Shown here in pieces: positions 1 to 64,000 of a stretch of DNA of 64,000 bases. The position numbers were made by a program, and so were the translations under genes. The DNA lies in the NCBI GenBank assembly GCA_021801565.1, contig JAJYXV010000003.1:132894-196893 (forward strand), given 5' to 3'. A model generated the notes under the pieces. It did not search any database and had not been told where the DNA came from. It was given only the letters and a program-made list of their open reading frames with translations. The first letter of the stretch is position 1, and the number at the start of each line of letters is the position of its first letter. The stretch comes from a bacterium (lineage in GTDB: Bacteria > Patescibacteriota > Minisyncoccia > UBA6257 > GWB1-50-10).

Positions 1-445
1 CGAGAAAGATCCATTTGGGATCAACTATAATGTGATTCAATCAAAAATTGCAATTGGTTCGGCGGGTTTTTTCGGAAAAGGATTCGGTCTTGGTACGCAA
101 TCGCATCTTCATTTTCTTCCAGAGGCACAAACTGATTTTATTTTTGCCGCATTTGTCGAAGAGTGGGGATTTTTTGGAGGGCTGTGTCTTATTGGAGCAT
201 TTTTCTTCCTTTTATACCGATTTGTGCAAATCGGACTTCGGGTTGGGGATAACTATTCAAAGTTTTTTATACTAGGGGCTGTTATTATCTTTACACTCCA
301 ATTTTTTATAAATATAGGCTCAGATTTGGGACTTATGCCAGTTACTGGTATTACCTTCCCGTTCTTTAGTTATGGAGGATCAAGTCTCTTGACGGCAGGG
401 ATACTTATAAGTATAATTGAGCATATCAAATTTGAATCCCGTTAA
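1..445 (+). CDS. FtsW/RodA/SpoVE-family peptidoglycan glycosyltransferase, C-terminal part (5' end lies outside the window)
   Basis: The reading frame is open from base 2 to the stop at 445. The translation (IGSAGFFGKGFGLG...PEAQTDFIFAAFVEEWGFFGG...GITFPFFSYGGSSLL) matches conserved C-terminal SEDS-family motifs. Confidence 0.75.
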   Translation, partial: EKDPFGINYNVIQSKIAIGSAGFFGKGFGLGTQSHLHFLPEAQTDFIFAAFVEEWGFFGGLCLIGAFFFLLYRFVQIGLRVGDNYSKFFILGAVIIFTLQFFINIGSDLGLMPVTGITFPFFSYGGSSLLTAGILISIIEHIKFESR

Positions 446-480
446 AGAACCGAGGAAGCGCTGTTTTTTGCGCAGTTTAT

Positions 481-506
481 CGTTTTCAAATTTGAAAACG
501 TTTTTC
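481..506 (+). terminator. 20-bp perfect palindrome CGTTTTCAAATTTGAAAACG followed by a T-run, a putative terminator after ftsW/rodA
   Basis: The palindrome and the TTTTTC tract are seen directly. The stem is AT-rich, so this is weak. Confidence 0.3.
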
Positions 507-542
507 AAATGTCTTTGTGATTAAATTTAATTTTTCTTGTAA

Positions 543-1562
543 ATGAATCCTCAACTTAAACAAGAAGGCGCGGTAAATTTTCGTGTGCTTATTTGGCTTT
601 CTATAGTTTTATTTTGCATTATCGTGATTGCATATTTTTTCTATAGTTTGCAGCCAAATAATATTTCAAAAACTGAGCGGGAATTTAAAATTGCAAAAGG
701 GGAAGGACTCCGAGAAATTGGAGCACATCTTTCACAGGAATCTCTCGTGAAGTCGCTTACCATGTTTAAGGTATATGCCTTACTTATTGGAAAGGCTCAG
801 CGATTTCAACCGGGTGCATATATGCTTTCAGATACAATGAGTGTTCCGCAGATTGTGAATGCGCTTACATCAAAAGGAAGAAGCGATGTGCTTGTAACTA
901 TTCCAGAGGGGTCAACACTTGCAGATATTGATTCAATTCTTGCGGATGCAAAGATTACCGAAAAGGGCGCAGTTAAAAATTTTCCAACAAAAAATCTCGC
1001 ATCTGATTATTCGTTTTTGAATAATATTTCTTCTCTTGAAGGATTTCTATTTCCCGATTCATATTATTTTGAGTTGAATTCGTCTCCGGAAAAAGTAGTT
1101 CGGAGAATGCTTGATGTGTTTTCTGAAAAAATGTGGCCGCTTCTTTCTGGAGAAAAAGATTGGTATACGAAGCTTATCCTTTCTTCGTTTCTTGAGAGGG
1201 AAGTTCCTGAATTTGAAGATCGGCAGATTGTTGCGGGAATTCTGTTAAAACGACTTTCTATTAAAATGCCACTGCAAGTTGATGCGACAATCAGTTATGC
1301 GAAATGTGGAGGGCAAATACGCGGATGTAATGATGTATTAGTAACGCGTTCCGATCTTCATATTGCTTCTCCGTATAACACTTACGAACGACTTGGATTG
1401 ACGCCAACGCCGATTTCAAATCCTGGGGAATCAGCTATCCGAGCGGCGCTTTTACCCGAAAAAAGTCAGTATCTCTATTACCTTTCGTCTCCAAAAACAA
1501 AAGAAACACTCTTCTCAAAGACGCTAGAGGAGCACAATATAAAACGCGCAAAATATTTATAA
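543..1562 (+). CDS. mltG: MltG/YceG-like endolytic murein transglycosylase
   Basis: 339 aa with an N-terminal TM helix. The YceG-like core (PGAYMLSDTMSVPQIVNAL ... LSSFLEREVPEFEDRQIVAGILLKRL ... LQVDATISYA) is present. Confidence 0.8.
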   Translation: MNPQLKQEGAVNFRVLIWLSIVLFCIIVIAYFFYSLQPNNISKTEREFKIAKGEGLREIGAHLSQESLVKSLTMFKVYALLIGKAQRFQPGAYMLSDTMSVPQIVNALTSKGRSDVLVTIPEGSTLADIDSILADAKITEKGAVKNFPTKNLASDYSFLNNISSLEGFLFPDSYYFELNSSPEKVVRRMLDVFSEKMWPLLSGEKDWYTKLILSSFLEREVPEFEDRQIVAGILLKRLSIKMPLQVDATISYAKCGGQIRGCNDVLVTRSDLHIASPYNTYERLGLTPTPISNPGESAIRAALLPEKSQYLYYLSSPKTKETLFSKTLEEHNIKRAKYL

Positions 1563-1571
1563 AAAGGTCAT

Positions 1572-4500
1572 ATGGTACAACATTTAAAAACAAAAGTTTT
1601 TTCTTCATATCGCGGCCCGTCACATGAGTCGCCGAATCTCATAGAGATTCAATCAAAGTCGTTTCAGTGGTTCGTCGAAAAAGGACTTCGCGAACTTTTT
1701 GATGAAATTTCTCCAATCAAGGATCACACAGGAGAAGAGCTTGAATTGCATTTCCTTGATTATAAATTTGATCCGCCGAAGTATACAGAGCTTCAAGCAA
1801 AAGAAAAGGATCAAACATATGAAGCAGCTCTTCGGGTAAATTTAAGGCTTATCAATCACCAAACAAAAGAATCTAAAGTGCAGGAGGTATATCTTGGCGA
1901 TTTTCCGATTATGACCGAACGCGGAACATTCATTATTAACGGGGTTGAACGTGTGGTCATTTCCCAGCTCATTCGTTCTCCCGGTGTGTACTTTCTTATG
2001 AATATATTCCGTGGAAGGAAATTGTTTAGCGCAAAAGTAATTCCAAATCGCGGGGTGTGGCTTGAAATTGAAACGGAAGCCGATGGATTCCTCGGAGTAA
2101 AAATCGATCGAAAAAGAAAGGCTCCGGTAACCGAATTGTTGCGTATTTTTGGTATTGAAACTCCAGAAGAAATTTTGAAAACATTCGCGGACGTTGATAC
2201 GGGGAAAATAAAATATATTGAAACAACTCTCAAAAAGGACGAAGCAAAGACAGTTGAGGATTCATATTTGGAAATTTATCGGCGTCTTCGTCCTGGAGAT
2301 CTTGTAACCTCAGAAAGCGCGCACGCAATCATTGAACCGATGTTTTTCCGTTTTGATCGATACGATTTGAGCAAGGTAGGAAGATATAAAATAAACCAGC
2401 GACTTGGATTTACAAAAAAGAATTCGGGGCTTTTAGATCGTGAAGATCTCGTAGATATTGTGAAAGAAGTAATTCGACTGAACAATAATCAATTTGCAAA
2501 ACCTGATGATATCGACCATTTAGGAAATAGAAGAATCCGGGCGGTTGGTGAATTAGTGCAGGCAAGGCTTCGTGTGGGGTTTGCAAGACTGAGGAGGGGA
2601 GTACAAGACAGGATGTCGACGTTTGATAGAAACGGTCTTCAGCCTGTGCAACTTATTAATTATAAATTACTCACTGCAGTGGTACGGGACTTTTTTGCAT
2701 CATCCCAGTTATCTCAATTTATGGATCAGGTGAATCCTCTCGCGGAACTTGAACACAAAAGACGCCTTTCCACAATGGGTCCTGGTGGACTTACGCGGGA
2801 ACGAGCCGGATTTGAAGTTCGCGATGTGCACAGTTCATATTATGGACGTATTTGTCCAATTCAAACTCCGGAAGGTTCAAGTATTGGACTTGTAAGTTAT
2901 CTTTCAAGTTATGCTCGTCTCAATGAGTTTGGGTTTTTAGAGACGCCATATTTTAAAGTTGAAAATAGTACAGTAAAAAACGAGGTGATATGGCTTGATG
3001 CATTCAGTGAACAAAAATATAATATTGCCCAGTCTGATGTAAAACTTGATGACCATAATAAAATTGTTGAAAAAAGAATTCCTGCCCGTATTGGTGGTGT
3101 TGCGGGAATGTGTGAACGAGATGAAGTTCATTTCATTGATGTGTCACCAAATCAATCAGTAAGTATTTCAACATCACTTGTTCCATTTTTGGAACACAAT
3201 GATGCAAACCGTGCACTCATGGCATCAAACATGCAACGACAAGCAGTTCCCCCCATTTATGCGGAAGCCCCACTTGTTGGAACTGGACAAGAAGAACGCG
3301 CTGCGCGCGATTCTGCTCAAATGATTATTTCTGATGTCGATGGTGTAGTGCTTGAAGCAGACGCCGATGCGGTAGTAATAAAAACCGAAACTGGAAAAAA
3401 GACATTTTCACTTTTGAAGTTCAAGCGATCAAACCAATCAACATGTATTTCACAACGTCCAATAGTGGAAGTAGGACAAAAAGTGAAAAAAGGAACAATA
3501 CTTGCCGATGGCCCCGCGACTTCAAATGGAATACTGAGTCTGGGAAGAAATCTGTTAGTTGCATTTGTTCCATGGCAGGGAGGAAATTTCGAAGATGCTA
3601 TTGTTCTTTCTGAAAGAGTAGCAAAAGACGATTTCTTTACTTCCATTCATATTGAAACATGGGTATGTTCTGTACGTGACACAAAACTTGGCCCTGAAAT
3701 GACAACGCCGGATATTCCGAATGTTTCTGAAGATAAGCTGAGAAATCTTGATGAAGAGGGAATTATTCGCATTGGGGCAGAAGTAAGAGAAAATGACATT
3801 CTTGTCGGGAAAATTTCTCCGAAGGGTGAATCAGAACTTACTTCTGAGGAACGATTGTTAAGAGCAATTTTTGGTGAGAAAGCGCGAGATGTGAAAGATA
3901 CTTCGCTTACACTTCCTCATGGAAAACAGGGGAGGGTTATTGGAATTAAAATATTTTCGCGCGACCGAGGAGACAAACTTGAACCAGGAATTATAAAGAA
4001 AATTCAAGTTGAAGTCGCACAACTCAGAAAAATTCGTGCAGGAGATAAACTTGCCGGACGGTATGGAAATAAGGGTGTTATCTCAACCATTCGTCCAGTG
4101 GAAGATATGCCGTATTTGGAGGACGGAACTCCGGTGGATGTGGTGTTAAATCCGTTGGGTGTTGCATCGCGTATGAACCTTGGACAAATCATGGAAACCC
4201 ATCTTGGACTCGCTGCACATACATTAGGATATCGCGCAGTTGTTCCCGGGTTTATTGGCGGAACCGAAGGAAATATACGGGATGAATTAAAAGCCGCGGG
4301 ATTTCCCGAAGAGGGGAAGATAAAACTTTATGACGGACTTACTGGTCAATCATTTCGACAAGCTATTACTGTCGGATACATCTATATTATGAAACTAAAT
4401 CATCTTGTTGAAGATAAAATTCATATGCGTTCAACTGGTCCATATTCATTAATTACTCAGCAGCCGCTCGGAGGAAAGGCACAGCTTGGAGGACAACGAT

Positions 4501-4754
4501 TTGGAGAAATGGAGGTATGGGCACTTGAAGGATATGGCGCCGCGCACACTCTTCAAGAAATGCTTACTATTAAATCTGATGACGTAATGGGACGTTCTGC
4601 TGCGTTTGAATCAATTATTCGTGGTCAAGAAATTAAAAAGCCAAATCTTCCCGCATCGTTTAATGTACTTATTGCCGAATTAAAATCACTCGGATTAAAT
4701 GTGAGGTATGACTATGAAAAAAGTCGGATTGATGACGGAGGAGAAGAGAAATAA
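1572..4754 (+). CDS. rpoB: DNA-directed RNA polymerase beta subunit (short, 1060 aa)
   Basis: RpoB blocks are present throughout: GTFIINGVERVVISQL, GPGGLTRERAGFEVRDVH, NMQRQAVP, GEMEVWALEGYGAAH. Confidence 0.97.
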   Translation: MVQHLKTKVFSSYRGPSHESPNLIEIQSKSFQWFVEKGLRELFDEISPIKDHTGEELELHFLDYKFDPPKYTELQAKEKDQTYEAALRVNLRLINHQTKESKVQEVYLGDFPIMTERGTFIINGVERVVISQLIRSPGVYFLMNIFRGRKLFSAKVIPNRGVWLEIETEADGFLGVKIDRKRKAPVTELLRIFGIETPEEILKTFADVDTGKIKYIETTLKKDEAKTVEDSYLEIYRRLRPGDLVTSESAHAIIEPMFFRFDRYDLSKVGRYKINQRLGFTKKNSGLLDREDLVDIVKEVIRLNNNQFAKPDDIDHLGNRRIRAVGELVQARLRVGFARLRRGVQDRMSTFDRNGLQPVQLINYKLLTAVVRDFFASSQLSQFMDQVNPLAELEHKRRLSTMGPGGLTRERAGFEVRDVHSSYYGRICPIQTPEGSSIGLVSYLSSYARLNEFGFLETPYFKVENSTVKNEVIWLDAFSEQKYNIAQSDVKLDDHNKIVEKRIPARIGGVAGMCERDEVHFIDVSPNQSVSISTSLVPFLEHNDANRALMASNMQRQAVPPIYAEAPLVGTGQEERAARDSAQMIISDVDGVVLEADADAVVIKTETGKKTFSLLKFKRSNQSTCISQRPIVEVGQKVKKGTILADGPATSNGILSLGRNLLVAFVPWQGGNFEDAIVLSERVAKDDFFTSIHIETWVCSVRDTKLGPEMTTPDIPNVSEDKLRNLDEEGIIRIGAEVRENDILVGKISPKGESELTSEERLLRAIFGEKARDVKDTSLTLPHGKQGRVIGIKIFSRDRGDKLEPGIIKKIQVEVAQLRKIRAGDKLAGRYGNKGVISTIRPVEDMPYLEDGTPVDVVLNPLGVASRMNLGQIMETHLGLAAHTLGYRAVVPGFIGGTEGNIRDELKAAGFPEEGKIKLYDGLTGQSFRQAITVGYIYIMKLNHLVEDKIHMRSTGPYSLITQQPLGGKAQLGGQRFGEMEVWALEGYGAAHTLQEMLTIKSDDVMGRSAAFESIIRGQEIKKPNLPASFNVLIAELKSLGLNVRYDYEKSRIDDGGEEK

Positions 4755-4764
4755 ATAAAAAATT

Positions 4765-7700
4765 ATGAACAAAAACGCTGATCTCAAATCAATTTCAATT
4801 GGAGTTGCAAGTCCTGAGGAGGTGCTTTCATGGTCACATGGGGAAGTATTAAAGCCTGAAACATTAAACTATAGAACGCAGAGGCCGGAAAAAGACGGAT
4901 TATTCTCAGAAAGAATTTTTGGTCCCACAAAAGACTATGAATGTTACTGTGGAAAATACAAAAAAATTCGTTATAAGGGAATTGTATGTGAAAAATGCGG
5001 TGTTGAGGTAACACGTGCTGTGGTGCGTCGTGAACGTATGGGGCACATTGCGCTTGCAACCCCAGTGACGCATATTTGGTTTTTACGAAATGTTCCTTCA
5101 AAAATGAGTTTACTTTTGAATATTTCAGTTCCAAAACTCGAAAAAGTAATTTACTATGCCGCATTCATTGTAACAGTGGTAAATGAAGAAAATAAAAAAC
5201 GTACTCTTGAAATTCTTGATAAAGAATTTAAATCGTTGAAACAGGATAAAAATGAAAACGTAAAAGAGTTAAAGGAATCAAAAGAACGGTTGAGAGATGT
5301 GGTGTCCGTGTTAGAACCGGGGCTTATTCTCACTGAATCTGAATATTATACATTAGCCGAAAAATTCGGAGATGTGTTTGAAGCGGATCGAGGGGCGGGT
5401 GCTATCAGAAAAATTTTGGAACAGATTGATTTGAAGGATTTGATGAAGAAATTGAAACATGAGCTTCAATCAGTAAAAGATGCAAATAGAGAAAAACGCG
5501 TGTTGCGTCGTCTCCAACTAGTAAAGTCTCTCTTGAAATCAGGAATTCGTCCAGAATGGATGGTGTTTACCGTACTTCCAGTGCTTCCTCCGGAATTACG
5601 TCCAATGGTAGCTCTTGAAGGAGGAAGATATGCGACTGCCGATTTAAATGATCTTTATCGCAGGGTGATAAATAGAAATAATCGTTTGAAAAAACTTATT
5701 GAATTAAAATCTCCTGAAGTAATTATCACAAATGAAAAAAGAATGCTTCAAGAAGCGGTTGATGCACTCATTGATAATTCCGCGCGCACCGGCGCACAAC
5801 TTCTGTCTTCACGACGGAGACCGCTTCGATCTCTTGCGGATATGTTAAAGGGAAAACAGGGAAGATTCAGACAAAATCTTCTAGGAAAACGAGTCGATTA
5901 TTCTGGTCGTTCAGTAATTGTGGTAGGTCCAGAACTGAGATTAAATGAATGCGGATTGCCGAAAAATCTTGCACTCGAACTTTTCAGACATTTTGTTATT
6001 AATAAAATTATTGAACGGGGGCTTGCGTATAATATTAAGCAGGCAAATCGTTTTATTGAACAACGATCGCCAGAGGTATGGGGAATTCTTGAAGAGGTAA
6101 TTGCTGATAAAAAAGTACTTTTGAACCGTGCGCCGACACTTCATCGTCTCGGTATTCAAGCATTCAAACCACTTCTCATTGAAGATCTTTGCATTAGAAT
6201 TCCTCCTCTTGTCTGCGAAGCGTTTAACGCAGATTTTGATGGAGACCAAATGGCGGTGCATCTTCCGCTTACCGTGGAAGCTCAATATGAGGCGAGTGCG
6301 CTTATGAATGCAGGACATAATCTTTTGAAACCCGCAAACGGAGAGCCGATTACGCGTCCAACGCAAGATGTTGTACTTGGATGTTATTTCTTGACGCGCA
6401 TTATGGAAGGGGTGAAGGGAGAGGGGAAAATATTTTCCGGATTTAATGAAGCAATGCTTGCATATGAACATGGATATCTTGATTTGAATGCAAAGATGAA
6501 GTGTGTTACGAGAGGACAGTTAATAGAGACGACATACGGACGATTGATTTTTAACAACGTACTTCCGGAAGGATTTCGGTTTGTGAATGAGGTACTCACA
6601 AAGAAGACTCTTTCAAAACTTGTAAGTGAAATTATTGATGTGCATGGTATTGAAAATTCACAGGATCATCTGGATGGTATTAAAAATCTTGGGTTTGTAT
6701 ATGCAACGCGTTCGGCAACCACGTGGGCGATGAGTGACACTCTTGTTCCGCAGGATAAACCGCAATTGATCGAGGAGGGAAATAAGCGAGTTGAACTTAT
6801 TGAGTCTCATTATGAAGATGGATTACTTACCGAAGATGAGCGCAGAGAAAAAATTGTTGAGGTGTGGACGAATATTCGTGAACAGATTGCACCGCTTATT
6901 CCAAAGGCAATGAAAGTTGAAAATCCGATTTTTTCTATTTTTGATTCTGGATCCCGTGGAAGTTGGGCGCAGCCGATTCAAATGATGGGAATGAAAGGGT
7001 TGGTGCTTGATGCAAACGGCAAGACAATTGAACTTCCTGTAAAATCTTCGTACAAAGAAGGTCTTGGGGTACTTGAATATTTCATATCAACACATGGTGC
7101 GCGTAAGGGTTCTACCGATACCGCATTAAAAACAGCATCAGCAGGATATCTTACCCGCAGACTTGTCGATGTATCACAAGATTTAATTATTAAAGAAGAT
7201 GATTGTGGAACGAGTGATGGAATTGATGTCATTCGTGCTGAAGGAGATAAATTTGGATATAAATTTGGTGATCGTCTATTTGGGAGAAAAGCAGCACAAG
7301 ATGTCCGCATCGACCGTAAATTGATTGTAAGAGAGGGAGAAATGATTACAAAAGAAATTGCAAAAATAATACAAGAATCGAAATTAGAGTCTATGAAAGT
7401 ACGTTCTCCGATCGCTTGTAAATCGTTTGATGGAATTTGTTCGGCATGTTTTGGCTTGGATTTAAGTAAGAATAAAATTGTTGCACAAGGAGAGGCGGTC
7501 GGTGTCGTTGCAGCTCAATCAATTGGAGAGCCTGGAACACAGCTTACCATGAGAACATTCCATATCGGAGGTGTTGCGGGATTCGATATTACCTACGGAC
7601 TTCCTCGTGTAGAAGAAATATTTGAGGCACGTCCTCCAAAGGGAAAGGCGATGCTTGCGAAAGAAGATGGAGTTGTTGAATTTATTAAAGAAGTAGGACT

Positions 7701-8412
7701 TACAAAAATAATAGAAATAAAAAATTCAAAGAGAACAACATCAAGATCAAAAAAATTAAAAGCAGGAGTAACCGAATATGTAGTTCCTCTGAATGTAAAT
7801 CTTTTTGTTAAAGTTGGTGACCGTGTAGAAAAGGGGCAGCAACTTTCAGAAGGTCCGCTTGATATTCGCGAAATTCTCTTATATAGAGGATTAGAAGAAG
7901 CACAGCGGTACATCGTAAATGAGGTGCAGAAGATTTATGTGCCTGAAGGTGCCTCAATTAACGATAAATACATTGAAATTATTGTACGCCAGATGTTTTC
8001 TCGAGTTGTAGTGAAAGACAGTGGTGATACAGAATTTACTGTTGATGAAGTAGTAGATAAACAGCGATTTCTGCGTATCAATAGAGAGGTAAGACATCTG
8101 AAGAAAAAACCCGCAAAAGCAATTATTCGTATTCTCGGTATTACTCGAGTAGCACTTACTTCGGATAGTTTCTTGTCTGCAGCATCTTTTCAGGAAACAA
8201 GTCGCGTGCTTGTAAATGCATCTGTAGAGGGAAAAACTGATGGACTCCGCGGGTTGAAGGAGAACGTTATTATCGGAAAACTGGTTCCAGTAGGAACTGG
8301 ATTTCGTGGCATTCCCGAAGAGGTATTAGCTATGAAAAAACTTATGTATGCCAACCCAGAAGAAACGAAAGAAGTAGTCGAACAAGGAGAAGAACATAAC
8401 GAGAAAATTTGA
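4765..8412 (+). CDS. rpoC: DNA-directed RNA polymerase beta' subunit
   Basis: A Zn-finger CYCGKYKKIRYKGIVCEKCG is present, together with the catalytic NADFDGDQMAVH motif and the trigger-loop/bridge-helix regions. The gene lies 10 nt after rpoB. Confidence 0.97.
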   Translation: MNKNADLKSISIGVASPEEVLSWSHGEVLKPETLNYRTQRPEKDGLFSERIFGPTKDYECYCGKYKKIRYKGIVCEKCGVEVTRAVVRRERMGHIALATPVTHIWFLRNVPSKMSLLLNISVPKLEKVIYYAAFIVTVVNEENKKRTLEILDKEFKSLKQDKNENVKELKESKERLRDVVSVLEPGLILTESEYYTLAEKFGDVFEADRGAGAIRKILEQIDLKDLMKKLKHELQSVKDANREKRVLRRLQLVKSLLKSGIRPEWMVFTVLPVLPPELRPMVALEGGRYATADLNDLYRRVINRNNRLKKLIELKSPEVIITNEKRMLQEAVDALIDNSARTGAQLLSSRRRPLRSLADMLKGKQGRFRQNLLGKRVDYSGRSVIVVGPELRLNECGLPKNLALELFRHFVINKIIERGLAYNIKQANRFIEQRSPEVWGILEEVIADKKVLLNRAPTLHRLGIQAFKPLLIEDLCIRIPPLVCEAFNADFDGDQMAVHLPLTVEAQYEASALMNAGHNLLKPANGEPITRPTQDVVLGCYFLTRIMEGVKGEGKIFSGFNEAMLAYEHGYLDLNAKMKCVTRGQLIETTYGRLIFNNVLPEGFRFVNEVLTKKTLSKLVSEIIDVHGIENSQDHLDGIKNLGFVYATRSATTWAMSDTLVPQDKPQLIEEGNKRVELIESHYEDGLLTEDERREKIVEVWTNIREQIAPLIPKAMKVENPIFSIFDSGSRGSWAQPIQMMGMKGLVLDANGKTIELPVKSSYKEGLGVLEYFISTHGARKGSTDTALKTASAGYLTRRLVDVSQDLIIKEDDCGTSDGIDVIRAEGDKFGYKFGDRLFGRKAAQDVRIDRKLIVREGEMITKEIAKIIQESKLESMKVRSPIACKSFDGICSACFGLDLSKNKIVAQGEAVGVVAAQSIGEPGTQLTMRTFHIGGVAGFDITYGLPRVEEIFEARPPKGKAMLAKEDGVVEFIKEVGLTKIIEIKNSKRTTSRSKKLKAGVTEYVVPLNVNLFVKVGDRVEKGQQLSEGPLDIREILLYRGLEEAQRYIVNEVQKIYVPEGASINDKYIEIIVRQMFSRVVVKDSGDTEFTVDEVVDKQRFLRINREVRHLKKKPAKAIIRILGITRVALTSDSFLSAASFQETSRVLVNASVEGKTDGLRGLKENVIIGKLVPVGTGFRGIPEEVLAMKKLMYANPEETKEVVEQGEEHNEKI

Positions 8413-8493
8413 TTCCGCATCCCGACTTATTTTATTTATGTGGGTGGGATTGACCGTCTGAGAGATAGCTGATATTGTATATAAGTAATTATT

Positions 8494-8931
8494 ATGGAAG
8501 ATTTTTCAACTATTGAAACACAAAAAATATATGATATTTCCTTCATTCAAAGAAGCGAGAATGTGGGTGTGGTGCGGCAGATTATAGAAAAATACGGAGG
8601 AGTTATATTAAATGAACATCCACTTGTAAAATTAAGACTTTCTTATCCAATTAAGAAAGAAACACAAGGATTTTTGGGTACAATTGAGTGTACGCTTCCA
8701 GCAGAATCAGTTCGTACTGTTTCTTCTGATGTAAAACTTGAGCATGATATTCTTCGTTTTATTGTGAATGTTCAAAACAAAATAAAGGAAGCCGCTCCGC
8801 GATCAAGTGAAGAGGGGGGATTACAACAGAGAAAAAAGAGAACAACCGTTCCACCGAAACCAAAGGGAGGATTTAACACAATACTTTCAAATGAGGCGTT
8901 ACAAGAAAAATTAGAAGAGATTCTTCAGTAA
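8494..8931 (+). CDS. rpsF: ribosomal protein bS6 (with C-terminal extension)
   Basis: YDISFIQRSE...IEKYGGVI...LRLSYPIKKETQGFLGTIE...KLEHDILRFIV aligns to the S6 pattern. The gene is followed by ssb and rpsR, the classic order. Confidence 0.68.
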   Translation: MEDFSTIETQKIYDISFIQRSENVGVVRQIIEKYGGVILNEHPLVKLRLSYPIKKETQGFLGTIECTLPAESVRTVSSDVKLEHDILRFIVNVQNKIKEAAPRSSEEGGLQQRKKRTTVPPKPKGGFNTILSNEALQEKLEEILQ

Positions 8932-8983
8932 TAATAAAAAGAAATTAGATAATAAAGGGTCGAAATATTCCATGCTTTAAAAA

Positions 8984-9445
8984 ATGAATTTAAATAAAGT
9001 TTTTATCTTTGGTAACCTCACTCGTGATCCAGAGCTCCGACAGACTCCGGGAGGACAATCTGTATGTACCTTGGGGGTCGCAACAAACTCTTTTTATGTT
9101 GACAAGTCAGGACAACGCCAACAACGAGCAGAATTCCATAATGTTGTTGTGTGGGGAAAACAAGCAGAAGTTGCTGGTCAATATCTTAAAAAAGGAGGGT
9201 CGGTATTGATAGAGGGAAGATTACAGACACGTTCATGGCAGGATAATCAGGGACAGGCGCGGAAGACAACCGAAATTATATGTGAAAGGATGCAACTTGG
9301 TCCGCGAGGAAGCGGTGCATCACATAAAGAATTCGATCGTGGAAATTTTCCTGATAACGAAGATCAGAGTGCACATATAAAAGAAGAGCTTCCGGAAATT
9401 AATATTGGAGAAGATGAAATAAAAGCAGAGGATATACCTTTTTAA
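8984..9445 (+). CDS. ssb: single-stranded DNA-binding protein
   Basis: An OB-fold N-terminus (NKVFIFGNLTRDPELRQTPGG...FHNVVVWGKQAE...LIEGRLQTRSWQD) is present. The acidic C-terminal tail ends in DIPF. Confidence 0.9.
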   Translation: MNLNKVFIFGNLTRDPELRQTPGGQSVCTLGVATNSFYVDKSGQRQQRAEFHNVVVWGKQAEVAGQYLKKGGSVLIEGRLQTRSWQDNQGQARKTTEIICERMQLGPRGSGASHKEFDRGNFPDNEDQSAHIKEELPEINIGEDEIKAEDIPF

Positions 9446-9529
9446 GTGTGCTGTCGGAAATAAAATTTTGATCCTATTGTACAATAAAAATGGGAATGGA
9501 GAATTGTGTAATTTATATATAACTAGAAT

Positions 9530-9730
9530 ATGCGACAATGTTTTTTTTGTTCACAAAATGTAAAGGAAATTGATTATCGTAATGTTGAGCTTTTGAAACG
9601 GTTTGTTTCGAGCCAGGCAAAGATAATTGATCCGCGACATACCGGAGTATGTGCGAAACATCAACGTCATCTCGCAAACTCGATAAAACGCGCGAGAATC
9701 GCAGGGTTACTTCCATTTGTTCGTCGATAG
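9530..9730 (+). CDS. rpsR: ribosomal protein bS18
   Basis: 66 aa. CFFC...IDYRNVELLKRFVS...GVCAKHQRHLANSIKRAR matches S18. Confidence 0.85.
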   Translation: MRQCFFCSQNVKEIDYRNVELLKRFVSSQAKIIDPRHTGVCAKHQRHLANSIKRARIAGLLPFVRR

Positions 9731-10304
9731 TACATACATTATATTTATGGCATTTGATAGTTTGCTCTTTGGAATTCTTCACAAATTTTTAGGAGTGTCG
9801 GGAATACTCGATGTTCTTATTGTTTTTCTTTCGAAATATCTTCCGTATATTGTGTGTGTTGCGGTTGTAATATTTCTCATACTCCACAAAAATGTTCGGG
9901 AGAAATTTTATATGTTTTTCTTTATTACTCTCTCGCTCATATTTTCTCGAGGAATCATCACGGAGGTAATCCGGTATTTTTATGCAAAGCCAAGGCCATT
10001 TGAATTTTTTGGGTTTCCTTCCCTTATTTCTGAAAGTGGACACGCATTTCCATCTGGACATGCCGCATTTTTCTTTGCACTTGCTTTTGCATTGTGGCTG
10101 TTTGATAAAAAATGGGGGAAATGGATTTTTATATTTGCAATTATAAACGGAGGTGCGCGTGTTGTTGCTGGGGTGCATTGGCCATTCGATATCATCGGAG
10201 GATTTGTTGTCGGAGGAATTTCGGTGTACCTTACCTATCTACTTCTTAGCCCATATAAACCAAAAAAGATAATAATTCAAGAAAGGTTAAATGCGAATGA
10301 ATAG
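9717..10304 (+). CDS. PAP2-family phosphatase (undecaprenyl-diphosphatase-like), polytopic membrane
   Basis: The PAP2 motifs KPRPF, PSGHAAFFFALA and HWPFDIIGG are present. Confidence 0.75.
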   Translation: MFVDSTYIIFMAFDSLLFGILHKFLGVSGILDVLIVFLSKYLPYIVCVAVVIFLILHKNVREKFYMFFFITLSLIFSRGIITEVIRYFYAKPRPFEFFGFPSLISESGHAFPSGHAAFFFALAFALWLFDKKWGKWIFIFAIINGGARVVAGVHWPFDIIGGFVVGGISVYLTYLLLSPYKPKKIIIQERLNANE

Positions 10305-10731
10305 ATTTATGCCATTGTGGATATTATTTTCAATTTTTTCGGCGGTGTTTGCCGCATTGGTGGCAATCTTAGGAAAGATTGGGATTGCGAACATTGATAC
10401 AACGCTTGCAACAACGGTTCGCGCAGTGGTAATGGCTCTTTTTCTTGTTTTTGTTTCTCTCGCGCTTGGAAAAGGGAGTTTTCTTTCTGCTATAGGAAGC
10501 AAACCCCTTCTCTTTATTGTACTTTCCGGGATTGCTGGAGCACTTTCGTGGCTTTTTTATTTTTTTGCCTTAAAAATAGGACCCGCTTCTGCAGTTGCCG
10601 CACTCGACCGGTTGAGTGTCGTATTTGTCCTTATTTTTGCACTTCTGTTCTTGGGAGAACAATTCACATTAAAATCAGGACTTGGAGCACTTTTTGTGAC
10701 TATAGGTGCAATACTTATGGTATTAAAATAA
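10291..10731 (+). CDS. small EamA/DMT-family membrane transporter (single EamA domain, 4 TM)
   Basis: 146 aa with four predicted TM helices and an EamA-like hydrophobic pattern. The start may be the downstream Met at 10309. Confidence 0.55.
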   Translation: MRMNRFMPLWILFSIFSAVFAALVAILGKIGIANIDTTLATTVRAVVMALFLVFVSLALGKGSFLSAIGSKPLLFIVLSGIAGALSWLFYFFALKIGPASAVAALDRLSVVFVLIFALLFLGEQFTLKSGLGALFVTIGAILMVLK

Positions 10732-10815
10732 TCCATTATTGCAGAATTTTTTTTGTGTGATATATTCGGTACATACCGTAATAAGGTCGTACGGTATTTT
10801 GAAAAATAATTTGTT

Positions 10816-11052
10816 ATGGCAAAAGTGATTATATATTCAACGCCGACATGTGTATTTTGCAAAATGGCAAAAACGTATTTTAACGAACATAATGTCCAGT
10901 TTGAAGACAAAAATGTAATGACTGATATCTCCGCACAAGAAGAAATGATTAAAAAGTCGGGTCAACTCGGAGTTCCGGTAATTGATATAGACGGGAAGAT
11001 TATTGTTGGTTTCGATAAACCGAAAATTTCATCTCTTTTAAATATAAAATAA
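10816..11052 (+). CDS. glutaredoxin-like protein (YruB/NrdH type)
   Basis: 78 aa with a CVFC active site near the N-terminus and a thioredoxin-fold pattern (GVPVIDIDGKIIVGFD). Confidence 0.8.
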   Translation: MAKVIIYSTPTCVFCKMAKTYFNEHNVQFEDKNVMTDISAQEEMIKKSGQLGVPVIDIDGKIIVGFDKPKISSLLNIK

Positions 11053-11145
11053 AATTTTATTCCCCGGCGATCTTTCGCTGGGGAAATTGGGGAGATGCCA
11101 ATGTAGCCCCGCCAGAGGCGGGCAAGTCAGTTGGTAGATTTACCC

Positions 11146-11217
11146 GCCGAAGTAGCTCAGTGGTAGAGCAATCGCTTCGTAAGCGATGGGTCGTGAGTTC
11201 AACTCTCACCTTCGGCT
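11146..11217 (+). tRNA. tRNA-Thr (anticodon CGT)
   Basis: Cloverleaf folded by hand. The acceptor stem is gccgaag/cttcggc, the D-arm gctc-agtggta-gagc, and the T-arm gtgag-ttcaact-ctcac. The anticodon loop ttCGTaa has stem atcgc/gcgat. Confidence 0.85.
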
Positions 11218-11312
11218 CAAAATATAATGGAATGGGAGGATATCTTTTCACTGTAGATAAGGGAGCGGAATAATCCACAATTGGAGAAATATATAAGGAG
11301 TATAATTAATAC

Positions 11313-11579
11313 ATGAGCAAAAAACTTCTTATTGCGACCATAGTTGCATTGGTTCTTCTTGCTGCGGGGTATTGGTATTGGAAAAGCACCTTACTTTCTC
11401 CTGAAGAGCAAGCACTTCAAAAAGCCGAAGAAAGTACAAAAACTATCACAGAAAGTGCCACACAAGGAGTGCTCCCGCCTTTGAATGTTCAATCAAATCC
11501 CGTCGGTAATCTTCCTGATACAAATCCGGTAAATAAAACAAATCTATTTTCGGACATTAAAACAAATCCATTTCGATAG
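11313..11579 (+). CDS. hypothetical small membrane-anchored/secreted protein
   Basis: 88 aa with an N-terminal hydrophobic helix. The call rests on the ORF and a good RBS context only. Confidence 0.4.
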   Translation: MSKKLLIATIVALVLLAAGYWYWKSTLLSPEEQALQKAEESTKTITESATQGVLPPLNVQSNPVGNLPDTNPVNKTNLFSDIKTNPFR

Positions 11580-11611
11580 GGGTCATTTTATTTATATCAA
11601 CAATAAATTAT

Positions 11612-13486
11612 ATGAAACATCAATATTTTTTAAGTATATGTGTGCTTGTGGTGGGTGTTGTGATTTCTACGTTTCTTATTTCAGATAAAGCCGCTGGGCA
11701 AACGGGAATAACTTCTGAGGGTAATGTAAATATTACATATCCAGTAGCAGAACTCGGCAATTGTGCAAATGAAACTGCTTGTCGCGCTTACTGTGATGAC
11801 GCGGCGCATTTGAACGCCTGTCTTACATTTGCCGAAAAAAACAAACTTATGTCGAGAGACGAACTTCAGACAGCGAAAAAATTTGCAAAAGTGGGAAAGG
11901 GTCCGGGGGGATGCACAACAAAAGAATCATGTGATCTCTATTGTGATGATGTTTCTCATATTAATGAATGTGTAACGTTCGCGGAACAGAATGATTTGAT
12001 GTCTCAAAATGAGCTTGCGGAGGCAAAAAAAGTACAAGCGGCTATTGCGAAAGGCGTGAAACCGCCAGCGTGTGGAGGGAAAGAAAAATGCGACAAGTAT
12101 TGCAGTGACCCGACGCATATGGAAGAATGCTTCGCTTTTGGGAAAGCTGCTGGTTTTATGAGTGATAAGGAAATTCAGGAATCGGAAAAAGTACTTACCG
12201 CAATAAAAAAAGGCGTGAAACCGCCTGCGTGTAATGGAAAAAAAGAATGTGATACATATTGCAGGGATACAGCACATATGGAAGAGTGTATGACATTTGC
12301 TCTCGCCGCAGGGTTTATGAGTAAGGAAGAAGCGGCAGATTCACAAAAGATGCTTCAAGCGATAAAAAAAGGTGTGAAACCACCTGCATGCAATGGGAAA
12401 GAGGAGTGTGAAAAATATTGTAATGAAGAAAGTCATATTGATGAATGTATTACATTTGCGGAGGCCGCAGGATTTATGAGGCCAGAGGAAGCGGAAATGG
12501 CGAGAAAAACTGGCGGAAAAGGACCTGGTGGATGTACGAACAAAGAAGAATGTGAAGCATTCTGTAATAATCCAACAAATCAGGAATTATGTTTTAGTTT
12601 TGGAAAAGATCATGGAATGATTCCAGAAGGAGAACTCCAAAAAATAGAAGAAGGGAAAAAACAATTTTCCGAGTCACTTCATCAGGCTCCTCCGGAAGTA
12701 CTTACTTGTATTTCAAGTGCAGTAGGGAACGATAATTTTGAAAAGTTAAGAGATGGTACTATGATGCCGTCGCGCGATTTGGGAGATAAAATGGGAGAAT
12801 GTTTTCGGCAGATGGGAGGAGGAACTGGTGCGCCAGGAGAAGGTGGGTTTATGCCACCAGCGGGACAATCAGGTCCTGGGGGATGTAAAACACCCGAAGA
12901 ATGTAAATCTTATTGTGCTACCAATCCTGAAGCGTGTAAAAATTTTGGATCGTTTCAAGGAGAAAATCGACGGGACGAAGGGGGATCCGGCAATTCGCAG
13001 GGCGTGCCAAGTGGCACAATAATACCGCCAGGGCAAAGTGGTCCCGGAGGATGCAGGACCGCGGAAGAATGTAGATCATTTTGCGAATCAAATCCGGAAG
13101 CATGCGCAAATTTCAGACCAAATATAGGACCGCAAAATGGAGAACTAAATGAAAAACGAGAAATCATACCTGGGGGACCGAATGGACGAATGGAACCGGG
13201 TGAACGAAGAGAAATAATGATACCAGATAAGTCTGAGACAATGGGGTTGGAAAACGGAGGAGTAATACAAAAGTTTTTTGAACAGATGCCGAAGTTTCCT
13301 CTGAATGCGGGAAATCCGCTCAATCCATGTCCACCTGGAGCGCAATGTGGTTCTGGACAAAATGTACCACAAGGTATCGCGCCACGATTGGAACCTGAAG
13401 GAAATTTTATGCCACCACAAGGTCAGCAGTCAATGCAGCAATTTCAACCTCCAATAAATATTTCACCACCTTCAACAAATAATTAG
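11612..13486 (+). CDS. secreted cysteine-rich tandem-repeat protein (about 8 copies of a ~50-aa C-x3-EC-x2-YC-x7-EC module) with a Pro/Gly/Gln-rich C-terminus
   Basis: An N-terminal signal/TM is followed by repeats CxxxxxCxxYCxDxxHxxECxTFAxxxxxMSxxExxxxxKxxxAIxKGVKPPA. The C-terminus carries GPGGC..EEC..C..NPEAC.NF variants. Confidence 0.7.
   Translation: MKHQYFLSICVLVVGVVISTFLISDKAAGQTGITSEGNVNITYPVAELGNCANETACRAYCDDAAHLNACLTFAEKNKLMSRDELQTAKKFAKVGKGPGGCTTKESCDLYCDDVSHINECVTFAEQNDLMSQNELAEAKKVQAAIAKGVKPPACGGKEKCDKYCSDPTHMEECFAFGKAAGFMSDKEIQESEKVLTAIKKGVKPPACNGKKECDTYCRDTAHMEECMTFALAAGFMSKEEAADSQKMLQAIKKGVKPPACNGKEECEKYCNEESHIDECITFAEAAGFMRPEEAEMARKTGGKGPGGCTNKEECEAFCNNPTNQELCFSFGKDHGMIPEGELQKIEEGKKQFSESLHQAPPEVLTCISSAVGNDNFEKLRDGTMMPSRDLGDKMGECFRQMGGGTGAPGEGGFMPPAGQSGPGGCKTPEECKSYCATNPEACKNFGSFQGENRRDEGGSGNSQGVPSGTIIPPGQSGPGGCRTAEECRSFCESNPEACANFRPNIGPQNGELNEKREIIPGGPNGRMEPGERREIMIPDKSETMGLENGGVIQKFFEQMPKFPLNAGNPLNPCPPGAQCGSGQNVPQGIAPRLEPEGNFMPPQGQQSMQQFQPPINISPPSTNN
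11762..12671 (+). repeat. tandem ~150-159-bp coding repeats inside the Cys-rich protein gene
   Basis: At nucleotide level, AAAGG(C/T)GTGAAACC(G/A)CC(A/T)GC(G/A)TG recurs at about 12049, 12213 and 12367. The same is visible as protein repeats. Confidence 0.65.
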
Positions 13487-13495
13487 ATTTGAGAT

Positions 13496-14103
13496 AATGA
13501 CCTCCTCCCCGGACTCCACTTTGTTGCGTCCGGGGTTTCCTTTTTTGGCATGAGGATTCAAAACAACTTGATGCGTTTTGGCATATCGTGTTTGCTTTGC
13601 CACTCAATGTATTTTTTGATCTGTGATTCATTGAGTCCAATGGTGGATGAAAAATATCCAACACTCCAGATGCCGTCCTTCTCAAGATAAATGTCTTTGA
13701 TATATCTAAACTTCTTTCTAAGCGCTAAGCTACTTGCTGATTTCAATTTCTGGACGGCATCTGATACTGCGATATTCGGCGGTATTTCAATTTGAATGTG
13801 TACATGATCATTATTTGCATTCATGGATTCAATCCAGAGTGTTGGATATTTCTTGCATGTTTCGGACAGACTTTTTTTCAATTCGGGAAGTACATACGAT
13901 TTGAGTATCTTCCGTCGATATTTTGTACCCCACACAATATGATATTGGTGTTGGTATGAAGAATGATTGAGATGTTGAATCCTCATGAGACTAGCCTACC
14001 ACAGCTACGCTGTGGTAGGTAAGCGGTTCCATTCATCCCCGCACTCCGAGAGCTCTATACAATGGATGACGCTCTCTTCGTGCGGGGTTTCCTGGTAATT
14101 AAA
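13496..14103 (-). mobile_element. IS200/IS605-family insertion sequence (tnpA only) with subterminal hairpin ends
   Basis: A Y1 transposase gene sits inside. The left hairpin is ccccggac-N13-gtccgggg (13508-13537) and the right hairpin is ccccgcac-N-gtgcgggg (14034-14077). Both ends recur as a tnpA-less copy at 24568-24747. Confidence 0.8.
13558..13986 (-). CDS. tnpA: IS200-like Y1 (HUH) transposase TnpA
   Basis: 142 aa. It carries YHIVWGTKYRR, the HUH motif HVHIQIEIPP and the catalytic Tyr region SVGYFSSTIG. Confidence 0.9.
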   Translation of the reverse strand: MRIQHLNHSSYQHQYHIVWGTKYRRKILKSYVLPELKKSLSETCKKYPTLWIESMNANNDHVHIQIEIPPNIAVSDAVQKLKSASSLALRKKFRYIKDIYLEKDGIWSVGYFSSTIGLNESQIKKYIEWQSKHDMPKRIKLF

Positions 14104-14106
14104 AAA

Positions 14107-14150
14107 CACCACTCTTTGTAAATGAAAGAGTGGTGTTCGATTTTATTTTG
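14107..14150 (+). terminator. hairpin caccactcttt-gtaaatg-aaagagtggtg followed by a T-rich tract
   Basis: Seen directly. It abuts the IS end. Confidence 0.4.
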
Positions 14151-14443
14151 TTGTATTTTTAACTATAATTGGGACATGAATTCTGATGGAAAAAATTATC
14201 GGAACTTGCTTGAACATACCCTGCTAGAGTGACTTTGTTTGGCTGGCGTTTGGTAGGGGCATAGATTGCGGAATAGAGCTAAAAAAGAAGAAAATATCGC
14301 ATATGAAAAAGGAAGGTACTATGACGTGTCATAGCGGCAGAGGTAAGGAAAGTTACTAATAACTAATTACCGATGATTATATAAATTCAAAATTCAAATT
14401 TTAGAAATCAGAGATTACTACATTTAATTAAAATTTAAGTTCT

Positions 14444-15148
14444 ATGGATCAAAACAAATATAACGGCGTTTACCTTTCGGTACTTGCGGGAGCGGGAGGA
14501 GATGATGCAAAAGATTGGGCACAGATGCTTCTTCGGATGTATGAAAAATGTGCAGACAAGAAAGGATGGAAAAAACAATATGTGAATGATATTACAATTT
14601 CACTGAGAGGCGACGGGGTGTATGAATATTTGAAAGGAGAATCGGGGGTACATCGTTTGGTACGTATTTCTCCGTTTGACGCAAAAAAATTGAGACACAC
14701 TTCATTTGCACTTGTTGAAGTGTTACCAATTTTGCCACAAGTGGAAGTTTCAAAAATTCAAATTCCAGAAAAAGACATAAAAATAGATTTTTTCCGCTCA
14801 TCAGGACCTGGAGGACAGAATGTCAATAAAGTTGAAACCGCAGTGCGGGTGAGTCATTTACCAACAGGAATTGTGGTTTCTTCGCAGTCAGAACGCTCAC
14901 AGAGTGCGAATAGAGATAAAGCAATGGAGTTGTTGAAGATAAAACTTATTGCACTTATGCAGGAAAAACATGAAACCGCAATAGAAAACTTAAAAGTAAA
15001 AGTAAAACCTGAGTGGGGGCACGAAATTCGATCGTATGTACTTCACCCATATAAACAGGTGAAAAATCATGAAACGGGACTTAAAATTTCTCGTGTTGAT
15101 GAGGTATTAGATGGAAATCTTGATCTATTGGTAGATATTGGGCGGTAA
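14444..15148 (+). CDS. prfB: peptide chain release factor 2-like protein lacking N-terminal domain 1 (234 aa)
   Basis: The RF2-type SPF motif (RISPFDAKKLRHTSF) and the GGQ motif (SSGPGGQNVNKVETAVR) are both present. The protein begins at the AGAGGDDAKDWAQMLLRMY region, which is the start of domain 2. There is an in-frame stop 15 nt upstream. It is followed by ftsE and ftsX, as in Bacillus. Confidence 0.8.
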   Translation: MDQNKYNGVYLSVLAGAGGDDAKDWAQMLLRMYEKCADKKGWKKQYVNDITISLRGDGVYEYLKGESGVHRLVRISPFDAKKLRHTSFALVEVLPILPQVEVSKIQIPEKDIKIDFFRSSGPGGQNVNKVETAVRVSHLPTGIVVSSQSERSQSANRDKAMELLKIKLIALMQEKHETAIENLKVKVKPEWGHEIRSYVLHPYKQVKNHETGLKISRVDEVLDGNLDLLVDIGR

Positions 15149-15219
15149 ATAGGGTATAATAATACAAAAGGAGCGAGGAGCTCAATTTTATTGCCTCCTC
15201 TTTATTAGATAAAATTGAC

Positions 15220-15903
15220 ATGATTATTTTTCAAAATGTAACGAAAACCTATAACCATGGGATGGTCGCCCTCGATAAAGTAAGCTTTAAAATACAGCCG
15301 AATGAGTTTGTCTCGATTGTGGGACGTTCCGGAGCTGGGAAATCAACCATTATTAAGCTTTTAATTGGTGAGGAAAAACCTACAAAGGGACAGGTATTTT
15401 TCGGTTCATATGAAGTGAATAAATTAAAGTCAAAGGAACTTCCTGAATTTAGGCGACACATTGGTGTTATCTTCCAGGACTTCCGTCTTCTCTCAAAGAA
15501 AACTGCATTTGAGAACGTTGCCTTTGCACTTGAAGTGAATGGACGACCACAGAAAGAAATTAACGAACTCGTTCCTCAGGTAATGGAAATGGTGGGGATT
15601 AAAGATAAAATGCTTAATTTCCCGGCAGAACTTTCCGGTGGGGAAAAACAGCGGGTTGCGATCGCACGCGCAATGATTAATCGTCCCGATGTGATCATTG
15701 CCGACGAACCAACAGGAAACCTTGATCCATTTAATACGTGGGAGGTTATAAAGTTACTTACAAAGATTAATGAACTAGGAAGTACGGTTATCCTCGCAAC
15801 GCATGATAAAGAAATTGTGAATACTTTGGGGCAACGAGTGATCACTGTCGATGGCGGTCGTCTCATCAAAGACGAGGCAAATGGTCGTTTTATTATTGGA
15901 TAA
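15220..15903 (+). CDS. ftsE: cell-division ABC transporter ATP-binding protein FtsE
   Basis: Walker A (GRSGAGKST), ABC signature ([14 protein letters not shown]) and Walker B ([11 protein letters not shown]) are present. The gene is adjacent to ftsX. Confidence 0.9.
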
Positions 15904-15909
15904 AATTAT

Positions 15910-16818
15910 ATGATGGTAAAAATATCAAGAATTATTCGTTACGGGGTGAGCAACTTTTTTAGAAACGGATGGCTTTCGCTTTCCACGATTGGCATTATGA
16001 TTCTCGCACTTATTGTGTTTGAAGGGCTTATTGTTTTTAATGTGATGGCAAAAGGAACGGTGAATGCATTACAAGATAAAATTGATATCAGTGTGTATTT
16101 TAAGAGTAATGTTGCTGAAGATTCTATTTTAAATATAAAACGATCTCTCGAAGGGTTGGTTGAAGTAAAAGCGGTACAATATGTCTCACGGGACGAGGCG
16201 CTCGCAGAATTTAAGAAGGCACATGCAGACGAGGAAGTAATTACGCAAACACTTGACCAACTCGAAGAAAACCCTCTTCTTGCATCGATAAATATAAAGG
16301 CGAATGATCCGCGCCACTATGATACGATTGCAGAATATCTGGATAAACCAGTTTTTAAAAATCTTATAGAAAAAGTGACCTACACACAGAATCATGTAGT
16401 GATTGATCGCCTAGTTGCACTTGTTGATACTGTAAAAAATGGGGGAGCATTGCTTACCGTATTTCTTTCTTTCCTCGCGGTAATGATTACATTTAACACC
16501 ATTCGATTAGCAATTTTTTCAAACAGTGAACAAATCAGCGTCATGCGTCTCGTGGGAGCTTCAAATAATTTTATCCGCGGACCGTACATTGTTGAAGGGA
16601 TTATGTATGGTATTATCGCGGCGATAGTGGGATTTCTTGTGTTCATCCCGATTATTAATTTTGTTTCTCCTTATGTTTCGAATTTTATTCCTGAAATAAA
16701 TCTGAATGAATATTTTAATCAAAATTTTCTTTCACTTTTTACTTATCAGTTGCTCTTTGGAATTGGATTGGGAATTCTCTCGGGTGTGGTGGCGATCAGA
16801 AAATATCTGCATGTTTAG
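15910..16818 (+). CDS. ftsX: cell-division ABC transporter permease FtsX
   Basis: 302 aa with 4 TM helices and a periplasmic loop, the typical FtsX topology. It lies immediately downstream of ftsE. Confidence 0.85.
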   Translation: MMVKISRIIRYGVSNFFRNGWLSLSTIGIMILALIVFEGLIVFNVMAKGTVNALQDKIDISVYFKSNVAEDSILNIKRSLEGLVEVKAVQYVSRDEALAEFKKAHADEEVITQTLDQLEENPLLASINIKANDPRHYDTIAEYLDKPVFKNLIEKVTYTQNHVVIDRLVALVDTVKNGGALLTVFLSFLAVMITFNTIRLAIFSNSEQISVMRLVGASNNFIRGPYIVEGIMYGIIAAIVGFLVFIPIINFVSPYVSNFIPEINLNEYFNQNFLSLFTYQLLFGIGLGILSGVVAIRKYLHV

Positions 16819-16875
16819 TTAAAATGTAAATTAAAACCCTCTGATTATGTATCAGAGGGTTTTAATTTACTGAAT

Positions 16876-16949
16876 TGGTCGGGATGCAGGGAGTCGAACC
16901 CTGACTACAAGACCCCCAGCCTTGCGTACTACCGCTATACTACATCCCG
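16876..16949 (-). tRNA. tRNA-Pro (anticodon GGG), CCA encoded
   Basis: The reverse complement folds as a cloverleaf. The acceptor stem is cgggatg/catcccg, the T-arm caggg-ttcgact-ccctg, the anticodon loop ctGGGgg, and the 3' end is CCA. Confidence 0.8.
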
Positions 16950-17140
16950 GTATATTTATCCCGTAGGAAGCGGAGCTTCCCTTCGGGGCTACAGCCCGAA
17001 AAGATCTATTTTATTATACTCAAAGATAGGTATATTAATAGTTAGGGATGAACCCGGTAGTGATCCACTAATTGGCTGACTCTAGGTAGACATTTTTATA
17101 TTTTTAGTTTAGAATATAAAACAGTTTTTAAACATATGAG

Positions 17141-17356
17141 GTGAATATGTCAGATAAAACAATTGCACCGGACAGATCCTTTGATCCAACAAAAGAAACT
17201 CAAGAAGAATATGAGTTTTCTGCTGTGTTTCCGATCATTGAGTTAAATCTTTCTCAGGGAACGATTAGTATCTTAAAAGGAGATAAACAGCAATTGAAGC
17301 CCTATCCGGGGGATAGGGGCGATGAAGCGGTTGTCGGCGATTTATATAAAAAATAA
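17141..17356 (+). CDS. hypothetical small acidic protein
   Basis: 71-aa ORF followed by a terminator hairpin. No recognisable motif. Confidence 0.3.
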   Translation: MNMSDKTIAPDRSFDPTKETQEEYEFSAVFPIIELNLSQGTISILKGDKQQLKPYPGDRGDEAVVGDLYKK

Positions 17357-17364
17357 TTTTTAAA

Positions 17365-17396
17365 ATCCCCCCATTAAATACTGGGGGATTTTTCTT
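17365..17396. terminator. bidirectional rho-independent terminator (atccccc-N11-gggggat, T-runs on both strands)
   Basis: The hairpin lies between the convergent ORF 17141-17356 and rpmB. Confidence 0.55.
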
Positions 17397-17591
17397 TTAT
17401 TTCTTTTTTGTTTTACTTAACGTTCTTAAACATGCAGTGCACACCTGTGATCGTTTTCCTGGGTGGAGAAGATTTGTCCACTGCAAATTTGCCTTCTTTT
17501 TTGTAAGGTTTGTCTGATTATAATGTCCGCGGAGAAGTTTTCTTGTTCCCCCCATTTTATATGATTTTCCACATTTTTCACACGCTCGCAT
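17397..17591 (-). CDS. rpmB: ribosomal protein bL28
   Basis: 64 aa. MRACEKCGKSYKMGG...RGHYNQTNLTKKKANLQWTNL fits the L28 pattern. Confidence 0.7.
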   Translation of the reverse strand: MRACEKCGKSYKMGGTRKLLRGHYNQTNLTKKKANLQWTNLLHPGKRSQVCTACLRTLSKTKKK

Positions 17592-17652
17592 ATATTTAAA
17601 TTACAGATGTATTATATCTATTTTTTGAGAAAATGCAAACTTTTTTTGTATC

Positions 17653-18309
17653 TTACCCGATAACTGTTTCTTTATAGCTCTTATCTCTGAAATCTATTTC
17701 ATAAAATTTCATATTTTCTCCTGACCCAACTTGCAGAATGATATTATTTTGAGCTTGAGAAATTTTGAATAGGACACTTCCAGAAATCGCGCTTTTTGCA
17801 GGCATTGAAGAGAACCGTCCGTTTGTTTTAAAGGGTTCTATATTATCACTATCTAATGCAACAATGCTAAATATTTTTGATGGATCAATTGATGAATATC
17901 CAGCTGCTTTGTTTGTATATATTTTAAAATTGACCGAAAGCGTATTATCGGAATTTTTATTTACGCTTTCTACAGAGAGGGAGAGATTTGTTTGAGGAAG
18001 AAGATCTGGATTTGATTGAATATCCATAAGAATCGCTGTTGGCACCGCAGCAATACTCGTGACTATATCTGTAGTTTGTTCTTCGGATGATGTTGTATTT
18101 TTAGCTCCTTGCGTCTCTTGTTTTTGTGGTTGTTCAACGGGCGTTGCCTGCCGCTCTTTATTTGCGAGTTCAAGTCCCATTTCCACATTTCTTACATCAG
18201 TACGGAGGGTTCCAATTGAGTCAAACGTAAAAAAGAACCCGGTAACAGCAAATATAAACACGATCGCAATTGCTATATATATACCGATATTTTTTCTTTC
18301 CATGCTCAT
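17653..18309 (-). CDS. hypothetical membrane-anchored extracytoplasmic protein
   Basis: 218 aa with an N-terminal TM helix and a Ser/Thr/Gln-rich linker. No motif recognised. Confidence 0.45.
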   Translation of the reverse strand: MSMERKNIGIYIAIAIVFIFAVTGFFFTFDSIGTLRTDVRNVEMGLELANKERQATPVEQPQKQETQGAKNTTSSEEQTTDIVTSIAAVPTAILMDIQSNPDLLPQTNLSLSVESVNKNSDNTLSVNFKIYTNKAAGYSSIDPSKIFSIVALDSDNIEPFKTNGRFSSMPAKSAISGSVLFKISQAQNNIILQVGSGENMKFYEIDFRDKSYKETVIG

Positions 18310-18340
18310 ATTATAGCATGGGGGCTGATTTTCATATATA

Positions 18341-18976
18341 ATGTTTATTATTATGGAGTTTATTATTTTATTTCAGATCATTGTTCTTATATTTTCAGTA
18401 GTGATACACGAAGTATCGCACGGATATGTTGCTGAGGAATTAGGAGATTCCACTGCCCGTGATATGGGGCGATTGACATTGAATCCGTTGAAACATATTG
18501 ATCCGTTTGGTTCCATTATTCTTCCGCTTCTTATGTCTCTTATTCCAGGAGGAATTATTCTTGGATGGGCGAAACCTGTGCCGTACAATCCCTTCAATTT
18601 AAAAGATCCTAAAAAAGGAGGAGCACTTATCGCTGCAGCTGGTCCGGCGAGCAACCTTGTTGTTGCATTCATATTTTCTATTTTTTATCGCCTCTTTATG
18701 TATGTGCCAAATGTGGGCGGAGCACTTATTACACTTGAACCTCTCTTTGCTTCAATAGTAATGATTAATATCATGCTGGCCATCTTTAATTTAGTGCCGA
18801 TTCCACCGCTTGATGGATCGAAAATTCTTTTTGCGCTAATTCCGAGGAAATTTGGATATGTGACAGAAATATTCGAGCGGTATGGATTTTTTATTTTAAT
18901 TATTTTTATATTTTTAGGGGTTGAGTTTCTTTCTCCAATTGTTCGTTTTTTGTACCGTCTTTTTATAGGGTTTTAA
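18341..18976 (+). CDS. site-2 protease family (peptidase M50) Zn-metalloprotease
   Basis: The HEVSH zinc motif sits in the first TM helix and the NLVPIPPLDGSKI (LDG) motif is present. The protein is polytopic. Confidence 0.7.
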   Translation: MFIIMEFIILFQIIVLIFSVVIHEVSHGYVAEELGDSTARDMGRLTLNPLKHIDPFGSIILPLLMSLIPGGIILGWAKPVPYNPFNLKDPKKGGALIAAAGPASNLVVAFIFSIFYRLFMYVPNVGGALITLEPLFASIVMINIMLAIFNLVPIPPLDGSKILFALIPRKFGYVTEIFERYGFFILIIFIFLGVEFLSPIVRFLYRLFIGF

Positions 18977-19012
18977 AAAAAACGGTACAATAGTACCGTT
19001 TTTTGTTTTGTT

Positions 19013-19330
19013 TTATAAACTGATTTCGAGAGAAATCACCCAGAGTGGACGTTCATATAAGTATAGTGGATCATATCCGGATGTTTCTATTTTTTTCTCG
19101 TGATATTTTACATCGAATCCATCTTTTTCCAGACATTCAATGAGTTCTTTCGCCTCACTTCTTGATTTTTCAAGTTCTGTTTTAGCAGCGAATGGCGTGA
19201 CAATAAAATTAATTGATTCTTTTTTATTTTCTTTTCCTCTCCAAATTTCCTGCCAGCACCGCATAAGGAGATAGTATTTCCGTACCAGAGAGAAGAATAT
19301 TTCCATGTCTTCCTCTTTTAGGATTAACAT
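19013..19330 (-). CDS. hypothetical protein
   Basis: 105-aa ORF. No motif recognised. Confidence 0.3.
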   Translation of the reverse strand: MLILKEEDMEIFFSLVRKYYLLMRCWQEIWRGKENKKESINFIVTPFAAKTELEKSRSEAKELIECLEKDGFDVKYHEKKIETSGYDPLYLYERPLWVISLEISL

Positions 19331-19458
19331 AAAACCTCCAAGGGTTGTTATTAAATTTATACTGTGGATATTTTAGTCTATATCCACAAATCTGACAATA
19401 TTGAAATGAGCGGGGCTGTTTATTTGGGTTGATCTCTCAATAAAATTTATGTGAGGGA

Positions 19459-19488
19459 TTGACAGAAAGTGAGGTTTTGCCTTATTCT
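19459..19488 (+). promoter_or_regulatory. candidate sigma70-type promoter (TTGACA, 17-18 nt spacer, TATTCT) upstream of the rpsL leader
   Basis: The TTGACA hexamer lies at 19459-19464. A GC-rich leader hairpin cctgcc-tgcggta-ggcagg lies at 19544-19562. Confidence 0.3.
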
Positions 19489-19677
19489 TATACCTGCTGC
19501 GTTTGCAGTAGCGTTTTTATGCCCAGTGAGTGCCTGCCTGCGGTAGGCAGGAAAACTCGATTTGTCCGCTTTGATGCGAACGGGATGGATGGGTAATAAA
19601 AACAAAAAGTCTATTATATAATAAACACTTATAAAAAGGAAAAAAGATATAAAAATATCGAGTTTCTACTACTGGGT

Positions 19678-20091
19678 ATGCCTACCGTATCTCAATTAAT
19701 CAAAAATGGAAGGAAGAGAATCTTAAAGAAGAAAAAGGTTCCAGCTCTTGGCACCTATTTTAATTATTTATTGAACAAGCCAGTTGACTCATCTTCGCCG
19801 TTTAAGCGGGGAGTTTGTCTTAAAGTATTCACCACTACGCCAAAAAAACCGAACTCGGCGCTTCGAAAAGTAGCGAGGGTACGTCTTACGAATGGAATGG
19901 AGGTGACCGCATATATTCCGGGAGAAGGACATAATCTCCAAGAACATTCTGTGGTGATGATCCGCGGGGGACGCGTAAAAGATCTTCCTGGAGTTCGATA
20001 TCATATCGTTCGCGGGGTACTTGATACGCAGGGAGTGAATGCACGCAAACAACAGCGATCAAAATACGGGGTAAAGAGGGAGAAAAAATAA
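19678..20091 (+). CDS. rpsL: ribosomal protein uS12 (with a short insertion)
   Basis: [11 protein letters not shown]...[18 protein letters not shown]...[21 protein letters not shown] is present. Confidence 0.95.
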
Positions 20092-20169
20092 TTATGGAAT
20101 ACATAACAAAACAATTAGTCGTAACGAAGCCTACTGTAGATTGCTTGATTGCGATCTATTTCTAACAGG

Positions 20170-20640
20170 ATGAGAAAAAGGGGAAGTTACAAAAAAAATG
20201 AAGTGAGCGGAGATTGGATGCATGAACGCATCGATATGTCGCGTTTTGTCAACTATTTAATGACAAATGGAAAAAAATCCGTTGCGGAAAAAGTGTTTTA
20301 TGATGCACTTGATGAGGTAAAAAATATTACTAAAGGCAATTCAGTAGAGATTTTTGAAAAAGCAATTATGAATGCATCGCCGCTTCTCGAGGTGGTGTCG
20401 AAACGTGTGGGAGGCGCGAATTATCAAGTTCCCCGTGAAGTGAGGCCAGAGAGAAAATTTTTTCTTGCATCGCATTGGATTATTGATACCGCAAAAAAGA
20501 AGAAGGGAGCACCGATGGCAAAACGTCTTGCCGAAGAGTTAATTGCAGCTTCAAAGAACGAGGGTGCCGCGATTAAGAAGAAACAGGATATGCATCGAAT
20601 GGCGGAAGCGAACCGTGCATTTGCAAGTTATGTAAGGTAG
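20170..20640 (+). CDS. rpsG: ribosomal protein uS7
   Basis: NYLMTNGKKSVAEKVFYDAL...LLEVVSKRVGGANYQVPREVRPERK is present. An alternative start lies at 20149. Confidence 0.88.
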   Translation: MRKRGSYKKNEVSGDWMHERIDMSRFVNYLMTNGKKSVAEKVFYDALDEVKNITKGNSVEIFEKAIMNASPLLEVVSKRVGGANYQVPREVRPERKFFLASHWIIDTAKKKKGAPMAKRLAEELIAASKNEGAAIKKKQDMHRMAEANRAFASYVR

Positions 20641-20715
20641 ACTACGAAATACGAATTTTGTACAAATGTACGAAATCTGTTTTTGTGTATTTATATTTAA
20701 TTAAAGAAAAATTTT

Positions 20716-22827
20716 ATGCCTAGACAATATCCAATGGAACGAGTTCGTGATATCGGAATTATCGCTCATATTGATGCAGGAAAAACCACTGTGTCTGAGC
20801 GTGTTCTTTTTTATACCGGAATTTCTCATAAAATCGGAGAGGTGCATGAGGGAGAGGCTATTATGGATTGGATGGATCAAGAACGGGAACGGGGAATCAC
20901 GATTACTGCTGCAGCAACCACATGTTTTTGGACTCCAACATATATCGATCACTCGTCTCCTGAGGCAAAGAAAAATGAATATCGGATTAATCTTATTGAT
21001 ACCCCTGGGCACATTGATTTTACCGTCGAGGTGAAGCGATCACTTCGTGTACTTGATGGAGCGGTTGTAGTGTTTGATGGAGTAGCGGGTGTTGAACCGC
21101 AGTCAGAAACAAACTGGCGCTATGCCGACGAATACAATGTCCCGCGTCTTTGTTTTATTAATAAACTTGATCGTATGGGTGCGAGCTTTGAAAGAAGTTT
21201 TGCTTCAATCATTGATCGGCTTACTCCGAATGCAGTTGCAATTCAGCTTCCTATCGGAAGCGAGGAGGCGTTTTCAGGCGTCATTGATTTATTTGATAAG
21301 AAAACATATCGATTTGAAGGTGAACGCGGAGAAAAGGTGGTTTCTGAGGAGGTACCAGAGCAGATGAAGGAGCTCGTCGAAAAAAAGCGACACGAACTTG
21401 TTGAGAAAATTGCAGAAACCGATGACCAATTGATCAGCGATTATTTGGAAGGAAAGGAAATTTCTGTTTCTGCATTGAAGAAAGCGCTTCGCGCGGCAAC
21501 ACTTGCAGGGAAATTAGTTCCTGTACTTGTTGGTTCTGCTCTTAAAAACAAGGGAGTGCAACTTGTTCTTGATGCAGTTGTTGAATATCTTCCATCACCG
21601 CTCGATAAACCTCCAGTGAAGGGATTAAACCAAAAACACGAAGAAGTTCAGATTGTTGCAAAAGATGATGCACCGCTTTCTGCGCTTGCGTTTAAAATTG
21701 CAGCTGATCCGTTTGTAGGAACACTTTCGTTTTTCAGAGTGTATTCAGGAGTATTAAAACGTGGAAGTTATATTTTGAATGCGTCAAAAAATACACAAGA
21801 ACGCGTTGGACGTATTGTTCGTATGCATGCAAATCACAGAGAAGAGGTGGAAGAAATTTATGCGGGAGACTTAGGAGCTCTTGTTGGATTGAAAAATACA
21901 GGAACGGGGGATTCATTATCCGATCCGGAAACTCCAATTATTCTTGAAAAAATTACGTTTCCAGAACCGGTTATTTCAATTCGTATTGAACCGAAAACAA
22001 AAGCTGATCAAGAAAAAATGGGTCTTGCACTTCGCCGTCTTGCAGATGAAGATCCGACATTTCGTGTGAGCGGAAATGATTCGGGAGAAACAATTATTGA
22101 AGGTATGGGCGAACTCCATTTAGAGGTGCTTGTTGAACGCATGAAGCGTGAGTTTAGTGTGGAATCAAATGTCGGTCGTCCGCAGGTTGCGTATAAGGAG
22201 ACAATAAAAAATTCTGCAAAGGGAGAAGGGAAATATATTCGCCAGTCGGGTGGACGTGGTCAATATGGTCATGTGAGATTGGAAGTTGAACCGTTGGAAC
22301 GTGGCCAGGGATTTGAATTTGTTGACGCAATTAAAGGAGGGGTCATTCCTCAGGAATTTATCGCTCCTATCGAAAAAGGGGTAAAGGAAGCGATTACAAA
22401 AGGCGTGCTTGCAGGATATCCGGTGACCGATGTAAAAGTGACACTGTATGATGGATCATTCCATGAAGTTGATTCATCTGAGATTGCATTCCAAATTGCA
22501 GGTGCAATGGCGTTCCAAGAAGCTGCAAAACTTGGGAAGTTGGTATTGCTTGAGCCGATCATGAAAATACAGACAATTGCTCCAGGAGAATTTTTGGGAG
22601 ATATCACGGGTGATTTAAGTTCAAAGCGTGCAAAAATTAATGAAATGGGAGAACGGGGCACTGCACGTTTGGTGGATGCTGAAGTACCACTTTCAGAAAT
22701 GTTTGGATATGTGACAAAACTTCGCTCAATGACGCAGGGAAGAGGGTCATTCACTATGGAATTCAGCCATTATGCGGAGGTTCCGGGAAATGTTGCTCAA
22801 CTTATTATTGAAGGGAAAAAGAAATAA
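20716..22827 (+). CDS. fusA: elongation factor G
   Basis: G1 (AHIDAGKTT), G3 (DTPGHIDF), NKLD and the full EF-G domain order are present. rpsL-rpsG-fusA is the str operon order. Confidence 0.97.
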
Positions 22828-22925
22828 GCGTTTTTCTCACTCTGTTTTGTTATATTTTGAAAACGCGAAACCCCGCATTAAAAGTGTCACAAAACTACAC
22901 TCAAGGACGGACTTTATACGCTTTT

Positions 22926-22958
22926 CGGTTCGGGGTAGATAGCACCGAACTTTTTATT
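22926..22958 (+). terminator. hairpin ggttcgg-N11-ccgaac followed by TTTTTATT after fusA
   Basis: Seen directly. Confidence 0.45.
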
Positions 22959-22993
22959 ATATAATCAGATGCGGAGAGGATAGTTTTTATAGT

Positions 22994-23278
22994 ATGAAGA
23001 TTCTTAAACTTTTTCTTTTCTTGATTGTATTTGGTATTCTTGTGTGGGGATTTTATCGCCTAAGGGGGGAGCGAGAAACGCTTGTGGAAGAGGTAAAAAA
23101 ACTTCAAGAAACCACTGACTCATTAAAAAAAGAAAACTCATCTTTGGTTGAAAAAATTGAATATTTAAAAAATCCTGAAAATTTAATGAAAGAATTGCGA
23201 GCGCAATTGAACTATAAAAAACAGGGGGAGAATATGATTATTGTGATCCCTCCAAAGACGACAAGCACGGCACCATAG
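22994..23278 (+). CDS. FtsB/DivIC-like septum-formation initiator (TM helix + coiled coil)
   Basis: 94 aa. An N-terminal TM is followed by a heptad-rich segment and a C-terminal LRAQLNYKKQGENMIIVIPP that resembles the FtsB C-terminus. Confidence 0.5.
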   Translation: MKILKLFLFLIVFGILVWGFYRLRGERETLVEEVKKLQETTDSLKKENSSLVEKIEYLKNPENLMKELRAQLNYKKQGENMIIVIPPKTTSTAP

Positions 23279-23503
23279 GAGAAATTCTAAATCCTAATTA
23301 CTAATTTCTAAATAATATTAAAATTCAAAAATACAAATTTAAAAAATAAACAAAGAGACTTTGCGGGCTTGCCCGCCGAAGTTTTCTGAAACGAAGGCGG
23401 GATTGGTTCGGTGCCCGCCCAAAACTTTGTGTTAAGGCGGGTCCGCAAAAATGTCGACATTGTCGCTTTTGGCGGAGTAGAATTTGCGTGATACAATACA
23501 AAA

Positions 23504-23764
23504 ATGTATTACACATATGTTCTTTTGTGTAAAGGTAAGGATAGAGAAAAGATGTATTTTGGATTTACAGGGGATTTAAAGTTAAGAATAGGACAATATC
23601 GAAAAAAAATGGTAAAAACTACAAGGAGTTTTAATGAGATTGAACTTATCTATTACGAATCGTGTAGAAATAAAACGGACGCAAGAAAGAGAGAAATTCA
23701 ACTAAAAACGGGATTTGGACGGGGTTATTTAAAAAGAAGGTTAGAAAATGATATTAAAAATTAA
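23504..23764 (+). CDS. small GIY-YIG nuclease family protein (COG2827/YhbQ-like), copy 1
   Basis: MYYTYVLL..KMYFGFTGDLKLRIGQYRKK carries the GIY-YIG motifs. It ends 4 nt before tRNA-Gly. Confidence 0.75.
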   Translation: MYYTYVLLCKGKDREKMYFGFTGDLKLRIGQYRKKMVKTTRSFNEIELIYYESCRNKTDARKREIQLKTGFGRGYLKRRLENDIKN

Positions 23765-23768
23765 TTTT

Positions 23769-23839
23769 GCGGGTATGGTTTAGTGGTAGAATGCGACCTT
23801 CCCAAGGTTGAGACAGGAGTTCGATTCTCCTTACCCGCA
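23769..23839 (+). tRNA. tRNA-Gly (anticodon CCC)
   Basis: The acceptor stem is gcgggta/tacccgc and the T-arm aggag-ttcgatt-ctcct. The anticodon loop ttCCCaa has stem cgacc/ggttg. Confidence 0.8.
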
Positions 23840-23867
23840 CACAAAAAGCGACAGAAATATACAATAA

Positions 23868-24224
23868 GTGGTGTATATGTTTTCAAAAAAGAATTTTCAA
23901 GATATTCCCATAGAAGGGACATCTCATATATCTGGTTCACGAAAAATAATTACTGCAAAAGAAGAGACAACTTCCAAGTATTTTGAAGCACATACTTACG
24001 GTTATTTACCATCTGGTGTGAAATGGGAAATGCACGAACATGATAATATTGTTGAAATTTGCGTTGTCACAAAAGGTAGGGGAATAATCAGAGATTTTCA
24101 AGGCAACGAGGAAATTTTTGTTGTGGGAGATAGGTTTATATTTCCCCCTAACACAAAACACGAGATCGAAAATAATTCGACTGAAGAAGCTGAATTTTAC
24201 TTTTTTAGATTCAAAGATCAGTAA
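23868..24224 (+). CDS. cupin-domain protein
   Basis: HEHDNIVEICVVTKGRG...GDRFIFPPNTKHEIEN follows the cupin two-motif pattern. Confidence 0.5.
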   Translation: MVYMFSKKNFQDIPIEGTSHISGSRKIITAKEETTSKYFEAHTYGYLPSGVKWEMHEHDNIVEICVVTKGRGIIRDFQGNEEIFVVGDRFIFPPNTKHEIENNSTEEAEFYFFRFKDQ

Positions 24225-24304
24225 AGCTTTTTAAATTTACACGGGCTCTTAGGGCGTTTAATTAAAATAACGTACAATTATCTGCACAAAAAAAAACGCG
24301 ATAA

Positions 24305-24517
24305 TTATCGCGTCTTTTTTGATGAAAACAAATCACAGAAAAAGTCAGAGATTTTAAGAATTATTTTGATTGCGGGAATACATATTTTTTCCCCAATTTT
24401 TTCTCCCAGTGTTTGTTCGTGGAATCGAAAGGGAATGGGATATCCGCCGTTGACTCTTATAATTGCATCGTTTGCCAGATCTTCTAACAGTGCATCCATT
24501 TCTCTTGAGATTTCCAT
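24305..24517 (-). CDS. hypothetical protein (ORF continues in-frame into the MITE; true start uncertain)
   Basis: The ORF 24305-24676 runs into the inserted MITE. The Met at 24517 is the first start outside it. Confidence 0.25.
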   Translation of the reverse strand: MEISREMDALLEDLANDAIIRVNGGYPIPFRFHEQTLGEKIGEKICIPAIKIILKISDFFCDLFSSKKTR

Positions 24518-24567
24518 AAATCCTCCGCCTATTTTTATATTACTTTCTTCTTTATACCTCTTTATGT

Positions 24568-24747
24568 AAATGACCTCCTCCCCGGACTCCACTTTGTTGC
24601 GTCCGGGGTTTCCTTTTGATGGCACGCTTTGCGTGAGACGGCGGTATTCGCTTCGCGAAACCATATAAGGTTCCATTCATCCCCGCACTCTGGCGGCTCC
24701 GTCAGTGGATGACGCCGCCGCCGTGCGTGGTTTCCTGGTAATTAAAA
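24568..24747 (-). mobile_element. MITE (PATE-like) derived from the IS200/IS605 element: left and right hairpin ends with no tnpA
   Basis: 24568-24617 is identical to 13496-13545 (aatgacctcctccccggactccactttgttgcgtccggggtttcctttt). 24672-24747 matches the other IS end (ttccattcatccccgcac...gtttcctggtaattaaaaa). Confidence 0.75.
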
Positions 24748-24748
24748 A

Positions 24749-24776
24749 GCGCAACGATTTTGTTGCGCTTTTTTTA
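24749..24776 (+). terminator. hairpin gcgcaac-gatttt-gttgcgc followed by T7, immediately flanking the MITE
   Basis: Seen directly. It probably terminates the convergent OMP-like gene on the minus strand. Confidence 0.5.
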
Positions 24777-24779
24777 TCT

Positions 24780-25433
24780 TTAAAACGTTAATACCGCTTC
24801 AATTCGGGTTGTGAGCTTATATCGCTCACGGGAATCTTTTTGTCCGGTAGTCATGACCCTTCCTAGAATATCAATATTTTTAGTGGGCGAGACCTGAACA
24901 ACAACTCCATAACCATAGTCCGACTCAGCTGTTAATCCTCCGGCAAACCAGTAATTTTTTTCGATGTAATATAAGAGGTCACCTCGTCCGGAAATTGCAT
25001 CCGCAGCATATAGAAATCCACGGAGTTCGAAATTATCAGACGGAGCATAATATGTTCTCATCTGGAATTCAGCAACAGTTTCTTTTTGAGCCCTATCATT
25101 TGTGAAGTATTTAGGCCCAACAAGAAAATCGAACGTAGCATTTTGCAAGAACAATGATACACCACCAGCGACAGATGCAGAAGAGTCGCCAATTACGCGT
25201 CCGCTGGCGATCAGTCCCAACTTGCTATTCTCATGCTTGTAACGCATGAGAAAATTTAATTCAGTATATTTTTTATTATCCATTCGGTCGTAGTCAATTT
25301 GGTTGACCTGACCTCCACGGAAACTCCAACTAAGACGGCCATTATTGCATCCTTTCTGCCCATTCGTTTGAGGACAAAAGATAGTTACTATCATCGAAAC
25401 TACTAGAAAAATGAAAAAAGTTTTCTTTTTCAT
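24780..25433 (-). CDS. secreted beta-barrel outer-membrane-protein-like protein (signal peptide, amphipathic beta-strands, C-terminal Phe)
   Basis: 217 aa with a signal peptide (MKKKTFFIFLVVSMIVTIFCPQ). Alternating hydrophobic strands such as YGYGVVVQVS and YKLTTRIEAVLTF are present. The last residue is Phe, the OMP C-terminal signature. Confidence 0.45.
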   Translation of the reverse strand: MKKKTFFIFLVVSMIVTIFCPQTNGQKGCNNGRLSWSFRGGQVNQIDYDRMDNKKYTELNFLMRYKHENSKLGLIASGRVIGDSSASVAGGVSLFLQNATFDFLVGPKYFTNDRAQKETVAEFQMRTYYAPSDNFELRGFLYAADAISGRGDLLYYIEKNYWFAGGLTAESDYGYGVVVQVSPTKNIDILGRVMTTGQKDSRERYKLTTRIEAVLTF

Positions 25434-25574
25434 CGCACCTCTCCTTGTAAAAGGTTAGTTAATTTGCTGAATGTATTTTATCATCAATTTGTGGTTGAGT
25501 CAACTTCACACATTTTATAAAAGTGCAGAATAAATTTTCGCTTGTCATAAGTAATAATACATATAGAATAGAGA

Positions 25575-26633
25575 ATGCTTATGGAATTTGGATTTTGGAA
25601 AAAACTTCGCCCCGTTAGAAATAATTTATATGGCGACAAAAAAATTTCTAACGGGGTAAAAAAACCTTTTTTTGCGATTGCGCCAATGGCAGATGTAACT
25701 GACATTGCATTTCGGGAGACTATTGCAAAATATGGAGCTCCCGATGTGTTTTGGACCGAGTTTGTTTCATGCGATGGGTTGTGTTCGCACGGAAAAGAGA
25801 AGTTATTGATTGATCTGAAATATACAAAAAAACAAAAACCGATTGTGGCACAACTTTTTGGCGCAATGCCGAAACATTTTTATGAATGTGCGTTGCTCGC
25901 GCAAAAACTTGGATTTGATGGTATTGATATTAATATGGGATGTCCTGATCGCGCAGTGGAAAAACAAGGAGCTGGCGCAGCACTTATGAAAAATCCGAAA
26001 CTTGCGCAGGAAATTATTAAAGAAACAAAACGCGGTGCAGGAAAATTACCGGTGTCGGTGAAAACGCGTCTTGGATATAACAAGGATATGATGGAGGATT
26101 GGCTTCCGTATATTTTTGAAATGGAGCCTGCGGTGATTACGGTGCATGGTCGAACACGAAAAGAGATGTCGAGAGTTCCTACGCGGTGGAACAGAATCAC
26201 TGACGCAGTTTTCTTACGCGATGGGTATTTTTCTCATGGAGAAGAAAAACCGCTTATTATCGGGAATGGGGATATTTTGAGTGTCGAGGATGGGCTAGAA
26301 AAGGCAAAAGAATCGGGAGTCGATGGAATTATGGTGGGAAGAGGAATATTCGGAAATCCATTCTTTTTTGCAAAAAACAGAAAAGAAGTTCTTTTGAAAA
26401 AACGATTATCGGTAATGCTCGAACATGTCCGTCTCTTTGAAAAGTATTTTGGAAATTCAAATATCCATCGCTCTACATCGCTCAAAAACTTTGATAATAT
26501 GAAGAAGCATTTTAAAGCGTACGTTTCTGGCTTTGATAACGCGAAAGAATTGCGAATAAAACTTATGAGTACGAAAAGTGCGAATGAGGTGGAAGATGTT
26601 ATGGATGAATGGTCTAAATTAAATAAAATTTAG
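25575..26633 (+). CDS. tRNA-dihydrouridine synthase
   Basis: FFAIAPMADVTDIAFR, GFDGIDINMGCP and the VSVKTRLGY TIM-barrel flavoenzyme motifs of the Dus family are present. Confidence 0.85.
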   Translation: MLMEFGFWKKLRPVRNNLYGDKKISNGVKKPFFAIAPMADVTDIAFRETIAKYGAPDVFWTEFVSCDGLCSHGKEKLLIDLKYTKKQKPIVAQLFGAMPKHFYECALLAQKLGFDGIDINMGCPDRAVEKQGAGAALMKNPKLAQEIIKETKRGAGKLPVSVKTRLGYNKDMMEDWLPYIFEMEPAVITVHGRTRKEMSRVPTRWNRITDAVFLRDGYFSHGEEKPLIIGNGDILSVEDGLEKAKESGVDGIMVGRGIFGNPFFFAKNRKEVLLKKRLSVMLEHVRLFEKYFGNSNIHRSTSLKNFDNMKKHFKAYVSGFDNAKELRIKLMSTKSANEVEDVMDEWSKLNKI

Positions 26634-26742
26634 ACAGCAGATTTCCATGTACTTTCCCATTTTATAGGTGGTCTTGTGCTATTGACATATTATCATGTAT
26701 ATGTTACACTTGAAAGCAGAACATAAATAAAAAGGAAAAAAT

Positions 26743-27069
26743 ATGTTGCAATTTTTGCAATTGTTTTTTGTATCGTTGTTTTCTTTTGTTGTTGCGCTCG
26801 CATCATTTATTTTCATGTTGGGTGCGGGAAGAATTACGCGACAGATTGCATTCGGTATTTCATTGTTGTTTGGCGGCATGACATTCGTTTACGCCGCGCA
26901 TGCAAATGAGATATTGCATTCTGCAGTTGTCGTTCATTCTTCTTCGTCAATATTTGCTGGAGACATCCTTAGTTTTACCGTTCATGTGTTGTTTTGGGGC
27001 GGCATTGGGATAGTTCTCTGTCTTTTACTATCAGCATTTCAGTGGACACGCGCAAGGTTAATTAACTAA
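26743..27069 (+). CDS. hypothetical small membrane protein
   Basis: 108 aa with 3 hydrophobic helices. Confidence 0.35.
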   Translation: MLQFLQLFFVSLFSFVVALASFIFMLGAGRITRQIAFGISLLFGGMTFVYAAHANEILHSAVVVHSSSSIFAGDILSFTVHVLFWGGIGIVLCLLLSAFQWTRARLIN

Positions 27070-27137
27070 ATAATCAAAAACAAAAGGAATCGGATACGTA
27101 CATATCTCTACAGGGTTGGCAAACCTCTCGTGAGATC

Positions 27138-27389
27138 GTGGAACATGATGGCAAGTTATATTTTGAGGTGGCAGAACAAGGTCATTGCAGTACTTGCCAG
27201 TCACGAATTAGTCATGTTTATGCCGTGGTATCGCGCAAAAAATTGCAAGTTACCTATGGACATTTACTTGACCGGTTTCCACGTGATGCACGCACCCTTT
27301 GGGTGGGTCTAGAGAAGCCGAAAGCCGAGATGAGTAGCGAGGAGATTAAAACTCTCTTTCGGGAAAATCTTGAACTTCCTATTCTTTAA
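27138..27389 (+). CDS. hypothetical protein
   Basis: ORF only. Confidence 0.2.
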   Translation: MEHDGKLYFEVAEQGHCSTCQSRISHVYAVVSRKKLQVTYGHLLDRFPRDARTLWVGLEKPKAEMSSEEIKTLFRENLELPIL

Positions 27390-27514
27390 ATCTTAGGCAC
27401 GTCAATGGAAAAATCCAAACAAAACATAATTTAGGTTATGTCTCTGGTTAGGTGGGAAGCCTTCCCGCCTGAAACTGAAAACTGCTGAGAAGTAGACAAA
27501 AAGGAAAAGATTTA

Positions 27515-27550
27515 GATCGCCATTGTACATTGCTTGGCGGTCTTTTTATT
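27515..27550 (+). terminator. hairpin gatcgcc-N-ggcggtc followed by a T-run
   Basis: Seen directly. Confidence 0.4.
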
Positions 27551-27602
27551 TTATGTTTTCATGTTTTTGTGTATGATGTAATACGGTTAGAGTATTAACT
27601 TT

Positions 27603-28793
27603 ATGAGACGTTTATTGAAACAACATTTTGGATTTCACTCGTTTCTTCCATATCAGGAGGATATTATTGCCGATATTCTCCAGAAGAAAGATGTCATTGC
27701 GGTACTTCCCACGGGTGCAGGGAAATCATTGTGTTATCAACTTCCCGCACTTGAACTTCCCGGGGTGACATTGGTGGTGTCTCCGCTTATTTCACTTATG
27801 AAGGATCAGGTAAATTCACTTGAAGGGAAGAATATTCCCGCGGCATACTTGAATAGTAGTCTTGGGGTGAAAGAAACAAGGCAAATAAAGGAGGATGTAC
27901 TGAGTGGAAAAGTAAAGTTGTTATATGTCGCTCCCGAGCGTTTGGTGAAAGATGGATTTTTAGACTTTCTTCTTGATTGCGGCATTTCACTTATTGCGAT
28001 TGACGAGGCGCATTGTATTTCCGAATGGGGACATGATTTTCGTCCTGAGTATCGAAAACTTGGAATGCTTCGTGAAAAATTTCCTGGAGTTCCTATTGTT
28101 GCACTTACCGCGACTGCAACACGAAAAGTAAGAGATGATATAAAAATGCAATTGAAATTTAAGGAAGGGATGTACGGCGAACACCGCGCAAGTTTTAATA
28201 GAGAGAATCTTAATTATATTATTCGTCCGAAGGATAATGCATATTATTACATTCAGGCATATGTGGAGGATCACCCGAACCACTCGGGAATTATTTATTG
28301 TCACAGTAGAAAGTCAGTTGAGCGCATGGCAGAAGATCTGGTAATGGATGGAATTGAAGCGGCACCGTATCACGCTGGACTTCCACAAAAAGAGCGTACG
28401 GAAAATCAGGAAAAATTTCAAAAGGGAAAACTGCGGATTATTGTAGCCACGATTGCATTTGGAATGGGTATTGATAAACCAAATGTGCGTTTTGTGATTC
28501 ACTATGATATTCCAAAAAATCTTGAGGGGTATTATCAAGAAACGGGGCGTGCGGGAAGAGACGGGTTACCGTCGGATTGTATATTGTTTTTTGGATATGG
28601 TGATAAGATGAAACATGAATTTTTTATTCGGCAGAGTAAGAACGAGCAACGCGCAACAATTGCTCAGTATCAGCTTGATAGAATGGTTGAATTTTGCACA
28701 TCGGGGGAATGTAGAAGAAAAACACTTCTTGCATATTTTGGTGAGGCATATCCAAATGAGAATTGCGGGATGTGTGATATATGTAACTATTAA
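27603..28793 (+). CDS. recQ: RecQ-family DNA helicase (short form: helicase core + Zn-binding, no HRDC)
   Basis: Motif I (LPTGAGKS), DEAH (IAIDEAHCISEWGHDFRPEY), motif VI (QETGRAGRDG) and a C-terminal Cys cluster (CRRKTLL...CGMCDIC) are present. Confidence 0.9.
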   Translation: MRRLLKQHFGFHSFLPYQEDIIADILQKKDVIAVLPTGAGKSLCYQLPALELPGVTLVVSPLISLMKDQVNSLEGKNIPAAYLNSSLGVKETRQIKEDVLSGKVKLLYVAPERLVKDGFLDFLLDCGISLIAIDEAHCISEWGHDFRPEYRKLGMLREKFPGVPIVALTATATRKVRDDIKMQLKFKEGMYGEHRASFNRENLNYIIRPKDNAYYYIQAYVEDHPNHSGIIYCHSRKSVERMAEDLVMDGIEAAPYHAGLPQKERTENQEKFQKGKLRIIVATIAFGMGIDKPNVRFVIHYDIPKNLEGYYQETGRAGRDGLPSDCILFFGYGDKMKHEFFIRQSKNEQRATIAQYQLDRMVEFCTSGECRRKTLLAYFGEAYPNENCGMCDICNY

Positions 28794-28814
28794 CTTTAAG
28801 CAAATATATTTATC

Positions 28815-28840
28815 AGGCACTATGACATGTCATAGTGCCT
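28815..28840 (+). terminator. 26-bp perfect palindrome aggcactatgacatgtcatagtgcct followed by a T-rich tract (recQ terminator; member of a recurring palindrome family)
   Basis: Seen directly. Related copies lie at 14319-14334 and 36359-36380. Confidence 0.5.
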
Positions 28841-29101
28841 AAGTTTATGTTTTTATTAAGATCATTTACCCATTCGTACGAATTAGTCCATAAGGAATTT
28901 AACATTTTTGTGGGTTTGTAAACTGTTCATTGGGAAAATAGGTGGTAAAATAGAAATATGAACAAATCACGGAAAGTAGCAAAAAAGAAACACGCAAAAA
29001 AACAGGGAAAAAAGGTTTCGGTGCGTTATCGATAATCCATAACTTGTCCCGTAAGAGTTTTACGTCGCAATAAATAACGGCATTTTCTTATTTTTAATAA
29101 T

Positions 29102-30277
29102 ATGACACTAAGAAACTCAAGCGGGATTCAACGCGGGATTGCCACATTTACACTCGATTATGGGAAGTGCCCAAAGTGGCTTTTTGACCGCATGGTGATG
29201 CTGGGGCGTGAAATGATGCATGTAATCGTCGCAGAAGAGGGTCCCGACGCCTTTATACGGCGTATTGGGGATCCGGTGTGGTTCCAGTCCTTAGGGACGG
29301 TCTTGGCATTTGATTGGAATGCGTCTGGGCTTACGACGATACTTACCGCGGCACTCAAAGAAGCAATCCGAGGGGAAGAATGCAACCTTGGAGTTTTTAT
29401 TTGTGGGGGGAAAGGAAAGACATCTCGAAAGACACCCGATGAAATATTTACATGGGGATCTCGATTGGCGCTCAGTGAAAAAAATATGCGCGCACTTTCA
29501 TATAATTCACGCATGGCGGCGAAGGTGGATAGTGCACTTATTCAAGATGGATTTCAAATATATCATCATACATTTTTCTTTACAAAAAATGGAGCATGGA
29601 CAGTGGTGCAGCAGGGGATGAATAAGGAAAATCAAACTGCGCGCCGATATCATTGGCATTCGGAAACGGCAAAGGATCTTATTCGTGAACCGCATTCGGG
29701 AATTTCGAGTCAAATAAAAATTCCAAATGTTTTAAATATGACGGCGAATGAAAGTGAAAAAAATCGGGAGATAAGTGCGGATCTTACGCGTCAGAGTTTT
29801 GGGACGCTTATGAAAGATATTCAGCTTCTTCGGAGATATTATTCTCCACTTTCAAAAATGGTTTCGTTGGGAAATGGTGAGGGAAAACAGCTTACACTCC
29901 TTGAACTTGAAAACAAAGAGTTTCATACCCATCCCGTAATTACTGAAGATTTTTCAAAAAGCGCATATCTTGAGAAAATTTTGTGGAAACTATGCGATGA
30001 ACAGCCGGAGAGCTATGAAAAACTTCTTTCAACCGAAGGGGTGGGTCTAAAAACAATTCGTGCACTCGCACTTGTGTCGGAAGTCATTTATGGCGCAAAA
30101 CCTTCATATGAAGATCCTGCGCGTTATTCATTTGCGCATGGGGGAAAAGATGCAACCCCATATCCCGTTGATAGAAAGACATATGATATGACCATTAATA
30201 CCATGAAGAAATATGTGGAAAAAACGAGAATTCCGCTTCCGGAAAAAAACAAAATTCAAAAACGTCTGGCTGTTTGA
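29102..30277 (+). CDS. uncharacterised conserved protein with a helix-hairpin-helix motif (resembles DUF763-type proteins from memory); locally GC-rich
   Basis: 391 aa. An HhH-like EGVGLKTIRALALVSEVIYG is present. The gene is visibly richer in G+C than its neighbours. Confidence 0.45.
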   Translation: MTLRNSSGIQRGIATFTLDYGKCPKWLFDRMVMLGREMMHVIVAEEGPDAFIRRIGDPVWFQSLGTVLAFDWNASGLTTILTAALKEAIRGEECNLGVFICGGKGKTSRKTPDEIFTWGSRLALSEKNMRALSYNSRMAAKVDSALIQDGFQIYHHTFFFTKNGAWTVVQQGMNKENQTARRYHWHSETAKDLIREPHSGISSQIKIPNVLNMTANESEKNREISADLTRQSFGTLMKDIQLLRRYYSPLSKMVSLGNGEGKQLTLLELENKEFHTHPVITEDFSKSAYLEKILWKLCDEQPESYEKLLSTEGVGLKTIRALALVSEVIYGAKPSYEDPARYSFAHGGKDATPYPVDRKTYDMTINTMKKYVEKTRIPLPEKNKIQKRLAV

Positions 30278-30342
30278 TTGTTTTATGGGCATATAAAAAA
30301 ACTCTATATGTATAGAGCTTTTTATTCTTATGCTTTTGTTAG

Positions 30343-30747
30343 TTAGCATACTTCCCGAACCTTAACCGGAACGAGAAAAGAATTTAGCACGCCCATTATT
30401 TCTTTCATCTCTTTCCTCTTTTTTTCATTCAACTCTGTTGTATCAGACAGAGAATCGTAATATCCGATTGGAATATCGCACACAATATCTCTTTTACTTC
30501 CGTTACCAATTCCCTTGATGTGAAAATATATTAGGCCGCTTATATTGTATGGTAGAATTAGTGTAGGGGTATCGAAATTTTGTGAATTCAAATTAGGAAG
30601 AAATGATTCTTTGATAGTTACAACAAAACCTCTATCTCGTGCTTCTAATGCAAAATGTTTAAGGCACTCATAGTTTTCAGGAAAAAGATGAAAAACTACC
30701 CTTTTTGCTATTATTTTAATCTTTAGGAGAATGGATAACTTCGTCAT
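30343..30747 (-). CDS. hypothetical protein
   Basis: 134-aa ORF. Confidence 0.3.
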   Translation of the reverse strand: MTKLSILLKIKIIAKRVVFHLFPENYECLKHFALEARDRGFVVTIKESFLPNLNSQNFDTPTLILPYNISGLIYFHIKGIGNGSKRDIVCDIPIGYYDSLSDTTELNEKKRKEMKEIMGVLNSFLVPVKVREVC

Positions 30748-30911
30748 GACGCACGCTCCTTTGTTTGTGAATGGTTATTAACTGTTTTAATAATACAATA
30801 TAGGTTTATTTATGTCAAATTAAAAAGAATGTTTTAAAAAATACACACATTAGTTTGAGTGTATTTTTATTTCTTCTGAGTTTATGGTTTTAATGTTAAA
30901 ATTTAGAATGA

Positions 30912-33908
30912 ATGAAAAGAGGAGAAGAAAAATTTAATGAATTATATTTGAAATTAAATCCCGCACAGAAAGAAGCGGTAGATGCGATTGAAGGACCAGT
31001 GATGGTTGTGGCGGGACCAGGAACGGGAAAGACACAGATCTTAACACTTCGCATCGCAAATATTTTGAGAAAAACCGATACGCAGCCGGAAAATATTTTA
31101 GCGCTCACGTTTACTGAATCGGGAACAACGTCAATGAGAAAGAGATTAGTTGAAATTATCGGAAGCCCGGCATATGGAGTGGTGATTAATACGTTTCATG
31201 GATTTTGCAATGATGTGATAAAAAATTATCCGGAAGAATTTCCGCGCATTATAGGTTCCCAGAATATTACAGAAATTGATCAGGTGCGCGTTTTAGAATC
31301 TATTATTGATTCGTTGCCGCTTAAAGAATTAAAACCGTTTGGAGACACATTTTATTATTTGCGCGCGACACTTTCGAACATTAATAAACTGAAGCAAGAA
31401 GGAATAAACACCGGGAAATTTTCTGAGATAGTAAAAAAAGAGGAAATTGATTTTCACAAAATTGAAGATCTATATCACGTGAAAGGCGCGCATGCGGGGA
31501 AAATGAAAGGAGAATACCAAAAACTTTTAAAGCAGATAGAGAAAAATAAAGAACTCGTTTCCATATTTGATGAATATCAGAAAGAACTTGCACGGAGAAG
31601 ATATTATGACTATAGCGATATGATTATGGAAGTATATGAAGCATTTATGCGGAACAGCAATTTATTACTAATGCTTCAAGAACAGCATCAGTATATATTG
31701 GTTGACGAGCATCAGGACACGAATAATGCGCAAAATAAGATTTTGGAACTTCTTTCAAGTTTTTATGAAAACCCGAATATATTCGTAGTAGGGGATGAAA
31801 AGCAGGCAATATTTCGATTTCAAGGGGCATCACTTGAAAATTTTCTTTATTTCAAAAAAAAGTATCCAAATGCGAAATTAATCACACTTGAGGAAAATTA
31901 TCGTTCAACACAAGCGATTCTTGATTCTGCGCATAGTCTTATTTCCACTGAGAAAAAGTTGAAAGCTCGTCCATCCCATATCAACAAGAAAATCGAGATA
32001 TATCCGTGTATATCTATGGAATCAGAGTATTTTTTTGTCGCCGAGGAAATATCAAAAAAAATAAATAAAGATCATATACTTCCGCACGAGATAGCGGTTC
32101 TCTATCGGGATAATAAAGATGTTATTCCACTCGCCCAGGTATTTGAGAAATACGAAATTCCGTTTGTGGTCGAATCTGACCAAAATATTCTTGAGGATAT
32201 TGATATTCGGAAGTTGTTGCTTCTTCTCCGCGCAATTGATGATTTCAGTCGAGAGGATCTTTTTATTGAAGCACTTCATATAGATTTTTTACGCATATCT
32301 CCAATTGATATTTATGTGCTGGTGGATTATCGGAACAGAGAAAGATCATCTGTTCTTGATATCATGCGTTTTTCGGAAGTTATAGATTCGCTGAAGCTTG
32401 AATCGTCCGATACTATAAAAGAATTTTATAAAAACTTTTCTCACTGGAAGTTGATAAGTAAAAACAAAGACTGCGTTGTGTTTTTTGAAGAATTAGTGCG
32501 TGAATCTGGGTTCCTCTCTCATATTCTTCGTCTGCCTAATGCGGTCGAAAAAATGGATAAACTGCTTCGGTTGTTTGATGAAATAAAATCACTTGCCGAA
32601 GTGCATCGCGGGTTCACACTTGGAGATTTTCTGAAATATCTTGAAACCCTTGAAAAACATCATGTTGCAATAAAAAAAAGCGGAACACGCAAGATTCTCT
32701 CACAAGTGCGCTGCATGACTGCACACCGAGCAAAAGGACTTGAATTTGAATGTGTATATATTATCAATGCATATAACGGACATTGGGGAAACAAAAGAAA
32801 GTTAAATGTATTACCGCTTCCCACAAGAGTGTTTTCACTTTTTGATGAAACACTTACATACAACGAAGATGATGACGAACGGAGATTATTTTATGTGGCA
32901 CTTACTCGGGCAAAAAAAGAGGTAATAATTACCTATGCGAAAACCGATGAATCTGGAAAAGAAAAAATTCCGACACAATTTTTAAGTGAAATACAGAGCG
33001 ATCTAGTTGAAATAAAAGACACTGAAGAATTTGATAAAAAACATTCTTTGCAACGGGAAACTCTTTTTGCTCCGCGCACGATATCGGGAGTTGAGATAAA
33101 GAATAAAGAGTTCGTAAGAGAAATATTTTTGAGGAATGGATTATCAGTAACCGGTTTAAACAATTATCTTACGTGTCCGTGGCGATATTTTTACACGAAT
33201 TTACTCCGTATTCCAAAAGCAAAAACAAAGCATCAAATGTATGGCACTGCAATTCACGGAGCACTTCATGATTTTTTTGAGACGTTAAAACAGAGAGAAA
33301 TAGGAAAAGAATTTTTGGTACAAAAATTCGAATTTTATCTTGGACGTGAACCGCTTACTCAGAATGATTACACGGAATCAATTGAAAAAGGGAAAATATC
33401 ACTTGGCGGATATTATGATGTATATAATGGAAAATGGAACACTCGCACACTTACTGAGTTTGATATTCAAGGAGTCATGCTCTCTCCGGACATTCGTCTC
33501 ACGGGGAAAATAGACAAAATTGAAATATTGAATGATAAGGGTGAGGTAACTGTAGTTGATTACAAGACCGGAAAACCGAAGTCGCGCGGAGAAATAGAGG
33601 GACTTACAAAATCTTCTCACGGTCCGCCAGCTGGCGGAATAAAGCGCCAGCTCGTGTTTTATAAATTACTTCTCGATCTCTATAAAGAAGGAAAGAAATT
33701 TACTATGATTTCGGGGGATATTGATTTTATAGAGCCTGACGAAAGAGGAAACTACAAAAAAGAACAATATAAGATACTTCCAGAAGAAATAGAAGGGCTT
33801 AAGGACACTATTATGAACGTTTCTGATGAAATTTTAAATCTTTCTTTTTGGGATTCTTTTTGTGATGAAAAAGATTGTGAGTTTTGTGGGTTGAGAAGAA
33901 TGATGTGA
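30912..33908 (+). CDS. UvrD/PcrA-family helicase fused to a C-terminal RecB/Cas4-like PD-(D/E)xK nuclease with Fe-S Cys motifs (AddA/AdnB-like single chain)
   Basis: Helicase motifs I (AGPGTGKTQIL), II (VDEHQDTN) and VI (YVALTRAKK) are present. The nuclease carries CPWRYFY...D-x13-DYKTGK and a terminal CDEKDCEFCG. Confidence 0.85.
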   Translation: MKRGEEKFNELYLKLNPAQKEAVDAIEGPVMVVAGPGTGKTQILTLRIANILRKTDTQPENILALTFTESGTTSMRKRLVEIIGSPAYGVVINTFHGFCNDVIKNYPEEFPRIIGSQNITEIDQVRVLESIIDSLPLKELKPFGDTFYYLRATLSNINKLKQEGINTGKFSEIVKKEEIDFHKIEDLYHVKGAHAGKMKGEYQKLLKQIEKNKELVSIFDEYQKELARRRYYDYSDMIMEVYEAFMRNSNLLLMLQEQHQYILVDEHQDTNNAQNKILELLSSFYENPNIFVVGDEKQAIFRFQGASLENFLYFKKKYPNAKLITLEENYRSTQAILDSAHSLISTEKKLKARPSHINKKIEIYPCISMESEYFFVAEEISKKINKDHILPHEIAVLYRDNKDVIPLAQVFEKYEIPFVVESDQNILEDIDIRKLLLLLRAIDDFSREDLFIEALHIDFLRISPIDIYVLVDYRNRERSSVLDIMRFSEVIDSLKLESSDTIKEFYKNFSHWKLISKNKDCVVFFEELVRESGFLSHILRLPNAVEKMDKLLRLFDEIKSLAEVHRGFTLGDFLKYLETLEKHHVAIKKSGTRKILSQVRCMTAHRAKGLEFECVYIINAYNGHWGNKRKLNVLPLPTRVFSLFDETLTYNEDDDERRLFYVALTRAKKEVIITYAKTDESGKEKIPTQFLSEIQSDLVEIKDTEEFDKKHSLQRETLFAPRTISGVEIKNKEFVREIFLRNGLSVTGLNNYLTCPWRYFYTNLLRIPKAKTKHQMYGTAIHGALHDFFETLKQREIGKEFLVQKFEFYLGREPLTQNDYTESIEKGKISLGGYYDVYNGKWNTRTLTEFDIQGVMLSPDIRLTGKIDKIEILNDKGEVTVVDYKTGKPKSRGEIEGLTKSSHGPPAGGIKRQLVFYKLLLDLYKEGKKFTMISGDIDFIEPDERGNYKKEQYKILPEEIEGLKDTIMNVSDEILNLSFWDSFCDEKDCEFCGLRRMM

Positions 33909-34223
33909 TTAAAGCGGTTTTTTGACCAATAGAAGGCTTTTTTGTTTTTCTTTTTTTATTGCGTAATATGTTCCGAGCCATCCCCCAATAACCATTGGTA
34001 TAATATAGAGAAGGTTTTCAACATAATTAAGAACGCCAAAAGCACTAATAGCATAAAGAAGAGCTCCGAATGTAGCCGCAGAAGACGCTTTCAGGTTTGC
34101 TACAAAAAGCGTGTATCGAGCGTATAACCAATCATAAACAAAATATGCGATAAACATCGCAAGTACCAACCATAAATCAAGATCATTCCACGCCCATACA
34201 AGTTTTTCTATTATATTTTCCAT
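33909..34223 (-). CDS. hypothetical small membrane protein
   Basis: 104 aa with 3 TM helices. Confidence 0.3.
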   Translation of the reverse strand: MENIIEKLVWAWNDLDLWLVLAMFIAYFVYDWLYARYTLFVANLKASSAATFGALLYAISAFGVLNYVENLLYIIPMVIGGWLGTYYAIKKEKQKSLLLVKKPL

Positions 34224-34385
34224 TATTATATTTTAATATATATTTTTATTTTTGTAAATAGAATGAATTAACATGGATAAAATTTTATTCTGTTTTTTAA
34301 ATAAAGCAGTTTACATGTAATTAAATTTGGAAGGAGAAAAAAATTGTGAATACATAAAAACGGGCCTCTTAGAAAAGGCTTGTTT

Positions 34386-35348
34386 TTATTTTTCGCTTTT
34401 TATTTTGTTGAGGATCTTTTTTACTTCATCGATCCCATTTCCTTCGGTGAGGGAAATGGGAATTGGGGATATCTTCAATTTTTTTAGTTCATTCATTTTT
34501 TTCTTTATTTCTGTTTCTTTGAATAAATCACTTTTTGTGAGGAACACATATTCTTTTTTTTCCGCGAGAATTTTGCTAAATGAAGAAAGTTCGTTTTGTA
34601 TAATGCGATAGTCGCGAGTTATGTTTTCTGACTCCAATGAAATAAGATGAAAAAGCACTTTTGTGCGTTCAATGTGCCTCAAAAACTTTATTCCCAATCC
34701 TTTTCCTAAAGAAGCGCCTTCGATAAGTCCGGGAATATCTGCGAGAATAAGTTCATAATACATTCCGAGATGTGGCTCAAGCGTAGTAAATTGGTAGTTT
34801 GCCACCTTACTCTTTGCGTTTGTGAGTGCGTTTAATAAACTTGATTTTCCGGCATTTGGGAGACCAATAAGACCAACGTCGGCAATAAGTTTTAACTCAA
34901 GGCGGATTTCAAATAATTCTCCTGGAGTTCCGTATTGAAATTCCTTTGGGGAAGTGTTTACTGATGATCGAAAATGAAAATTTCCCTTTCCGCCCCTTCC
35001 TCCTTTTGCAATCAACACTTGTTCTCCGATTTTTGTTATTTCCTCGTCAATGCCGTTTGTAAGATTGTGTATAACGGTTCCAACCGGAACAGGAATAATA
35101 AGATCCTTTCCCATTCGCCCGTCCCGAAATTGAGAACGTCCTTCCTGTCCATTTTCTGCGCTCAGTTCCTTTTTGAAGCGGTATTGATTTAATGCACTTA
35201 AATCTACAACACCTTTTGCATATACGCTTCCTCCATTCCCTCCATGTGTTCCGGTAGGTCCGAGGCTTTTCATGTTGCTATTGAATGCTACTGCTCCATT
35301 TCCTCCATTGCCGGCTTTTACTTTTATAATTACATCATCAACAAGCAT
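34386..35348 (-). CDS. obg: GTPase Obg/CgtA
   Basis: The Obg fold with Gly-rich GNGGNGAV/HGGNGGSV repeats is present. The G-domain carries GLIGLPNAGKSSLL and DIPGLIEGA. The start is taken at MLVDDVII (35348), not at the longer ORF start. Confidence 0.85.
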   Translation of the reverse strand: MLVDDVIIKVKAGNGGNGAVAFNSNMKSLGPTGTHGGNGGSVYAKGVVDLSALNQYRFKKELSAENGQEGRSQFRDGRMGKDLIIPVPVGTVIHNLTNGIDEEITKIGEQVLIAKGGRGGKGNFHFRSSVNTSPKEFQYGTPGELFEIRLELKLIADVGLIGLPNAGKSSLLNALTNAKSKVANYQFTTLEPHLGMYYELILADIPGLIEGASLGKGLGIKFLRHIERTKVLFHLISLESENITRDYRIIQNELSSFSKILAEKKEYVFLTKSDLFKETEIKKKMNELKKLKISPIPISLTEGNGIDEVKKILNKIKSEK

Positions 35349-35423
35349 GAATTCATCATATATCCTTTTTTTTATTTTGTAACGATTGAGAAAATGATAA
35401 TGTGATGGTAAAGTGGAATTGTT

Positions 35424-36296
35424 ATGGATAATTTTCTTGTTCTTACAACCCATCCATCCGGAGGATATGAACTTTTGGATAGCGGAGAAGGGGAAAAATT
35501 GGAACGCTACGGAGAATTTATTCTTTCGCGTCCCGATCCGCAGGCATTGTGGAAAAAAGAAAAACCGGATGCAGAATGGAAAAAGGTTAGTGCATTTTTT
35601 TCACGTGATGCGCAAAATGCGCAGTGGGTAATAAAAAATAATCTTCCTGAAAAATGGAGTGTTGAAATTGATGGGTTGCATTTTTGGATACATCTCGGGG
35701 CATTCAAACATACCGGCGTTTTTCCTGAACAAGCTTCAAACTGGAGATGGATTGAAGAACAAATAAAGGAATCAAAGCGGAAAGTTTCGGTGTTAAATTT
35801 ATTTGGGTACACGGGAGGAGCAACACTTGCAGCGGCACGTGCAGGAGCAAGCGTGTGTCATCTTGACGGATCGAAGGTCGCAATAAACTGGGCGAAAGAA
35901 AATGCCAAATTTTCCGGATTAAAAAATGCTCCGATTCGATGGATTCTTGATGATGCAATAAAATTTCTGAAACGTGAAATAAAGCGGGGGAAAAAATATG
36001 ATGGAATTATTATGGATCCTCCCGCATTTGGTCATGGGCCGGGAGGGGAGTTGTGGAAAATTGAAGACGATTTAATTCCGCTTTTTGATTTATGCGGTGA
36101 AGTGTTATCTTCGGAGCCAATTTTCTTTTTGGTGAATGGATATGCCTCTGGTTATTCGGCAATTGCATATAAAAATAATCTTGCCCATGTTATGGAGGCG
36201 TATAAAGGTGAGATAGAAATAGGCGAACTCACTATTGAGGAATCAAAAACAAAACGCCTGCTTCCCTGCGGTATTTTTGCCCGATGGAGTAAGTAA
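35424..36296 (+). CDS. class I SAM-dependent methyltransferase (RlmI/YwbD-like rRNA MTase family)
   Basis: An N-terminal GGYELLDSGEGEKLER and an MTase fold (VLNLFGYTGG...DPPAFG) are present. Confidence 0.7.
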   Translation: MDNFLVLTTHPSGGYELLDSGEGEKLERYGEFILSRPDPQALWKKEKPDAEWKKVSAFFSRDAQNAQWVIKNNLPEKWSVEIDGLHFWIHLGAFKHTGVFPEQASNWRWIEEQIKESKRKVSVLNLFGYTGGATLAAARAGASVCHLDGSKVAINWAKENAKFSGLKNAPIRWILDDAIKFLKREIKRGKKYDGIIMDPPAFGHGPGGELWKIEDDLIPLFDLCGEVLSSEPIFFLVNGYASGYSAIAYKNNLAHVMEAYKGEIEIGELTIEESKTKRLLPCGIFARWSK

Positions 36297-36358
36297 TGTG
36301 TAAAAAAAATAATAATTCACATCCGGCCATGCCATAGCATAGCGGGTATGGGTTGAGA

Positions 36359-36395
36359 CCACTATGATGCGTCATAGTGGCTTTTGTGTCTTAGG
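36359..36395 (+). terminator. palindrome ccactatga-tgcg-tcatagtgg followed by CTTTTGTG (same family as 28815)
   Basis: Seen directly, downstream of the MTase gene. Confidence 0.45.
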
Positions 36396-37136
36396 TTTTA
36401 TATTTTTGTTGACGAAGATGTATTTATGTTTTATTCTTTTGATAGATATTTTAAACATAGTGGAGAAATAATGGATAAGGAAAAATTACAACAGAGAATT
36501 GCTGAACTATTAAGTGGTATTGGAGCAATTCATAATCAAGGTTCTTTTCTCCGTCTTCTTCTCGTGTTACTCAAATTGCGGAAGATTAAAGAAAAGCCAT
36601 ATCAATGGGCAGTCACTAAGGTTCTTATGGAATTACTCAACGTTCTTCCAAGGCAAGTGCCAAAGTGGAAAGGGGATTCGATTGAAATTTGTCAAAAAAT
36701 TGCACTTGATATTTTTTCGACACTTTCCGATATGGAAATAAAGGAAGTAAAGGGAGTGATTGAAAATCTTCTTCCGGAACGCGAAAAAATAAGGACTTTT
36801 GTAAAACATACCATAAGAACAAAAGTGAAAGATGCGTGGAATAATCTTGATGAAGAAATGACGGATGAAAAACGAATTTTTGAAGCAGCAAACGAGGCTT
36901 GTGCGATGGATCAGCTTGATGCGTTCAAATTTTTCAATCGTCTGAATAATTCTGTTCATTCGTTTTATGAAATAATGAAAAAATACCTTGAGGCAGAAAA
37001 GTTTGAAAGAGTTGAGGAAAACGATCGTTGTATCATAGGACGGAAGGGGAATCGCTGTATTATAATTACTGCAACGATTTCTCAAGGATACGTTTATGTT
37101 GGAATTGATACACTTTTTATTCCTCCCCAGAGATAA
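36384..37136 (+). CDS. hypothetical protein
   Basis: 250-aa ORF followed by the terminator aaccccttttcacaaggggttttt (37142-37167). Confidence 0.3.
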   Translation: MCLRFYIFVDEDVFMFYSFDRYFKHSGEIMDKEKLQQRIAELLSGIGAIHNQGSFLRLLLVLLKLRKIKEKPYQWAVTKVLMELLNVLPRQVPKWKGDSIEICQKIALDIFSTLSDMEIKEVKGVIENLLPEREKIRTFVKHTIRTKVKDAWNNLDEEMTDEKRIFEAANEACAMDQLDAFKFFNRLNNSVHSFYEIMKKYLEAEKFERVEENDRCIIGRKGNRCIIITATISQGYVYVGIDTLFIPPQR

Positions 37137-37176
37137 ATTATAAACCCCTTTTCACAAGGGGTTTTTATCTGACCTT

Positions 37177-37218
37177 ATATCCTCACTTCATCCACATATG
37201 TGGATGAAGTGAGGATAT
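37177..37218. repeat. 42-bp perfect palindrome ATATCCTCACTTCATCCACAT|ATGTGGATGAAGTGAGGATAT
   Basis: Reverse complement checked by hand. The two 21-nt arms match exactly with no spacer. Confidence 0.9.
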
Positions 37219-37289
37219 GGTGATTTTGTTATAAAATATATCTTTTTATTGAAAAATATTGAATTTGTTGGTACGATATTTTTGCCATT

Positions 37290-37331
37290 GCCGGATCGCC
37301 TGCTTGCGCAGGCAGGTCTAATGGTAGGACA
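37290..37331 (+). other. tRNA-Gln 5' segment duplicate (nt 1-9 and 10-25 of the downstream tRNA, split by a 17-nt GC palindrome)
   Basis: gccggatcg matches tgcgggatcg with 1 mismatch. gtctaatggtaggaca (37316-37331) is identical to tRNA nt 10-25 (37603-37618). The insert cctgcttgcgcaggcag is palindromic. Confidence 0.6.
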
Positions 37332-37336
37332 TAAGT

Positions 37337-37585
37337 ATGTGGAATGTGTACATTTTGAAAAGTGAGGGTCGTAATTGGTTTTATGTTGGGAGCACCAATG
37401 ATCTAACGCGTTGCATCAAAGAACACGAAAACGGAAAGGTACAATCGACAAAAAGTTATCGTCCACTCACCTTAGTTTTTACCAAAGAATTTGACGAGGA
37501 ACGAGATGCAGGGGCATATGAGCGTAAATTAAAAAAATGTAGAATTGAGAAAGAGAGCATAATTAAGAAATTTAATTTATGCTAA
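37337..37585 (+). CDS. small GIY-YIG nuclease family protein (COG2827-like), copy 2
   Basis: WNVYILKSEGRNWFYVGSTNDLTRCIKEHENG carries the GIY-YIG motifs. It ends 7 nt before tRNA-Gln. Confidence 0.72.
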   Translation: MWNVYILKSEGRNWFYVGSTNDLTRCIKEHENGKVQSTKSYRPLTLVFTKEFDEERDAGAYERKLKKCRIEKESIIKKFNLC

Positions 37586-37592
37586 ATGATAT

Positions 37593-37663
37593 TGCGGGAT
37601 CGTCTAATGGTAGGACAGCGGACTCTGAATCCGTCAATCTTGGTTCGAATCCAGGTCCCGCAG
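37593..37663 (+). tRNA. tRNA-Gln (anticodon CTG)
   Basis: The acceptor stem is tgcggga/tcccgca, the D-arm gtct-aatggta-ggac, and the T-arm cttgg-ttcgaat-ccagg. The anticodon loop ctCTGaa has stem gcgga/tccgt. Confidence 0.8.
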
Positions 37664-37765
37664 CACGAGTCAGCACGGTATCGAGGCAAGACCACCTTGC
37701 CTCAGCAACGACCGACTTTCTCCGTCCTTGAAAATGTCATACCGGCTGAGTGCCGTATTCAAGAC

Positions 37766-37798
37766 AAAAGGCCGCCGATACATCGGCGGCCTTTTGTC
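37766..37798 (+). terminator. strong rho-independent terminator aaaggccgccgat-a-catcggcggccttt followed by a T-run
   Basis: A 13-bp GC-rich stem followed by TTTTGTCTG. Confidence 0.7.
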
Positions 37799-37864
37799 TG
37801 TGCAGCTTAGGCTTGACTCCAAAACCATATTCATATATTCTTTTAATGCAGAAGATTTGAATAC

Positions 37865-38230
37865 TTGAATATGGCAAAGGCACACATTATAACAAAAGAT
37901 GGCACGAAAGTAACAATCGAAGGTACCCCTCAGGAGGTGGCTTCTTTAGTCACGCAATTAAAGGGAGGGATACCGCAGACTTCTGTCATATCAAAAACAA
38001 CTAAAAAACACAAAGGACAGGCAAAAGCTACCCCAGTAAACCTAATATCCGAATTTATTGATGGAGGTTTTTTTAAGAAACCTAAAGAGCTTGGCGCTAT
38101 AAAAATTGCGCTCGAGGAGCAGGGACACTACTATCCAGTTACCTCGCTATCCCCGGCGTTGTTGCGACTCGTTCGTAAACGACAACTACGACGAATCAAA
38201 GATAAGAAACGTTGGTTATATGTTAATTAA
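37865..38230 (+). CDS. island paralogous-family protein 1 (shared ~60-aa GFF...GY..S.L..AL.R module)
   Basis: LISEFIDGGFFKKPKELGAIKIALEEQGHYYPVTSLSPALLRLVRKRQLRR aligns with the corresponding segment in the next three genes. Confidence 0.45.
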   Translation: MNMAKAHIITKDGTKVTIEGTPQEVASLVTQLKGGIPQTSVISKTTKKHKGQAKATPVNLISEFIDGGFFKKPKELGAIKIALEEQGHYYPVTSLSPALLRLVRKRQLRRIKDKKRWLYVN

Positions 38231-38235
38231 AATAT

Positions 38236-38562
38236 ATGTCTAAAGAAGAAAAAACAATTAAGGATTTACTAACTCGAGTTAAGAAACTCGAAAAGACTGT
38301 TTTTGCCGAGAATAAGGCAAAACCAAAGCTTGATAATAAGCAAATCTTTGTAGGAGCAACAGGTGGATTAAGGCTTTTAATATCTAAAGGATTTTTTGAT
38401 AAAAAAAGAAGTTTCGGGGAAATAAAAAAAGCACTCGCAGACCGGGATTATCACTATAGTAATCAGGCGATACAAACACCCCTTAATAAACTCTCAAGGA
38501 TTGGAGGGCTATTAGTGGGCTTAAAAGAGAGTGGTAAGAAAGCTTATGCAAAAAGAAAATAA
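38236..38562 (+). CDS. island paralogous-family protein 2
   Basis: LLISKGFFDKKRSFGEIKKALADRDYHYSNQAIQTPLNKLSRIG is present. Confidence 0.45.
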   Translation: MSKEEKTIKDLLTRVKKLEKTVFAENKAKPKLDNKQIFVGATGGLRLLISKGFFDKKRSFGEIKKALADRDYHYSNQAIQTPLNKLSRIGGLLVGLKESGKKAYAKRK

Positions 38563-38794
38563 TAAAATTGCAAAGAGTGCCCCGGATAGTCTAAAACTTC
38601 TTTGGTTAAAAGGTTTTTTTAAGTCGTGGAAAAATTATGGCCAAATTGTCAAAAATTTATCCGGTCAAGGATATAACTTTTCAATGCCAGAATTAGGCAT
38701 GGCGTTAAAACGTGCAAAGCATCTTACTAGGAGAGGTAAAAGAACCGGCTATGAGTATATTCAAAAGTATCCCTTTACCTCAGATGAAAAATAA
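38546..38794 (+). CDS. island paralogous-family protein 3
   Basis: LLWLKGFFKSWKNYGQIVKNLSGQGYNFSMPELGMALKRAKHLTRRG is present. The start is chosen at the ATG overlapping the upstream stop. Confidence 0.45.
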   Translation: MQKENNKIAKSAPDSLKLLWLKGFFKSWKNYGQIVKNLSGQGYNFSMPELGMALKRAKHLTRRGKRTGYEYIQKYPFTSDEK

Positions 38795-39473
38795 GAACTC
38801 AATTTCACTACCAGAATTATTGAAAGTCCTTTGGCAGGAAGGATTCTTTTCAGATGAAAAAGAGCTTTCAGAGATATCTGGAGGTTTTGCTGCAAAAGGT
38901 TATCATTTTAAATCTTCAAGTCTCAGTGTGGCCCTTATACGCGCAGTCAAATCAAGTGGGTTTTTGAATAGGATAAAAGAGTCTGGTAAATGGAAATATA
39001 TTCAGAAACATCCAATAACATCGCCATCTGGGCAACGCATTGCTTTGTTCGAAAGATACGACTTGCATCCCAAAGTAAAAGAGGTTGCCTTCAAACAGTT
39101 TGAAGATGGGTATTTTAAAGAAGCAATTCAGAATGCGCTTGTCGAAGTTATTGAGCAAGTAAAAATCAAAGCAAAAAGACCTAAAAATGCAAATGGACAT
39201 GATCTCGATGGAGATGACCTAATGAACCAGGTTTTTGGTTGCGATAATCAACATCCTAAAATTAAATTTAATAATTTAAAAACAAGTCTTGATAAAGCAG
39301 AACAAAGAGGGCTAATGAATTTATTCAAGGGAATCGTCGGAATTAGAGACAAAAAAGCCCATCTTAATTTTATACAAAAAGATCATCTTAAAACTATTGA
39401 ATATTTATCTCTCGCTAGTTTATTAATGCGGCTTTTAGATGAATTTGCCTTAACTCGCAGGAAAGATAAATAA
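38784..39473 (+). CDS. island paralogous-family protein 4 with a C-terminal TIGR02391/Hypoth_Ymh (Abi_C-like) domain
   Basis: The N-terminus carries LLKVLWQEGFFSDEKELSEISGGFAAKGYHFKSSSLSVALIRAV. The C-terminus carries FEDGYFKEAIQNALVEVIE...GHDLDGDDLMNQVFG...IKFNNLKTSLDKAEQRGLMNLFKGIVGIRDKKAHL...YLSLASLLMRLLDE. I recognise this from memory as the TIGR02391/Abi_C pattern. It has not been verified. Confidence 0.5.
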   Translation: MKNKNSISLPELLKVLWQEGFFSDEKELSEISGGFAAKGYHFKSSSLSVALIRAVKSSGFLNRIKESGKWKYIQKHPITSPSGQRIALFERYDLHPKVKEVAFKQFEDGYFKEAIQNALVEVIEQVKIKAKRPKNANGHDLDGDDLMNQVFGCDNQHPKIKFNNLKTSLDKAEQRGLMNLFKGIVGIRDKKAHLNFIQKDHLKTIEYLSLASLLMRLLDEFALTRRKDK

Positions 39474-39474
39474 T

Positions 39475-40215
39475 ATGGATTTTTCGAAAAATATAAGAGC
39501 ATTTTTAAGCAGTTTGCCGATAAAAGATTTGAGTGGCCACCAAATTTTTTTGGCAATAGCGACTTATTGTGCGAGCGGTGACACTTCTGATCAAGTTAAC
39601 ATTGCTGATGTACGCGATAGATGGCCAATGTCCTTATTAAGGAAAAAATATAATACAAATTTTTATACCCGAGCCCAAACGGAAGGATGGGTTGATCCAG
39701 TTGGGCAAGGGATTTTTATTATAAAAGATGAAGGATTACAACATCTCGAAGATTTAGTTGGATCTATCAATAAGAACATTGCTTCTTTAAACAATACTGG
39801 CCTTTTTATTTTTGATAAAAAAGATACCCACTCTTTTGATAAATTTTTGCGCACTATTTTTGCAAATGCCAAATCCAGAGTGCTTATAGCAGATTCTTGG
39901 GTTGATGAAACAATTTTTGACAATGTACTTGATAGTATTCCTAAAACACTTGATATCAACTTAATTTATGGCCAAAAGAAAGGAATATTTGATAGTCGTA
40001 TAGTCCGCTTTAAAAAACAATATTCAAAGTTTGTTGTTAAAAGATATAAAGATCTTCATGATAGATTTTTAATCGTTGATAATATGGGTTGCGTCATAGG
40101 CCCATCTTTAAAAAATGCTGCCGAGAAAAGTCCCGCCTTGATAGTTGTTCTGGACAAAAAGGATTCTTTGCTATTAATTAAATTTTTCCAAGTGTTATGG
40201 AAAAAGGCAAAGTAG
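39475..40215 (+). CDS. hypothetical protein with a degenerate PLD/HKD-like motif (HDRFLIVDNMGCVIGPSLKN)
   Basis: 246 aa, translationally coupled to the previous gene (TAATATG). A single HxR-x4-D-x6-G-x-S-x2-N motif lies near the C-terminus. The assignment is weak. Confidence 0.35.
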   Translation: MDFSKNIRAFLSSLPIKDLSGHQIFLAIATYCASGDTSDQVNIADVRDRWPMSLLRKKYNTNFYTRAQTEGWVDPVGQGIFIIKDEGLQHLEDLVGSINKNIASLNNTGLFIFDKKDTHSFDKFLRTIFANAKSRVLIADSWVDETIFDNVLDSIPKTLDINLIYGQKKGIFDSRIVRFKKQYSKFVVKRYKDLHDRFLIVDNMGCVIGPSLKNAAEKSPALIVVLDKKDSLLLIKFFQVLWKKAK

Positions 40216-40243
40216 ATTTTATTAAATAATTTTATTCACATCT

Positions 40244-41605
40244 TTAGCTGACCAATAATATCTCTTTCTCTTTTAGTAGAATTTTGTTTTTTATACAGTT
40301 CAGTAATTCACGCTTTTCTTCAATAGTTCCATGGCTTAAGACGTGATTTGAATACCGCTTTGCATCAAAGTCTTTTTCTAGTGATCCATCATTGTGGATA
40401 TTTAGAAATGATTTTTGGAATTTTGTCATTCGCTTATACTCTTCATCAAATTTCTTTTTGATGACGCCCTCATTCATCTCCAGCTCCCCAATAACTGCGA
40501 CCAATTGCTTGATTACTTCCTCTTCTCGGATATACCCTTCCTTACATTGAAGGTTTCGTGATCGATTGCAACCATAGTAGACATAGTGAGCCACATCGCC
40601 GTTGGCGAGTTTTTTATATTTATCTTCAGCGGTTACGCCTGATCCGCATCGCCCACAAGTCATTATTCGTGAAAATACGAATTGTTTATCTGTGTATTTA
40701 ATTTCCGATCGCTTTAATTTTTCTCGCGCTTTCTCAAACACTTCTCTTGTGATAAGAGGTGTATGTTGTCCCTTATACCAATTTCCACTACCCATCGGAT
40801 ATTCAAACGTTCCATAGAAAAAGGGTGTTTGCAGTAAGCGATAGATGTTACTCAGCGTGAGTGGTTTATTACTCGTTGCACTCCGAAAATTCATATCAAA
40901 TTTCAGCCAGTGATATATTTTTCTTCCGCTCCATCCTTCAAATGCAACTTTCTCAAACATCTGTTTTATAACTGGCGCTCGTTCGGGATCAACCATCACA
41001 TATCCTTTCCGATCAATTCGTTTTTCATTTAAATATCCTGTTGGAGCGGGTGCGGGCCATAATCCCATTTCACAGCGCATTCGCAATCCTCGTTTTACAT
41101 TTACGCTCTTGTTATCATTTTCCAGTTTTGCCTGTGAGCACAAAATCATTAGAAGAAACTTCTCATTCGGAGAATTTGTGAAATGCTGGCCGTATGTTTT
41201 TATCTCGAGCAGCAACTTCTGATCCATAAGATCAACAAGTGATCCCAAATCTCCAGCGTTTCTTGATAATCTATCCGGCGCCCATGTGAGTATCCCTGTA
41301 TATCGTCCGCTTCGAATATCTTTAACGATTTCGTTAAAAACTGGACGCTCGCCAGAATCTTTCGCCGAATGTGATTCTCTCCGAATATCCACAATCTCCA
41401 GTCCATCACGTTCGGCAAGCTGAAGCATCTCTTTAATCTGTGAATCAATAGAGAGAACTTGCCGCTCTTCACTCTCTGTCGATTTCCGAGCATAGAGACA
41501 GTATCTAACCTTTACTGGAAGCTCTGTGGATCTTTGAGCCTGAGCTCCTACCGACCCCACTGATTGTTGTGATGTATTCATACAACACAAGGGAGCCGGA
41601 ACCAT
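40244..41605 (-). CDS. large serine recombinase (phiC31-type integrase family)
   Basis: The N-terminal resolvase catalytic domain (YCLYARKSTESEERQVLSIDSQ ... RLSRNAGD) is followed by a recombinase domain and a zinc ribbon (CGRCGS...YYGCN). 453 aa. Confidence 0.85.
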   Translation of the reverse strand: MVPAPLCCMNTSQQSVGSVGAQAQRSTELPVKVRYCLYARKSTESEERQVLSIDSQIKEMLQLAERDGLEIVDIRRESHSAKDSGERPVFNEIVKDIRSGRYTGILTWAPDRLSRNAGDLGSLVDLMDQKLLLEIKTYGQHFTNSPNEKFLLMILCSQAKLENDNKSVNVKRGLRMRCEMGLWPAPAPTGYLNEKRIDRKGYVMVDPERAPVIKQMFEKVAFEGWSGRKIYHWLKFDMNFRSATSNKPLTLSNIYRLLQTPFFYGTFEYPMGSGNWYKGQHTPLITREVFEKAREKLKRSEIKYTDKQFVFSRIMTCGRCGSGVTAEDKYKKLANGDVAHYVYYGCNRSRNLQCKEGYIREEEVIKQLVAVIGELEMNEGVIKKKFDEEYKRMTKFQKSFLNIHNDGSLEKDFDAKRYSNHVLSHGTIEEKRELLNCIKNKILLKEKEILLVS

Positions 41606-41786
41606 TCAAACAAGTCCAGATGTATGAAGTGGATAACTTACTTTACTTCTTTCCTGAAATACGCGAGGAATACAAAATATGGAAATAAAGGTCGAAATGC
41701 GCTAAAATTTATTAACAATTGAATAGCCTTAATATACATAAGGCAGGATCTAAACCATCGGAGTAATTCGGTAGCATGATCTAAAA

Positions 41787-41830
41787 ACGTTTCACAGTAT
41801 TAAGCTCCTCGTCAGAGCACTGTGAAACGT
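41787..41830. promoter_or_regulatory. 12-bp perfect inverted repeat ACGTTTCACAGT-N20-ACTGTGAAACGT in the divergent promoter region between the recombinase and protease genes
   Basis: Arms at 41787-41798 and 41819-41830, reverse complement checked. Confidence 0.5.
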
Positions 41831-41847
41831 CATACAGGGAAACTTGT

Positions 41848-42915
41848 ATGGGTGGAGAAATCCATCGCTGGCGGGGAGCTTTATGTTTTCCGCCAGAACA
41901 GAATCACGATGCGAATATGAATTTAAAGAGTATAAAGATAAACTCAAAAATTTTTATAGCAGGTGGAATAATTGTTCTTATATTACTTGGCATATTGGGC
42001 ACATTTGTTGTGATTGATAAATTTAGAAGTTATCAAAGAGAACAATCAGAAAAAAATGCGCAAGCAACAGAAAATCTTGCTTTGCAACAAAAAACGCTTG
42101 ATGAAGCAAGACAGGAAATCGAGAAACTCAAATCAGAAAATAAAAATATTGACCAAAAAATAGAGCAGAAATCAAATGAATTAAGCCGAGTAGTTGCCAA
42201 AGCAGTGCAGAATAATTCACAGCAGGGATCAGTGGAATCTACGATCCAGGCAAGTGAGATAAATCAGTACCTATCTGGCGTTGGAGAAATTATATGTTAT
42301 GGCGATGTACAGAAAAGTGGGAGCGCTTCGCTTTGGAAGTTTGGTAATGATGGCTATGTTTTAACGAACTACCATGTAATATCAGGTCCAGGAAATTGCA
42401 ATCTAACTATTGATGGTAATGGCGTGTATAAACTTGATAAAACGAGTGTCCGATCATGGAATTCCGCGACCGATGTTGCGGTGGTGAAAATAGCTCCCTT
42501 TGGAGAAATGGCAGATATTTCATCTCCAATATCAGAGTTGAATTACAGCATTTCATATTTAAAGGAGTGTCCGGCAAAAATGCCACTTGGTTCTCCAGTT
42601 ATAGCTATAGGATTTCCGGCATATTCCAGAACCACAACCATGATTAATGGAGTGGCGAGCAGCCACTCTCAACGGACAATTACAAATGGCATTATCAGTG
42701 CGTACGATGATTCGGTTCAAATGCCAATAGGTAGTTTACCTAACGTAAATTATTTTGTTTCAGCAAAAATAGATAGTGGTAACTCCGGAGGTATTACTTT
42801 TTCTAAAAATGAAAACGGTCTTTGTCTTTTGGGCATCCCAACATGGTTATCACTTGGAAAATTTGAAGCAGGAGGTCTCATACAGAATATTTTTAATGTT
42901 TTATACGAGAAATGA
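41848..42915 (+). CDS. membrane-anchored trypsin-like (S1 family) serine protease with a coiled-coil linker
   Basis: A TM helix and a coiled coil are followed by the catalytic His (LTNYHVISG), Asp (DVAVVKIA) and Ser (GNSGGITF). The likely true start is MNLKSIK (41917). Confidence 0.6.
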   Translation: MGGEIHRWRGALCFPPEQNHDANMNLKSIKINSKIFIAGGIIVLILLGILGTFVVIDKFRSYQREQSEKNAQATENLALQQKTLDEARQEIEKLKSENKNIDQKIEQKSNELSRVVAKAVQNNSQQGSVESTIQASEINQYLSGVGEIICYGDVQKSGSASLWKFGNDGYVLTNYHVISGPGNCNLTIDGNGVYKLDKTSVRSWNSATDVAVVKIAPFGEMADISSPISELNYSISYLKECPAKMPLGSPVIAIGFPAYSRTTTMINGVASSHSQRTITNGIISAYDDSVQMPIGSLPNVNYFVSAKIDSGNSGGITFSKNENGLCLLGIPTWLSLGKFEAGGLIQNIFNVLYEK

Positions 42916-43229
42916 AAAATACTCAAGACTACAAAACTATAGCGGGCGCATGGAAGATTGCTCAAGAATTTGCCGATGCAGAAGCAAAAAATGCAGAATC
43001 TTTTTATTCACTCAATAATACCTTGCCATACAAAAAAGATATTATCGCGTTAGCACTATTAAATCTCCTCACCTCGAATGATTTTAGAAATGAGCTGTTG
43101 TGCAAAGGAGAAGGGGGCGAAAAAATTCTGCAAACAATATCAAGTCTTATGTTCAGCTTAGCTACTGCATATTTTCCAGACGAAACGGAGTATCGAGAAC
43201 TAATCGAGACAAAAAAATTAATGGACTAA
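42912..43229 (+). CDS. hypothetical protein
   Basis: 105-aa ORF. Confidence 0.3.
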   Translation: MKNTQDYKTIAGAWKIAQEFADAEAKNAESFYSLNNTLPYKKDIIALALLNLLTSNDFRNELLCKGEGGEKILQTISSLMFSLATAYFPDETEYRELIETKKLMD

Positions 43230-44308
43230 GATCTTTTCCTACTTGATGACTCAAGCATTTTTCTAACGGCGGCACCCAAAAGATCTTCGTTTACAATGGG
43301 AACATCAATACAATATCCAGCCATGAAGGGCGAAGTCGGTTCTAATCTTTTGCAGGGACATGGTATTTTTTCTTTTGCGGGAAATTGAGCTATCAATTCT
43401 TTATCACACTCCCTAAGATTGTATCGGAAGGTACCCATATGTAATAGATACTCTTGTCGCCAGACATAATCATCAAGTTTTTCCTGTAGAGTTTTAATAC
43501 TTTCCGGAGTTGAAAATTTTTCTGGCCATAAAATCTTTTCGTGTTTATCGAGCAGAGGGTATGCTCTGAAGGCTCCCTTTAATCTTCCTTTTTCTATATT
43601 TTCTTTTATGTTCATCATAAAAGAATTGGCATGAACAAGATTTCCAACGATCATAATTTTTGTGTTTTCATCGCCGATAGGTAAAATTTCAGATTGGAAC
43701 CATTGATATGTCTCATCTCTTTCGCGTAGGCTAATAGATTTCGCATCTTCAATATCATCAATGATAATTAAATCGGGGCGATGTTGGCCATGTTTAATCC
43801 CTCTAATGCTTTGTCCACTTGAAATAGCAATAATACGAGCTCCCACCAAAGGAAGTTCAATACTCAATGCTCCCCATTCACTTTTATTGTCGATCTTGAA
43901 AGGACCAAGGTCGCCTCGTAATAATTTATTATTTTCCAGTTCATGACATATGTGAGAAAGAAGCGTTTTCACCTGTTGTTGGCTTTTGCTTATCATTACC
44001 ACGCATTTCTTTTGCTGTATTCCTAAGATTGCCCATAACACATAAGAAAGGCTTATAATGGTTGATTTACCTCCGCCTCTGAAGGCCATAATCGCAATAA
44101 CGTTATAGACAGTATCTTCAGTCAATAAAAACATCTCCTTTTGGAATGGAGCAAACTTATAACCAAAATGGTGGTTCAAAAATATGAGAGAAAACCACAC
44201 ATGACTCCTAAAAACGAGATGCCGGCGAACCGCTTTGTCGGTAATGATCTTATCTCTCATTTTTTCAATTTCTGTTTGATTCGAGTTTTTTGAATAGGTT
44301 GAATTCAT
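43226..44308 (-). CDS. phage terminase large subunit-like protein (ATPase domain; short)
   Basis: Walker A (AFRGGGKST) and Walker B (PDLIIIDDIEDA) in terminase-like spacing. It is translationally coupled to the upstream small-subunit-like gene. Confidence 0.6.
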   Translation of the reverse strand: MNSTYSKNSNQTEIEKMRDKIITDKAVRRHLVFRSHVWFSLIFLNHHFGYKFAPFQKEMFLLTEDTVYNVIAIMAFRGGGKSTIISLSYVLWAILGIQQKKCVVMISKSQQQVKTLLSHICHELENNKLLRGDLGPFKIDNKSEWGALSIELPLVGARIIAISSGQSIRGIKHGQHRPDLIIIDDIEDAKSISLRERDETYQWFQSEILPIGDENTKIMIVGNLVHANSFMMNIKENIEKGRLKGAFRAYPLLDKHEKILWPEKFSTPESIKTLQEKLDDYVWRQEYLLHMGTFRYNLRECDKELIAQFPAKEKIPCPCKRLEPTSPFMAGYCIDVPIVNEDLLGAAVRKMLESSSRKRS

Positions 44309-44706
44309 TTTGGAGAAAATAATTGAATTGCCCTTTCCACAGTCTCCCTTTGCTCTTGGACAAGTTCTTCTTCGACGATGGGTTTTGTGGCAATCTCAAC
44401 TCGTAATGCATATTTCGGATGGTGATGGCGAAGCCATAAGTGGATCGCTGAAAAGTTTTTATCTTTAATCATTGAGATGAGTTGTGCTTCGCTTAGATCA
44501 TTTATCGATTCTTCACCCTCTTCGATCGCTTTATCTATGGCAGAAGCAAATTCTTTATCCTCGATTTTCCATCGATAAAAACTAGCCCTGCTTATTCCTG
44601 CCTTAAGGCATGCAACTTGAATAATCGGAAATTTCTTCAACTGTTCAAGCAAACTTTCTTTTTCTTTTTGTTGACGTTCTTTAATTGTATCGTTATCGTT
44701 TTCCAT
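44305..44706 (-). CDS. phage terminase small subunit-like protein (HTH)
   Basis: The HTH VACLKAGISRASFYRWKIEDKEF is present. The gene sits directly upstream of the TerL-like gene. Confidence 0.5.
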   Translation of the reverse strand: MENDNDTIKERQQKEKESLLEQLKKFPIIQVACLKAGISRASFYRWKIEDKEFASAIDKAIEEGEESINDLSEAQLISMIKDKNFSAIHLWLRHHHPKYALRVEIATKPIVEEELVQEQRETVERAIQLFSPK

Positions 44707-45006
44707 ACTATTTTTATTATTACTTTTTACTCTTCGCCTTGATTGTCACCTTTATAAAAATAAAAAAGGCGTGCCAAAAGAGCTCCGCCTTTTTCTATGA
44801 TTGAAATTGTAATGTTGTAGTCAAAAGACTACACTGCCATTCTACATCTTTTCATAAAAATTTAACATGGTAGAATTGTGAATAACTTTTATATTAATAT
44901 AAATAAGACATTATAGTGTCTCATTTGAATATGGCTTTTCTATGTCTCAATTGTCTCATTTACGAAAAAGCTCCGTCAGACCAGCGGAGCTTTTTATTGC
45001 TATATT

Positions 45007-45246
45007 CTAGCCCTTATATTTTTCTGGATCTTCGCCGTAAGTGTATTCTCTCTCGATTACATTTTTCTTATTATGGATCTTAATCTGACCAAGATTGCAA
45101 TTTTCAAGAATATCTCTTGCGGCCTGGATTGCGTCAAGTTTATTCTGCACTACGACGGCAGCGCGTTGCGTTCCCTCGCGCTTAGCTGCCCATTCAATTC
45201 CATTTTCGGTAAATCGGGGCGTAATGTGGTAAACTACTCTTTTCAT
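45007..45246 (-). CDS. hypothetical protein
   Basis: 79-aa ORF. Confidence 0.3.
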   Translation of the reverse strand: MKRVVYHITPRFTENGIEWAAKREGTQRAAVVVQNKLDAIQAARDILENCNLGQIKIHNKKNVIEREYTYGEDPEKYKG

Positions 45247-45812
45247 GTGCTATACTGTTATTGCATGTAACACGACCTTTGGTCGTAAACGAAAAACCGG
45301 AGCCGTTATCATCGGTTCCGGTTTTTCTAATATTAGTTGTGTATTTGAAGAATCGGAGGAAGGTTAGGTCTTGGTCGCAAAAATTGTGCTTTGAGGTAAC
45401 CTCCGATGATAGGGTCTGACTAGTTCTGACTTTTCAATTTACTCTTACATTATAGCGCATTTTTCGAAAATTTTCAATCTTTGATCCGACATAAGCCAAG
45501 ACCTAGAGGGGTCAGAAAAATGCTAGAACGCAACGCAAAAAAGCCTTATACTGATTGAAGAGTTGTGGCACTAGACCACACAACACAGCATATGCAAAGC
45601 CGCTTGCCTTTTTAGGTGAGCGGCTTTGCATTATATTGTTGGTCTGGATTCGAACGGGAAAAGGGTTGGGAAAACGGAAGTTTTCCTGTGGTGGAGGTAC
45701 TGGAACCGCAAGGTGTCAGAAAATTTTGAGAATACAAAATTTTGTTTGATTGCCAGGTCCCGCAGCACTTCGGCAAGCTCAGTGCAAGCACATCTGAGAG
45801 GTATAATAAAAA

Positions 45813-46102
45813 CATGTGGTATATATGCATGCTTTTTTGTGATCAGAAGACTTTTTACGTCGGGATAACTGATGATCCGAAAAAGAGATTAGTAGAACAT
45901 CGAAGGGGGTGCTCATTTTATACAAAAAAGTTTTCTGATCTAGAGTTCATATTATTGTGAACAATATTCGAGTAAGCATGAAGCTGCCTTGCGGGAAAGA
46001 CAAATCAAGGGATGGGCGAGAGCAAAGAAGCAGATGTTATTAGATGGTAAGCTTGGGTATAATATTTGTACTGAGATTGTCGAAGCTCTTCGGAATGGAT
46101 GA
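45813..46102 (+). pseudogene. GIY-YIG nuclease family gene (COG2827-like), copy 3, frameshifted
   Basis: The N-terminal part MWYICMLFCDQKTFYVGITDDPKKRLVEHRRG is in frame 0 and stops at 45960. The C-terminal part HEAALRERQIKGWARAKKQMLLDGKLGYN continues in frame 2 to the TGA at 46100. Confidence 0.55.
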
Positions 46103-46138
46103 CTTGCCCTGAGTATACCGAAGGGAATCCCTGTCCGG

Positions 46139-46178
46139 CAGCACGAGTCGGTGCAGTATCGAGTGAGAATGGAGAGCG
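46139..46178 (+). repeat. 40-bp direct repeat copy A (CAGCACGAGTCGGTGCAGTATCGAGTGAGAATGGAGAGCG)
   Basis: Identical to 47101-47140. It is related (21/26) to the sequence immediately 3' of tRNA-Gln (37661-37686). Confidence 0.85.
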
Positions 46179-46275
46179 TCATTGTAAGCGACTCTCGTCT
46201 CGTGGTTCAAGGCAACCAAGACCCATACCCTTTTCCTAGAAATCGAACTAAAATTAAAAATTATATTTAGGAATT

Positions 46276-47058
46276 ATGAATTTAGCCGTTTTATTTTGGT
46301 TTTATAAAGAGCCAGAAGTTTGCGAAAACAGATTACAGCTTATTAAGAAATATAATTCTAATCTAAAAATTTATGGACTTTTTGGTGGCGAGCTCTCGGA
46401 TACTGAAATATATAAAGAAAAACTAGGAAGATATTTGGATGATTTTTATGTGTTTGATTCAAATAAAAATGTTGACTGGAAATGGATTAATGGTGATTTG
46501 ATGATTTTGGATTGGTATAACGAAAAGGGCAGAAATTTAAACTGGGATAGTATTGTCGTCGTCCAATGGGATATGCTTATTTTTGACTCTTTATTAGATC
46601 AATTTTCTGGAATAAATAAGAACCAAATTTATCTGTCTGGATTAAGGAACTTGGATAAAGAAATTGAAAACGAATGGGATTGGACGAAACCGGGTGAAAA
46701 AGAAAGGCAAAATTATCTAAATTTTCTGAAGTATGTAAAAAAGAATTACGGATATGCAGACGATCCACCTCTTTGCAGCTTGTTTATTCTTCAGGTTTTT
46801 CCAAAAATATTTTTTGAAAAATATCTGACGGTAAAAAATAAGGAAATTGGCATGCTTGAATATAAAATTCCAATTTATGCCAAAATATTCAGAATTCCAT
46901 TTTATAAAAAAGATTTGGGTACCCGATGGAACGATGATCCAAAACCTCTAAATGCAATACCGGAAGAAATTTCGAGTGACTACATTAAAGAGGAACTTAT
47001 CAAAAAAGACGGTTGGAGAATTTTCCATCCTTATTATAAAATTTGGCTAAATTTCTAA
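46276..47058 (+). CDS. hypothetical protein (Trp/Tyr/Lys-rich), single-gene cassette between 40-bp direct repeats
   Basis: 260-aa ORF. No motif recognised. Confidence 0.4.
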   Translation: MNLAVLFWFYKEPEVCENRLQLIKKYNSNLKIYGLFGGELSDTEIYKEKLGRYLDDFYVFDSNKNVDWKWINGDLMILDWYNEKGRNLNWDSIVVVQWDMLIFDSLLDQFSGINKNQIYLSGLRNLDKEIENEWDWTKPGEKERQNYLNFLKYVKKNYGYADDPPLCSLFILQVFPKIFFEKYLTVKNKEIGMLEYKIPIYAKIFRIPFYKKDLGTRWNDDPKPLNAIPEEISSDYIKEELIKKDGWRIFHPYYKIWLNF

Positions 47059-47100
47059 GCGGGGTTTGAACCTACCACGGGTTTTAACTCGAGAGTCGGC

Positions 47101-47140
47101 CAGCACGAGTCGGTGCAGTATCGAGTGAGAATGGAGAGCG
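47101..47140 (+). repeat. 40-bp direct repeat copy B
   Basis: Identical to 46139-46178. Confidence 0.85.
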
Positions 47141-47243
47141 AAGTTTTGAGCCAGGGCTCTCTTATTATCAGCTCTAAACGTTTGAGATCTATAACCTTTC
47201 TTGGATAAACAAAAACCACTCAAGTGATAAGTACTTAAGTGGT

Positions 47244-47825
47244 TTATATGGTTTTCTTCGTATATTTCTTCATCAGGAAAAGCATGAAAGAAATAATGAA
47301 GATAGTACGTACAGAGTAAATCATCGCAAGAACATTGCCGTGCTGGTAGGCAGGATAGAATGCAATTGCTCCGGCTAAGAGGAATAGAGTCCAATTAGTG
47401 AACGACTCGTGATTCTCTTTCGTGTGAATTAATTTATGCAGTGTCGGAAAATATCCGACTAGAATAAGTGTTTGCACCAAAAGATTCGTCGCAAATGCAT
47501 TCTTTGAAAATACCCAGAAGCAGACGATAATACCAGCCACGATTAAATAAATCCGTTCGAATCTTTCTAATTTGATGGTGCTTCTCTTAAGTAATGAACC
47601 CAGAATGATAACACACATCAGAAAATCCCCGAGACTGTAAGCGTTGCTTACAAATTCCCACGAGGTAACTGAAAAGACCGAAAGAACGTTTAATAGGGTA
47701 GCACACACGAATACAATCCACGTGCCAATCGCCGGGGCAGTCGTGCTTGCGAGAATATCTCTTACGTATCGATATCCGGCATAAAAATATATGATGGACA
47801 ATAGTATGAGAGATAAACCTTCCAC
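47244..47825 (-). CDS. hypothetical polytopic membrane protein
   Basis: 193 aa with 5-6 TM helices. Confidence 0.4.
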   Translation of the reverse strand: MEGLSLILLSIIYFYAGYRYVRDILASTTAPAIGTWIVFVCATLLNVLSVFSVTSWEFVSNAYSLGDFLMCVIILGSLLKRSTIKLERFERIYLIVAGIIVCFWVFSKNAFATNLLVQTLILVGYFPTLHKLIHTKENHESFTNWTLFLLAGAIAFYPAYQHGNVLAMIYSVRTIFIISFMLFLMKKYTKKTI

Positions 47826-47954
47826 TGCGTCATCTCCTTATGTAGTTTGTAAAATTTTGAACTGTTTATAGTATAGCACTATTATATCAAATTTGTCAAG
47901 TTTCATTCTTGAGATATTAGTTTGTGATACAATAATATCAACTTTATTTTATAT

Positions 47955-48389
47955 ATGGATCTAGAAGTAAACATACAAGATACGATTTTGAATATCAGAG
48001 TTGCAATTTTGATTAAAACGAAAAATGGTTTTGTGCTCGAAAAAAGTCCGAACGGATATTTTTATTTTATTGGGGGAAGAATAAGAATAAATGAAACCTC
48101 AGAAGAAACCGCGAAAAGAGAAATTCTTGAAGAGATGAGCATTAAAATTGAAAAATTAACATTTAAAACCATCATCGAAAACTTTTTTATATCAAAAGAG
48201 AATCAGTCTATTCATGAAATCTGCTTTGTTTACATAGCCGATGATGAATTAGAAATACATGATTTAATGCCAGGTCACGTAGAATGTCCGAGTGCCGATT
48301 TTAGAAACATGGATATTAGGCCAAAAGTTATAAAAGATTATATTTTGAATAACGACAATAGATCACATGTCATTTTTAAGGATTTTTGA
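47955..48389 (+). CDS. NUDIX hydrolase
   Basis: The Nudix box GGRIRINETSEETAKREILEEMSI is present. Confidence 0.6.
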   Translation: MDLEVNIQDTILNIRVAILIKTKNGFVLEKSPNGYFYFIGGRIRINETSEETAKREILEEMSIKIEKLTFKTIIENFFISKENQSIHEICFVYIADDELEIHDLMPGHVECPSADFRNMDIRPKVIKDYILNNDNRSHVIFKDF

Positions 48390-48470
48390 TGGCTCTTGTC
48401 GCATTGTTTTGGTGCGTTTAATATATCACTCGAATATTTTGGTCTATTTTCTCTCTGGCCTCTAAAAATT

Positions 48471-49136
48471 ATGAAAAAAATAAAAGATCTAGATGAAAAT
48501 TTTATAGGTTGGATTAAAACTCAATTAGGCAAAAATCTTGTTATAAGGAAAGAAAAATATGGAGATCAAAGCGAGGTTTATTGTATTAATACACCTCGCG
48601 GCAGTTATTTTTTGAAAATTGCCGAAAATCTTGAAACTGAGTGTAAAAAACTAAAATGGTTAAACGGAAGACTTCCCATTCCTGAGGTAATCAAATTTGA
48701 ACACATTGGGGATAAAGACGTTTTGTTACTCTCGGCAGTTGAAGGAAAAAATCTTGCGGAACTTAAAAAAGAATGGCCGGCGGAAAAGGTTGTAAGTATA
48801 CTTGCTAAAGTTTTATTTCAATTTCACACTATTTCGACAAAAGATTGTCCTTTTGGAAGTCAAGGAAAGGGAAAAGTATTAGTGCATGGAGATGCATGCC
48901 TTCCTAATTTTATATTCAAAGACGATGTGTTTTCTGGCTATATAGATTTGGGAGACATGCGGATAGATACCCCTCATATAGATCTTTCTGCTGCGGTGTG
49001 GAGTTTGCAATATAACCTCGGTTCCGGATTTGGTTTAAATTTTTTAGAAAAATATGGAGTAAAAAACGCCACAGAGGAATTGGTGGAGAAATTAAGATTA
49101 CAATATGAAGAAACGCAAAAAGAGTGGGGATTATGA
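48471..49136 (+). CDS. aminoglycoside-phosphotransferase (APH)-family kinase-like protein
   Basis: The Brenner motif VHGDACLPNFIF and IDLGDMRIDTPHIDLSAAVWSL are present. The layout resembles APH(3'). Confidence 0.6.
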   Translation: MKKIKDLDENFIGWIKTQLGKNLVIRKEKYGDQSEVYCINTPRGSYFLKIAENLETECKKLKWLNGRLPIPEVIKFEHIGDKDVLLLSAVEGKNLAELKKEWPAEKVVSILAKVLFQFHTISTKDCPFGSQGKGKVLVHGDACLPNFIFKDDVFSGYIDLGDMRIDTPHIDLSAAVWSLQYNLGSGFGLNFLEKYGVKNATEELVEKLRLQYEETQKEWGL

Positions 49137-49212
49137 AAACGCGCGTTATTCATATTGATTGGCTTGTTTTTCGTTTTTCCCTTATAATTTCTATATTGTA
49201 ATTATTATATTT

Positions 49213-49659
49213 ATGACAACAATTTTAATCGGTGTTTTAGGTGCGGTAATTAGTGCTATGACGGGAACTCTTTGGTATTCTGGTTTGACCCCGATGGGGA
49301 AATGGCATATGCAGTATCTCGGATTTGATAAATTGTCGGAAGAAGAAAAGAAAAAAATAATTGCGAAAGCGAAGCCAAAAATGTGGAAGAGTTACTTGGC
49401 GCAAATAATTCTTTCTTTTTTAACATCATTCTTTATCGCCTTTGTGGCAAGCTATACTGTCAAAAATGGGGGACAAGCCAGTGCGGTTTTTTATTATGTC
49501 ATCATGATCTGGGTCGCTTTTACAATGCCAATGATTGGACAAAATATTCTCTGGGGTAAATCCGAAGGCGGTCTTGCATGGAAAAGATTTTTCTCAGATA
49601 GTTTTTACAATTTGATTACCTTTCTCATTATCGCAGTTGTGGCGATCTTAATAATTTAA
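49213..49659 (+). CDS. hypothetical membrane protein
   Basis: 3-4 TM helices. The ORF may start at 49159. Confidence 0.35.
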   Translation: MTTILIGVLGAVISAMTGTLWYSGLTPMGKWHMQYLGFDKLSEEEKKKIIAKAKPKMWKSYLAQIILSFLTSFFIAFVASYTVKNGGQASAVFYYVIMIWVAFTMPMIGQNILWGKSEGGLAWKRFFSDSFYNLITFLIIAVVAILII

Positions 49660-49712
49660 ATTCAAAAATATGCTCATATGGAGCTTTTTAATTTTCATAT
49701 ATTTTAATTTTC

Positions 49713-50012
49713 ATGAAAATTAAGCTTAAGCGGGATAAGTTCAAAAAGACTCGCGGCGGTTCTTCGCGACTATTAGCGGTAAAGTGCGAGAAATGCGACG
49801 AACTACTTTGTTATTATCAAAAAGACGGATCGGGATTGCTCAAGCGCATGTATATCGACCGAATCGCAAAAATATATACGGATATCGATAAAAAGTTGGC
49901 GTGCCATAAATGCGGTCACATCCTTGGCATGCGTTATATTTATGAAAAAGAAAAACGCCCGGCATTTAAGCTCTTCAAGGGATCTGTAAAAAAGAAAATA
50001 GTCAAAACCTGA
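49713..50012 (+). CDS. zinc-ribbon protein (CxxC...CxxC)
   Basis: CEKCDE...CHKCGH are present. Confidence 0.35.
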   Translation: MKIKLKRDKFKKTRGGSSRLLAVKCEKCDELLCYYQKDGSGLLKRMYIDRIAKIYTDIDKKLACHKCGHILGMRYIYEKEKRPAFKLFKGSVKKKIVKT

Positions 50013-50037
50013 TTCAAATTTAAATATAATTTAATTT

Positions 50038-51645
50038 ATGAAACGGATTTATAGGGGGATTGTTGTATATGGTGCCCCGGGAACCGGCAAGACCACATTG
50101 GCGAAATCTATTGTCTATAATTTTTCCAATGCAAAGTATGTTGAGGCATCAAGTTTGGTTGTTTATCCCGCCTCAACACTTCAGAAGCTTCCTGTAAAAG
50201 AAAACGGATTTATCCAGGTAATTTGGAAAATTTATAAAAAACCGATTAATAAATATTTTTCCCGAGAAAATGCACGGGATTTTTTCACGTATCTTAAGAA
50301 TAAATATTCTTCTTCGGTGATTGCGAAAACAATCATTTATTTACACAAAAGAGATTTCTCAAAGAAATTTCTTATCGTGGCGGGGATACGCGGATATCGA
50401 AATTCTCTCTACTTTAAGAAAAATGGATATTTCGTTCTTTATCTGAAGGCACCAAATAAACAAATCACAAAGAGATTGGCGAAACGAGAAAATTTTTCTC
50501 GAAAATTTGCAGAAAAAGAACGAGAAATCGAAGAACGACTTTTTTCCACAAATAAGGTAGAAAAAATTGCGCATCTCTCGTTCAATACTGCTGTTACTAC
50601 AGAGAGGGAAATTATTTCACAATTGAAGGCACTTGTGGAGATACAAGAATGCAAACAATGCATAAATTCAAGCGCTAATTTATCATATTCCATCGGAAAG
50701 CTTGGTTTGTGCGAGGTGTGTGAAAAATATAAATTCTATTTTAGTAAAAAATCTCTTGAACAAGAATTAAAACTTTTCCTGTCCTTAAAAAAGAGTGGAA
50801 AAGGAAAATATGATGCAATGGTGGGTATCTCTGGTGGAAAAGACAGCACAGCGATGCTCTACGAGGTGAAAAAAATGGGTTTTACTCCTCTCGCGTTTTC
50901 ATTGGATTCTGGATACTATCCGAGGCACATATCAAAAAGAGCGAGGCAAGTTGCCAAACAATTGGGTGTTGATTATGAAAAAATTGATGCGAGAAAATAT
51001 ATTCGTCCTGCTGATCGCGCAAGTTTTCAAAACACAGCTGATTTATATAACGAACGCGAATCTCCCGAATTGAAAGAAAAGTTTCGAAAATGGTACACAG
51101 AAGGACGAAGACATTATTCCATAAAGTGTGAACATCGCATTCCTTTCATCCGGACGTGTCAGTTGTGCAGGCGTGTGATTATCCGGTCGTATTATGGAGA
51201 AGCGTTACGGCATGGTGTGCGAGTGGTGGTTCTTGGAATTAACGAGTGGGCGGGACTTAGCCAAAATAGTGAATCTAAAAAATTTGTTTTTTCTGCAATA
51301 AGAAAATTACAACCATTTAAGAATAAACCCGCGGTGCATGTGGTGCATCTTCCATTCCTTCTTCAGAGAAAAATCGGAGATACAAAAAAGATTTTGAAAA
51401 AACTTGGGTGGAAAATTCCTCGAGGAGAAGATCTGGTGGAATCAAATTCTAATTCCTGTCTTTTTGCCCGTGCTGCGGAAAGCAAGGCGCGGAGAATGCT
51501 CGGATTTCATCCCGATGCAACCCGTCTCGCAAGAGAGGTAACAGTTGGATTTATCACAAAAAACCAAGCGCGCAAGGCATTGGAAAAAACGCATAATTAT
51601 AAGTATTCTGTGAAAGAAGTTTTGAAAAAAGCAAAAGTAATTTAA
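50038..51645 (+). CDS. fusion protein: N-terminal P-loop NTPase/kinase-like domain + Cys pairs + PP-loop (SGGKDS) ATP pyrophosphatase domain (TtcA/TtuA-like)
   Basis: VVYGAPGTGKTTLAKS is the Walker A. CKQC...CEVCEKY are the Cys pairs. GISGGKDSTAML is the PP-loop. C-terminal CEHRIPFIRTCQLCRR is also present. Confidence 0.6.
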   Translation: MKRIYRGIVVYGAPGTGKTTLAKSIVYNFSNAKYVEASSLVVYPASTLQKLPVKENGFIQVIWKIYKKPINKYFSRENARDFFTYLKNKYSSSVIAKTIIYLHKRDFSKKFLIVAGIRGYRNSLYFKKNGYFVLYLKAPNKQITKRLAKRENFSRKFAEKEREIEERLFSTNKVEKIAHLSFNTAVTTEREIISQLKALVEIQECKQCINSSANLSYSIGKLGLCEVCEKYKFYFSKKSLEQELKLFLSLKKSGKGKYDAMVGISGGKDSTAMLYEVKKMGFTPLAFSLDSGYYPRHISKRARQVAKQLGVDYEKIDARKYIRPADRASFQNTADLYNERESPELKEKFRKWYTEGRRHYSIKCEHRIPFIRTCQLCRRVIIRSYYGEALRHGVRVVVLGINEWAGLSQNSESKKFVFSAIRKLQPFKNKPAVHVVHLPFLLQRKIGDTKKILKKLGWKIPRGEDLVESNSNSCLFARAAESKARRMLGFHPDATRLAREVTVGFITKNQARKALEKTHNYKYSVKEVLKKAKVI

Positions 51646-51793
51646 ATTTTGTGGGGTGTGATAGGATATGTATATGTATAAAGAAGTTACTGCAGAATAT
51701 TGGCGTAAATATTTAGGATTACCGGAAAACTACCAGGTTGGGTGGCAGTTTCCGAATTGCTGGATTTACAATAAATTATTTATCTAAAAATTT

Positions 51794-52297
51794 ATGCATT
51801 TTTACGCTTTTGCGATTGTAAATATAGATGAGTCCATGAGAAAAAGAATTCCTGAAATCATGGAAGAAAGGGATAGGGAGACGAAGAGAATGGATAACGA
51901 ATTTGAAAAAATGACCTTTGATGAAATTTTGGATTCTCACGAAAAGAGAAAACCAAATGGATATGAGAAGTTATTATATGCACTGAAACAAAAAGTAAAA
52001 AAACCACTTGATAAATATTGCGCATATGGAAACACTGAAGACGAGAATAGAAAATTTGATAGTTGGGTATTGATGGATGTTTTTACTCCCAGCCGTCTTA
52101 TGAATGACACTGAAATGCTCAACGATCTCTTTCCTCAAGCAATAATGAATTCAGATTGCAGTTGGATTGAAAGTGAATGGAGTGAGAATGACGAGGAAAA
52201 CGAAAGACTGACATTAAAATGGGACAAGTTCGTGAAAAAAACTCTTGAGGAGAACAGGGAAAAAAGCGTTGTCTTGTTAATTCATTGCGATTCTTAG
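51794..52297 (+). CDS. hypothetical acidic protein
   Basis: 167-aa ORF. Confidence 0.3.
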   Translation: MHFYAFAIVNIDESMRKRIPEIMEERDRETKRMDNEFEKMTFDEILDSHEKRKPNGYEKLLYALKQKVKKPLDKYCAYGNTEDENRKFDSWVLMDVFTPSRLMNDTEMLNDLFPQAIMNSDCSWIESEWSENDEENERLTLKWDKFVKKTLEENREKSVVLLIHCDS

Positions 52298-52324
52298 GGG
52301 AAGATTATAATACTAGAAAATTTT

Positions 52325-53182
52325 ATGGAACAAAAAATAAAAAAAGGAAGAATTATAGCTTTTGACTTTGACGGGACCATTGCGAAATATAATGGGTTTG
52401 TATCACATCATGATGTTCAGGAGCCGATAGAAGAAACAATAAAAGCAATGCGTTTACTGAAAGAAAAAGGATTTAGGATTCTTATATATACAACGCGAGG
52501 AAATGAATTTGTTAAAAAATACTGTGAAGATTTTTCAATTCCTGTTGATTTTATTAACCATAATCCTGAAATGCAGGGAGAAAATCCAGGGAAGCCAATT
52601 GCATATGTATATGTAGACGATAGTGTTATCAGATATACAGGACAATCAGCAGAAGCCTTGGTATCAGAAGTCGAAAATTTCAGGGCACATTGGAAGGTCC
52701 CGATTAAAAAAAATATGTCTGACGAAAAATTAAAAGCAATATGTGAGCATTTAAACTATGAGTTTTGGATGTTTTTTGAATTAGCTAGAATACAGTCAGG
52801 GAGGGGATTTTCAACAAACGAACAGATTAAGAACGCATTGCTCGAATCTTTTATTATTCACTTTCGCAATGTAGTTGATTTTTTATATTCCCCAAATAAT
52901 TTAAAGTCCGACGATGTTTCTGCAAATCAATTTTTTGATGACCAAAATAATTGGCCTAAAATACGCCTCCCCCTTAGTCCAAGAATACGGGATGCGAGGA
53001 GTCGCATTGGAAAGGAAGTGGCTCATCTCACCTACACTCGCTTATTGATACCGCATAATAAAAAATCTTGGCCGTTTCTCTTATTAGCCCAAGACGTACA
53101 GAAAGTATGGGTACAATTTCTTAAGGTAGTTCCATCATCAAGACTTAATCAAAAATTGATGAAAGCAAGAGACAGTGTTTGA
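52325..53182 (+). CDS. HAD-superfamily hydrolase domain protein with a C-terminal domain of unknown function
   Basis: HAD motif I IIAFDFDGTIAKY is present near the N-terminus. Confidence 0.5.
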   Translation: MEQKIKKGRIIAFDFDGTIAKYNGFVSHHDVQEPIEETIKAMRLLKEKGFRILIYTTRGNEFVKKYCEDFSIPVDFINHNPEMQGENPGKPIAYVYVDDSVIRYTGQSAEALVSEVENFRAHWKVPIKKNMSDEKLKAICEHLNYEFWMFFELARIQSGRGFSTNEQIKNALLESFIIHFRNVVDFLYSPNNLKSDDVSANQFFDDQNNWPKIRLPLSPRIRDARSRIGKEVAHLTYTRLLIPHNKKSWPFLLLAQDVQKVWVQFLKVVPSSRLNQKLMKARDSV

Positions 53183-53245
53183 TAGAATATATGCCGAATA
53201 TGCGGTAGTTGATGTTTAGGTCGAATATAAAATATAATTTAATTT

Positions 53246-53809
53246 ATGAAAGAAATTGAAATTCTTGTTGATGTATTGGAATCAAAAGAAAGTGCGCTTA
53301 AAAAACTTGAGCAGTTTCATTTTGTTGGGAAAAAGAGTGTTTTGGATATTTATTTTTCTGATCCATTACGGATAAATCTTCAGCCAGATAAAGAAGGAAG
53401 ATTAAACAATTGTTTTCGCGTGCGCACGAAAGATGAGAAAACTTCCATTGCATATAAAGTTGATCATTTCACCGAGAAAGGGGAATGGACATATTCTGAT
53501 GAGCACGAAACTGAGGTGGGTGATTTCGAGATCATTCGAAAAATCATTGAACATTTGGGATTTGAAATACTTCTACAGATAGATAATGAAAAGAATACTT
53601 ATATCACGGATGATTATGAAGTTGTTCTTGAAGATGTAAAAGATTTAGGAATTTTCTTGGAAGTTGAGAGATTGAAAGTAGATGATACGGAAGATATTTC
53701 CGAGGTTAAAAAAGAAATTTGGAATTTTATTCAAACGACAAAAATTAAAGTAGGGAAAGAATTAAATGCCGGAAAACCTGAATTAATGCTAAAGAAAAAG
53801 CTTTTATAG
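53246..53809 (+). CDS. CYTH-domain protein (class IV adenylate cyclase / triphosphate tunnel family)
   Basis: MKEIEILVDV (EIE start motif), CFRVRTK, TYKVDH and FLEVE acidic patches match the CYTH pattern. Confidence 0.55.
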   Translation: MKEIEILVDVLESKESALKKLEQFHFVGKKSVLDIYFSDPLRINLQPDKEGRLNNCFRVRTKDEKTSIAYKVDHFTEKGEWTYSDEHETEVGDFEIIRKIIEHLGFEILLQIDNEKNTYITDDYEVVLEDVKDLGIFLEVERLKVDDTEDISEVKKEIWNFIQTTKIKVGKELNAGKPELMLKKKLL

Positions 53810-53875
53810 AAAACTACCTGATGTAATACAAAAACCCCGATGTGAAATCGGGTTTTTTTGTTATTTCATATTTTT

Positions 53876-54343
53876 TTATTCCACTACAATTGTTCCTTTC
53901 ATCCCTTTATCGAGATGACCTGGGACACTGCAATAAAACTGAAAGCTTCCAGTCTTATTTGCGGTGAATATCACATTTGTCTTTTTACCCGATTTAATAG
54001 TTTTTGACTTCACATTTAGTTCATTAATGACAAAGTTATGCGGATACTTACCGGTGTTGGTAAAAATAACTCTTACTCGTGCACCCTTTTTTACATGAAT
54101 TTCATTCGGTAAAAAACTAAACTCATTTCCAGCGATTGCCACGGTTTGTATTTTCTGCATTTTCTGTATTTTTTTCACCTTTTTTACAGCAACGGTTTTT
54201 TTCACTTTTTTGATTAAGTGCTTCCCACTACTCACTGCTTTCGTTGAAGTTGATTGAGGGGGAACTTGTGCGGATACTGGAATAGCCAAAAAGGCTAATG
54301 CAACCAGCATAAATGAAGCAGTAATAATTCCTTTTCTATACAT
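53876..54343 (-). CDS. secreted cupredoxin (plastocyanin/azurin-like type-1 copper protein)
   Basis: A signal peptide is present. The copper ligands are HNFV ... CSVPGHLDKGMKG (Cys-x2-PGH-x3-GM). Confidence 0.8.
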   Translation of the reverse strand: MYRKGIITASFMLVALAFLAIPVSAQVPPQSTSTKAVSSGKHLIKKVKKTVAVKKVKKIQKMQKIQTVAIAGNEFSFLPNEIHVKKGARVRVIFTNTGKYPHNFVINELNVKSKTIKSGKKTNVIFTANKTGSFQFYCSVPGHLDKGMKGTIVVE

Positions 54344-54598
54344 AAAACAAATACCTAAAGTCTTTTCTGTTCGACCTTTCTTTTATTTCTATACCTTCTA
54401 TACGTTTTTTCTAGGGAAAAAATTTCAAAATTTGGATTATGATACCGTGTTCTATTTTGATGCGTATCCTTGTTTATTAGCAGATAGATGAAGGGGGATT
54501 TGTTTATTTTATAAGCTATATTGAGATGCTAGTGTCGCCGGACAAAATGTATTATTATTATGTTCTGAAACGTATTAATAAAACGAGTATATTTTTAT

Positions 54599-55231
54599 AT
54601 GAAAAAAAAGTTGCTATCTATTTCTCTTATCCTTTCTTTTATTATTTATGCCGCGTATGAACGCATAACCGGACTTAGTGCATTATCCGTGGCGATAAAT
54701 AGAGAAAGCAAAAAAAATAATGTACCGATAGCTGATTCGACGTATATACCTACAACGCCGGTTATTCAACCACATCGTGTTCCTAGTGAAGACGACTATG
54801 AAGATGATGATGGATTTTTTGGTTCGCTTTTTGGCAAAAAAATTCCTTCTCCAACAAAACCTCCGGTACAAACAAGTCAACCAAAACCCGCCACTCCGAC
54901 ACCGGTTTCTCAGCCGACGCCTACCACCCCGACCGCCAACCCTGGTCTCTATCGCAGTGGGGAATATATCGGTTCGGTTGCTGATGCATATTATGGTAAC
55001 GTACAGGTAAAAGTTGTCGTTTCAGGTGGAAAAATTGCTGATGTACAATTTTTGAATTATCCGCAGGACAGAAATAACTCAATCCGGATTAATACTTATG
55101 CGATGCCGATTTTAACATCAGAGGCAATTCAAGCGCAGAATGCAAATGTTGATGCGGTTTCCGGTGCAACGGCAACAAGTGCAGCATTCAACGAATCGCT
55201 TGCATTCGCACTTGCTCAAGCAAAAAATTAA
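54599..55231 (+). CDS. extracytoplasmic FMN-binding domain protein (FMN_bind, RnfG/NqrC/PplA-like) with a Pro/Thr-rich linker
   Basis: An N-terminal TM/signal and a PTKPPVQTSQPKPATPTPVSQPTPTTP linker are present. The FMN_bind core is YGNVQVKVVVSGGKIADV...DAVSGATATS, whose Thr is the flavinylation site. Confidence 0.7.
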   Translation: MKKKLLSISLILSFIIYAAYERITGLSALSVAINRESKKNNVPIADSTYIPTTPVIQPHRVPSEDDYEDDDGFFGSLFGKKIPSPTKPPVQTSQPKPATPTPVSQPTPTTPTANPGLYRSGEYIGSVADAYYGNVQVKVVVSGGKIADVQFLNYPQDRNNSIRINTYAMPILTSEAIQAQNANVDAVSGATATSAAFNESLAFALAQAKN

Positions 55232-55232
55232 A

Positions 55233-55991
55233 ATGAAAAAAATCCAACTTATCATGGGCATGCCGATCATTGTGGAAATAGACGATCGTGAGGCATCATC
55301 CGAACTTTTTAATGAAGTCTTTTCATATTTTGTCTCTGTAGATGAAAAATTTAGTACATATAAAGAAACAAGCGAGATTAGTGCCATAAATCGCGGGGAG
55401 CTTAAAGAAGAGATGTGGAGCAACGACATGAAAGAAATTTTTGCTCTTTCCGAAGAAACAAAACGATTGACTGGCGGCTATTTTGATATAGTAACGCGGA
55501 ATGGCACGTATGATCCTTCCGGCCTTGTAAAGGGATGGGCAATTTTGAAAGCGGCGAATATTTTGCGTAGTCATGGAGTGAAGAATTTTTATATTGAAGC
55601 CGGTGGAGATATAGAAACAAGCGGCAAAAACACAGAAGGGAATTCGTGGTATATTGGCATCCAAAATCCATTCAATAAAAAAAGAGAAGTGGTAAAAACA
55701 GTATATTTACGCAATAAAGGAATTGCTACTTCAGGCACCTACCTCCGCGGTCAGCATATTTATAATCCAAATGATAAAAACAAACCACTGAAAGATGTGC
55801 TGAGTTTAACCGTTATTGGACCAAATGTATACGAAGCTGATCGTTTTGCCACTGCGGCATTTGCCATGGAAAACGCGGGTATTGAATTTATTGAAAGACT
55901 TGAAGGATTTGAAGGGTATCAAATCAACCATGACGGAAATGCTATAATGACGAGCGGATTTGCCAATTATATTTCCAATTCATATGTTTAA
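55233..55991 (+). CDS. FAD:protein FMN transferase (ApbE family)
   Basis: FDIVTRNGTYDPSGLVKGWAI, YIEAGGDI and the GIATSGTYLRG ApbE motifs are present. The start is taken at MKKIQLIMGMP. Confidence 0.85.
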   Translation: MKKIQLIMGMPIIVEIDDREASSELFNEVFSYFVSVDEKFSTYKETSEISAINRGELKEEMWSNDMKEIFALSEETKRLTGGYFDIVTRNGTYDPSGLVKGWAILKAANILRSHGVKNFYIEAGGDIETSGKNTEGNSWYIGIQNPFNKKREVVKTVYLRNKGIATSGTYLRGQHIYNPNDKNKPLKDVLSLTVIGPNVYEADRFATAAFAMENAGIEFIERLEGFEGYQINHDGNAIMTSGFANYISNSYV

Positions 55992-57519
55992 TTTTGTTGA
56001 TGATTTTTTGAACAGAACCACGATGTATCGGCTTGTCCTTTATGTTTTGCTTTTCTTTTTTGTTGTGGCACTTGCGCTTTCATTTTTCAAGTTACTTCCG
56101 TATGCTCCGGCGGATCTACTTTTATCCGCTGTTATTATTACAACAGTGTCATGGATAACAAATTTCGTTTTTGCGCGCGTATTTGAAGCGCCGGCAAATG
56201 TGGAATCAGTCTACATTACCGCACTTATTTTGTTCTGTATTATCACCCCCCCGCAGGGAAATGACTATTCCCAATTTCTTTCACTTGCCTTATGGGCGTC
56301 AATATGGTCAATGGCATCAAAATATATTTTTGCGATAGGTAAAAAACATATTTTTAATCCGGTGGCATTCGCCGTGACACTTACGGCATTTACAATTAAT
56401 GAATCAGCAAGCTGGTGGATTGGCACTATGTATATGCTTCCGTTTGTTTTTATCGGCGGTGTGTTGATTGTGAGAAAAATCCGTCGGGTTGATTTGATAT
56501 TTAGTTTTTTTATCGTTGCGTTTGTTACTATTATTAGTTTCGCCTTTATAAAGGGTACTAGTCCGGTGATTGCACTTTATAAGACCATTGTTAATTCGGC
56601 ATTTCTGTTTTTTGCTTTTGTGATGCTTACCGAGCCCTTAACGACTCCTCCCACAAAGTGGTTTCGCGTTGGATATGGCGCGCTTGTTGGATTTTTATTT
56701 GTACCCGCTATTCATATAGGCTCACTGTATTCAACTCCAGAACTCGCACTTGTTATCGGCAATATCTTCTCTTATATCGTGAGCCCGAAAGAGAAACTCA
56801 TTCTTTGTCTTAAAGAGCGAGTGAAGGTTGCAGATAATACATATGATTTTGTTTTCACAAATAATCGGAATTTTACGTTTCGACCCGGTCAATATATGGA
56901 ATGGACGCTTTCCCACCGTGATCCGGATTCGCGAGGGAACCGTCGATATTTCACCATTGCTTCGTCTCCTACAGAAAAAGACGTGCGTATTGGAGTCAGG
57001 TTTTATCCTGAGCCAAGCAGCTTTAAAAACAGAATCGCGTTTTTAGAGAAAGGAGATACAATTGTTGCATCCCAATGTGCCGGGGATTTTGTATTGCCCG
57101 ATAAAAAAGATCAAAAAATCGCTTTTATTGCTGGCGGCATTGGCGCGACGCCGTTTCGGAGCATGATGAAATATCTGTTGGATAAAAATGAAAAGCGACC
57201 GATTATAATGCTTTATTCAAACAAGACGATAAGTGACATTGCCTATAAAGATATTTTTGACAGCGCGGAATCTATGCTCGGCATAAAAACTGTTTATGCC
57301 GTAACCAATTCAGATAAAAATGAGATGCAACCGAGATGGCCGATTGTTTATGGATTTATTGATGCGGAAATGATAAAAAAAGAAGTGCCGGACTACCTTG
57401 AACGCACATTCTATGTTTCAGGCCCGCGTTCTATGGTTACCACTTTTGAGAAAACATTGCGCGATATGGGTGTCACACGGAGCAAAATAAAAACTGATTT
57501 TTTCCCTGGTTTTGTATAA
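55984..57519 (+). CDS. polytopic membrane domain fused to a ferredoxin-NADP-reductase-like FAD/NAD(P)-binding module
   Basis: About 270 aa of N-terminus with at least 6 TM helices is followed by FRPGQYMEWTL...RRYFTIASSP (the RxYS flavin motif) and GGIGATPFRSM (NAD binding). Confidence 0.7.
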   Translation: MFNFVDDFLNRTTMYRLVLYVLLFFFVVALALSFFKLLPYAPADLLLSAVIITTVSWITNFVFARVFEAPANVESVYITALILFCIITPPQGNDYSQFLSLALWASIWSMASKYIFAIGKKHIFNPVAFAVTLTAFTINESASWWIGTMYMLPFVFIGGVLIVRKIRRVDLIFSFFIVAFVTIISFAFIKGTSPVIALYKTIVNSAFLFFAFVMLTEPLTTPPTKWFRVGYGALVGFLFVPAIHIGSLYSTPELALVIGNIFSYIVSPKEKLILCLKERVKVADNTYDFVFTNNRNFTFRPGQYMEWTLSHRDPDSRGNRRYFTIASSPTEKDVRIGVRFYPEPSSFKNRIAFLEKGDTIVASQCAGDFVLPDKKDQKIAFIAGGIGATPFRSMMKYLLDKNEKRPIIMLYSNKTISDIAYKDIFDSAESMLGIKTVYAVTNSDKNEMQPRWPIVYGFIDAEMIKKEVPDYLERTFYVSGPRSMVTTFEKTLRDMGVTRSKIKTDFFPGFV

Positions 57520-57560
57520 CCAGTACATGGGATAAATTAATTTAGAAGTGATAATATTAT

Positions 57561-57953
57561 ATGATGAAGCTTTTCGAGAAAATATTTCCTTCTGAACCAG
57601 AAAATAACATTAGAAACCTGCATAAAGATTTTAAGATTATTCATGATGGGTTTTGGTGTTTCAATAGGGAATTTAGCCCTCTTACAGATCGCGAGTTGAA
57701 TATAAAAGCAAAGATAATATTTGAAGATCCGTCACTTTTGGACGACTGCAAATTTCTTGCAAAGATTGGAAAAAATCTTGATATGAATATTCCGCTTCCA
57801 TATATCGGTTTTGCATACGGAAAAAATGAAGAGGAAGAAGCGCTTAAAAAATGGGTGGAAAAATTTCCCTATGTCGAATTGATACGCGGATTGGATAGGG
57901 AAGGAGTGATAAAAGAAGATAGTGAGGTGGTACAACTAAAAACATTACAATAA
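57561..57953 (+). CDS. hypothetical protein
   Basis: 130-aa ORF. Confidence 0.3.
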   Translation: MMKLFEKIFPSEPENNIRNLHKDFKIIHDGFWCFNREFSPLTDRELNIKAKIIFEDPSLLDDCKFLAKIGKNLDMNIPLPYIGFAYGKNEEEEALKKWVEKFPYVELIRGLDREGVIKEDSEVVQLKTLQ

Positions 57954-57955
57954 TA

Positions 57956-58852
57956 ATGAAAATATTTTTTACAGGAATAATTTTGGCGCTCATTATTGTT
58001 GGAGCGTGGTTTTTATATGCAAATGCTCCGCAACGGAACAATGGCATATCGGAACCAAAATTTGAAAATAAGGTTTTGTATATGTGTAAAAATTCAAAAA
58101 CAATTCAGGCGGTGTATCTTATTAGCGCTTCCATCAAGGCAAAGCCGGGCGAACGGCCCATACCAAACGGGAGTGTTGATATTACATTAAGCGATGGACG
58201 CACATTATCTCTTCCACAAACAATTTCGGCAAGCGGTATTCGTTATGCAAACAGTGATGAATCAATTGTCTTCTGGAGTAAGGGCAATGGAGCGTTTCTC
58301 CTTGAACACAATAAGGAAACATATATGGATTGTATAGCGATTGCGCCCGAATCAGGAAATCTTTCTAAAATTTATGCAAACAGCGCCGAAGGTTTTTCGC
58401 TTCGCTATCCCGCCGACTATTTAGTGAACACAACATATCAATATGAAGCACTTGGGCCAGGGAAAGAAATTAAGGGCGTGAAATTTACCATTCCGCTTGA
58501 AATGAGCACGGGCACGAATCTCTCCGGATATGATACAGGTATATCAATCGAAGAAATCCCAAATATTCAAAATTGCACCGCAAATCTATTTATTTACCAA
58601 AATATGAAAGCGGTTTCTGTGAGAGATGCAGATGTTGAATACTCTGTTGCGACCACAACTGGTGTTGGATTGGGAAATTATTATGATGAAACGGTGTGGG
58701 CATTTCCAGGAACAAATCTATGTATAGCGGTGCGATACCTTATTCATTCCATGAATATACAGAATTACACACCAGGAGCCGTTCACGAGTTTGATCGCAA
58801 AACTCTTCTCGAGCAGTTTGATGCGATACGGCGAACGTTAACGTTATTATAA
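57956..58852 (+). CDS. membrane-anchored secreted protein with a possible MliC-like (lysozyme-inhibitor) N-terminal domain
   Basis: A TM anchor is present. SASGIRYANSDESIVFWSKGNGAFL...C is a loose match to the MliC pattern. Confidence 0.35.
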   Translation: MKIFFTGIILALIIVGAWFLYANAPQRNNGISEPKFENKVLYMCKNSKTIQAVYLISASIKAKPGERPIPNGSVDITLSDGRTLSLPQTISASGIRYANSDESIVFWSKGNGAFLLEHNKETYMDCIAIAPESGNLSKIYANSAEGFSLRYPADYLVNTTYQYEALGPGKEIKGVKFTIPLEMSTGTNLSGYDTGISIEEIPNIQNCTANLFIYQNMKAVSVRDADVEYSVATTTGVGLGNYYDETVWAFPGTNLCIAVRYLIHSMNIQNYTPGAVHEFDRKTLLEQFDAIRRTLTLL

Positions 58853-58859
58853 AATTAGT

Positions 58860-60134
58860 TTATCTCCTTTTTCTAAATAAGCTTGAATTGGAATATGGTC
58901 TTTTTCCGTGAAATTTCTTTTTACGATCGCGGGGATGGAACTTTCTTTTCTGCTTTCGCGGATCAAATTTTTCTTCTAGTTTATCAACTTTAAATTTTGA
59001 AGGCATCGGTGGGGGAAGAGTTGGGGTTTTTGATATGGGAAGTGTTCCTCTGATTAATCGTTCGATCGAGTGGACATCTCCTTTTTGATTCGGTTCAGCA
59101 AACGAAATTGCATGACCAGTGATTCCTGCCCGCGCGGTGCGACCGATGCGGTGCACATAATCTTCCGCATTTTCTGGAAGGTCATAATTCAGTACCAATT
59201 CAATATTTGTGACATCAATACCGCGTGCGGCAATATCGGTTGCAATAAGCACTCGATATCTTCCGGTTTTAAATCCCTCTAGTGCATCTTTTCTCTGGTT
59301 GAGCGATCGGTTTCCGTGCATTTCAATTGATTTATGCCCAAGTGCACGCACGAGCGCGGTTATTTTTTTTGCACTATATTTTGTCCGACAAAACACCAAC
59401 ACCGAACCGCGATAATCCTGAAGCACTTTTTCTAAAAGCCGCGGTTTTTCTTCTCGCTTCACAAAAAATAATTCTTGCGTCACATCTTTTACAGTGGTTC
59501 CTGAACGTGCAATTTCGACTCGTACTGGGAGTCTCATATATGTTTTTGCGATATTAATAATTTGTTCGGGCATGGTTGCCGAAAAAAGCATTGTTTGTCG
59601 GTTGCGGGGAAGTATAAAAAGAATACGTTGCAGTTGTGGGGCAAATCCCATGTCGAGTATCCGATCGGCTTCATCCAATACCAAAACACCCACTTTTTGT
59701 AATGTAAGCGTTTTTTGCTCTAAATGGTCAAGAATTCTTCCTGGAGTTCCGATAATAATTTGCGGATTACGGTGAAGATCCCGGATTTGTTTTGAGATAG
59801 ATTCTCCGCCGATGATTACCGCTGTTCGTAAACTAAGCGGTGTGCCAATTTTTCGAAGTGTTTCGTCAATTTGCAGTGCGAGTTCGCGTGTTGGCACTAT
59901 CACCAGACCATTTCCCATTCCCTGAAGTACGCGTTGAATGAGCGGTATTCCGAACGCAAGTGTTTTTCCCGTTCCTGTTTGTGCAACGCCCATTAAATCT
60001 TTTCCCTCAATTAAGATAGGGATTGAACGTTCCTGTATGGGAGTTGGAATTTTAAAATTAAGTTTATTAGTAATGACTTCGAGAATTCCCGGAGCAATGC
60101 CTAATCCATAAAAATCTTTTTTGCTTTCTGTCAT
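58860..60134 (-). CDS. DEAD-box ATP-dependent RNA helicase
   Basis: The Q-motif, AQTGTGKT, PTRELA, DEAD (VLDEADRILDMGF), SAT and HRIGRTARAG are present, with a basic C-terminal tail. Confidence 0.9.
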   Translation of the reverse strand: MTESKKDFYGLGIAPGILEVITNKLNFKIPTPIQERSIPILIEGKDLMGVAQTGTGKTLAFGIPLIQRVLQGMGNGLVIVPTRELALQIDETLRKIGTPLSLRTAVIIGGESISKQIRDLHRNPQIIIGTPGRILDHLEQKTLTLQKVGVLVLDEADRILDMGFAPQLQRILFILPRNRQTMLFSATMPEQIINIAKTYMRLPVRVEIARSGTTVKDVTQELFFVKREEKPRLLEKVLQDYRGSVLVFCRTKYSAKKITALVRALGHKSIEMHGNRSLNQRKDALEGFKTGRYRVLIATDIAARGIDVTNIELVLNYDLPENAEDYVHRIGRTARAGITGHAISFAEPNQKGDVHSIERLIRGTLPISKTPTLPPPMPSKFKVDKLEEKFDPRKQKRKFHPRDRKKKFHGKRPYSNSSLFRKRR

Positions 60135-60214
60135 CTGTCCTTAATTATACTATTTGATTTTGTTTGTGTCAATTTTTTCTGCGTTTTTTTGAAAATATGT
60201 GATATTCTGAATAT

Positions 60215-61009
60215 ATGAAATGGCCAAATACATTAACGTTCATACGACATGGAGAGTCAAAATATAATGAGTTGAAAGTAAAAAAAAGCGTACATAAAGA
60301 TTACGACCGTTTTTGTAAATTATTTGATCGTGATTTTAAAACAGCAAAAAATGAGCGATGGGTGAGTGACGAGTTGCGAGAACTTGCAGAGAAAGTGTGG
60401 CATGCGACAAATCTTTCGATGAGTGATTATGATACTCCGCTTACAAAAACTGGTATCATACAAGCAAAGCAAGTGGGAAAGAAATTGGAAAAGACGGTTG
60501 AATTTCCCGATGTCATATATGTTTCTCCGTATGCGCGGACACGACACACGTTCGATGCGATGCGGAGCGAGTGGAAGGAATTAAAGAAAGTAAAGACGGT
60601 ATACGAAGAACGTATTCGCGAACAAGAACATGGGCTTGCAACTGTTTTTAATGACTGGCGTGTCTATAATGTGATGAATCCGCTTCAGGGATTGCTTTAT
60701 AAATTAGAGGGTGGGTATGAATATCGTTTTTTAAATGGAGAGAGCAAAACTGATGTTCGTGACCGTGTGCGCGATTTTTTGGGGACGCTAGTGAGAGAAC
60801 ATGCAAAGGAAAATGTCCTTGTAATTTCGCATCATCTTACCATTCTTTCTTTCCGTGCAAATCTAGAGCACTGGGATAGAGAACAATTTACTTATATCGA
60901 TAGAAATGAAAAACCGATAAATTGCGGAGTAACGGTGTACAAGGGACATCCTGAATTGGGAAAAGACGGAAAATTGGTGTTAGATATATACAATAAAAAA
61001 TTGTATTAA
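60215..61009 (+). CDS. histidine phosphatase superfamily (phosphoglycerate-mutase-like) protein
   Basis: LTFIRHGESKYN (RHG motif) is present, with a downstream His (ISHHLTI). Confidence 0.75.
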   Translation: MKWPNTLTFIRHGESKYNELKVKKSVHKDYDRFCKLFDRDFKTAKNERWVSDELRELAEKVWHATNLSMSDYDTPLTKTGIIQAKQVGKKLEKTVEFPDVIYVSPYARTRHTFDAMRSEWKELKKVKTVYEERIREQEHGLATVFNDWRVYNVMNPLQGLLYKLEGGYEYRFLNGESKTDVRDRVRDFLGTLVREHAKENVLVISHHLTILSFRANLEHWDREQFTYIDRNEKPINCGVTVYKGHPELGKDGKLVLDIYNKKLY

Positions 61010-61148
61010 AAGAAATTGCGCGCGCGACAGAGTTTTACAAAAATCGGCATTTTGAAATATTTATTTTAAAGAATTAAATTTTTTTCTCGATTTGCTATAC
61101 TAAAGAAAGTAGATAGTATTTGAGAATCAAACAAAAGGAAGGTGCGAG

Positions 61149-61814
61149 ATGAAAAAGATTTTCTGTTTCAGTTTCGTTTTGTTTCTTTTTTCTTCTCTTT
61201 TTATTTTGAATGGATGTTATACAACTTTTAGAGTTCAAGAAAGAGAAAGCACATATGAATCGGTTGTTTCTGATTCAAACAAAATAATAATTCAAAACAA
61301 TTATTTTTACGACAATCTCTGGATGCGATCTGGTCTCTATCTCGGGTACAGATACCCATATTGGTACAGTGATGCTTACTGGTATAACCCGTGGCATAAC
61401 CTTTGGTACGGATTCTATTGGAATGGATATAAATTTGGATATTGGGACTATTGGTATAATCGTCCTTATGTAAATTGGAGTGACCGGTGGAACATATATA
61501 GACCTCCACATGTCAATAATGAAGATATCCGTTTCAGAATCCGGGGAAATGATGGAGAACGCAGAGTGAGACCGCCCAACACCCAAAGACCGGAGGATCG
61601 AAATTCACATCGAGATAAAACAAGAAGAGTGCGTGACGAACGTCCACTGGAAAGACAATCACCGCCAGTAACAGAACCTCGGAGAGGTACAAATGTTGAA
61701 CGAAGGCGGGAGCAACCTGTTATTTCTCCACGAAATACCGACACGAGCCGCGGAAAATCTTCCCAAGAAAAGACGGAAAAACGCGAGCAAACCAGTGATC
61801 GAAAGCGTAAATAA
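61149..61814 (+). CDS. putative lipoprotein with a Trp/Tyr/Asn-rich aromatic repeat region and an Arg/Glu/Asp-rich tail
   Basis: A signal peptide ends in LNGC. YWYNPWHNLWYGFYWNGYKFGYWDYWYNRPYVNW is followed by a highly charged low-complexity C-terminus. Confidence 0.4.
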   Translation: MKKIFCFSFVLFLFSSLFILNGCYTTFRVQERESTYESVVSDSNKIIIQNNYFYDNLWMRSGLYLGYRYPYWYSDAYWYNPWHNLWYGFYWNGYKFGYWDYWYNRPYVNWSDRWNIYRPPHVNNEDIRFRIRGNDGERRVRPPNTQRPEDRNSHRDKTRRVRDERPLERQSPPVTEPRRGTNVERRREQPVISPRNTDTSRGKSSQEKTEKREQTSDRKRK

Positions 61815-61873
61815 TTGTTACATAAAAAATCCCTGAAAAATTTCAGGGATTTTTTGAAAAATAACGAATGGAG

Positions 61874-62215
61874 CTATTGCTGTGTGCTCGAGGTATTTTG
61901 TTGATATTGATTCCACCCGCGCATCATTCTTCCCGGAATAAAATTATCTCCGTAATCGCCGGTGTTATATCCATAAAACATCATCGGATATCCGCCGCGG
62001 TGCATATTCCATCCGAAACCGCCGCCATATCCATAGACAGCACTTTTGAATTCACCGACTTTTACTCCCAGTGAGAACACGGCAATAAGGATAAGAATGC
62101 CAAGTATCCAGCGGAGAAGAATGTGTTTTCCTCCGTGGCAACACATTTTTTTACACCACCCGTTTTCACACATATGTTCGCATACCCCAGTATGCTCTTT
62201 TTTGTTTTCTTCCAT
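61874..62215 (-). CDS. small membrane protein with an N-terminal Cys/His cluster and a Gly/Tyr-rich C-terminus
   Basis: CEHMCENGWCKKMCCHGGKH is followed by a TM helix and then YGYGGGFGWNMHRGGYPMMFYGYNTGDYG. Confidence 0.35.
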   Translation of the reverse strand: MEENKKEHTGVCEHMCENGWCKKMCCHGGKHILLRWILGILILIAVFSLGVKVGEFKSAVYGYGGGFGWNMHRGGYPMMFYGYNTGDYGDNFIPGRMMRGWNQYQQNTSSTQQ

Positions 62216-62302
62216 AATTAATTGTTATTTTGACCTTTCCATCTATTATATACTACATTAGATGATTATGTTTTATTTCATCTGTTTATAGGGGATGCGG
62301 GG

Positions 62303-62689
62303 ATGACGGTGTTAAATAATGAGAAAAAAGAAATCAATGGAATGCAAATTGTTGGTGTTGATTACAGGGATTCATTGAATCGCACCAAACTCGAAGAAAT
62401 GTTAAAAAATCTCATTGATAAAAATAAACCAAGCGTACTCTTGAAACACGCGCCGTTTGATTTGGATATTACAGAAAAAGCGGGAGTAAATATGGAACTT
62501 TCAGGACACACCCATCGCACGCAAATGTGGCCGCTCAATTTCATTACACAGCTTGTATATAAAGGATATGATTGCGGATTAAAATCTTTTGGGAATATGA
62601 GTGTATATACTTCGGATGGGGTAGGGACGTGGGGGCCGCCGGTTCGTGTAGGAACAAATGCAGAAATTGTTTCTATAGAATTTGAGTAA
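62303..62689 (+). pseudogene. C-terminal fragment of a calcineurin-like metallophosphoesterase (N-terminal metal-binding half absent)
   Basis: The C-terminal GHTH motif (MELSGHTHRTQMWPLNF) is present. There is no room upstream for the GDxHG/GNHE half. Confidence 0.4.
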
Positions 62690-62724
62690 GGGAAAATGCC
62701 CCATAATTGTGGGGCATTTTTAAA

Positions 62725-63009
62725 CTATTTTGTAATTTTCATCACCGTATCGAATTCATCTTCATGTATTTGGATGAGTTCGTTTTTAGTAAATGCGTCT
62801 ATCATTGCAGCTGCAAACTTGTGAGAGACTTTTAATCTCTTCATTTCTTTAAATTCTCCTACTTCTCGTAAGTTAAATGGCCGTATATATAATCTTCCTT
62901 TATGTTTTTCGACCATTATTTGTGAAGAAGTTAAAACGATGAATCGGGTGAACTCGTTTTTTTCATTTTTTACTTCAATCACACATGCCTCGTTAGATCC
63001 TTCATTCAT
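62725..63009 (-). CDS. hypothetical protein
   Basis: 94-aa ORF. Confidence 0.3.
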   Translation of the reverse strand: MNEGSNEACVIEVKNEKNEFTRFIVLTSSQIMVEKHKGRLYIRPFNLREVGEFKEMKRLKVSHKFAAAMIDAFTKNELIQIHEDEFDTVMKITK

Positions 63010-63227
63010 TTTTGTGTTCCTGTTTTGTTATTTACTATCTTCAAGTATAACATATTTTATTGATTTGTCAACCGAGTAGTGAAAATTCAATAAACATAAA
63101 TGTAAGGTCTATAATATAAAATGTTTTTTCTTATATTATGGGAAGTAATGGATTAGATGTTTTTATTTGTCGAAGACGAAATTGAATTTCTACTACTCGG
63201 TCAATTTTTTTATGCTATAATGATTGT

Positions 63228-63623
63228 ATGAAAGGATATATAAATAATATAGAAAAGGAGACAAAGGAAAATACAAATTTCCGAAAGGTATTATACACTG
63301 CGAAAAACACGCAGTTGGTCGTTATGCATTTGAATCCAGGGGAAGAAATTGGCGAAGAGGTGCATACACTTGACCAGTTTCTTCGCGTTGAGGAGGGAAG
63401 TGGTGTCGCAGTTCTTGATGGTATCGAGACAAAAATCGAAAGCGAATATGCAATCATTGTTCCCGCCGGAACGAAGCATAATGTGATAAATAAGGGAAAT
63501 GGACCGATGAAACTTTATACCCTATATTCGCCTCCCGAACATAAAGACGGAACGATTCATGTAACAAAGGTAGATGCAATAGCTGATGTAGCAGATCATT
63601 TTGACGGAGTGACGACAGAATAA
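63228..63623 (+). CDS. cupin-domain protein
   Basis: HLNPGEEIGEEVH...EGSGVAVLDG...AIIVPAGTKHNVINKG follows the cupin_2 two-motif pattern. Confidence 0.65.
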   Translation: MKGYINNIEKETKENTNFRKVLYTAKNTQLVVMHLNPGEEIGEEVHTLDQFLRVEEGSGVAVLDGIETKIESEYAIIVPAGTKHNVINKGNGPMKLYTLYSPPEHKDGTIHVTKVDAIADVADHFDGVTTE

Positions 63624-63685
63624 GAGTAACCAGTAATTCGTAACTAGTAACAAAAAAATCCCCGTGAAGTTACGGGGATTTTTTT

Positions 63686-64000
63686 TTATATCCTTACTTG
63701 TGAATAGCTGTGCTTTTTCGTCACACTAAAAAACACAGTTAACGTAGAGATAGTAATTATAATGCCAATATATACAATGAGTGACAAATACTTTTCTTCT
63801 GGTTGAATCGGACGATCTCCGAAAAGATAGAAAAAAGCGGTTTCTTGTAGAAGTATGGACAAGTACATAAAAAAACCGGTAATCAATGAGCAAAGTAACC
63901 CAGCAATTACATCTATTTTTTTATGTTTCCCTATCCATTTTTTTCCAAAATTGGTGGATAAGTAGATAATTCCAAGAGAAAATCCAACATACCAGAGAAC
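63686..64000 (-). CDS. hypothetical membrane protein, N-terminus beyond the window end
   Basis: The minus-strand frame is open from 64000 to the stop at 63686 and contains hydrophobic helices. Confidence 0.35.
   Translation of the reverse strand, partial: VLWYVGFSLGIIYLSTNFGKKWIGKHKKIDVIAGLLCSLITGFFMYLSILLQETAFFYLFGDRPIQPEEKYLSLIVYIGIIITISTLTVFFSVTKKHSYSQVRI

Follow-up and report, generated by a model that had tools for sequence, protein, structure and literature searches.

What is encoded by five small genes that are packed in one direction beside a tRNA gene of a patescibacterial genome, and do they act as one system? The genes lie in a window of 64,000 nucleotides, which is the whole stretch of DNA analysed here. 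A first-pass annotation of the window had singled out five co-directional open reading frames as a candidate defence or satellite module, and all five are present where it had placed them; we call them G1 to G5. Our preferred answer, to which we assign a probability of about 0.5, is that the five genes are the sole cargo operon of a serine-recombinase element of ~4.07 kb at the 3' end of a tRNA-Gln gene, that they belong to a large modular family of conflict systems, and that they work as proposed below. No description of the operon was found in the literature.

Five adjoining genes and their products

The genes are tightly packed: G1 and G2 are separated by 5 nt, G2 and G3 overlap by 17 nt, G3 and G4 by 11 nt, and a single nucleotide lies between G4 and G5. 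One promoter-like site and no internal terminator were found across the five genes. G1-G4 had been described as paralogues, and pairwise BLASTP comparisons agree with this, giving E-values of 1e-5 to 9e-15 that are far beyond chance. The closest pair is G3 and the N-terminus of G4 (40% identity, BLASTP 9e-15), and a profile of the small paralogues aligns to the G4 family with an hhalign probability of 99.2% (E 1.7e-19). The shared domain is a winged helix (wHTH) that we call m-type. All m-type domains are basic, with a pI of about 10, whereas the N-terminal domain of G5, which we call n5-type, is acidic (pI 5.5). Because homology between the m-type and n5-type families was not detected by hhalign (probability <1%), G5 is not a fifth copy of the module.

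In G1 (m1 type, 119 aa; 37871-38230, plus strand) a conserved beta-beta-alpha motif at the N-terminus is joined through a Lys-rich linker to a basic wHTH with a pI of 10.2. The gene had been annotated from 37865 to 38230; its end is retained, but the start is most likely the ATG at 37871 (MAKAH...) and not the TTG at 37865, because all homologues start there. G2 (m2 type, 108 aa; 38236-38562, plus strand) consists of an N-terminal helix and a basic wHTH, and its subfamily is retained in distant loci. G3 (m3 type, 82 aa; 38546-38794, plus strand) is a wHTH only and the closest paralogue of the G4 N-domain; in several loci an m3 gene directly precedes the gene for the Ymh protein described below. 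Even in distant loci, m1, m2 and m3 persist as three separate orthologous subfamilies. Among homologues from several phyla the wHTH of G1 is 80-97% identical, which is unusually conserved for a phage sensor and fits a regulator better; we propose that G1, the most conserved component of the operon, is an autoregulator. Searches with G1-G3, the 143-aa n5 protein and the 276-279-aa partner proteins against Pfam, NCBIfam, PADLOC and PHROG returned only sub-threshold matches (PAZ_2, Mac, ThiS and TelK_muzzle), and the m-type family profile matched nothing significant among PDB sequences.

G4 (Y, 229 aa; 38784-39473, plus strand) combines an m-type wHTH (residues ~6-80) with a Hypoth_Ymh HEPN domain (residues 93-218). 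The C-terminal part had been noted as TIGR02391/Hypoth_Ymh-like, and both models score above their curated cut-offs: Pfam PF09509 gives 78.6 bits (cut-off 25; E 4.6e-22) over profile positions 2-119 of 119, and TIGR02391 gives 54 bits (cut-off 39.45). The strings quoted in that context, GDDLMNQVF, LFKGIVGIRDKKAH and YLSLASLLMRLLDE, all occur in the protein. The additional label of Abi_C type is correct at the level of the HEPN clan but not for the Pfam family Abi_C (PF14355), which did not match G4 at E up to 1; the protein belongs to the Ymh family. The C-terminal domain has the all-alpha HEPN fold, and its R-x4-H motif is formed by R188 (39345-39347) and H193 (39360-39362), which are invariant (GIRDKKAH) in 26 G4 homologues of 64-86% identity. 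One of the G4 homologues carries the JGI label 'predicted transcriptional regulator'. Ymh domains are known from conflict contexts only (PMC3710099). In PLSDB plasmids G4 matches only distant TIGR02391 proteins, one of which is encoded on a plasmid of Delftia, with a tyrosine recombinase and a TrlF ATPase nearby.

G5 (P, 246 aa; 39475-40215, plus strand) is composed of the acidic n5-type wHTH (residues 1-98) and a PLD-fold domain of the HDR type (residues 107-244). It had been credited with a single degenerate PLD-like motif. The PLD-like character is confirmed; the motif, H195-D-R197-x4-D202-x6-G209-P-S-x-K213, differs from the canonical H-x-K-x4-D-x6-G(S/T)xN in that the K is invariantly R, and since H-x-R is invariant in the family, this is a conserved variant rather than degeneracy. 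H195-D196-R197 is encoded at 40057-40065, and the family shows LHDRF, D140 (in ADSWVD) and GPSxK as invariant elements. With the Pfam models PLDc/PLDc_2, G5 itself scores 12.6 bits, below the cut-off of 27, and 16 of 26 homologues match at E up to 1 (lowest E 1.3e-6). The domain has the PLD fold, for which the top matches include FAM83, MITD1 and TrmB/TrmBL2; in the alignment with MITD1, VLIADSYV pairs with VWIEDPYI, and MITD1 has IHDREI. FAM83 and TrmB/TrmBL2 are non-catalytic proteins, and MITD1, which among solved structures is most closely related to the HDR-PLD domain, is a membrane-binding protein for which we know of no catalytic activity. The location of the HDR before beta-5 and of a D/E after beta-2 corresponds to the published definition of the HDR variant (PMC12065111). 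A tblastn search of PLSDB plasmids gave no match to G5.

The putative mobile unit and its promoter region

The operon had also been placed on a mobile island, and this is supported by a 4,065-bp segment (37661-41725) that is 100% identical to positions 379-4443 of the metagenome contig L003. Positions 1-378 of the contig match nothing in the window, so the left flank is different, and relatives of the operon likewise occur beside recombinases and tRNAs. The identity begins at 37661, at the 3' end of a tRNA-Gln(CTG) gene (37593-37664, plus strand; found by ARAGORN, Rfam tRNA 61.8 bits) that forms the left junction, and L003 itself ends at 41725; because of this identity the currently mobile unit is taken to end near 41725. 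Besides the five genes, the segment encodes a large serine recombinase of 453 aa (40244-41605, minus strand), which is convergent with the operon and has the Pfam domains Resolvase, Recombinase and Zn_ribbon_recom, with CcrB-like and XisF-like matches in NCBIfam. The three domains, together with the presence of the unit in more than one context, identify a putative integrative element of the large-serine-recombinase type, in which the second context is one short metagenome contig that could be chimeric. The functional unit takes in the recombinase as well as the five genes.

The unit lies between the tRNA-Gln 3' end and a LOOT RNA gene (41747-41866, plus strand), which is located just outside the right end and matches the full model of Rfam RF03000 with 88.2 bits (gathering threshold 46.4). 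A second LOOT RNA adjoins a serine recombinase and a G5-type block in locus L121, and LOOT RNA is a possible landmark of the integration site; no description of its function was found in the literature. A longer island of 8.4 kb, ending at tRNA-Gln-like repeats of 31-50 nt (45738-45768 and 46114-46163), was considered and set aside on the evidence of L003; these distal repeats belong to a decayed copy of GIY-YIG and tRNA-Gln. The suggestion of a satellite found no support: scans of IMG/VR with the G4, G5 and m-type wHTH families found no relatives. A PICI-like phage satellite would combine an integrase with replication and packaging-hijack genes in a single unit; here terS (44305-44706) and a truncated terL (43226-44308) lie outside 37661-41725, and no replication gene is present.

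In the literature, serine recombinases serve as markers of defence cargo (PMC12632615). The systems of that survey (RADS) resemble the present unit in having a large serine recombinase directly beside a candidate defence operon, but the survey makes no mention of such HEPN, PLD or winged-helix proteins.

Upstream of the operon promoter a terminator-like perfect hairpin of 18 bp was found in a repeat search (37762-37799, plus strand; 100% complementary), and a partial Rfam match to CsrC is confined to it. The promoter is a sigma-70-like site from a consensus scan (37813-37841, plus strand), with TTGACT, a 17-nt spacer and TATTCT; the TTGAC box is kept in orthologous upstream regions, and sites in the promoter and terminator scan were no more numerous than in shuffles. 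An operator-like inverted repeat with an 18-nt spacer (37826-37873) overlaps the -10 box and the start codon of G1. Its left arm is CATATTCATATATTC (37826-37840) and its right arm GAATACTTGAATATG (37859-37873); the only two zero-mismatch matches of CATATTCANNTATTC in the 64 kb are these arms, on opposite strands. Among 71 upstream regions, 10 contain TATTC..GAATA, whereas 0.6 would be expected and none of 500 shuffles gave more than 4. Conservation of the TATTC/GAATA repeat extends across phyla, and the motif varies together with the recognition-helix subtype of the m1 protein (G1), a correspondence that could partly stem from shared ancestry.

Relatives and comparison with known systems

The layout of the operon is one permutation of a large and unnamed modular family. 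Its wHTH proteins form 1,791 clusters at 50% identity, and the family has no model in Pfam, NCBIfam, PADLOC or PHROG. The general plan is one to three orthologous wHTH-only genes with a HEPN and/or an HDR-PLD effector. The commonest form is m1-m3-m2-n5-P, without the Ymh protein, and the exact five-gene layout was not found elsewhere among the family loci. Among the 34 non-redundant G5-type loci with enough upstream sequence, wHTH-only partner genes are present in 29 and an n5 paralogue stands directly upstream in 24; the genes overlap or lie 1-6 nt apart. In L006-L012 a type II REase and an MTase take the place of G5 behind the G1-G2-G3-G4 block. The neighbours of relatives include serine and tyrosine recombinases, tRNAs, type II R-M genes, Mrr and Shedu; integrases, DNA MTases, ResIII, NYN and Shedu dominate, and many loci are flanked by tRNA genes.

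The statement that no known complete defence system has this layout holds for the model searches with PADLOC, Pfam, NCBIfam and PHROG, in which none was matched. The domain-level matches in PADLOC are to defence proteins only (PD-Lambda-3_B, Aga_HEPN, PDC-S05, NsnC and MkoB). Similar to the Ymh HEPN proteins that are linked to R-M systems or abortive infection (Anantharaman et al. 2013, PMC3710099), G4 has a full-length domain with R-x4-H, and its relatives adjoin type II R-M genes. Unlike these proteins, its N-domain belongs to a new wHTH family and is not a paraMORC, AbiJ-NTD or AbiTii domain, and the gene is embedded in an array of stand-alone wHTH paralogues. Gene B of PD-Lambda-3 is matched in the Ymh part only (positions 158-262 of 270), and PD-Lambda-3_A, the other half of this two-gene system, had no PADLOC match among G1-G3. 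The HEPN proteins associated with pAgo differ from G4 in their context, the present operon being without an Argonaute.

The HDR/HRD variant of the PLD domain is known from human MITD1 (MIT_C), from Menshen NsnC (PB-PLD1) and from many BrxL proteins, where it is the C-terminal 'HKD' domain; in Menshen NsnC and BrxL it is a predicted nuclease effector (PMC12065111; PMC12839542). In G5 this domain is fused to an acidic wHTH, unlike NsnC with its inactive PIN domain and BrxL with its AAA+ domain. PADLOC and Pfam searches of the operon and its neighbours gave no match to Menshen NsnA (ParB-DUF262) or NsnB, and the operon contains no BREX genes. Two PDC-S05 models match residues 96-229 of G5 (6.7e-18 and 1.2e-15); the better match spans model positions 158-290 of 306, and only the C-terminal ~43% of the models is covered. 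One representative of PDC-S05 conferred protection on E. coli against T7, T5 and T4 (preprint 10.1101/2024.09.26.614923), but the tested protein is described as having a RhuM domain, shares with G5 only the C-terminal ~130 model residues and may be a different protein; Virulence_RhuM was not found in G5 or its 26 homologues. PDC-S05 is moreover defined as a single gene, unlike the operon with its wHTH partner genes. The likeness of G5 to TrmB/TrmBL2 is one of fold and architecture only: TrmB lacks the conserved H-D-R, D and K, and its wHTH is basic and DNA-binding, whereas that of G5 is acidic. The TrmB wHTH and Regulator_TrmB models gave no match in G5 and a match in one of 26 homologues (E 0.006).

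In its organization the operon resembles autoregulated type II toxin-antitoxin (TA) modules and C-protein R-M systems, with small DNA-binding proteins encoded first, an inverted repeat over the promoter, predicted nuclease effectors downstream and a location on a mobile element. It differs from them in having three distinct DNA-binding paralogues and two wHTH-fused effectors. Searches in Pfam, PADLOC and NCBIfam found no known antitoxin or C-protein family, and there is no nucleotidyltransferase domain in the operon as in HEPN-MNT (type VII TA).

Readings of function

We infer that the five genes form an autoregulated conflict operon, of the abortive-infection or addiction type, carried by a mobile element. 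G1 would bind the TATTC/GAATA repeat, which spans the -10 box and the start codon of G1 itself, and would thereby autoregulate the operon. G2 and G3 may act as non-redundant wHTH-only paralogues in complex with the effectors, G3 being a putative free copy of the G4 N-domain; elsewhere the free n5 protein, likewise a putative copy of the G5 N-domain, precedes G5-type genes. The effectors are predicted to be a Ymh-type HEPN RNase with R-x4-H (G4) and a single-domain HDR-variant PLD phosphodiesterase (G5). HEPN and PLD folds normally require homodimerisation for an active site. Pairing of the effector wHTH with wHTH-only paralogues, which we propose from paralogy and gene adjacency only, would keep the effectors inactive or tethered. 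Release might be triggered by phage infection, or by loss of the element with the small proteins then decaying, and the freed effectors would then cut RNA and DNA, with abortive infection or growth arrest as the outcome.

If the operon functions in this way, it would bring a widespread system into the defence and addiction repertoire of soil bacteria and Patescibacteria; members of the wHTH family come almost exclusively from uncultivated lineages, in which few defence systems beyond R-M are known. Free copies of a targeting domain that control effectors would be a new regulatory logic, and G5 would be a natural test case for catalysis by the HDR-variant PLD domain of Menshen NsnC, BrxL and human MITD1. 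The 4-kb element, an integrase and one operon, is compact and experimentally tractable, and the conserved operator-like repeat and G1 are a candidate protein-DNA pair that is immediately testable. A wider generalization is possible but doubtful, namely that such loci represent an unrecognised immune or conflict class, in which nuclease effectors (HEPN, HDR-PLD and possibly the adjacent REase) are gated by free paralogues of the winged-helix domains at their own N-termini. The DNA-bound sensor and autoregulator would then be a hetero-oligomer of three to four distinct wHTH subunits, and the class would spread across phyla (Patescibacteria, Acidobacteriota, Verrucomicrobiota and Proteobacteria) as the only cargo of minimal serine-recombinase elements with tRNA or LOOT RNA loci as their targets.

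Among the alternatives, the most probable is a TA (addiction) module that serves mainly to stabilise the tiny element rather than to block phages, with G4 and G5 as toxins, G1-G3 as labile antitoxins and autorepressors, and post-segregational killing upon loss of the element. It is rare, however, for a TA module to need three distinct antitoxin-like paralogues that are each conserved separately, and MNT, the known antitoxin partner of HEPN toxins, is absent. We consider this explanation unlikely, although it is consistent with an operon that a 4-kb element carries as its only cargo, with a promoter covered by an inverted repeat, an autoregulation signature typical of type II TA, with small basic proteins of the DNA-binding type upstream of HEPN-type toxins, and with free copies of effector N-domains directly upstream of the effectors. 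The block can also precede type II R-M genes, and its relatives occur in defence-island-like surroundings, which immunity fits at least equally well; TA and immunity roles can coexist.

The invariance of R-x4-H in G4 and of H-D-R, D140 and GPSxK in G5 argues for active sites over scaffolds. It is quite improbable that the five genes make up a regulatory or chromatin-like module of mobile elements without catalytic function, in which G1-G4 are transcription factors and G5 is a TrmB/TrmBL2-like protein whose PLD-like domain binds a ligand or DNA. Such a module would govern whether the element and its neighbours, e.g. adjacent R-M genes, are excised, transferred or silenced, and is suggested by the non-catalytic top fold matches FAM83 and MITD1, the existence of an operator-like repeat, the JGI label on the G4 homologue and the position of the block directly upstream of the R-M pair in L006. 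It agrees poorly with the acidic G5 N-domain, unlike the DNA-binding wHTH of TrmB, with the restriction of Ymh domains to conflict contexts (PMC3710099), and with the occurrence of the block without neighbouring R-M or transfer genes, for example in the window.

A gathering of two or three independent defence units in an integration hotspot (G3 with G4, G5 as a PDC-S05-like unit, and G1 and G2 as separate regulators) would explain the combinatorial layouts, in which G5-type genes without Ymh and Ymh genes without G5 both occur, the different gene order in L032 and the status of PDC-S05 as a single-gene candidate in PADLOC, but it is very unlikely given that the genes overlap or nearly abut behind one promoter-like site without an internal terminator, that m-type genes often accompany both effector types, as in the 29 of 34 G5-type loci, and that the whole block moves with the recombinase as one unit.

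Organization of the operon and domain composition of its proteins

The five genes downstream of the tRNA-Gln gene (37593-37664), flagged by the first-pass annotation as a candidate undescribed defence module, do exist as an operon. It is mobile, widespread and a candidate conflict system in which known effector folds are combined with new partner proteins; a defence function is suggested by these folds and by the genomic context. The original observation thus stands apart from minor corrections, and its interpretation holds in part. All five ORFs lie on the forward strand: G1 (37871-38230), G2 (38236-38562), G3 (38546-38794), G4 (38784-39473) and G5 (39475-40215). G1 and G2 are separated by 5 nt and G4 and G5 by 1 nt; G2 overlaps G3 by 17 nt and G3 overlaps G4 by 11 nt, in agreement with the tight packing noted before. 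The frame proposed for G1 was correct as well, but the TTG at 37865, although in frame, is probably not its start; all homologues begin with MAKAH at the ATG (37871). A promoter and terminator scan predicted one sigma-70-like promoter, at 37813-37841 5' of the operon, and gave no terminator-like site within the operon on its coding strand. The operon is followed by a convergent gene for a large serine recombinase (40244-41605) with Resolvase, Recombinase and Zn_ribbon_recom domains.

The module suggested to be common to the first four genes is real, with pairwise BLASTP E-values of 1e-5 to 9e-15 between G1, G2, G3 and the N-terminus of G4. The closest pair is G3 and G4 (40% identity across 78 residues). 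When 75 small paralogues from related loci were combined in a profile, hhalign aligned it to the G4-family N-terminus with a probability of 99.2%. The module is a wHTH. The C-terminus of G4 is a full-length Hypoth_Ymh/TIGR02391 domain (PF09509, E 4.6e-22, 78.6 bits, cut-off 25; TIGR02391, 54 bits, cut-off 39.45) with an R-x4-H motif, R188 and H193, that is invariant in 26 homologues. The earlier assignment to TIGR02391 thus stands, but the term Abi_C-like is valid at the level of the HEPN clan only, since Pfam Abi_C does not match G4.

G5 is a two-domain protein (AF2 model, pLDDT 85). Its N-domain of ca. 98 residues is an acidic wHTH (pI 5.5) for which hhalign detected no homology to the G1-G4 module (probability <1%). 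Pfam PLDc_2 is sub-threshold for the protein itself (E 0.12) and matches 16 of 26 homologues. A single PLD-like motif had been recognized and described as degenerate; it is PLD-like indeed, reading H195-D-R197-x4-D202-x6-G-P-S-x-K, but represents a conserved variant, because homologues of 47-81% identity all retain the catalytic-type residues H, D, R and D140 as well as the GPSxKxAA..SPA stretch. Recent work has described this PLD variant, called 'HDR' (or 'HRD'), in the Menshen NsnC PB-PLD1 effector domain, in MIT_C of MITD1 and in the C-terminus of about one third of type-1 BrxL proteins (PMC12065111; PMC12839542). Consistent with this, the PADLOC NsnC model matches G5 (1.5e-6) and the best, though weak, PDB sequence match is MITD1.

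A modular family and its operator-like repeat

Database searches gave 419 homologues of G4 (E up to 1e-3, 90%-clustered database), the top 120 of which are full-length, 64-86% identical and mostly from Patescibacteria, and 144 homologues of G5. The small-wHTH profile retrieved 990 clusters at 90% identity and, in an exhaustive search of representatives, 1,791 clusters at 50% identity (E up to 1e-3; 301 at E up to 1e-10), almost all of 65-160 amino acids. These small proteins belong to no Pfam, NCBIfam, PADLOC or PHROG family, their sole name being 'hypothetical protein'. As anticipated, these scans matched no known complete defence system. Fusions among the best matches involve only the Ymh HEPN domain, one unknown C-domain or a second copy of the module.

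We collected 125 loci (93 non-redundant) and typed their ORFs with jackhmmer; layouts were counted for the 34 G5-type genes (P) among the 93 loci with 1.5 kb or more of sequence upstream. Genes encoding only a wHTH accompany P in 29 of the 34. In 24, P is directly preceded by n5 (ca. 143 amino acids), a separately encoded paralogue of the N-terminal domain of G5 (99.1% probability in hhalign), and in 23 there are one to three genes of the G1-G3 types (m1, m2 and m3, respectively; m if unassigned). The commonest full layout is m1-m3-m2-n5-P, without a Ymh protein (Y); m1-m2-m3-Y-P was found in the element of the window alone among the 93 loci. In another locus an Mrr-like gene follows m1-m-m-n5-P-Y, and loci L006-L012 carry the same m1-m2-m3-Y block (72-87% identity) with a type II restriction endonuclease (PADLOC 6.3e-92) and a methyltransferase in place of G5. 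Other Ymh genes have a 276-287-amino acid n5-domain protein upstream, with a serine recombinase and conjugation genes adjoining. Each of m1, m2 and m3 is an orthologous subfamily of its own that is kept across distant loci; hence they are not redundant copies.

The neighbourhoods are defence-island-like. Among 150 non-redundant neighbours within 2.5 kb the commonest families are Phage_integrase (6), N6_N4_Mtase (5), Resolvase (4), ResIII (3) and NYN (3); Shedu SduA, MmeI, TdeIII and a Schlafen-type helicase occur once each. Many loci have adjoining tRNA genes, tRNA-Gln recurring at those of the Ymh type. The G4, G5 and m-wHTH families were not found in IMG/VR. One locus (L082, 4220-5452) directly juxtaposes a G5-type gene with a known defence system, the Shedu SduA gene (PF14082, 5e-26) starting within its last codons. 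In another (L119, 3601-5818), a LexA_DNA_bind-Peptidase_S24-N6_N4_Mtase fusion of 472 amino acids lies directly upstream of an m1-m-n5-P operon; with an HTH_3 and an Endonuclease_7 gene it makes up an unusual R-M-like trio.

Upstream of G1, CATATTCATATATTC (37826-37840) overlaps the -10 box and its inverted copy GAATACTTGAATATG (37859-37873) includes the ATG of G1; the 64-kb window contains no zero-mismatch match to CATATTCANNTATTC other than these two arms. The pattern TATTC...GAATA occurs at the same position in orthologous operons of very different genomes (L006, L050, L051, L074, L080 and L089), and in 10 of 71 upstream regions, whereas 500 shuffles gave 0.6 on average and never more than 4. 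Loci with the m1 recognition helix LSPxLLRxVRxR have this repeat; in loci with the helix LSGVxLGLV a TATTGCAATA palindrome takes its place, and a different inverted repeat flanks the -35 box in L020 and L041. In view of this co-variation, to which shared ancestry could contribute, and of the G1 wHTH, which is unusually well conserved (80-97% identity across phyla), G1 is the best candidate for an autoregulator. The m1 N-terminus (G1 residues 1-30, 37871-37960, MAKAHITTKDGTKITIEGTPEEVAALI) is likewise conserved across phyla in alignments with homologues, and in its strand-turn-strand-helix pattern it is reminiscent of the first half of a ubiquitin-like beta-grasp.

Comparison with known systems and proposed working

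Comparison with characterized systems indicates that the effector domains are of known kinds. The operon lacks the NsnA and NsnB proteins and the inactive PIN domain of Menshen, gene A of PD-Lambda-3 and the MNT of HEPN-MNT; it is not BREX and by sequence not a TrmB regulator. G5 matches only the C-terminal 43% of the PADLOC candidate model PDC-S05, a representative of which reduced plating of T7 and T5 on E. coli ca. 1000-fold (10.1101/2024.09.26.614923); the assayed protein is described with a RhuM domain, which is absent from G5 and the homologues scanned. For both wHTH families, the array-like organization and the effector pairing, no description was found in the family libraries or literature searched.

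HEPN and PLD folds normally form their active site across a homodimer. We consider a conflict system with emphasis on defence about an even bet (probability ca. 0.5). G1 would repress the operon at the inverted repeat, whereas G4 would act as a HEPN RNase and G5 as an HDR-PLD phosphodiesterase. G2 and G3 (and elsewhere also n5) would associate with these effectors via the wHTH domains, G3 corresponding to the N-domain of G4 and n5 to that of G5, each as a free copy. Since both active sites normally span a homodimer, such heterotypic pairing could hold G4 and G5 inactive until infection or loss of the element releases them, which would result in abortive infection or post-segregational arrest. 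That the latter, i.e. addiction, is the primary role of the operon appears unlikely. A non-catalytic regulatory or chromatin module, for which the non-catalytic PLD folds of TrmB/TrmBL2, FAM83 and MITD1 provide precedent, is quite improbable, and we hardly expect the five genes to be independent units.

Mobility of the unit and its flanks

The proposed location on a mobile island agrees with a second context, represented by one short contig from an independent ENA assembly (L003): 4,065 bp are 100% identical to window positions 37661-41725, where the contig ends, and the 378 bp at its start have no match in the window. Judged from this contig, the unit is mobile, recombinase included. Its left breakpoint lies within the last bases of tRNA-Gln. 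No tRNA was detected in the alternative flank (L003 1-378), which has loosely similar sequence ending in CAGCAC. The flank end, ...GGTTCTAGCTCGAGACGCTCAGCAC, loosely resembles the T-arm and acceptor end of tRNA-Gln (GGTTCGAATCCAGGTCCCGCAGCAC) and may represent a decayed fragment of a tRNA or else a secondary attB-like site.

The right end is 22 nt ahead of a full-length LOOT RNA gene (41747-41866, forward strand; RF03000, 88.2 bits, gathering threshold 46.4). In locus L121, a large serine recombinase is directly followed by a G5-type block, with a full-length LOOT RNA (2410-2531, reverse strand; 80.4 bits, same threshold) ca. 1.3 kb past the recombinase; the opposite side carries a tRNA. LOOT RNA is thus found beside the recombinase in both loci that pair a large serine recombinase with a G5-type block, and may be an integration-site marker; no account of its function was found in the literature. 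A trypsin-like protease ORF (41848-42915, forward strand) has an N-terminal transmembrane or coiled-coil segment; because the start annotated for it falls within the LOOT RNA, translation probably begins at an internal ATG near 41917 (MNLKSIK...).

Further downstream, the tRNA-Gln-like repeats at 45738-45768 (31 nt) and 46114-46163 are part of a decayed copy of a GIY-YIG gene plus tRNA-Gln (45770-46163; GIY-YIG-like ORF 45742-45960). The second repeat, a 3'-end relic, shares 82% identity with 37636-37685, a match that extends 19 nt beyond the tRNA end. These relics suggest repeated integration at tRNA-Gln. Between them and the unit, 43226-44706 (reverse strand) encodes a terminase small subunit (133 amino acids) and a truncated large subunit (360 amino acids, ATPase part only; PHROG 38, 2.9e-37), which with a nearby DUF2188 gene (45007-45246, reverse strand) constitute a prophage remnant adjoining, yet outside, the 4-kb unit. 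On the other side, upstream of the GIY-YIG gene, a 250-amino acid ORF (36384-37136, forward strand) gives weak sub-cut-off matches to ABC-3C C-terminal domain 11 (E 0.0016) and PADLOC WH_III-A (E 2e-4).

Follow-up and report, generated by a model that had tools for sequence, protein, structure and literature searches.

An adenylate-kinase-like/Zn-ribbon/PP-loop fusion protein conserved in CPR bacteria and DPANN archaea is a putative enzyme of purine nucleotide metabolism

The window, i.e. the whole 64,000-nucleotide stretch of Patescibacteriota DNA analysed here (contig JAJYXV010000003.1, positions 132,894 to 196,893), encodes a fusion protein (g5) of a P-loop kinase domain, a Zn-ribbon and a PP-loop ATP pyrophosphatase, which probably converts a free purine nucleotide, because its family is fused or coupled to IMP cyclohydrolase and nucleotide-salvage enzymes. 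Judging from sequence comparisons and with a probability of roughly 0.5, we propose that g5 combines two modules and functions in nucleotide salvage or interconversion, acting at the IMP node. By sequence and fold, its closest relatives are N-acetyl-sugar amidotransferases (NASAT/WbuX) and not the tRNA thiolases TtcA/TtuA.

g5 is part of an array of eight co-directional open reading frames, all of which had been listed in a first-pass annotation and are present:

47955-48389 (+): g1, Nudix hydrolase with intact Nudix box, PF00293 match
48396-49136 (+): g2, APH-fold kinase
49159-49659 (+): g3, DUF1761 membrane protein
49713-50012 (+): g4, 99-aa Zn-ribbon protein with two CxxC pairs
50038-51645 (+): g5, 535-aa kinase/Zn-ribbon/PP-loop fusion
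51794-52297 (+): g6, acidic 167-aa protein
52325-53182 (+): g7, HAD phosphatase N-terminal domain and C-terminal domain without family match
53246-53809 (+): g8, CYTH/CyaB-like protein
53836-53852 (no strand assigned): bidirectional terminator-like hairpin closing the co-directional array

The intergenic gaps from g1 to g8 measure 6, 22, 53, 25, 148, 27 and 63 nt and are as short as had been claimed. The listed TTG starts of g2 and g3 are mechanical, and the true starts may be located further downstream. Co-transcription of g1 to g8 is possible, since only one clear terminator-like hairpin was identified, at the downstream end of the array; long co-directional arrays are usual in genomes of this kind. 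With the exception of the PP-loop lineage, profile searches agree with the gene content and domain assignments proposed previously: g1 matches NUDIX (36.8 bits, cutoff 21.1), g2 the APH family (65 bits in Pfam; 128.6 bits against the NCBIfam APH(3') model, under its cutoff of 205) and g8 the CYTH/CyaB model TIGR00318 (76 bits, cutoff 58), and g4 shows weak RIG-I-CTD/Yippee-type matches. In g7, the HAD domain covers ~130 residues at the N-terminus, and the ~150 residues after it have no match. g6 (pI 4.9) yielded no match in family searches or in a fold search with its AF2 single-sequence model (pLDDT 70).

Shared orientation, short gaps, the single terminator and the phosphate- or nucleotide-handling function of several products are compatible with the eight genes forming one conserved cluster, i.e. 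a pathway or defence system for the synthesis or turnover of a signalling or defence nucleotide, and the related locus L059 contains a comparable mixture of genes around its PP-loop gene (HAD, HD, IMP cyclohydrolase, PP-loop and two Nudix genes). However, the array is missing even from relatives encoding an 86-87% identical fusion protein, where the neighbours are instead GIY-YIG, PNP-like phosphorylase and MFS transporter genes, and tblastn searches with the window neighbours against 49 related loci retrieved just one Nudix and one membrane protein. Adjacency to the family gene is not conserved in related loci for g3, g4, g7 and g8; the HAD genes that come after the fusion gene in L001/L053 and L007 belong to another subfamily (HAD_2), and an APH-fold domain fused to the N-terminus of the family member P0159 is unrelated. 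Four loci (L006, L013, L059 and L061) have a Nudix gene no more than two positions downstream of the family gene, and immediately downstream in all but L013, yet this frequency is not above background across loci (Fisher p about 0.17-0.2), which also counts against a free purine substrate; g1 is a local neighbour of g5 and not a conserved partner. The sole window neighbour that stays near the fusion gene is g6, with a 69% identical homologue two genes downstream in one close relative (L062, 7426-7923). This relative also encodes a DeoD-like phosphorylase downstream of the fusion gene, of which a remnant was identified in the g5-g6 gap:

51674-51787 (+): DeoD-like purine-nucleoside-phosphorylase remnant, only the first 22 codons (51674-51739) being homologous

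The remnant shares 91% amino acid identity with the start of the L062 phosphorylase (6637-7404, PNP_UDP_1 protein), and the flanks of the gap align with L062 on both sides of a ~670-bp deletion. Its presence indicates that the region is under reshuffling, which further argues against a single eight-gene system. A defence-related function gained no support either, as PADLOC returned P-loop noise without a specific defence match and the family was not found in IMG/VR viral contigs. The lack of synteny thus largely refutes the highly improbable reading of one pathway or defence system; the array is a non-conserved arrangement, and the seven other genes form a lineage-specific co-directional neighbourhood, some members of which handle nucleotides.

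g5 itself contains the Walker A motif, the SGGKDS motif and the Cys pairs that had been recognised before:

50038-50637 (+): N-terminal P-loop kinase domain, aa 1-200
50071-50097 (+): Walker A GAPGTGKTT, G12-T20
50638-51645 (+): ATP-pyrophosphatase module, aa ~201-535
50650-50721 (+): tetracysteine Zn-ribbon C205-x2-C208...G223-x-C225-x2-C228, invariant in alignment A1
50830-50847 (+): PP-loop motif SGGKDS, aa 265-270, invariant
51157-51168 (+): C374-Q-L-C377, first and second residues of a Cys triad, invariant across the family
51457-51459 (+): C474, third residue of the Cys triad, invariant

Residues G12, P14, G17, K18, E36, R76, R118, R146, E165 and T171 of the kinase domain are invariant. 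This domain matches AAA_18, AAA_17, SKI and cytidylate-kinase-like models as well as profiles of the adenylate kinases AK9/AK6 and the AdkA-like SSO1041, and its Foldseek match is 3H0K (TMt 0.77; AF2 model of g5 with pLDDT 88.6). An insert specific to the family lies at aa ~330-370 within the PP-loop module, and not all family members have C364 and H366. More than 120 full-length homologues of g5 (47-87% identity) were identified, and the family comprises 46 representatives (50% clustering, E<=1e-30), beyond which similarity drops sharply to NASAT-like proteins. It is strongly conserved in CPR bacteria and DPANN archaea, with rare copies in actinomycetes. In a single tree, forms with swapped partners intermingle, suggestive of one shared core function. 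The fusion, previously regarded as unusual, indeed represents an uncharacterised kinase/Zn-ribbon/PP-loop family.

The best sequence match of the PP-loop module is the WbuX model TIGR03573 (E 1e-18 over aa 203-337; the 68-bit score is below the cutoff of 203, and the match is limited to the first 142 of 344 profile positions), and alignment to NASAT-like proteins spans the entire module. The best fold match is 8WEX (E 5.5e-10), followed by TtuA, LarE and NMN synthetase; MnmA and GuaA structures were also matched. Like NASAT (WbuX/WbpG/PseA, LpNASAT, 8WEX), g5 has an N-terminal zinc ribbon preceding an SGGKDS PP-loop, and its Zn-ribbon fits the NASAT signature CxxC...[GN]xCxxC, a zinc-binding element of LpNASAT (PMC10607449). 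g5 departs from NASAT in its family-specific insert, its C-terminal half, its fusion to a kinase (in other family members, to IMP cyclohydrolase) and its Cys triad, which is absent from LpNASAT and a PseA-like protein in the alignment; furthermore, no polysaccharide gene context was found around family genes. C374 and C377 align with the CxxC of other NASAT-like relatives and the CSVC of a TtuA-like protein, and C474 with the 'HxDC' Cys of the NASAT-like relatives. These relatives with the same triad are encoded in amino-sugar clusters alongside DegT and hexapeptide transferases, and amidotransfer is thus consistent with the presence of the triad. Of the 'TtcA/TtuA-like' assignment made in the first-pass annotation, the TtuA-like triad therefore stands, whereas the lineage is nearest to NASAT/WbuX.

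The [4Fe-4S] tRNA thiolases TtuA/TtcA/NcsA are characterised by a CxxC...C three-Cys motif; g5 has its triad at equivalent positions and also shares their PP-loop and an N-terminal zinc finger. g5 could accordingly be a tRNA or rRNA thiolation enzyme of this kind, in which a triad-held [4Fe-4S] cluster delivers sulfur to an adenylated RNA base and the kinase-like domain is an extension for RNA binding or regulation, comparable to that of Kti12/PSTK. The second-tier fold matches (TtuA, LarE, MnmA) and weak KTI12 matches are consistent with such a function, as is the strong basicity of the PP-loop module (median pI 9.9 over 178 members), a property typical of RNA-binding enzymes; both this basicity and the TtuA-type motif count against a free purine substrate. 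The same applies to the NcsA-like gene that immediately precedes the family gene in one lineage (L019/L071) and to the NifS-NifU-ferredoxin genes upstream in L055. We nevertheless consider RNA thiolation rather unlikely. g5 scores only 21 bits with the TtuA model (cutoff 450) and 17 bits with the TtcA model (cutoff 272), far from a tRNA thiolase with a trivial N-terminal extension, and it lacks a C-terminal zinc finger and has 'GINEW' in place of a GHxxDD-type segment, both of which we take to be TtuA features. Moreover, its nearest relatives are sugar amidotransferases, and RNA thiolation offers no rationale for the coupling to IMP cyclohydrolase, phosphoribosyltransferase, Ham1 and Maf, partners that point to free nucleotides instead of RNA.

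IMP cyclohydrolase partners correspond to PurH residues 1-196 (E 1e-57 to 1e-61) and match the Pfam MGS and AICARFT_IMPCHas models above their cutoffs. They are fused to the PP-loop module in P0134/P0136/P0140 and L016, encoded directly upstream and mostly overlapping in L015, L018/L105, L027 and L059, and located upstream of kinase-PP-loop fusions in L100 and L101. Fused or overlapping arrangements amount to about 10 cases, and enrichment at position -1 is significant (p = 2e-5). Linkage is found in only about a quarter of loci and many loci have no informative neighbour, two observations counted against a free purine substrate. Additional putative partners include a uridine-kinase-like gene overlapping the PP-loop gene in Streptomyces, an overlapping phosphoribosyltransferase gene in L024, HD and Ham1 XTP/dITPase genes flanking the PP-loop gene in L020 (in the order HD, PP-loop, Ham1) and a Maf gene 19 nt downstream in L003. 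The DeoD-like phosphorylase of L062, with its remnant in the window, and the mixed array of L059 likewise count in favour of a free nucleotide substrate. Considering the uridine-kinase-like partner and the cytidylate-kinase-like matches, a pyrimidine substrate is possible for the family, which also weighs against a purine.

PurH consists of IMP cyclohydrolase followed by AICAR transformylase, and the same order of IMP cyclohydrolase and a second catalytic module in about 10 family loci could indicate that the PP-loop module is a folate-independent AICAR transformylase substitute, providing FAICAR to the coupled cyclohydrolase. The fused cyclohydrolases also contain Lys, Tyr, Asp and Lys residues, which by our reading may correspond to the catalytic residues of human ATIC. 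This function is very unlikely: the second module is a PP-loop enzyme in the family but a folate-dependent transformylase in PurH, we know of no PP-loop enzyme that activates formate, and most family members, including g5 with its kinase, have no adjacent IMP cyclohydrolase. To our knowledge, the upstream purine steps needed to provide AICAR are also missing from most CPR and DPANN organisms.

The nucleotide-derived chemistry suggested in the first-pass annotation is retained here as the best reading, based on the partner-gene associations from which we infer the substrate. In the proposed conversion of a free purine nucleotide, the C-terminal module, a Zn-ribbon and NASAT-lineage PP-loop ATP pyrophosphatase with a three-Cys metal site, would spend ATP to adenylate a carbonyl oxygen of IMP, XMP or a ring-open precursor. 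The activated oxygen would then be displaced, most likely by ammonia (IMP to AMP or XMP to GMP), in the same kind of amide-to-amidine conversion that NASAT and GMP synthase catalyse, or alternatively by sulfur delivered at a TtuA-type Fe-S site. In function, g5 most likely resembles GMP synthase (GuaA/GuaAb), a PP-loop enzyme in which adenylation of a ring carbonyl prepares a free purine NMP for substitution by ammonia. g5 differs from it by lacking a dimerisation domain and a glutaminase partner and by possessing the zinc ribbon and Cys triad, and no model assigns g5 to the GMP synthases.

YcfA of 6-thioguanine biosynthesis provides a second precedent for the action of a PP-loop enzyme on a free purine nucleotide; this PP-loop (AANH) protein adenylates O6 of GTP, adds L-cysteine and requires the PLP lyase YcfC (PMC12494993). 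By analogy, g5 might be a thiopurine-nucleotide synthase, converting e.g. IMP or GMP to a 6-thio derivative as an antimetabolite or sulfur-bearing intermediate. The combination of purine-nucleotide partners with a TtuA-like triad would fit this function, as would the NifS/NifU genes in L055, SAM methyltransferase genes adjoining the family gene in L074 and L079, and a MOSC gene nearby in L060. It appears distinctly unlikely, however, as a PLP C-S lyase or sulfur-carrier partner is not recurrent among 132 neighbours, g5 has no detectable specific similarity to YcfA, NASAT-like proteins encoded in amino-sugar clusters have the triad as well, and sequence identities of 47-87% across many CPR and DPANN lineages suggest a housekeeping role and not toxin production.

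In the preferred reading of g5 as a free purine nucleotide enzyme, the adenylate-kinase-like N-terminal domain may phosphorylate the product, a by-product NMP or a nucleoside precursor. In other lineages, the fused or translationally coupled IMP cyclohydrolase would supply the substrate, which elsewhere could originate from an adjoining phosphoribosyltransferase, Ham1/Maf/Nudix/HD pyrophosphatases or a nucleoside phosphorylase. g5 alone is the conserved and meaningful unit of the array, and belongs to an as yet uncharacterised enzyme family shared by ultra-small CPR bacteria and DPANN archaea.

All eight open reading frames (ORFs) called by the first-pass annotation between positions 47955 and 53809 were recovered on the + strand with short gaps of 6-148 nt between neighbours, and family scans bore out the domain contents ascribed to their products:

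g1 (+ strand), Nudix hydrolase
g2 (+ strand), APH-fold kinase scoring below the cutoff of the APH(3') model
g3 (+ strand), DUF1761 membrane protein
g4 (+ strand), small protein with two CxxC pairs
g5 (50038-51645, + strand), 535-aa fusion of a P-loop kinase domain (residues 1-200) and a Zn-ribbon/PP-loop ATP-pyrophosphatase module (residues ~201-535)
g6 (+ strand), acidic protein without a family match
g7 (+ strand), HAD N-domain and a C-terminal half for which family searches gave no match
g8 (+ strand), CYTH/CyaB-type protein

A single-sequence AF2 model of g6 (pLDDT 70) also had no fold match. A single clear terminator-like hairpin is located after g8 (53836-53852). PADLOC returned generic P-loop and Nudix-level matches for the components and no specific defence model. 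Upstream of the array, the window contains a 57-nt direct repeat without a match in Rfam (46133-46189 and 47095-47151; 88% identical) on either side of a 260-aa gene (46276-47058), and a full-length LOOT RNA motif (RF03000) at 41747-41866 (+) scoring 88 bits (gathering score 46).

The array had been interpreted as one functional cluster of nucleotide-handling enzymes around an unusual fusion. Although both the unusual nature of the fusion and its nucleotide-directed character are supported, the cluster hypothesis built around it is largely refuted, as tblastx of the array against its closest relatives revealed no conservation of the eight-gene order and only g6 is retained near the fusion gene, exclusively in locus L062 (on a 283-kb contig, encoding an 86% relative of g5). 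A tblastn search with the window neighbours against 49 loci encoding g5 relatives retrieved one Nudix and one membrane protein and nothing else. In L050, whose fusion protein is 87% identical to g5, the flanking genes encode GGACT, GIY-YIG and MFS proteins, while a HAD_2 hydrolase gene follows the fusion gene of a 74% relative and NifS-NifU-ferredoxin-reductase precedes that of a 72% relative. The gene order in L062 is GIY-YIG, fusion, DeoD-like phosphorylase, g6 homologue and MFS, and counterparts of g10-g12, which lie downstream of the array in the window, are found upstream of its fusion gene. Furthermore, the 148-nt gap between g5 and g6 contains a short ORF (51674-51787), the first 22 codons of which correspond to the start of the DeoD-like nucleoside phosphorylase gene (91% identical) that is intact in L062. 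A ~670-bp deletion took the rest of the phosphorylase, and the DNA flanking it is alignable between the two loci on either side. The differing neighbours in relatives and this phosphorylase remnant thus indicate a region undergoing rearrangement. Two window ORFs that overlap by ~90 nt (54599-55231 and 55140-55991) are syntenic with L062 2233-3128, where they lie on the opposite side of the fusion gene.

Invariant residues of g5 were read from an alignment of 16 homologues. These comprise the Walker A motif and R76, R118 and R146 within the N-terminal 200 residues, the zinc-ribbon positions C205, C208, G223, C225 and C228, the PP-loop SGGKDS (265-270), the motifs GRxHYSxKCxH, RTCQLCRR, NEW, ESNSNSC and FHPDxTRLxREVT, and a Cys triad (C374, C377 and C474). 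C364 and H366 were considered as a fourth ligand of the triad site and dropped, as neither is universal. The AF2 model of g5 is confident (pLDDT 88.6). The structure nearest to the N-domain in Foldseek searches is the AdkA-like SSO1041 (3H0K; TMt 0.77), g5 scores 26.8 bits against AAA_18 (cutoff 29.4), and matches of the N-domain to AK9/AK6/AdkA-like proteins run mainly through the P-loop. The C-terminal module is closest to the Legionella N-acetyl-sugar amidotransferase (NASAT) 8WEX (E 5.5e-10), followed by TtuA, LarE, NMN/NAD synthetases and GMP synthase.

NASATs are characterized by a tetracysteine zinc site (CxxC...[GN]xCxxC) and a PP-loop (PMC10607449). g5 shares this tetracysteine and encodes the PP-loop SGGxDS as SGGKDS, and in a wider alignment its module is homologous to NASAT-like proteins along the whole length. 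However, its match to the NASAT model WbuX (TIGR03573, NCBIfam; E 1e-18) is partial, covering only profile positions 2-142 of 344, and its score of 68 bits is far below the curated cutoff of 203.2. Also unlike NASAT, no glycan-biosynthesis family is present among the 25 commonest families of 132 g5-family neighbours. Scores against the TtuA (21 bits, cutoff 450) and TtcA (17 bits, cutoff 272) models are likewise below the family cutoffs, and the score against QueC (NCBIfam) is marginal. Judged by the respective models, g5 is placed outside NASAT, TtuA/TtcA, QueC and GuaA; within the NASAT-like PP-loop lineage it forms a separate branch, whose fusion partners and genomic context are new.

The Cys triad of g5 is lacking in both the Legionella NASAT and a Campylobacter PseA-like protein, and in the wider alignment its CxxC (C374, C377) coincides with the pair that binds the cluster in a TtuA-like protein. 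In contrast to TtuA, no family member contains a CxxC pair beyond C474, i.e. the C-terminal zinc finger is missing. A function as RNA thiolase is the main rival explanation for the g5 family, because the PP-loop module is very basic (median pI 9.9), the triad is TtuA-like, an NcsA-like gene adjoins a family gene and NifS/NifU are encoded upstream in one lineage, all of which speak against a small-molecule substrate. The value of the triad as proof of sulfur transfer is weakened by its presence in most NASAT-like relatives retrieved. The triad-bearing relatives have DegT aminotransferases, hexapeptide acyltransferases, radical-SAM enzymes and glycosyltransferases as neighbours, and since the triad is common in such an amino-sugar context, it does not prove sulfur transfer by itself.

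An exhaustive HMMER search with the PP-loop module identified 46 family representatives (E<=1e-30, counted as 50% clusters), after which scores drop sharply to generic NASAT-like and PP-loop proteins. The best g5 homologues are encoded by Patescibacteria, which makes a CPR bacterium the most likely source of the window. The family, with identities of 47-87%, spans two domains of life: members occur in many lineages of CPR bacteria (Sungiibacteriota, Harrison-, Yanofsky-, Vogel-, Lloyd- and Uhrbacteria, Paceibacterota, Saccharibacteria and Absconditabacterales), in DPANN archaea (Woese-, Pace-, Nano-, Micr- and Parvarchaeota) and rarely in actinomycetes. IMG/VR viral contigs contain distant PP-loop proteins and no member of the g5 family. 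Database names of members (AAA family ATPase, shikimate kinase, QueC, TilS/uridine kinase) are uninformative, and literature searches on the family, on a link between IMP cyclohydrolase (IMPCH) and PP-loop proteins and on CPR purine salvage found nothing relevant. In Micromonosporaceae, a PP-loop homologue is distributed over two reading frames in three assemblies (L026 8010-9000, break at ~8311-8324; also L076 and L077); a pseudogene, a frameshift or an assembly error common to the three may account for this.

The kinase domain is present in 130 of 178 complete PP-loop modules, and ~40 modules are standalone or located beside another partner gene. The main partner is IMPCH, which is enriched at position -1 of the PP-loop gene (p = 2e-5). 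Three proteins (P0134, P0136 and P0140) and locus L016 contain a bona fide IMPCH domain (PurH residues 1-196) instead of the kinase, and a separate, mostly overlapping IMPCH gene is located directly upstream in L015, L018/L105, L027 and L059. The upstream genes of L015, L018 and L027 had been taken for split kinases, and BLAST identified them as IMPCH genes. In L100 and L101, an IMPCH gene precedes a kinase-PP-loop fusion, indicating that the three modules can act together. The order of IMPCH followed by the PP-loop module resembles PurH, in keeping with a further rival explanation in which the module is a folate-independent FAICAR-forming enzyme. The archaeal loci L102/L103 (5001-7007; contigs up to 873 kb) encode a standalone IMPCH, a 265-aa protein and a dNK-like P-loop kinase; an intein-containing PolB is encoded shortly downstream. 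The first three genes may constitute a parallel 'IMPCH + unknown enzyme + kinase' module. The 265-aa protein of L102 was considered a CYTH protein from its ExExK-like start; Pfam, PDB and BLAST against g8 gave no match.

Further partners include a phosphoribosyltransferase gene overlapping the PP-loop gene in a woesearchaeote, a Ham1 XTP/dITPase in a saccharibacterium (order HD, PP-loop, Ham1), a Maf gene 19 nt downstream in a sungiibacteriote, the DeoD-like phosphorylase as immediate partner in L062, and HAD_2 genes in L001/L053 and L007. Nudix genes are located directly downstream in L006, L059 and L061; enrichment of Nudix by itself beside the family gene is not significant. P0159 (878 aa) is a triple fusion of an APH/protein-kinase-fold domain (TCAD9 match), an AAA_18 kinase and the PP-loop module. 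Its APH-fold domain lacks similarity to g2 and was counted as weak evidence for a link. In Nanoarchaeia (L019 7038-9542 and L071 206-2710), the family gene is immediately preceded by an NcsA/TtuA-like gene (ATP_bind_3 and C-terminal zinc ribbon), so that two PP-loop enzymes are encoded in tandem. In Streptomyces thermocoprophilus, a uridine-kinase-like gene overlaps a standalone PP-loop gene inside a pSAM2-type integrative element (L022 5315-13570). The pair is preceded by a DDE transposase gene and followed by one for a pSAM2-type RepSA replication initiator, with a DUF4231 membrane protein encoded nearby, a setting that suggests horizontal spread of the pair beyond CPR/DPANN. In a neighbour-joining tree, the IMPCH-linked forms constitute one clade nested among the kinase-fused forms and standalone forms are scattered, which speaks for a single core activity whose partners are exchangeable.

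The family thus combines a PP-loop ATP pyrophosphatase carrying a zinc ribbon and a three-Cys site with an adenylate-kinase-like domain, and is recurrently coupled to enzymes that yield a nucleoside monophosphate, above all IMP. NASAT chemistry converts an amide to an amidine, and GMP synthase converts XMP to GMP. The module is proposed to adenylate a carbonyl oxygen on a free purine nucleotide of the IMP node; one of two possible nucleophiles would then replace this oxygen. NASAT-type amination of the IMP lactam would yield AMP and that of XMP, as in GMP synthase, GMP; alternatively, sulfur delivered at a TtuA-type cluster would yield a thiopurine nucleotide, a product which YcfA forms by another route (PMC12494993). 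By analogy with the closest relatives, and because of the housekeeping-like conservation and the adenylate-kinase-like partner, amination is slightly favoured over sulfur delivery. A more far-reaching proposal, with a probability of roughly one in five, is that the genome-reduced CPR bacteria and DPANN archaea possess in this family a missing enzyme of purine interconversion: a one-protein, ATP-dependent aminase of IMP to AMP (or XMP to GMP) that would bypass adenylosuccinate synthetase and lyase, with the fused adenylate-kinase-like domain converting AMP to ADP and with IMP supplied by IMPCH, by a phosphoribosyltransferase or by house-cleaning NTP pyrophosphatases.

Scavenged nucleotides sustain CPR bacteria and DPANN archaea, and little is understood of the way in which such small gene sets keep purine pools balanced. 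The g5 family represents a sharply delimited, highly conserved group of unannotated enzymes that is physically coupled to IMPCH as well as to several unrelated enzymes of nucleotide salvage and house-cleaning, and provides a concrete candidate with a short, testable list of substrates. Direct amination of IMP or XMP, or a thiolation, would constitute a new step in purine metabolism and a new activity of the PP-loop superfamily, and would correct the annotation of hundreds of proteins.

Follow-up and report, generated by a model that had tools for sequence, protein, structure and literature searches.

Méheust et al. (2021, eLife, PMC8238504) have defined a two-subunit "NQR/RNF-like" system, and their account of it describes exactly the gene set discussed here, for which they proposed unidirectional electron flow from NAD(P)H to the outside. 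The system of Ktedonobacter racemifer was subsequently modelled by Huang et al. (2024, mSystems, PMC11334425), whose text on it proposes that the NqrC-like subunit brings its FMN to the site at which the NqrB-like subunit binds flavin non-covalently. In these two accounts the system comes mainly from Actinobacteria and the candidate phyla radiation (CPR) (PMC8238504; PMC11334425), and we found no experimental characterisation of any member in the literature. Parts of it are shared with Na+-NQR (NqrA-F) and Rnf (RnfA-E,G), and with the EET system of Listeria monocytogenes (Ndh2, DmkA/B, EetA/B, PplA, FmnB and FmnA/RibU).

The operon at 54599-57519 of the window (the whole 64,000-nucleotide stretch of bacterial DNA that was analysed) is an ordinary member of this already described system. 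Its gene content, domain identities, fold, motif conservation and operon conservation were computed (Table 1). The gene set agrees with the domain and gene-content part of the NQR/RNF-like definition as these papers word it (PMC8238504; PMC11334425): one protein carries PF03116 at its N-terminus and PF00175 at its C-terminus, with the fold confirmed by Foldseek, and this fusion lies within five genes of ApbE and FMN_bind genes, both of which are immediately upstream and coupled to it. The features that the text of Huang et al. 2024 adds are present as well, namely a missing flavinylated-Thr loop and an NqrC/RnfG-like partner with the ApbE motif. No architectural difference from the published system is seen: the parts are identical (NqrC/RnfG-like anchored FMN_bind protein, ApbE, PF03116-PF00175 protein), the flavinylated NqrB/RnfD Thr is likewise missing and the published home of the system includes the CPR. 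The adjoining cupredoxin gene is an extra in the present genome.

All four open reading frames lie where the original prediction had put them, the fusion gene running from 55984 to 57519 (+), and its view of the three plus-strand genes as a flavinylation-based module, with an NAD(P)H-binding FNR module, a membrane domain and a protein predicted to carry covalent FMN, is upheld. The translational coupling that it proposed is borne out by the stop/start junctions: the FMN_bind stop codon TAA (55229-55231) is separated by one base from the ApbE ATG at 55233, and the ApbE stop overlaps the fusion start within ATGTTTAA (55984-55991).

Table 1 Features of the operon and its upstream flank, with window coordinates.
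Feature	Coordinates	Strand	Evidence
Terminator-like hairpin, both strands, between upstream CYTH gene and cupredoxin 3' end	53836..53852
Exported type-1 (blue) copper protein (predicted), monocistronic, Lys-rich linker	53876..54343	-	Pfam and NCBIfam
Intergenic region, AT-rich, 255 bp, between divergent cupredoxin gene and operon	54344..54598
NqrC/RnfG-like subunit, 210 aa	54599..55231	+	Pfam PF04205 FMN_bind 1.1e-9
Flavinylation motif D185-A-V-S-G-A-T191 (predicted)	55151..55171	+	motif position in translation
Leaderless, shortened ApbE-family FAD:protein FMN transferase, 252 aa	55233..55991	+	PF02424
NqrB/RnfD-like membrane domain of fusion, aa 1-270, about 10 TM helices	55984..56793	+	PF03116
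C-terminal NqrF/FNR-type FAD and NAD(P)H module of fusion, aa 271-511	56794..57519	+	PF00175

The membrane half of the fusion had been described as a 6-TM domain, and the fusion architecture as one that could not be placed in a named family. Both statements need correction: the sequence and the model give about ten helices, and Pfam, PDB profile, hhalign and Foldseek searches all assign this half to NqrB/RnfD. It matches Pfam NQR2_RnfD_RnfE (PF03116) at 2.7e-7 (30.7 bits, cutoff 27.7, aa 146-264), the PDB profile of RnfD (8ahx_D) at 8.5e-5 and E. coli RsxD at 93% in hhalign, and the top 15 Foldseek matches of its AF2 model (pLDDT 81, pTM 0.82) are all RnfD or NqrB (E<=1.4e-3, TM 0.56-0.69). 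A global alignment to RsxD has a single gap of about 79 residues over RsxD 142-220, T187 included; judged from this alignment, the loop that bears the flavinylated Thr of RnfD/NqrB is deleted in the fusion, and its loss agrees with the docking proposal as given in the text of Huang et al. 2024 (PMC11334425). Lys and Arg residues cluster in every second loop and beyond the last helix, in counts that fit an N-in/C-in arrangement. Charge counting and homology thus would place the FNR module on the inner side and the loop at 139-151, which corresponds in position to the RnfD flavin loop, on the outer side.

The C-terminal module matches Pfam NAD_binding_1 (PF00175) at 8.2e-14 (aa 381-488) and carries the motifs RRYFT(320) and GGIGATP(384) and a C-terminal FFPGFV. 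The FNR-type FAD/NAD(P)H assignment made for it earlier stands for the NAD(P)H-binding domain and for the FNR fold, but the expected Pfam FAD_binding_6 domain has no match in the fusion at E<=0.01; the FAD-binding half is backed instead by full-length NCBIfam FNR-type matches spanning aa 275-507, by a beta-barrel at residues 271-339 of the model and by Foldseek, with FNR-fold matches at about 1e-15. The best PDB sequence matches of the module are the FAD/NAD domains of NqrF (4e-15). The fusion is not a soluble cytoplasmic reductase. A membrane domain of the NOX/ferric-reductase type was also considered and rejected, as no Pfam Ferric_reduct match was found and the top Foldseek matches are those given above. 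Bacterial NOX and ferric reductases (SpNOX, PDB 8qq7) likewise have a membrane domain followed by a C-terminal FNR module and send electrons outward, but theirs is a 6-TM di-haem domain, whereas that of the fusion has the ~10-TM NqrB/RnfD fold and is presumably flavin-loaded; SpNOX and DUOX are among the Foldseek matches of the fusion via the FNR half alone.

With Na+-NQR and Rnf the operon shares the NqrB/RnfD fold, an NqrF-like FNR module, the NqrC/RnfG flavinylation motif and ApbE as maturation enzyme. It covers just two of the six subunits, however: NqrD/E (RnfA/E), NqrA, RnfB/C and the 2Fe-2S domain of NqrF are missing, the loop of the covalent-FMN Thr is deleted and the NqrB-like domain continues directly into the NAD(P)H module within one fusion protein. 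A quinone or ferredoxin site is not evident, and electron flow is presumed to be one-way outward rather than semicircular. Assignment to Rnf or Na+-NQR proper was rejected: the operon has three genes, genes for the missing subunits neither occur in its flanks nor recur near the fusion at 80 related loci, and the covalent-FMN Thr of the RnfD/NqrB subunit is absent together with its loop.

The FMN_bind protein also gives a weak NqrC match in NCBIfam. It begins with MKKK and a hydrophobic segment at about aa 5-22, followed by a Pro/Thr/Ser-rich linker of 87 aa (aa 29-115) and the C-terminal FMN_bind domain (aa 131-205). The hydrophobic segment has neither a small residue at -3 nor a Cys and looks like a signal-anchor. 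The entire sequence contains no Cys, which rules out the lipoprotein proposed earlier, while the basic N-terminus and the membrane/export segment after it are in line with the proposed export. Orthologs were found at 72 of the 80 related loci, in every case with a basic N-terminus and then a hydrophobic segment. The Thr of the SGAT motif, previously named as the FMNylation site, lies in DAVSGAT at residues 185-191, in line with the published flavinylation consensus D-x-x-[S/T]-G-A-[S/T] (PMC12052999), and Thr191, 19 residues from the C-terminus, is the predicted attachment site. Near their C-termini, 70 of the 72 orthologs have an [ST]GA[ST] core (48 SGAT, 19 SGAS, 2 TGAS and 1 TGAT), with D or N preceding it in those sequences inspected.

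The second gene was correctly called as ApbE. Its product matches PF02424 at 1.2e-39 (136.9 bits, cutoff 25.6) and aligns to the enzymes of E. coli (4xgw, 2o18) and V. cholerae, with Salmonella ApbE (3pnd) also among the matches. The active site of ApbE is a Ser/His/Asp triad (PMC12052999), and ATSG(165), H175 and D203 align with the conserved Ser, His and Asp of the E. coli and V. cholerae enzymes. The predicted activity is the Mg2+-dependent transfer of FMN from FAD to the target Thr. The protein begins 8 residues ahead of the conserved MGMP core, as do all 69 of the full-scoring operon-linked ApbE orthologs, and neither an export signal nor a lipobox was found; the hydrophobic N-terminus is absent here and in the same 69 proteins. 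An N-terminal lipoprotein or signal sequence is typical of ApbE, though not universal. Flavinylation of a domain on the outer face is hard to reconcile with an ApbE that lacks an export signal, as all 69 full-scoring ones do. In this respect the leaderless operon-linked ApbEs go beyond what the text of Méheust et al. and of Huang et al. says on the system.

Such an operon had been thought unexpected in a CPR organism. The published home of the system includes the CPR, and the fusion is found in at least 567 species-level genomes, mostly of Patescibacteria with some Chloroflexota; the Nqr/Rnf-like operon is typical of CPR. At E<=1e-30 the membrane domain is matched by 377 clusters (50% identity), most of those listed being fusions of about 500 aa, and the family greatly exceeds the 127 clusters originally published in the account of Méheust et al. 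2021 (PMC8238504). The order FMN_bind, ApbE, fusion is kept in 64 of the best 80 loci. These three genes are the only neighbours universally shared across the 80 loci, where no further conserved neighbour or partner gene was found.

We consider it likely that the products of the operon are a two-subunit transmembrane electron-transfer complex of the Nqr/Rnf-like type and the flavin transferase that serves it. For the cofactor content of the membrane domain, the direction of flow, the topology and the acceptor, we infer the following route. Cytoplasmic NAD(P)H would reduce the FAD of the NqrF/FNR-type module, and electrons would traverse the membrane through the ten-helix NqrB/RnfD-type domain. 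The FAD and the one predicted covalent FMN are the cofactors identified, and the membrane-spanning distance needs an extra, putative one; the crossing step would probably use a non-covalent flavin, bound in the pocket that FMN and riboflavin occupy in NqrB. Electrons may then reach an FMN at the outer face, which ApbE would have linked to Thr191 of the membrane-anchored NqrC/RnfG-like subunit by a phosphoester bond, and would pass from there to an extracytosolic acceptor. The net effect would be to regenerate NAD(P)+ or to supply reducing power to the exterior, in a host that appears to have no conventional respiratory chain.

The likeness to the PplA/FmnB system of Listeria noted in the original prediction survives as a loose analogy. 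Installation of FMN by an ApbE-type enzyme is shared, and in Listeria an extracytosolic FMN_bind protein receives electrons from cytoplasmic NADH, as proposed here. The membrane step, on the other hand, is carried out by Ndh2, demethylmenaquinone and EetA/B in Listeria and would fall to the RnfD-FNR fusion here, with no evident quinone step, and PplA and FmnB are lipoproteins, whereas here the target is signal-anchored and the ApbE signal-less. Genes for Ndh2, EetA/EetB or demethylmenaquinone synthesis were found neither in the operon nor in its immediate flanks, and no FAD exporter was seen there. A lipoprotein substrate and transferase of the Listeria type were rejected for the FMN_bind protein, which has no Cys, and for ApbE, which has neither signal nor lipobox.

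Rather than a bulk sink for NAD(P)H, the complex could be a ferric or other metal reductase for iron assimilation, or a donor to extracytosolic repair or redox enzymes. Copper-ATPase, HMA and DsbD-like genes lie near a few related loci (cluster representatives), a cation-efflux gene is present at two loci (L085 and L091), and the analogous designs of a membrane domain with an FNR module (FRE/NOX) are ferric or oxygen reductases. Méheust et al. in their account report the ferrous-iron transporter VIT1 in 6 of the 127 NQR/RNF-like clusters and suggest iron assimilation (PMC8238504). We nevertheless regard such a role as unlikely, as no iron transporter adjoins the operon in the window or is among the recurrent neighbours of the 80 loci.

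The divergent gene encodes, as originally predicted, a type-1 copper protein whose export is predicted. It matches Cupredoxin_1 (PF13473) at 1.3e-17 and Copper-bind (PF00127) at 1.6e-12, has a hydrophobic signal-like segment at its N-terminus (MYRKGIITASFMLVALAFLAIPVSA, then Q) and contains all four type-1 copper ligands (His102, Cys138, His143 and Met148), which are kept across orthologs. Among solved structures it is closest to the N-terminal cupredoxin domains of NirK (6tfd and 2dv6), with which, as with plastocyanin-type proteins, it shares the fold signature and the His-Cys-His-Met site; unlike the NirK fusions, it stands alone, has a Lys-rich linker and is predicted to be exported, and some of its orthologs lie in copper-resistance clusters.

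Were this protein the dedicated acceptor, electrons would run from NAD(P)H through FAD, FMN and blue copper to a terminal copper enzyme or to O2 or nitrite, a mini respiratory chain from flavin to copper. Type-1 copper is a thermodynamically downhill acceptor for electrons from flavin, the NirK cupredoxin domains are electron donors, the two genes are divergent and adjacent across a common 255-bp region, and in one further lineage (syntenic contigs L085 and L091) cupredoxin orthologs with 59-60% identity lie 3.7 kb from the operon. Against this, none of the 80 species-level loci has an ortholog within 6 kb; a family HMM gave four weak matches at these loci, all to other cupredoxin-domain proteins. 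At the locus of the fusion's closest relative (77% identity), an NTPase gene takes the upstream position and no cupredoxin ortholog is present there, the other orthologs occur in copper-resistance clusters (CopA, CsoR, HMA) or unrelated contexts, and among the 14 window proteins scanned there is no terminal copper oxidase or nitrite reductase (NirK). A dedicated pairing therefore seems quite improbable, the cupredoxin does not belong to the conserved module with which it had been grouped, and it is at most an occasional, lineage-specific acceptor.

The uniformly leaderless ApbEs described above would be readily accommodated if ApbE and the FMN_bind domain were both cytoplasmic and nothing were exported, the operon then encoding an inward-facing membrane-bound NAD(P)H:flavoprotein oxidoreductase or flavinylation serving some other cytoplasmic purpose. 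Cytoplasmic ApbEs with cytoplasmic targets are known, for example for Klebsiella fumarate reductase (PMC12052999). We hold this very unlikely: the FMN_bind protein has the basic N-terminus, subsequent hydrophobic helix and long linker rich in P/T/S that typify exported N-in/C-out domains, the RnfD loop proposedly replaced by the FMN maps to the outer face, and a reaction confined to the cytoplasm would have no use for a membrane domain. The AlphaFold-multimer model, as published in the text on the K. racemifer system, also puts the subunit outside (PMC11334425).

Ion translocation involves the NqrB/RnfD fold itself. Coupling of electron transfer through this domain to Na+ or H+, as a minimal pump energising the CPR membrane, would suit the best structural matches, which belong to the ion-translocating Rnf and Na+-NQR, and the invariant polar or charged residues in or beside predicted helices (N72, E74, S75, K113, E217, E253 and N260), but it is most improbable given that NqrD/E (RnfA/E), with the intramembrane Fe-S centre central to Nqr/Rnf coupling, is absent and that both published accounts of the system favour simple unidirectional transfer (PMC8238504; PMC11334425).

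The genes flanking the operon are the CYTH gene, the cupredoxin gene, a hypothetical gene and an MliC-domain gene. The 255-bp intergenic region presumably holds the promoters of both the operon and the cupredoxin gene; candidate promoter-like hexamers occur in it at 54521-54548 and 54565-54593 (+), at a frequency not above that in shuffled sequences. The hairpin beyond the 3' end of the cupredoxin gene has the sequence CCCGATGTGAAATCGGG and is followed by T-runs on either strand.

The four genes lie where the original prediction placed them (ORF list; see the table of features). The three on the forward strand follow one another closely: the FMN_bind and ApbE genes meet at TAA-A-ATG, and the ApbE and fusion genes at ATGTTTAA. 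These junctions indicate that the three genes are tightly coupled and bear out the translational coupling proposed for them. The cupredoxin gene forms a unit of its own in divergent orientation, with an AT-rich spacer of 255 bp on its upstream side and a terminator-like hairpin, legible on either strand, at its 3' end. The operon's immediate neighbours encode AAA/PP-loop ATPase, HAD-type hydrolase, CYTH, MliC-domain, DEAD-box helicase and phosphoglycerate-mutase-like proteins, and none of the genes immediately flanking it in the window offers an electron acceptor.

Features of the window and of the further contigs examined (L-numbers)
Contig	Position	Strand	Feature	Length	Content
window	50038-51645	+	P-loop/PP-loop fusion	535 aa	N-terminal P-loop kinase/AAA-like region, PP-loop ATPase region, Cys-rich motifs
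window	53876-54343	-	cupredoxin	155 aa	Pfam Cupredoxin_1 and Copper-bind
window	53999-54148	-	Lys-rich spacer of cupredoxin		aa 66 back to 41
window	54344-54598		intergenic spacer	255 bp	AT-rich
window	54599-55231	+	FMN_bind protein	210 aa	Pfam FMN_bind
window	55229-55235		FMN_bind/ApbE junction
window	55233-55991	+	ApbE	252 aa from the ATG first proposed	Pfam ApbE, 137 bits
window	55984-57519	+	fusion protein	511 aa	Pfam NQR2_RnfD_RnfE (aa 146-264), NAD_binding_1 (aa 381-488)
window	55984-55991		ApbE/fusion junction
window	57561-57953		ORF	130 aa	no Pfam match
window	57956-58852	+	membrane-anchored protein	298 aa	MliC (lysozyme-inhibitor) domain, 9e-11
window	61874-62215	-	small ORF		no Pfam match
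L081	15547-15945		VKOR gene
L082	9147-9545		VKOR gene
L085	3082-3555		PNPOx_N gene
L086	2732-4021 and 8192-12838		NiFe-hydrogenase genes and copper-handling cluster
L087	992-2933		NiFe-hydrogenase genes
L087	2988-3431		VKOR gene
L091	2793-3266		PNPOx_N gene

The original prediction could not place the architecture of the fusion protein in a named family, yet both of its halves can be assigned. By sequence and by predicted structure the N-terminal half is NqrB/RnfD. Pfam NQR2_RnfD_RnfE scores 30.7 bits on it (cutoff 27.7). A PDB search with the membrane domain as a single sequence gave no match, so a profile of 14 sequences was required, which matched Azotobacter RnfD (8ahx_D) at 8.5e-5; hhalign against E. 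coli RsxD gave 93% probability. With the full-length model most Foldseek matches were to the FNR fold, and the membrane domain was therefore modelled alone (pTM 0.82): the top 15 matches were then all RnfD/NqrB chains, with TM scores of 0.56-0.69. The C-terminal half is an FNR-type FAD/NAD(P)H module, with the FAD/NAD domains of NqrF as its best solved sequence relatives (4e-15), fold matches at about 1e-15 to flavohaemoglobin, NqrF and related reductases, and the motifs RRYFT, GGIGATP and an aromatic C-terminal FFPGFV.

The membrane part has about ten helices in the AF2 models (pLDDT 79 and 81) and not the six first proposed. Lys and Arg residues are grouped in alternate loops (116-125 and 164-168) and right behind the last helix. 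With this distribution the two termini, and hence the FNR module, would lie on the cytoplasmic side and the 139-151 loop on the outer side. Aligned globally to RsxD, the fusion shows a single gap of about 79 residues spanning RsxD 142-220, and the flavinylated Thr187 of RsxD sits in this loop, which the fusion lacks. We considered ESAS143WW as a degenerate flavinylation site of the membrane domain and rejected it: the alignment pairs it with RsxD VQMTSW, just past the helix, and not with SQAT187PL.

This architecture matches that of the NQR/RNF-like system, which Méheust et al. 2021 describe as a flavinylation gene cluster encoding a PF03116 and PF00175 fusion (PMC8238504), and the window operon agrees with the domain and gene-content parts of their definition. 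Huang et al. 2024 modelled the Ktedonobacter complex, report that the flavinylation site is missing from the NqrB/RnfD-like subunit and propose that the NqrC/RnfG-like subunit brings its FMN to the non-covalent flavin pocket (PMC10979944, PMC11334425). The published model is also the best-supported one for electron flow here: NAD(P)H would reduce FAD in the FNR module, electrons would pass to a flavin in the RnfD-like domain (a step that is itself inferred), and from there to the FMN bound covalently to Thr191 on the outside and on to an extracytosolic acceptor. The operon is an already described, uncharacterised gene set that the original prediction read correctly; the locus adds no new kind, since the idea of surface electron transfer has been published in bioinformatic form. 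Our literature search found no experimental study of the NQR/RNF-like system and, for CPR-specific work on it or links to blue-copper proteins, returned only the two flavinylation papers and an ApbE review (PMC12052999).

The operon had been called unexpected in CPR, an expectation that its distribution overturns. Homologues of the fusion form more than 7,900 clusters at 90% identity, and the best named clusters are all from Patescibacteria (Lloydbacteria, Nomurabacteria and Paceibacterota), annotated as 'RnfABCDGE type electron transport complex subunit D' or 'ferredoxin-NADP reductase'; it is on these named homologues that the present genome is assigned to CPR. The membrane domain alone retrieved 377 clusters (50% identity) at E<=1e-30, and most of those listed were fusions of about 500 aa. 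With one genome scanned per species, the fusion occurs in at least 567 genomes, mostly from many lineages of Patescibacteria, with Chloroflexota in addition. Among the best 80 loci, the order FMN_bind, ApbE, fusion is kept on one strand in 64, and one or both partner genes are rearranged in 8 others; five have neither partner gene, and in three of these the sequence upstream is shorter than 1.7 kb. All-against-all clustering of flanking ORFs in the best 80 loci left the three operon genes as the sole neighbours common to all, with no second conserved partner gene. We conclude that in CPR the operon is a standard element, strongly conserved, and no oddity. Genes for MacAB-type efflux (ABC ATPase in 22 loci, HlyD-like adaptor in 17, MacB/FtsX permease in 12) and for an ECF sigma factor (16 loci) were found within 6 kb of the operon in the same 80 loci, in varying position and orientation; we take them as common CPR neighbours and reject them as operon components.

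CPR bacteria are usually described as being without electron-transport chains. A conserved three-gene device that possibly moves NAD(P)H electrons to the surface bears on the redox balance of these ultra-small cells and on their interaction with hosts or minerals, and the present locus contributes a representative example of the operon, together with evidence for a very large family.

The FMN_bind protein consists of MKKK and a hydrophobic helix, a linker of 87 residues in which Pro, Thr and Ser predominate, and the FMN_bind domain, in which the flavinylation motif D185-A-V-S-G-A-T191 lies 19 residues short of the C-terminus. It had been taken for a lipoprotein, which is untenable because it has no cysteine at all. 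Its ApbE partner starts eight residues ahead of the conserved MGMP core without a hydrophobic N-terminus, and the in-frame extension upstream, which overlaps the FMN_bind gene, is hydrophilic. Alignment to the solved E. coli and V. cholerae enzymes shows it to be the counterpart of the mature enzyme; it lacks about 60 internal residues but retains the Ser/His/Asp active site. All 69 full-scoring operon-linked ApbE ORFs that precede the fusion in the best 80 loci, Chloroflexota included, have an MK(E/Q)TRIIMGMP-like start and neither signal peptide nor lipobox.

Of the characterised ApbEs, those whose targets are extracytosolic are exported lipoproteins. For targets in the cytoplasm, cytoplasmic ApbEs are known (PMC12052999). 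A leaderless ApbE paired with an outward-looking substrate leaves three alternatives: the C-terminal domain may be flavinylated ahead of its translocation, ApbE may leave the cell by an unrecognised route, or the FMN domain may be located inside. The A-rich TAA-A-ATG junction led us to consider whether frameshifting or readthrough might join ApbE to the FMN_bind protein and so export it; this is unlikely because the relative frames of the two genes vary among loci (0, +1, +2). We found no discussion of a leaderless ApbE with an exported substrate in the retrieved text of Méheust et al. 2021 and Huang et al. 2024. The former study filtered on signal peptides and gave flavinylation as under-represented in CPR (PMC8238504), and the leaderless ApbE may be the reason.

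Flavinylation before translocation would mean that covalent surface flavin is displayed with no need to export FAD or ApbE, and the pairing makes a concrete, testable puzzle. A joint reading, in which a cytoplasmic flavin transferase modifies Thr191 before the FMN_bind domain is threaded outward and the two-subunit complex is possibly the main NAD(P)H outlet of supposedly purely fermentative organisms and might be ion-coupled, strikes us as improbable when taken whole.

The cupredoxin, as judged from its sequence, is a genuine exported type-1 copper protein, with the ligands His102, Cys138, His143 and Met148; among solved structures it comes closest to the additional cupredoxin domains at the N-terminus of NirK. 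It had been counted as a member of the module; the conserved unit is the operon and not the cupredoxin, which has an ortholog within 6 kb in none of the best 80 loci. A family HMM run over these loci gave only four weak matches, to other cupredoxin-domain proteins, and in the fusion's closest relative (77% identity) an NTPase gene lies upstream. Only 16 homologues were retrieved. In one other lineage (syntenic contigs L085 and L091) 3.7 kb separate the cupredoxin from the operon, and these two cases of proximity would allow for a functional link in particular lineages, though a weak one. An ortholog in Gottesmanbacteria adjoins a CopA/CsoR/HMA copper-resistance cluster; other contexts are unrelated. 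For most of the more distant orthologs the alignment covers 55-63% of the query, so the N-terminal region is probably not common to them.

Several further observations concern these surroundings. An unusually Lys-rich spacer (KHLIKKVKKTVAVKKVKKIQKMQKIQ) between the signal-like segment and the copper domain could tether the cupredoxin to an anionic cell surface. The L085/L091 lineage has a cation-efflux (CDF) gene beside the cupredoxin and a PNPOx_N (FMN-binding pyridoxamine-phosphate-oxidase-like) gene divergently adjoining the FMN_bind gene. The Gottesmanbacteria cluster comprises a CopA-type ATPase, a CsoR-type repressor, HMA proteins and a DsbD_2-Cupredoxin_1 fusion, and is found together with NiFe-hydrogenase genes, of which the large subunit is present in both L086 and L087 and the small subunit in L087. 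Three Patescibacteria contigs carry genes of the VKOR (vitamin K epoxide reductase) family, one of which, in the closest relative, is 6 kb away from the operon; VKOR normally depends on a quinone, and CPR are believed not to synthesise any.

In the window, the MliC-domain gene lies directly downstream of the operon region, with the 130-aa ORF between. The PP-loop region of the 535-aa protein is QueC/NAD synthase-like, its matches are weak, and the fusion is unusual. The small ORF at 61874-62215 encodes a Cys/His-rich N-terminus (MEENKKEHTGVCEHMCENGWCKKMCCHGGKH) with a hydrophobic segment behind it, and its product may be a metal-binding membrane protein.
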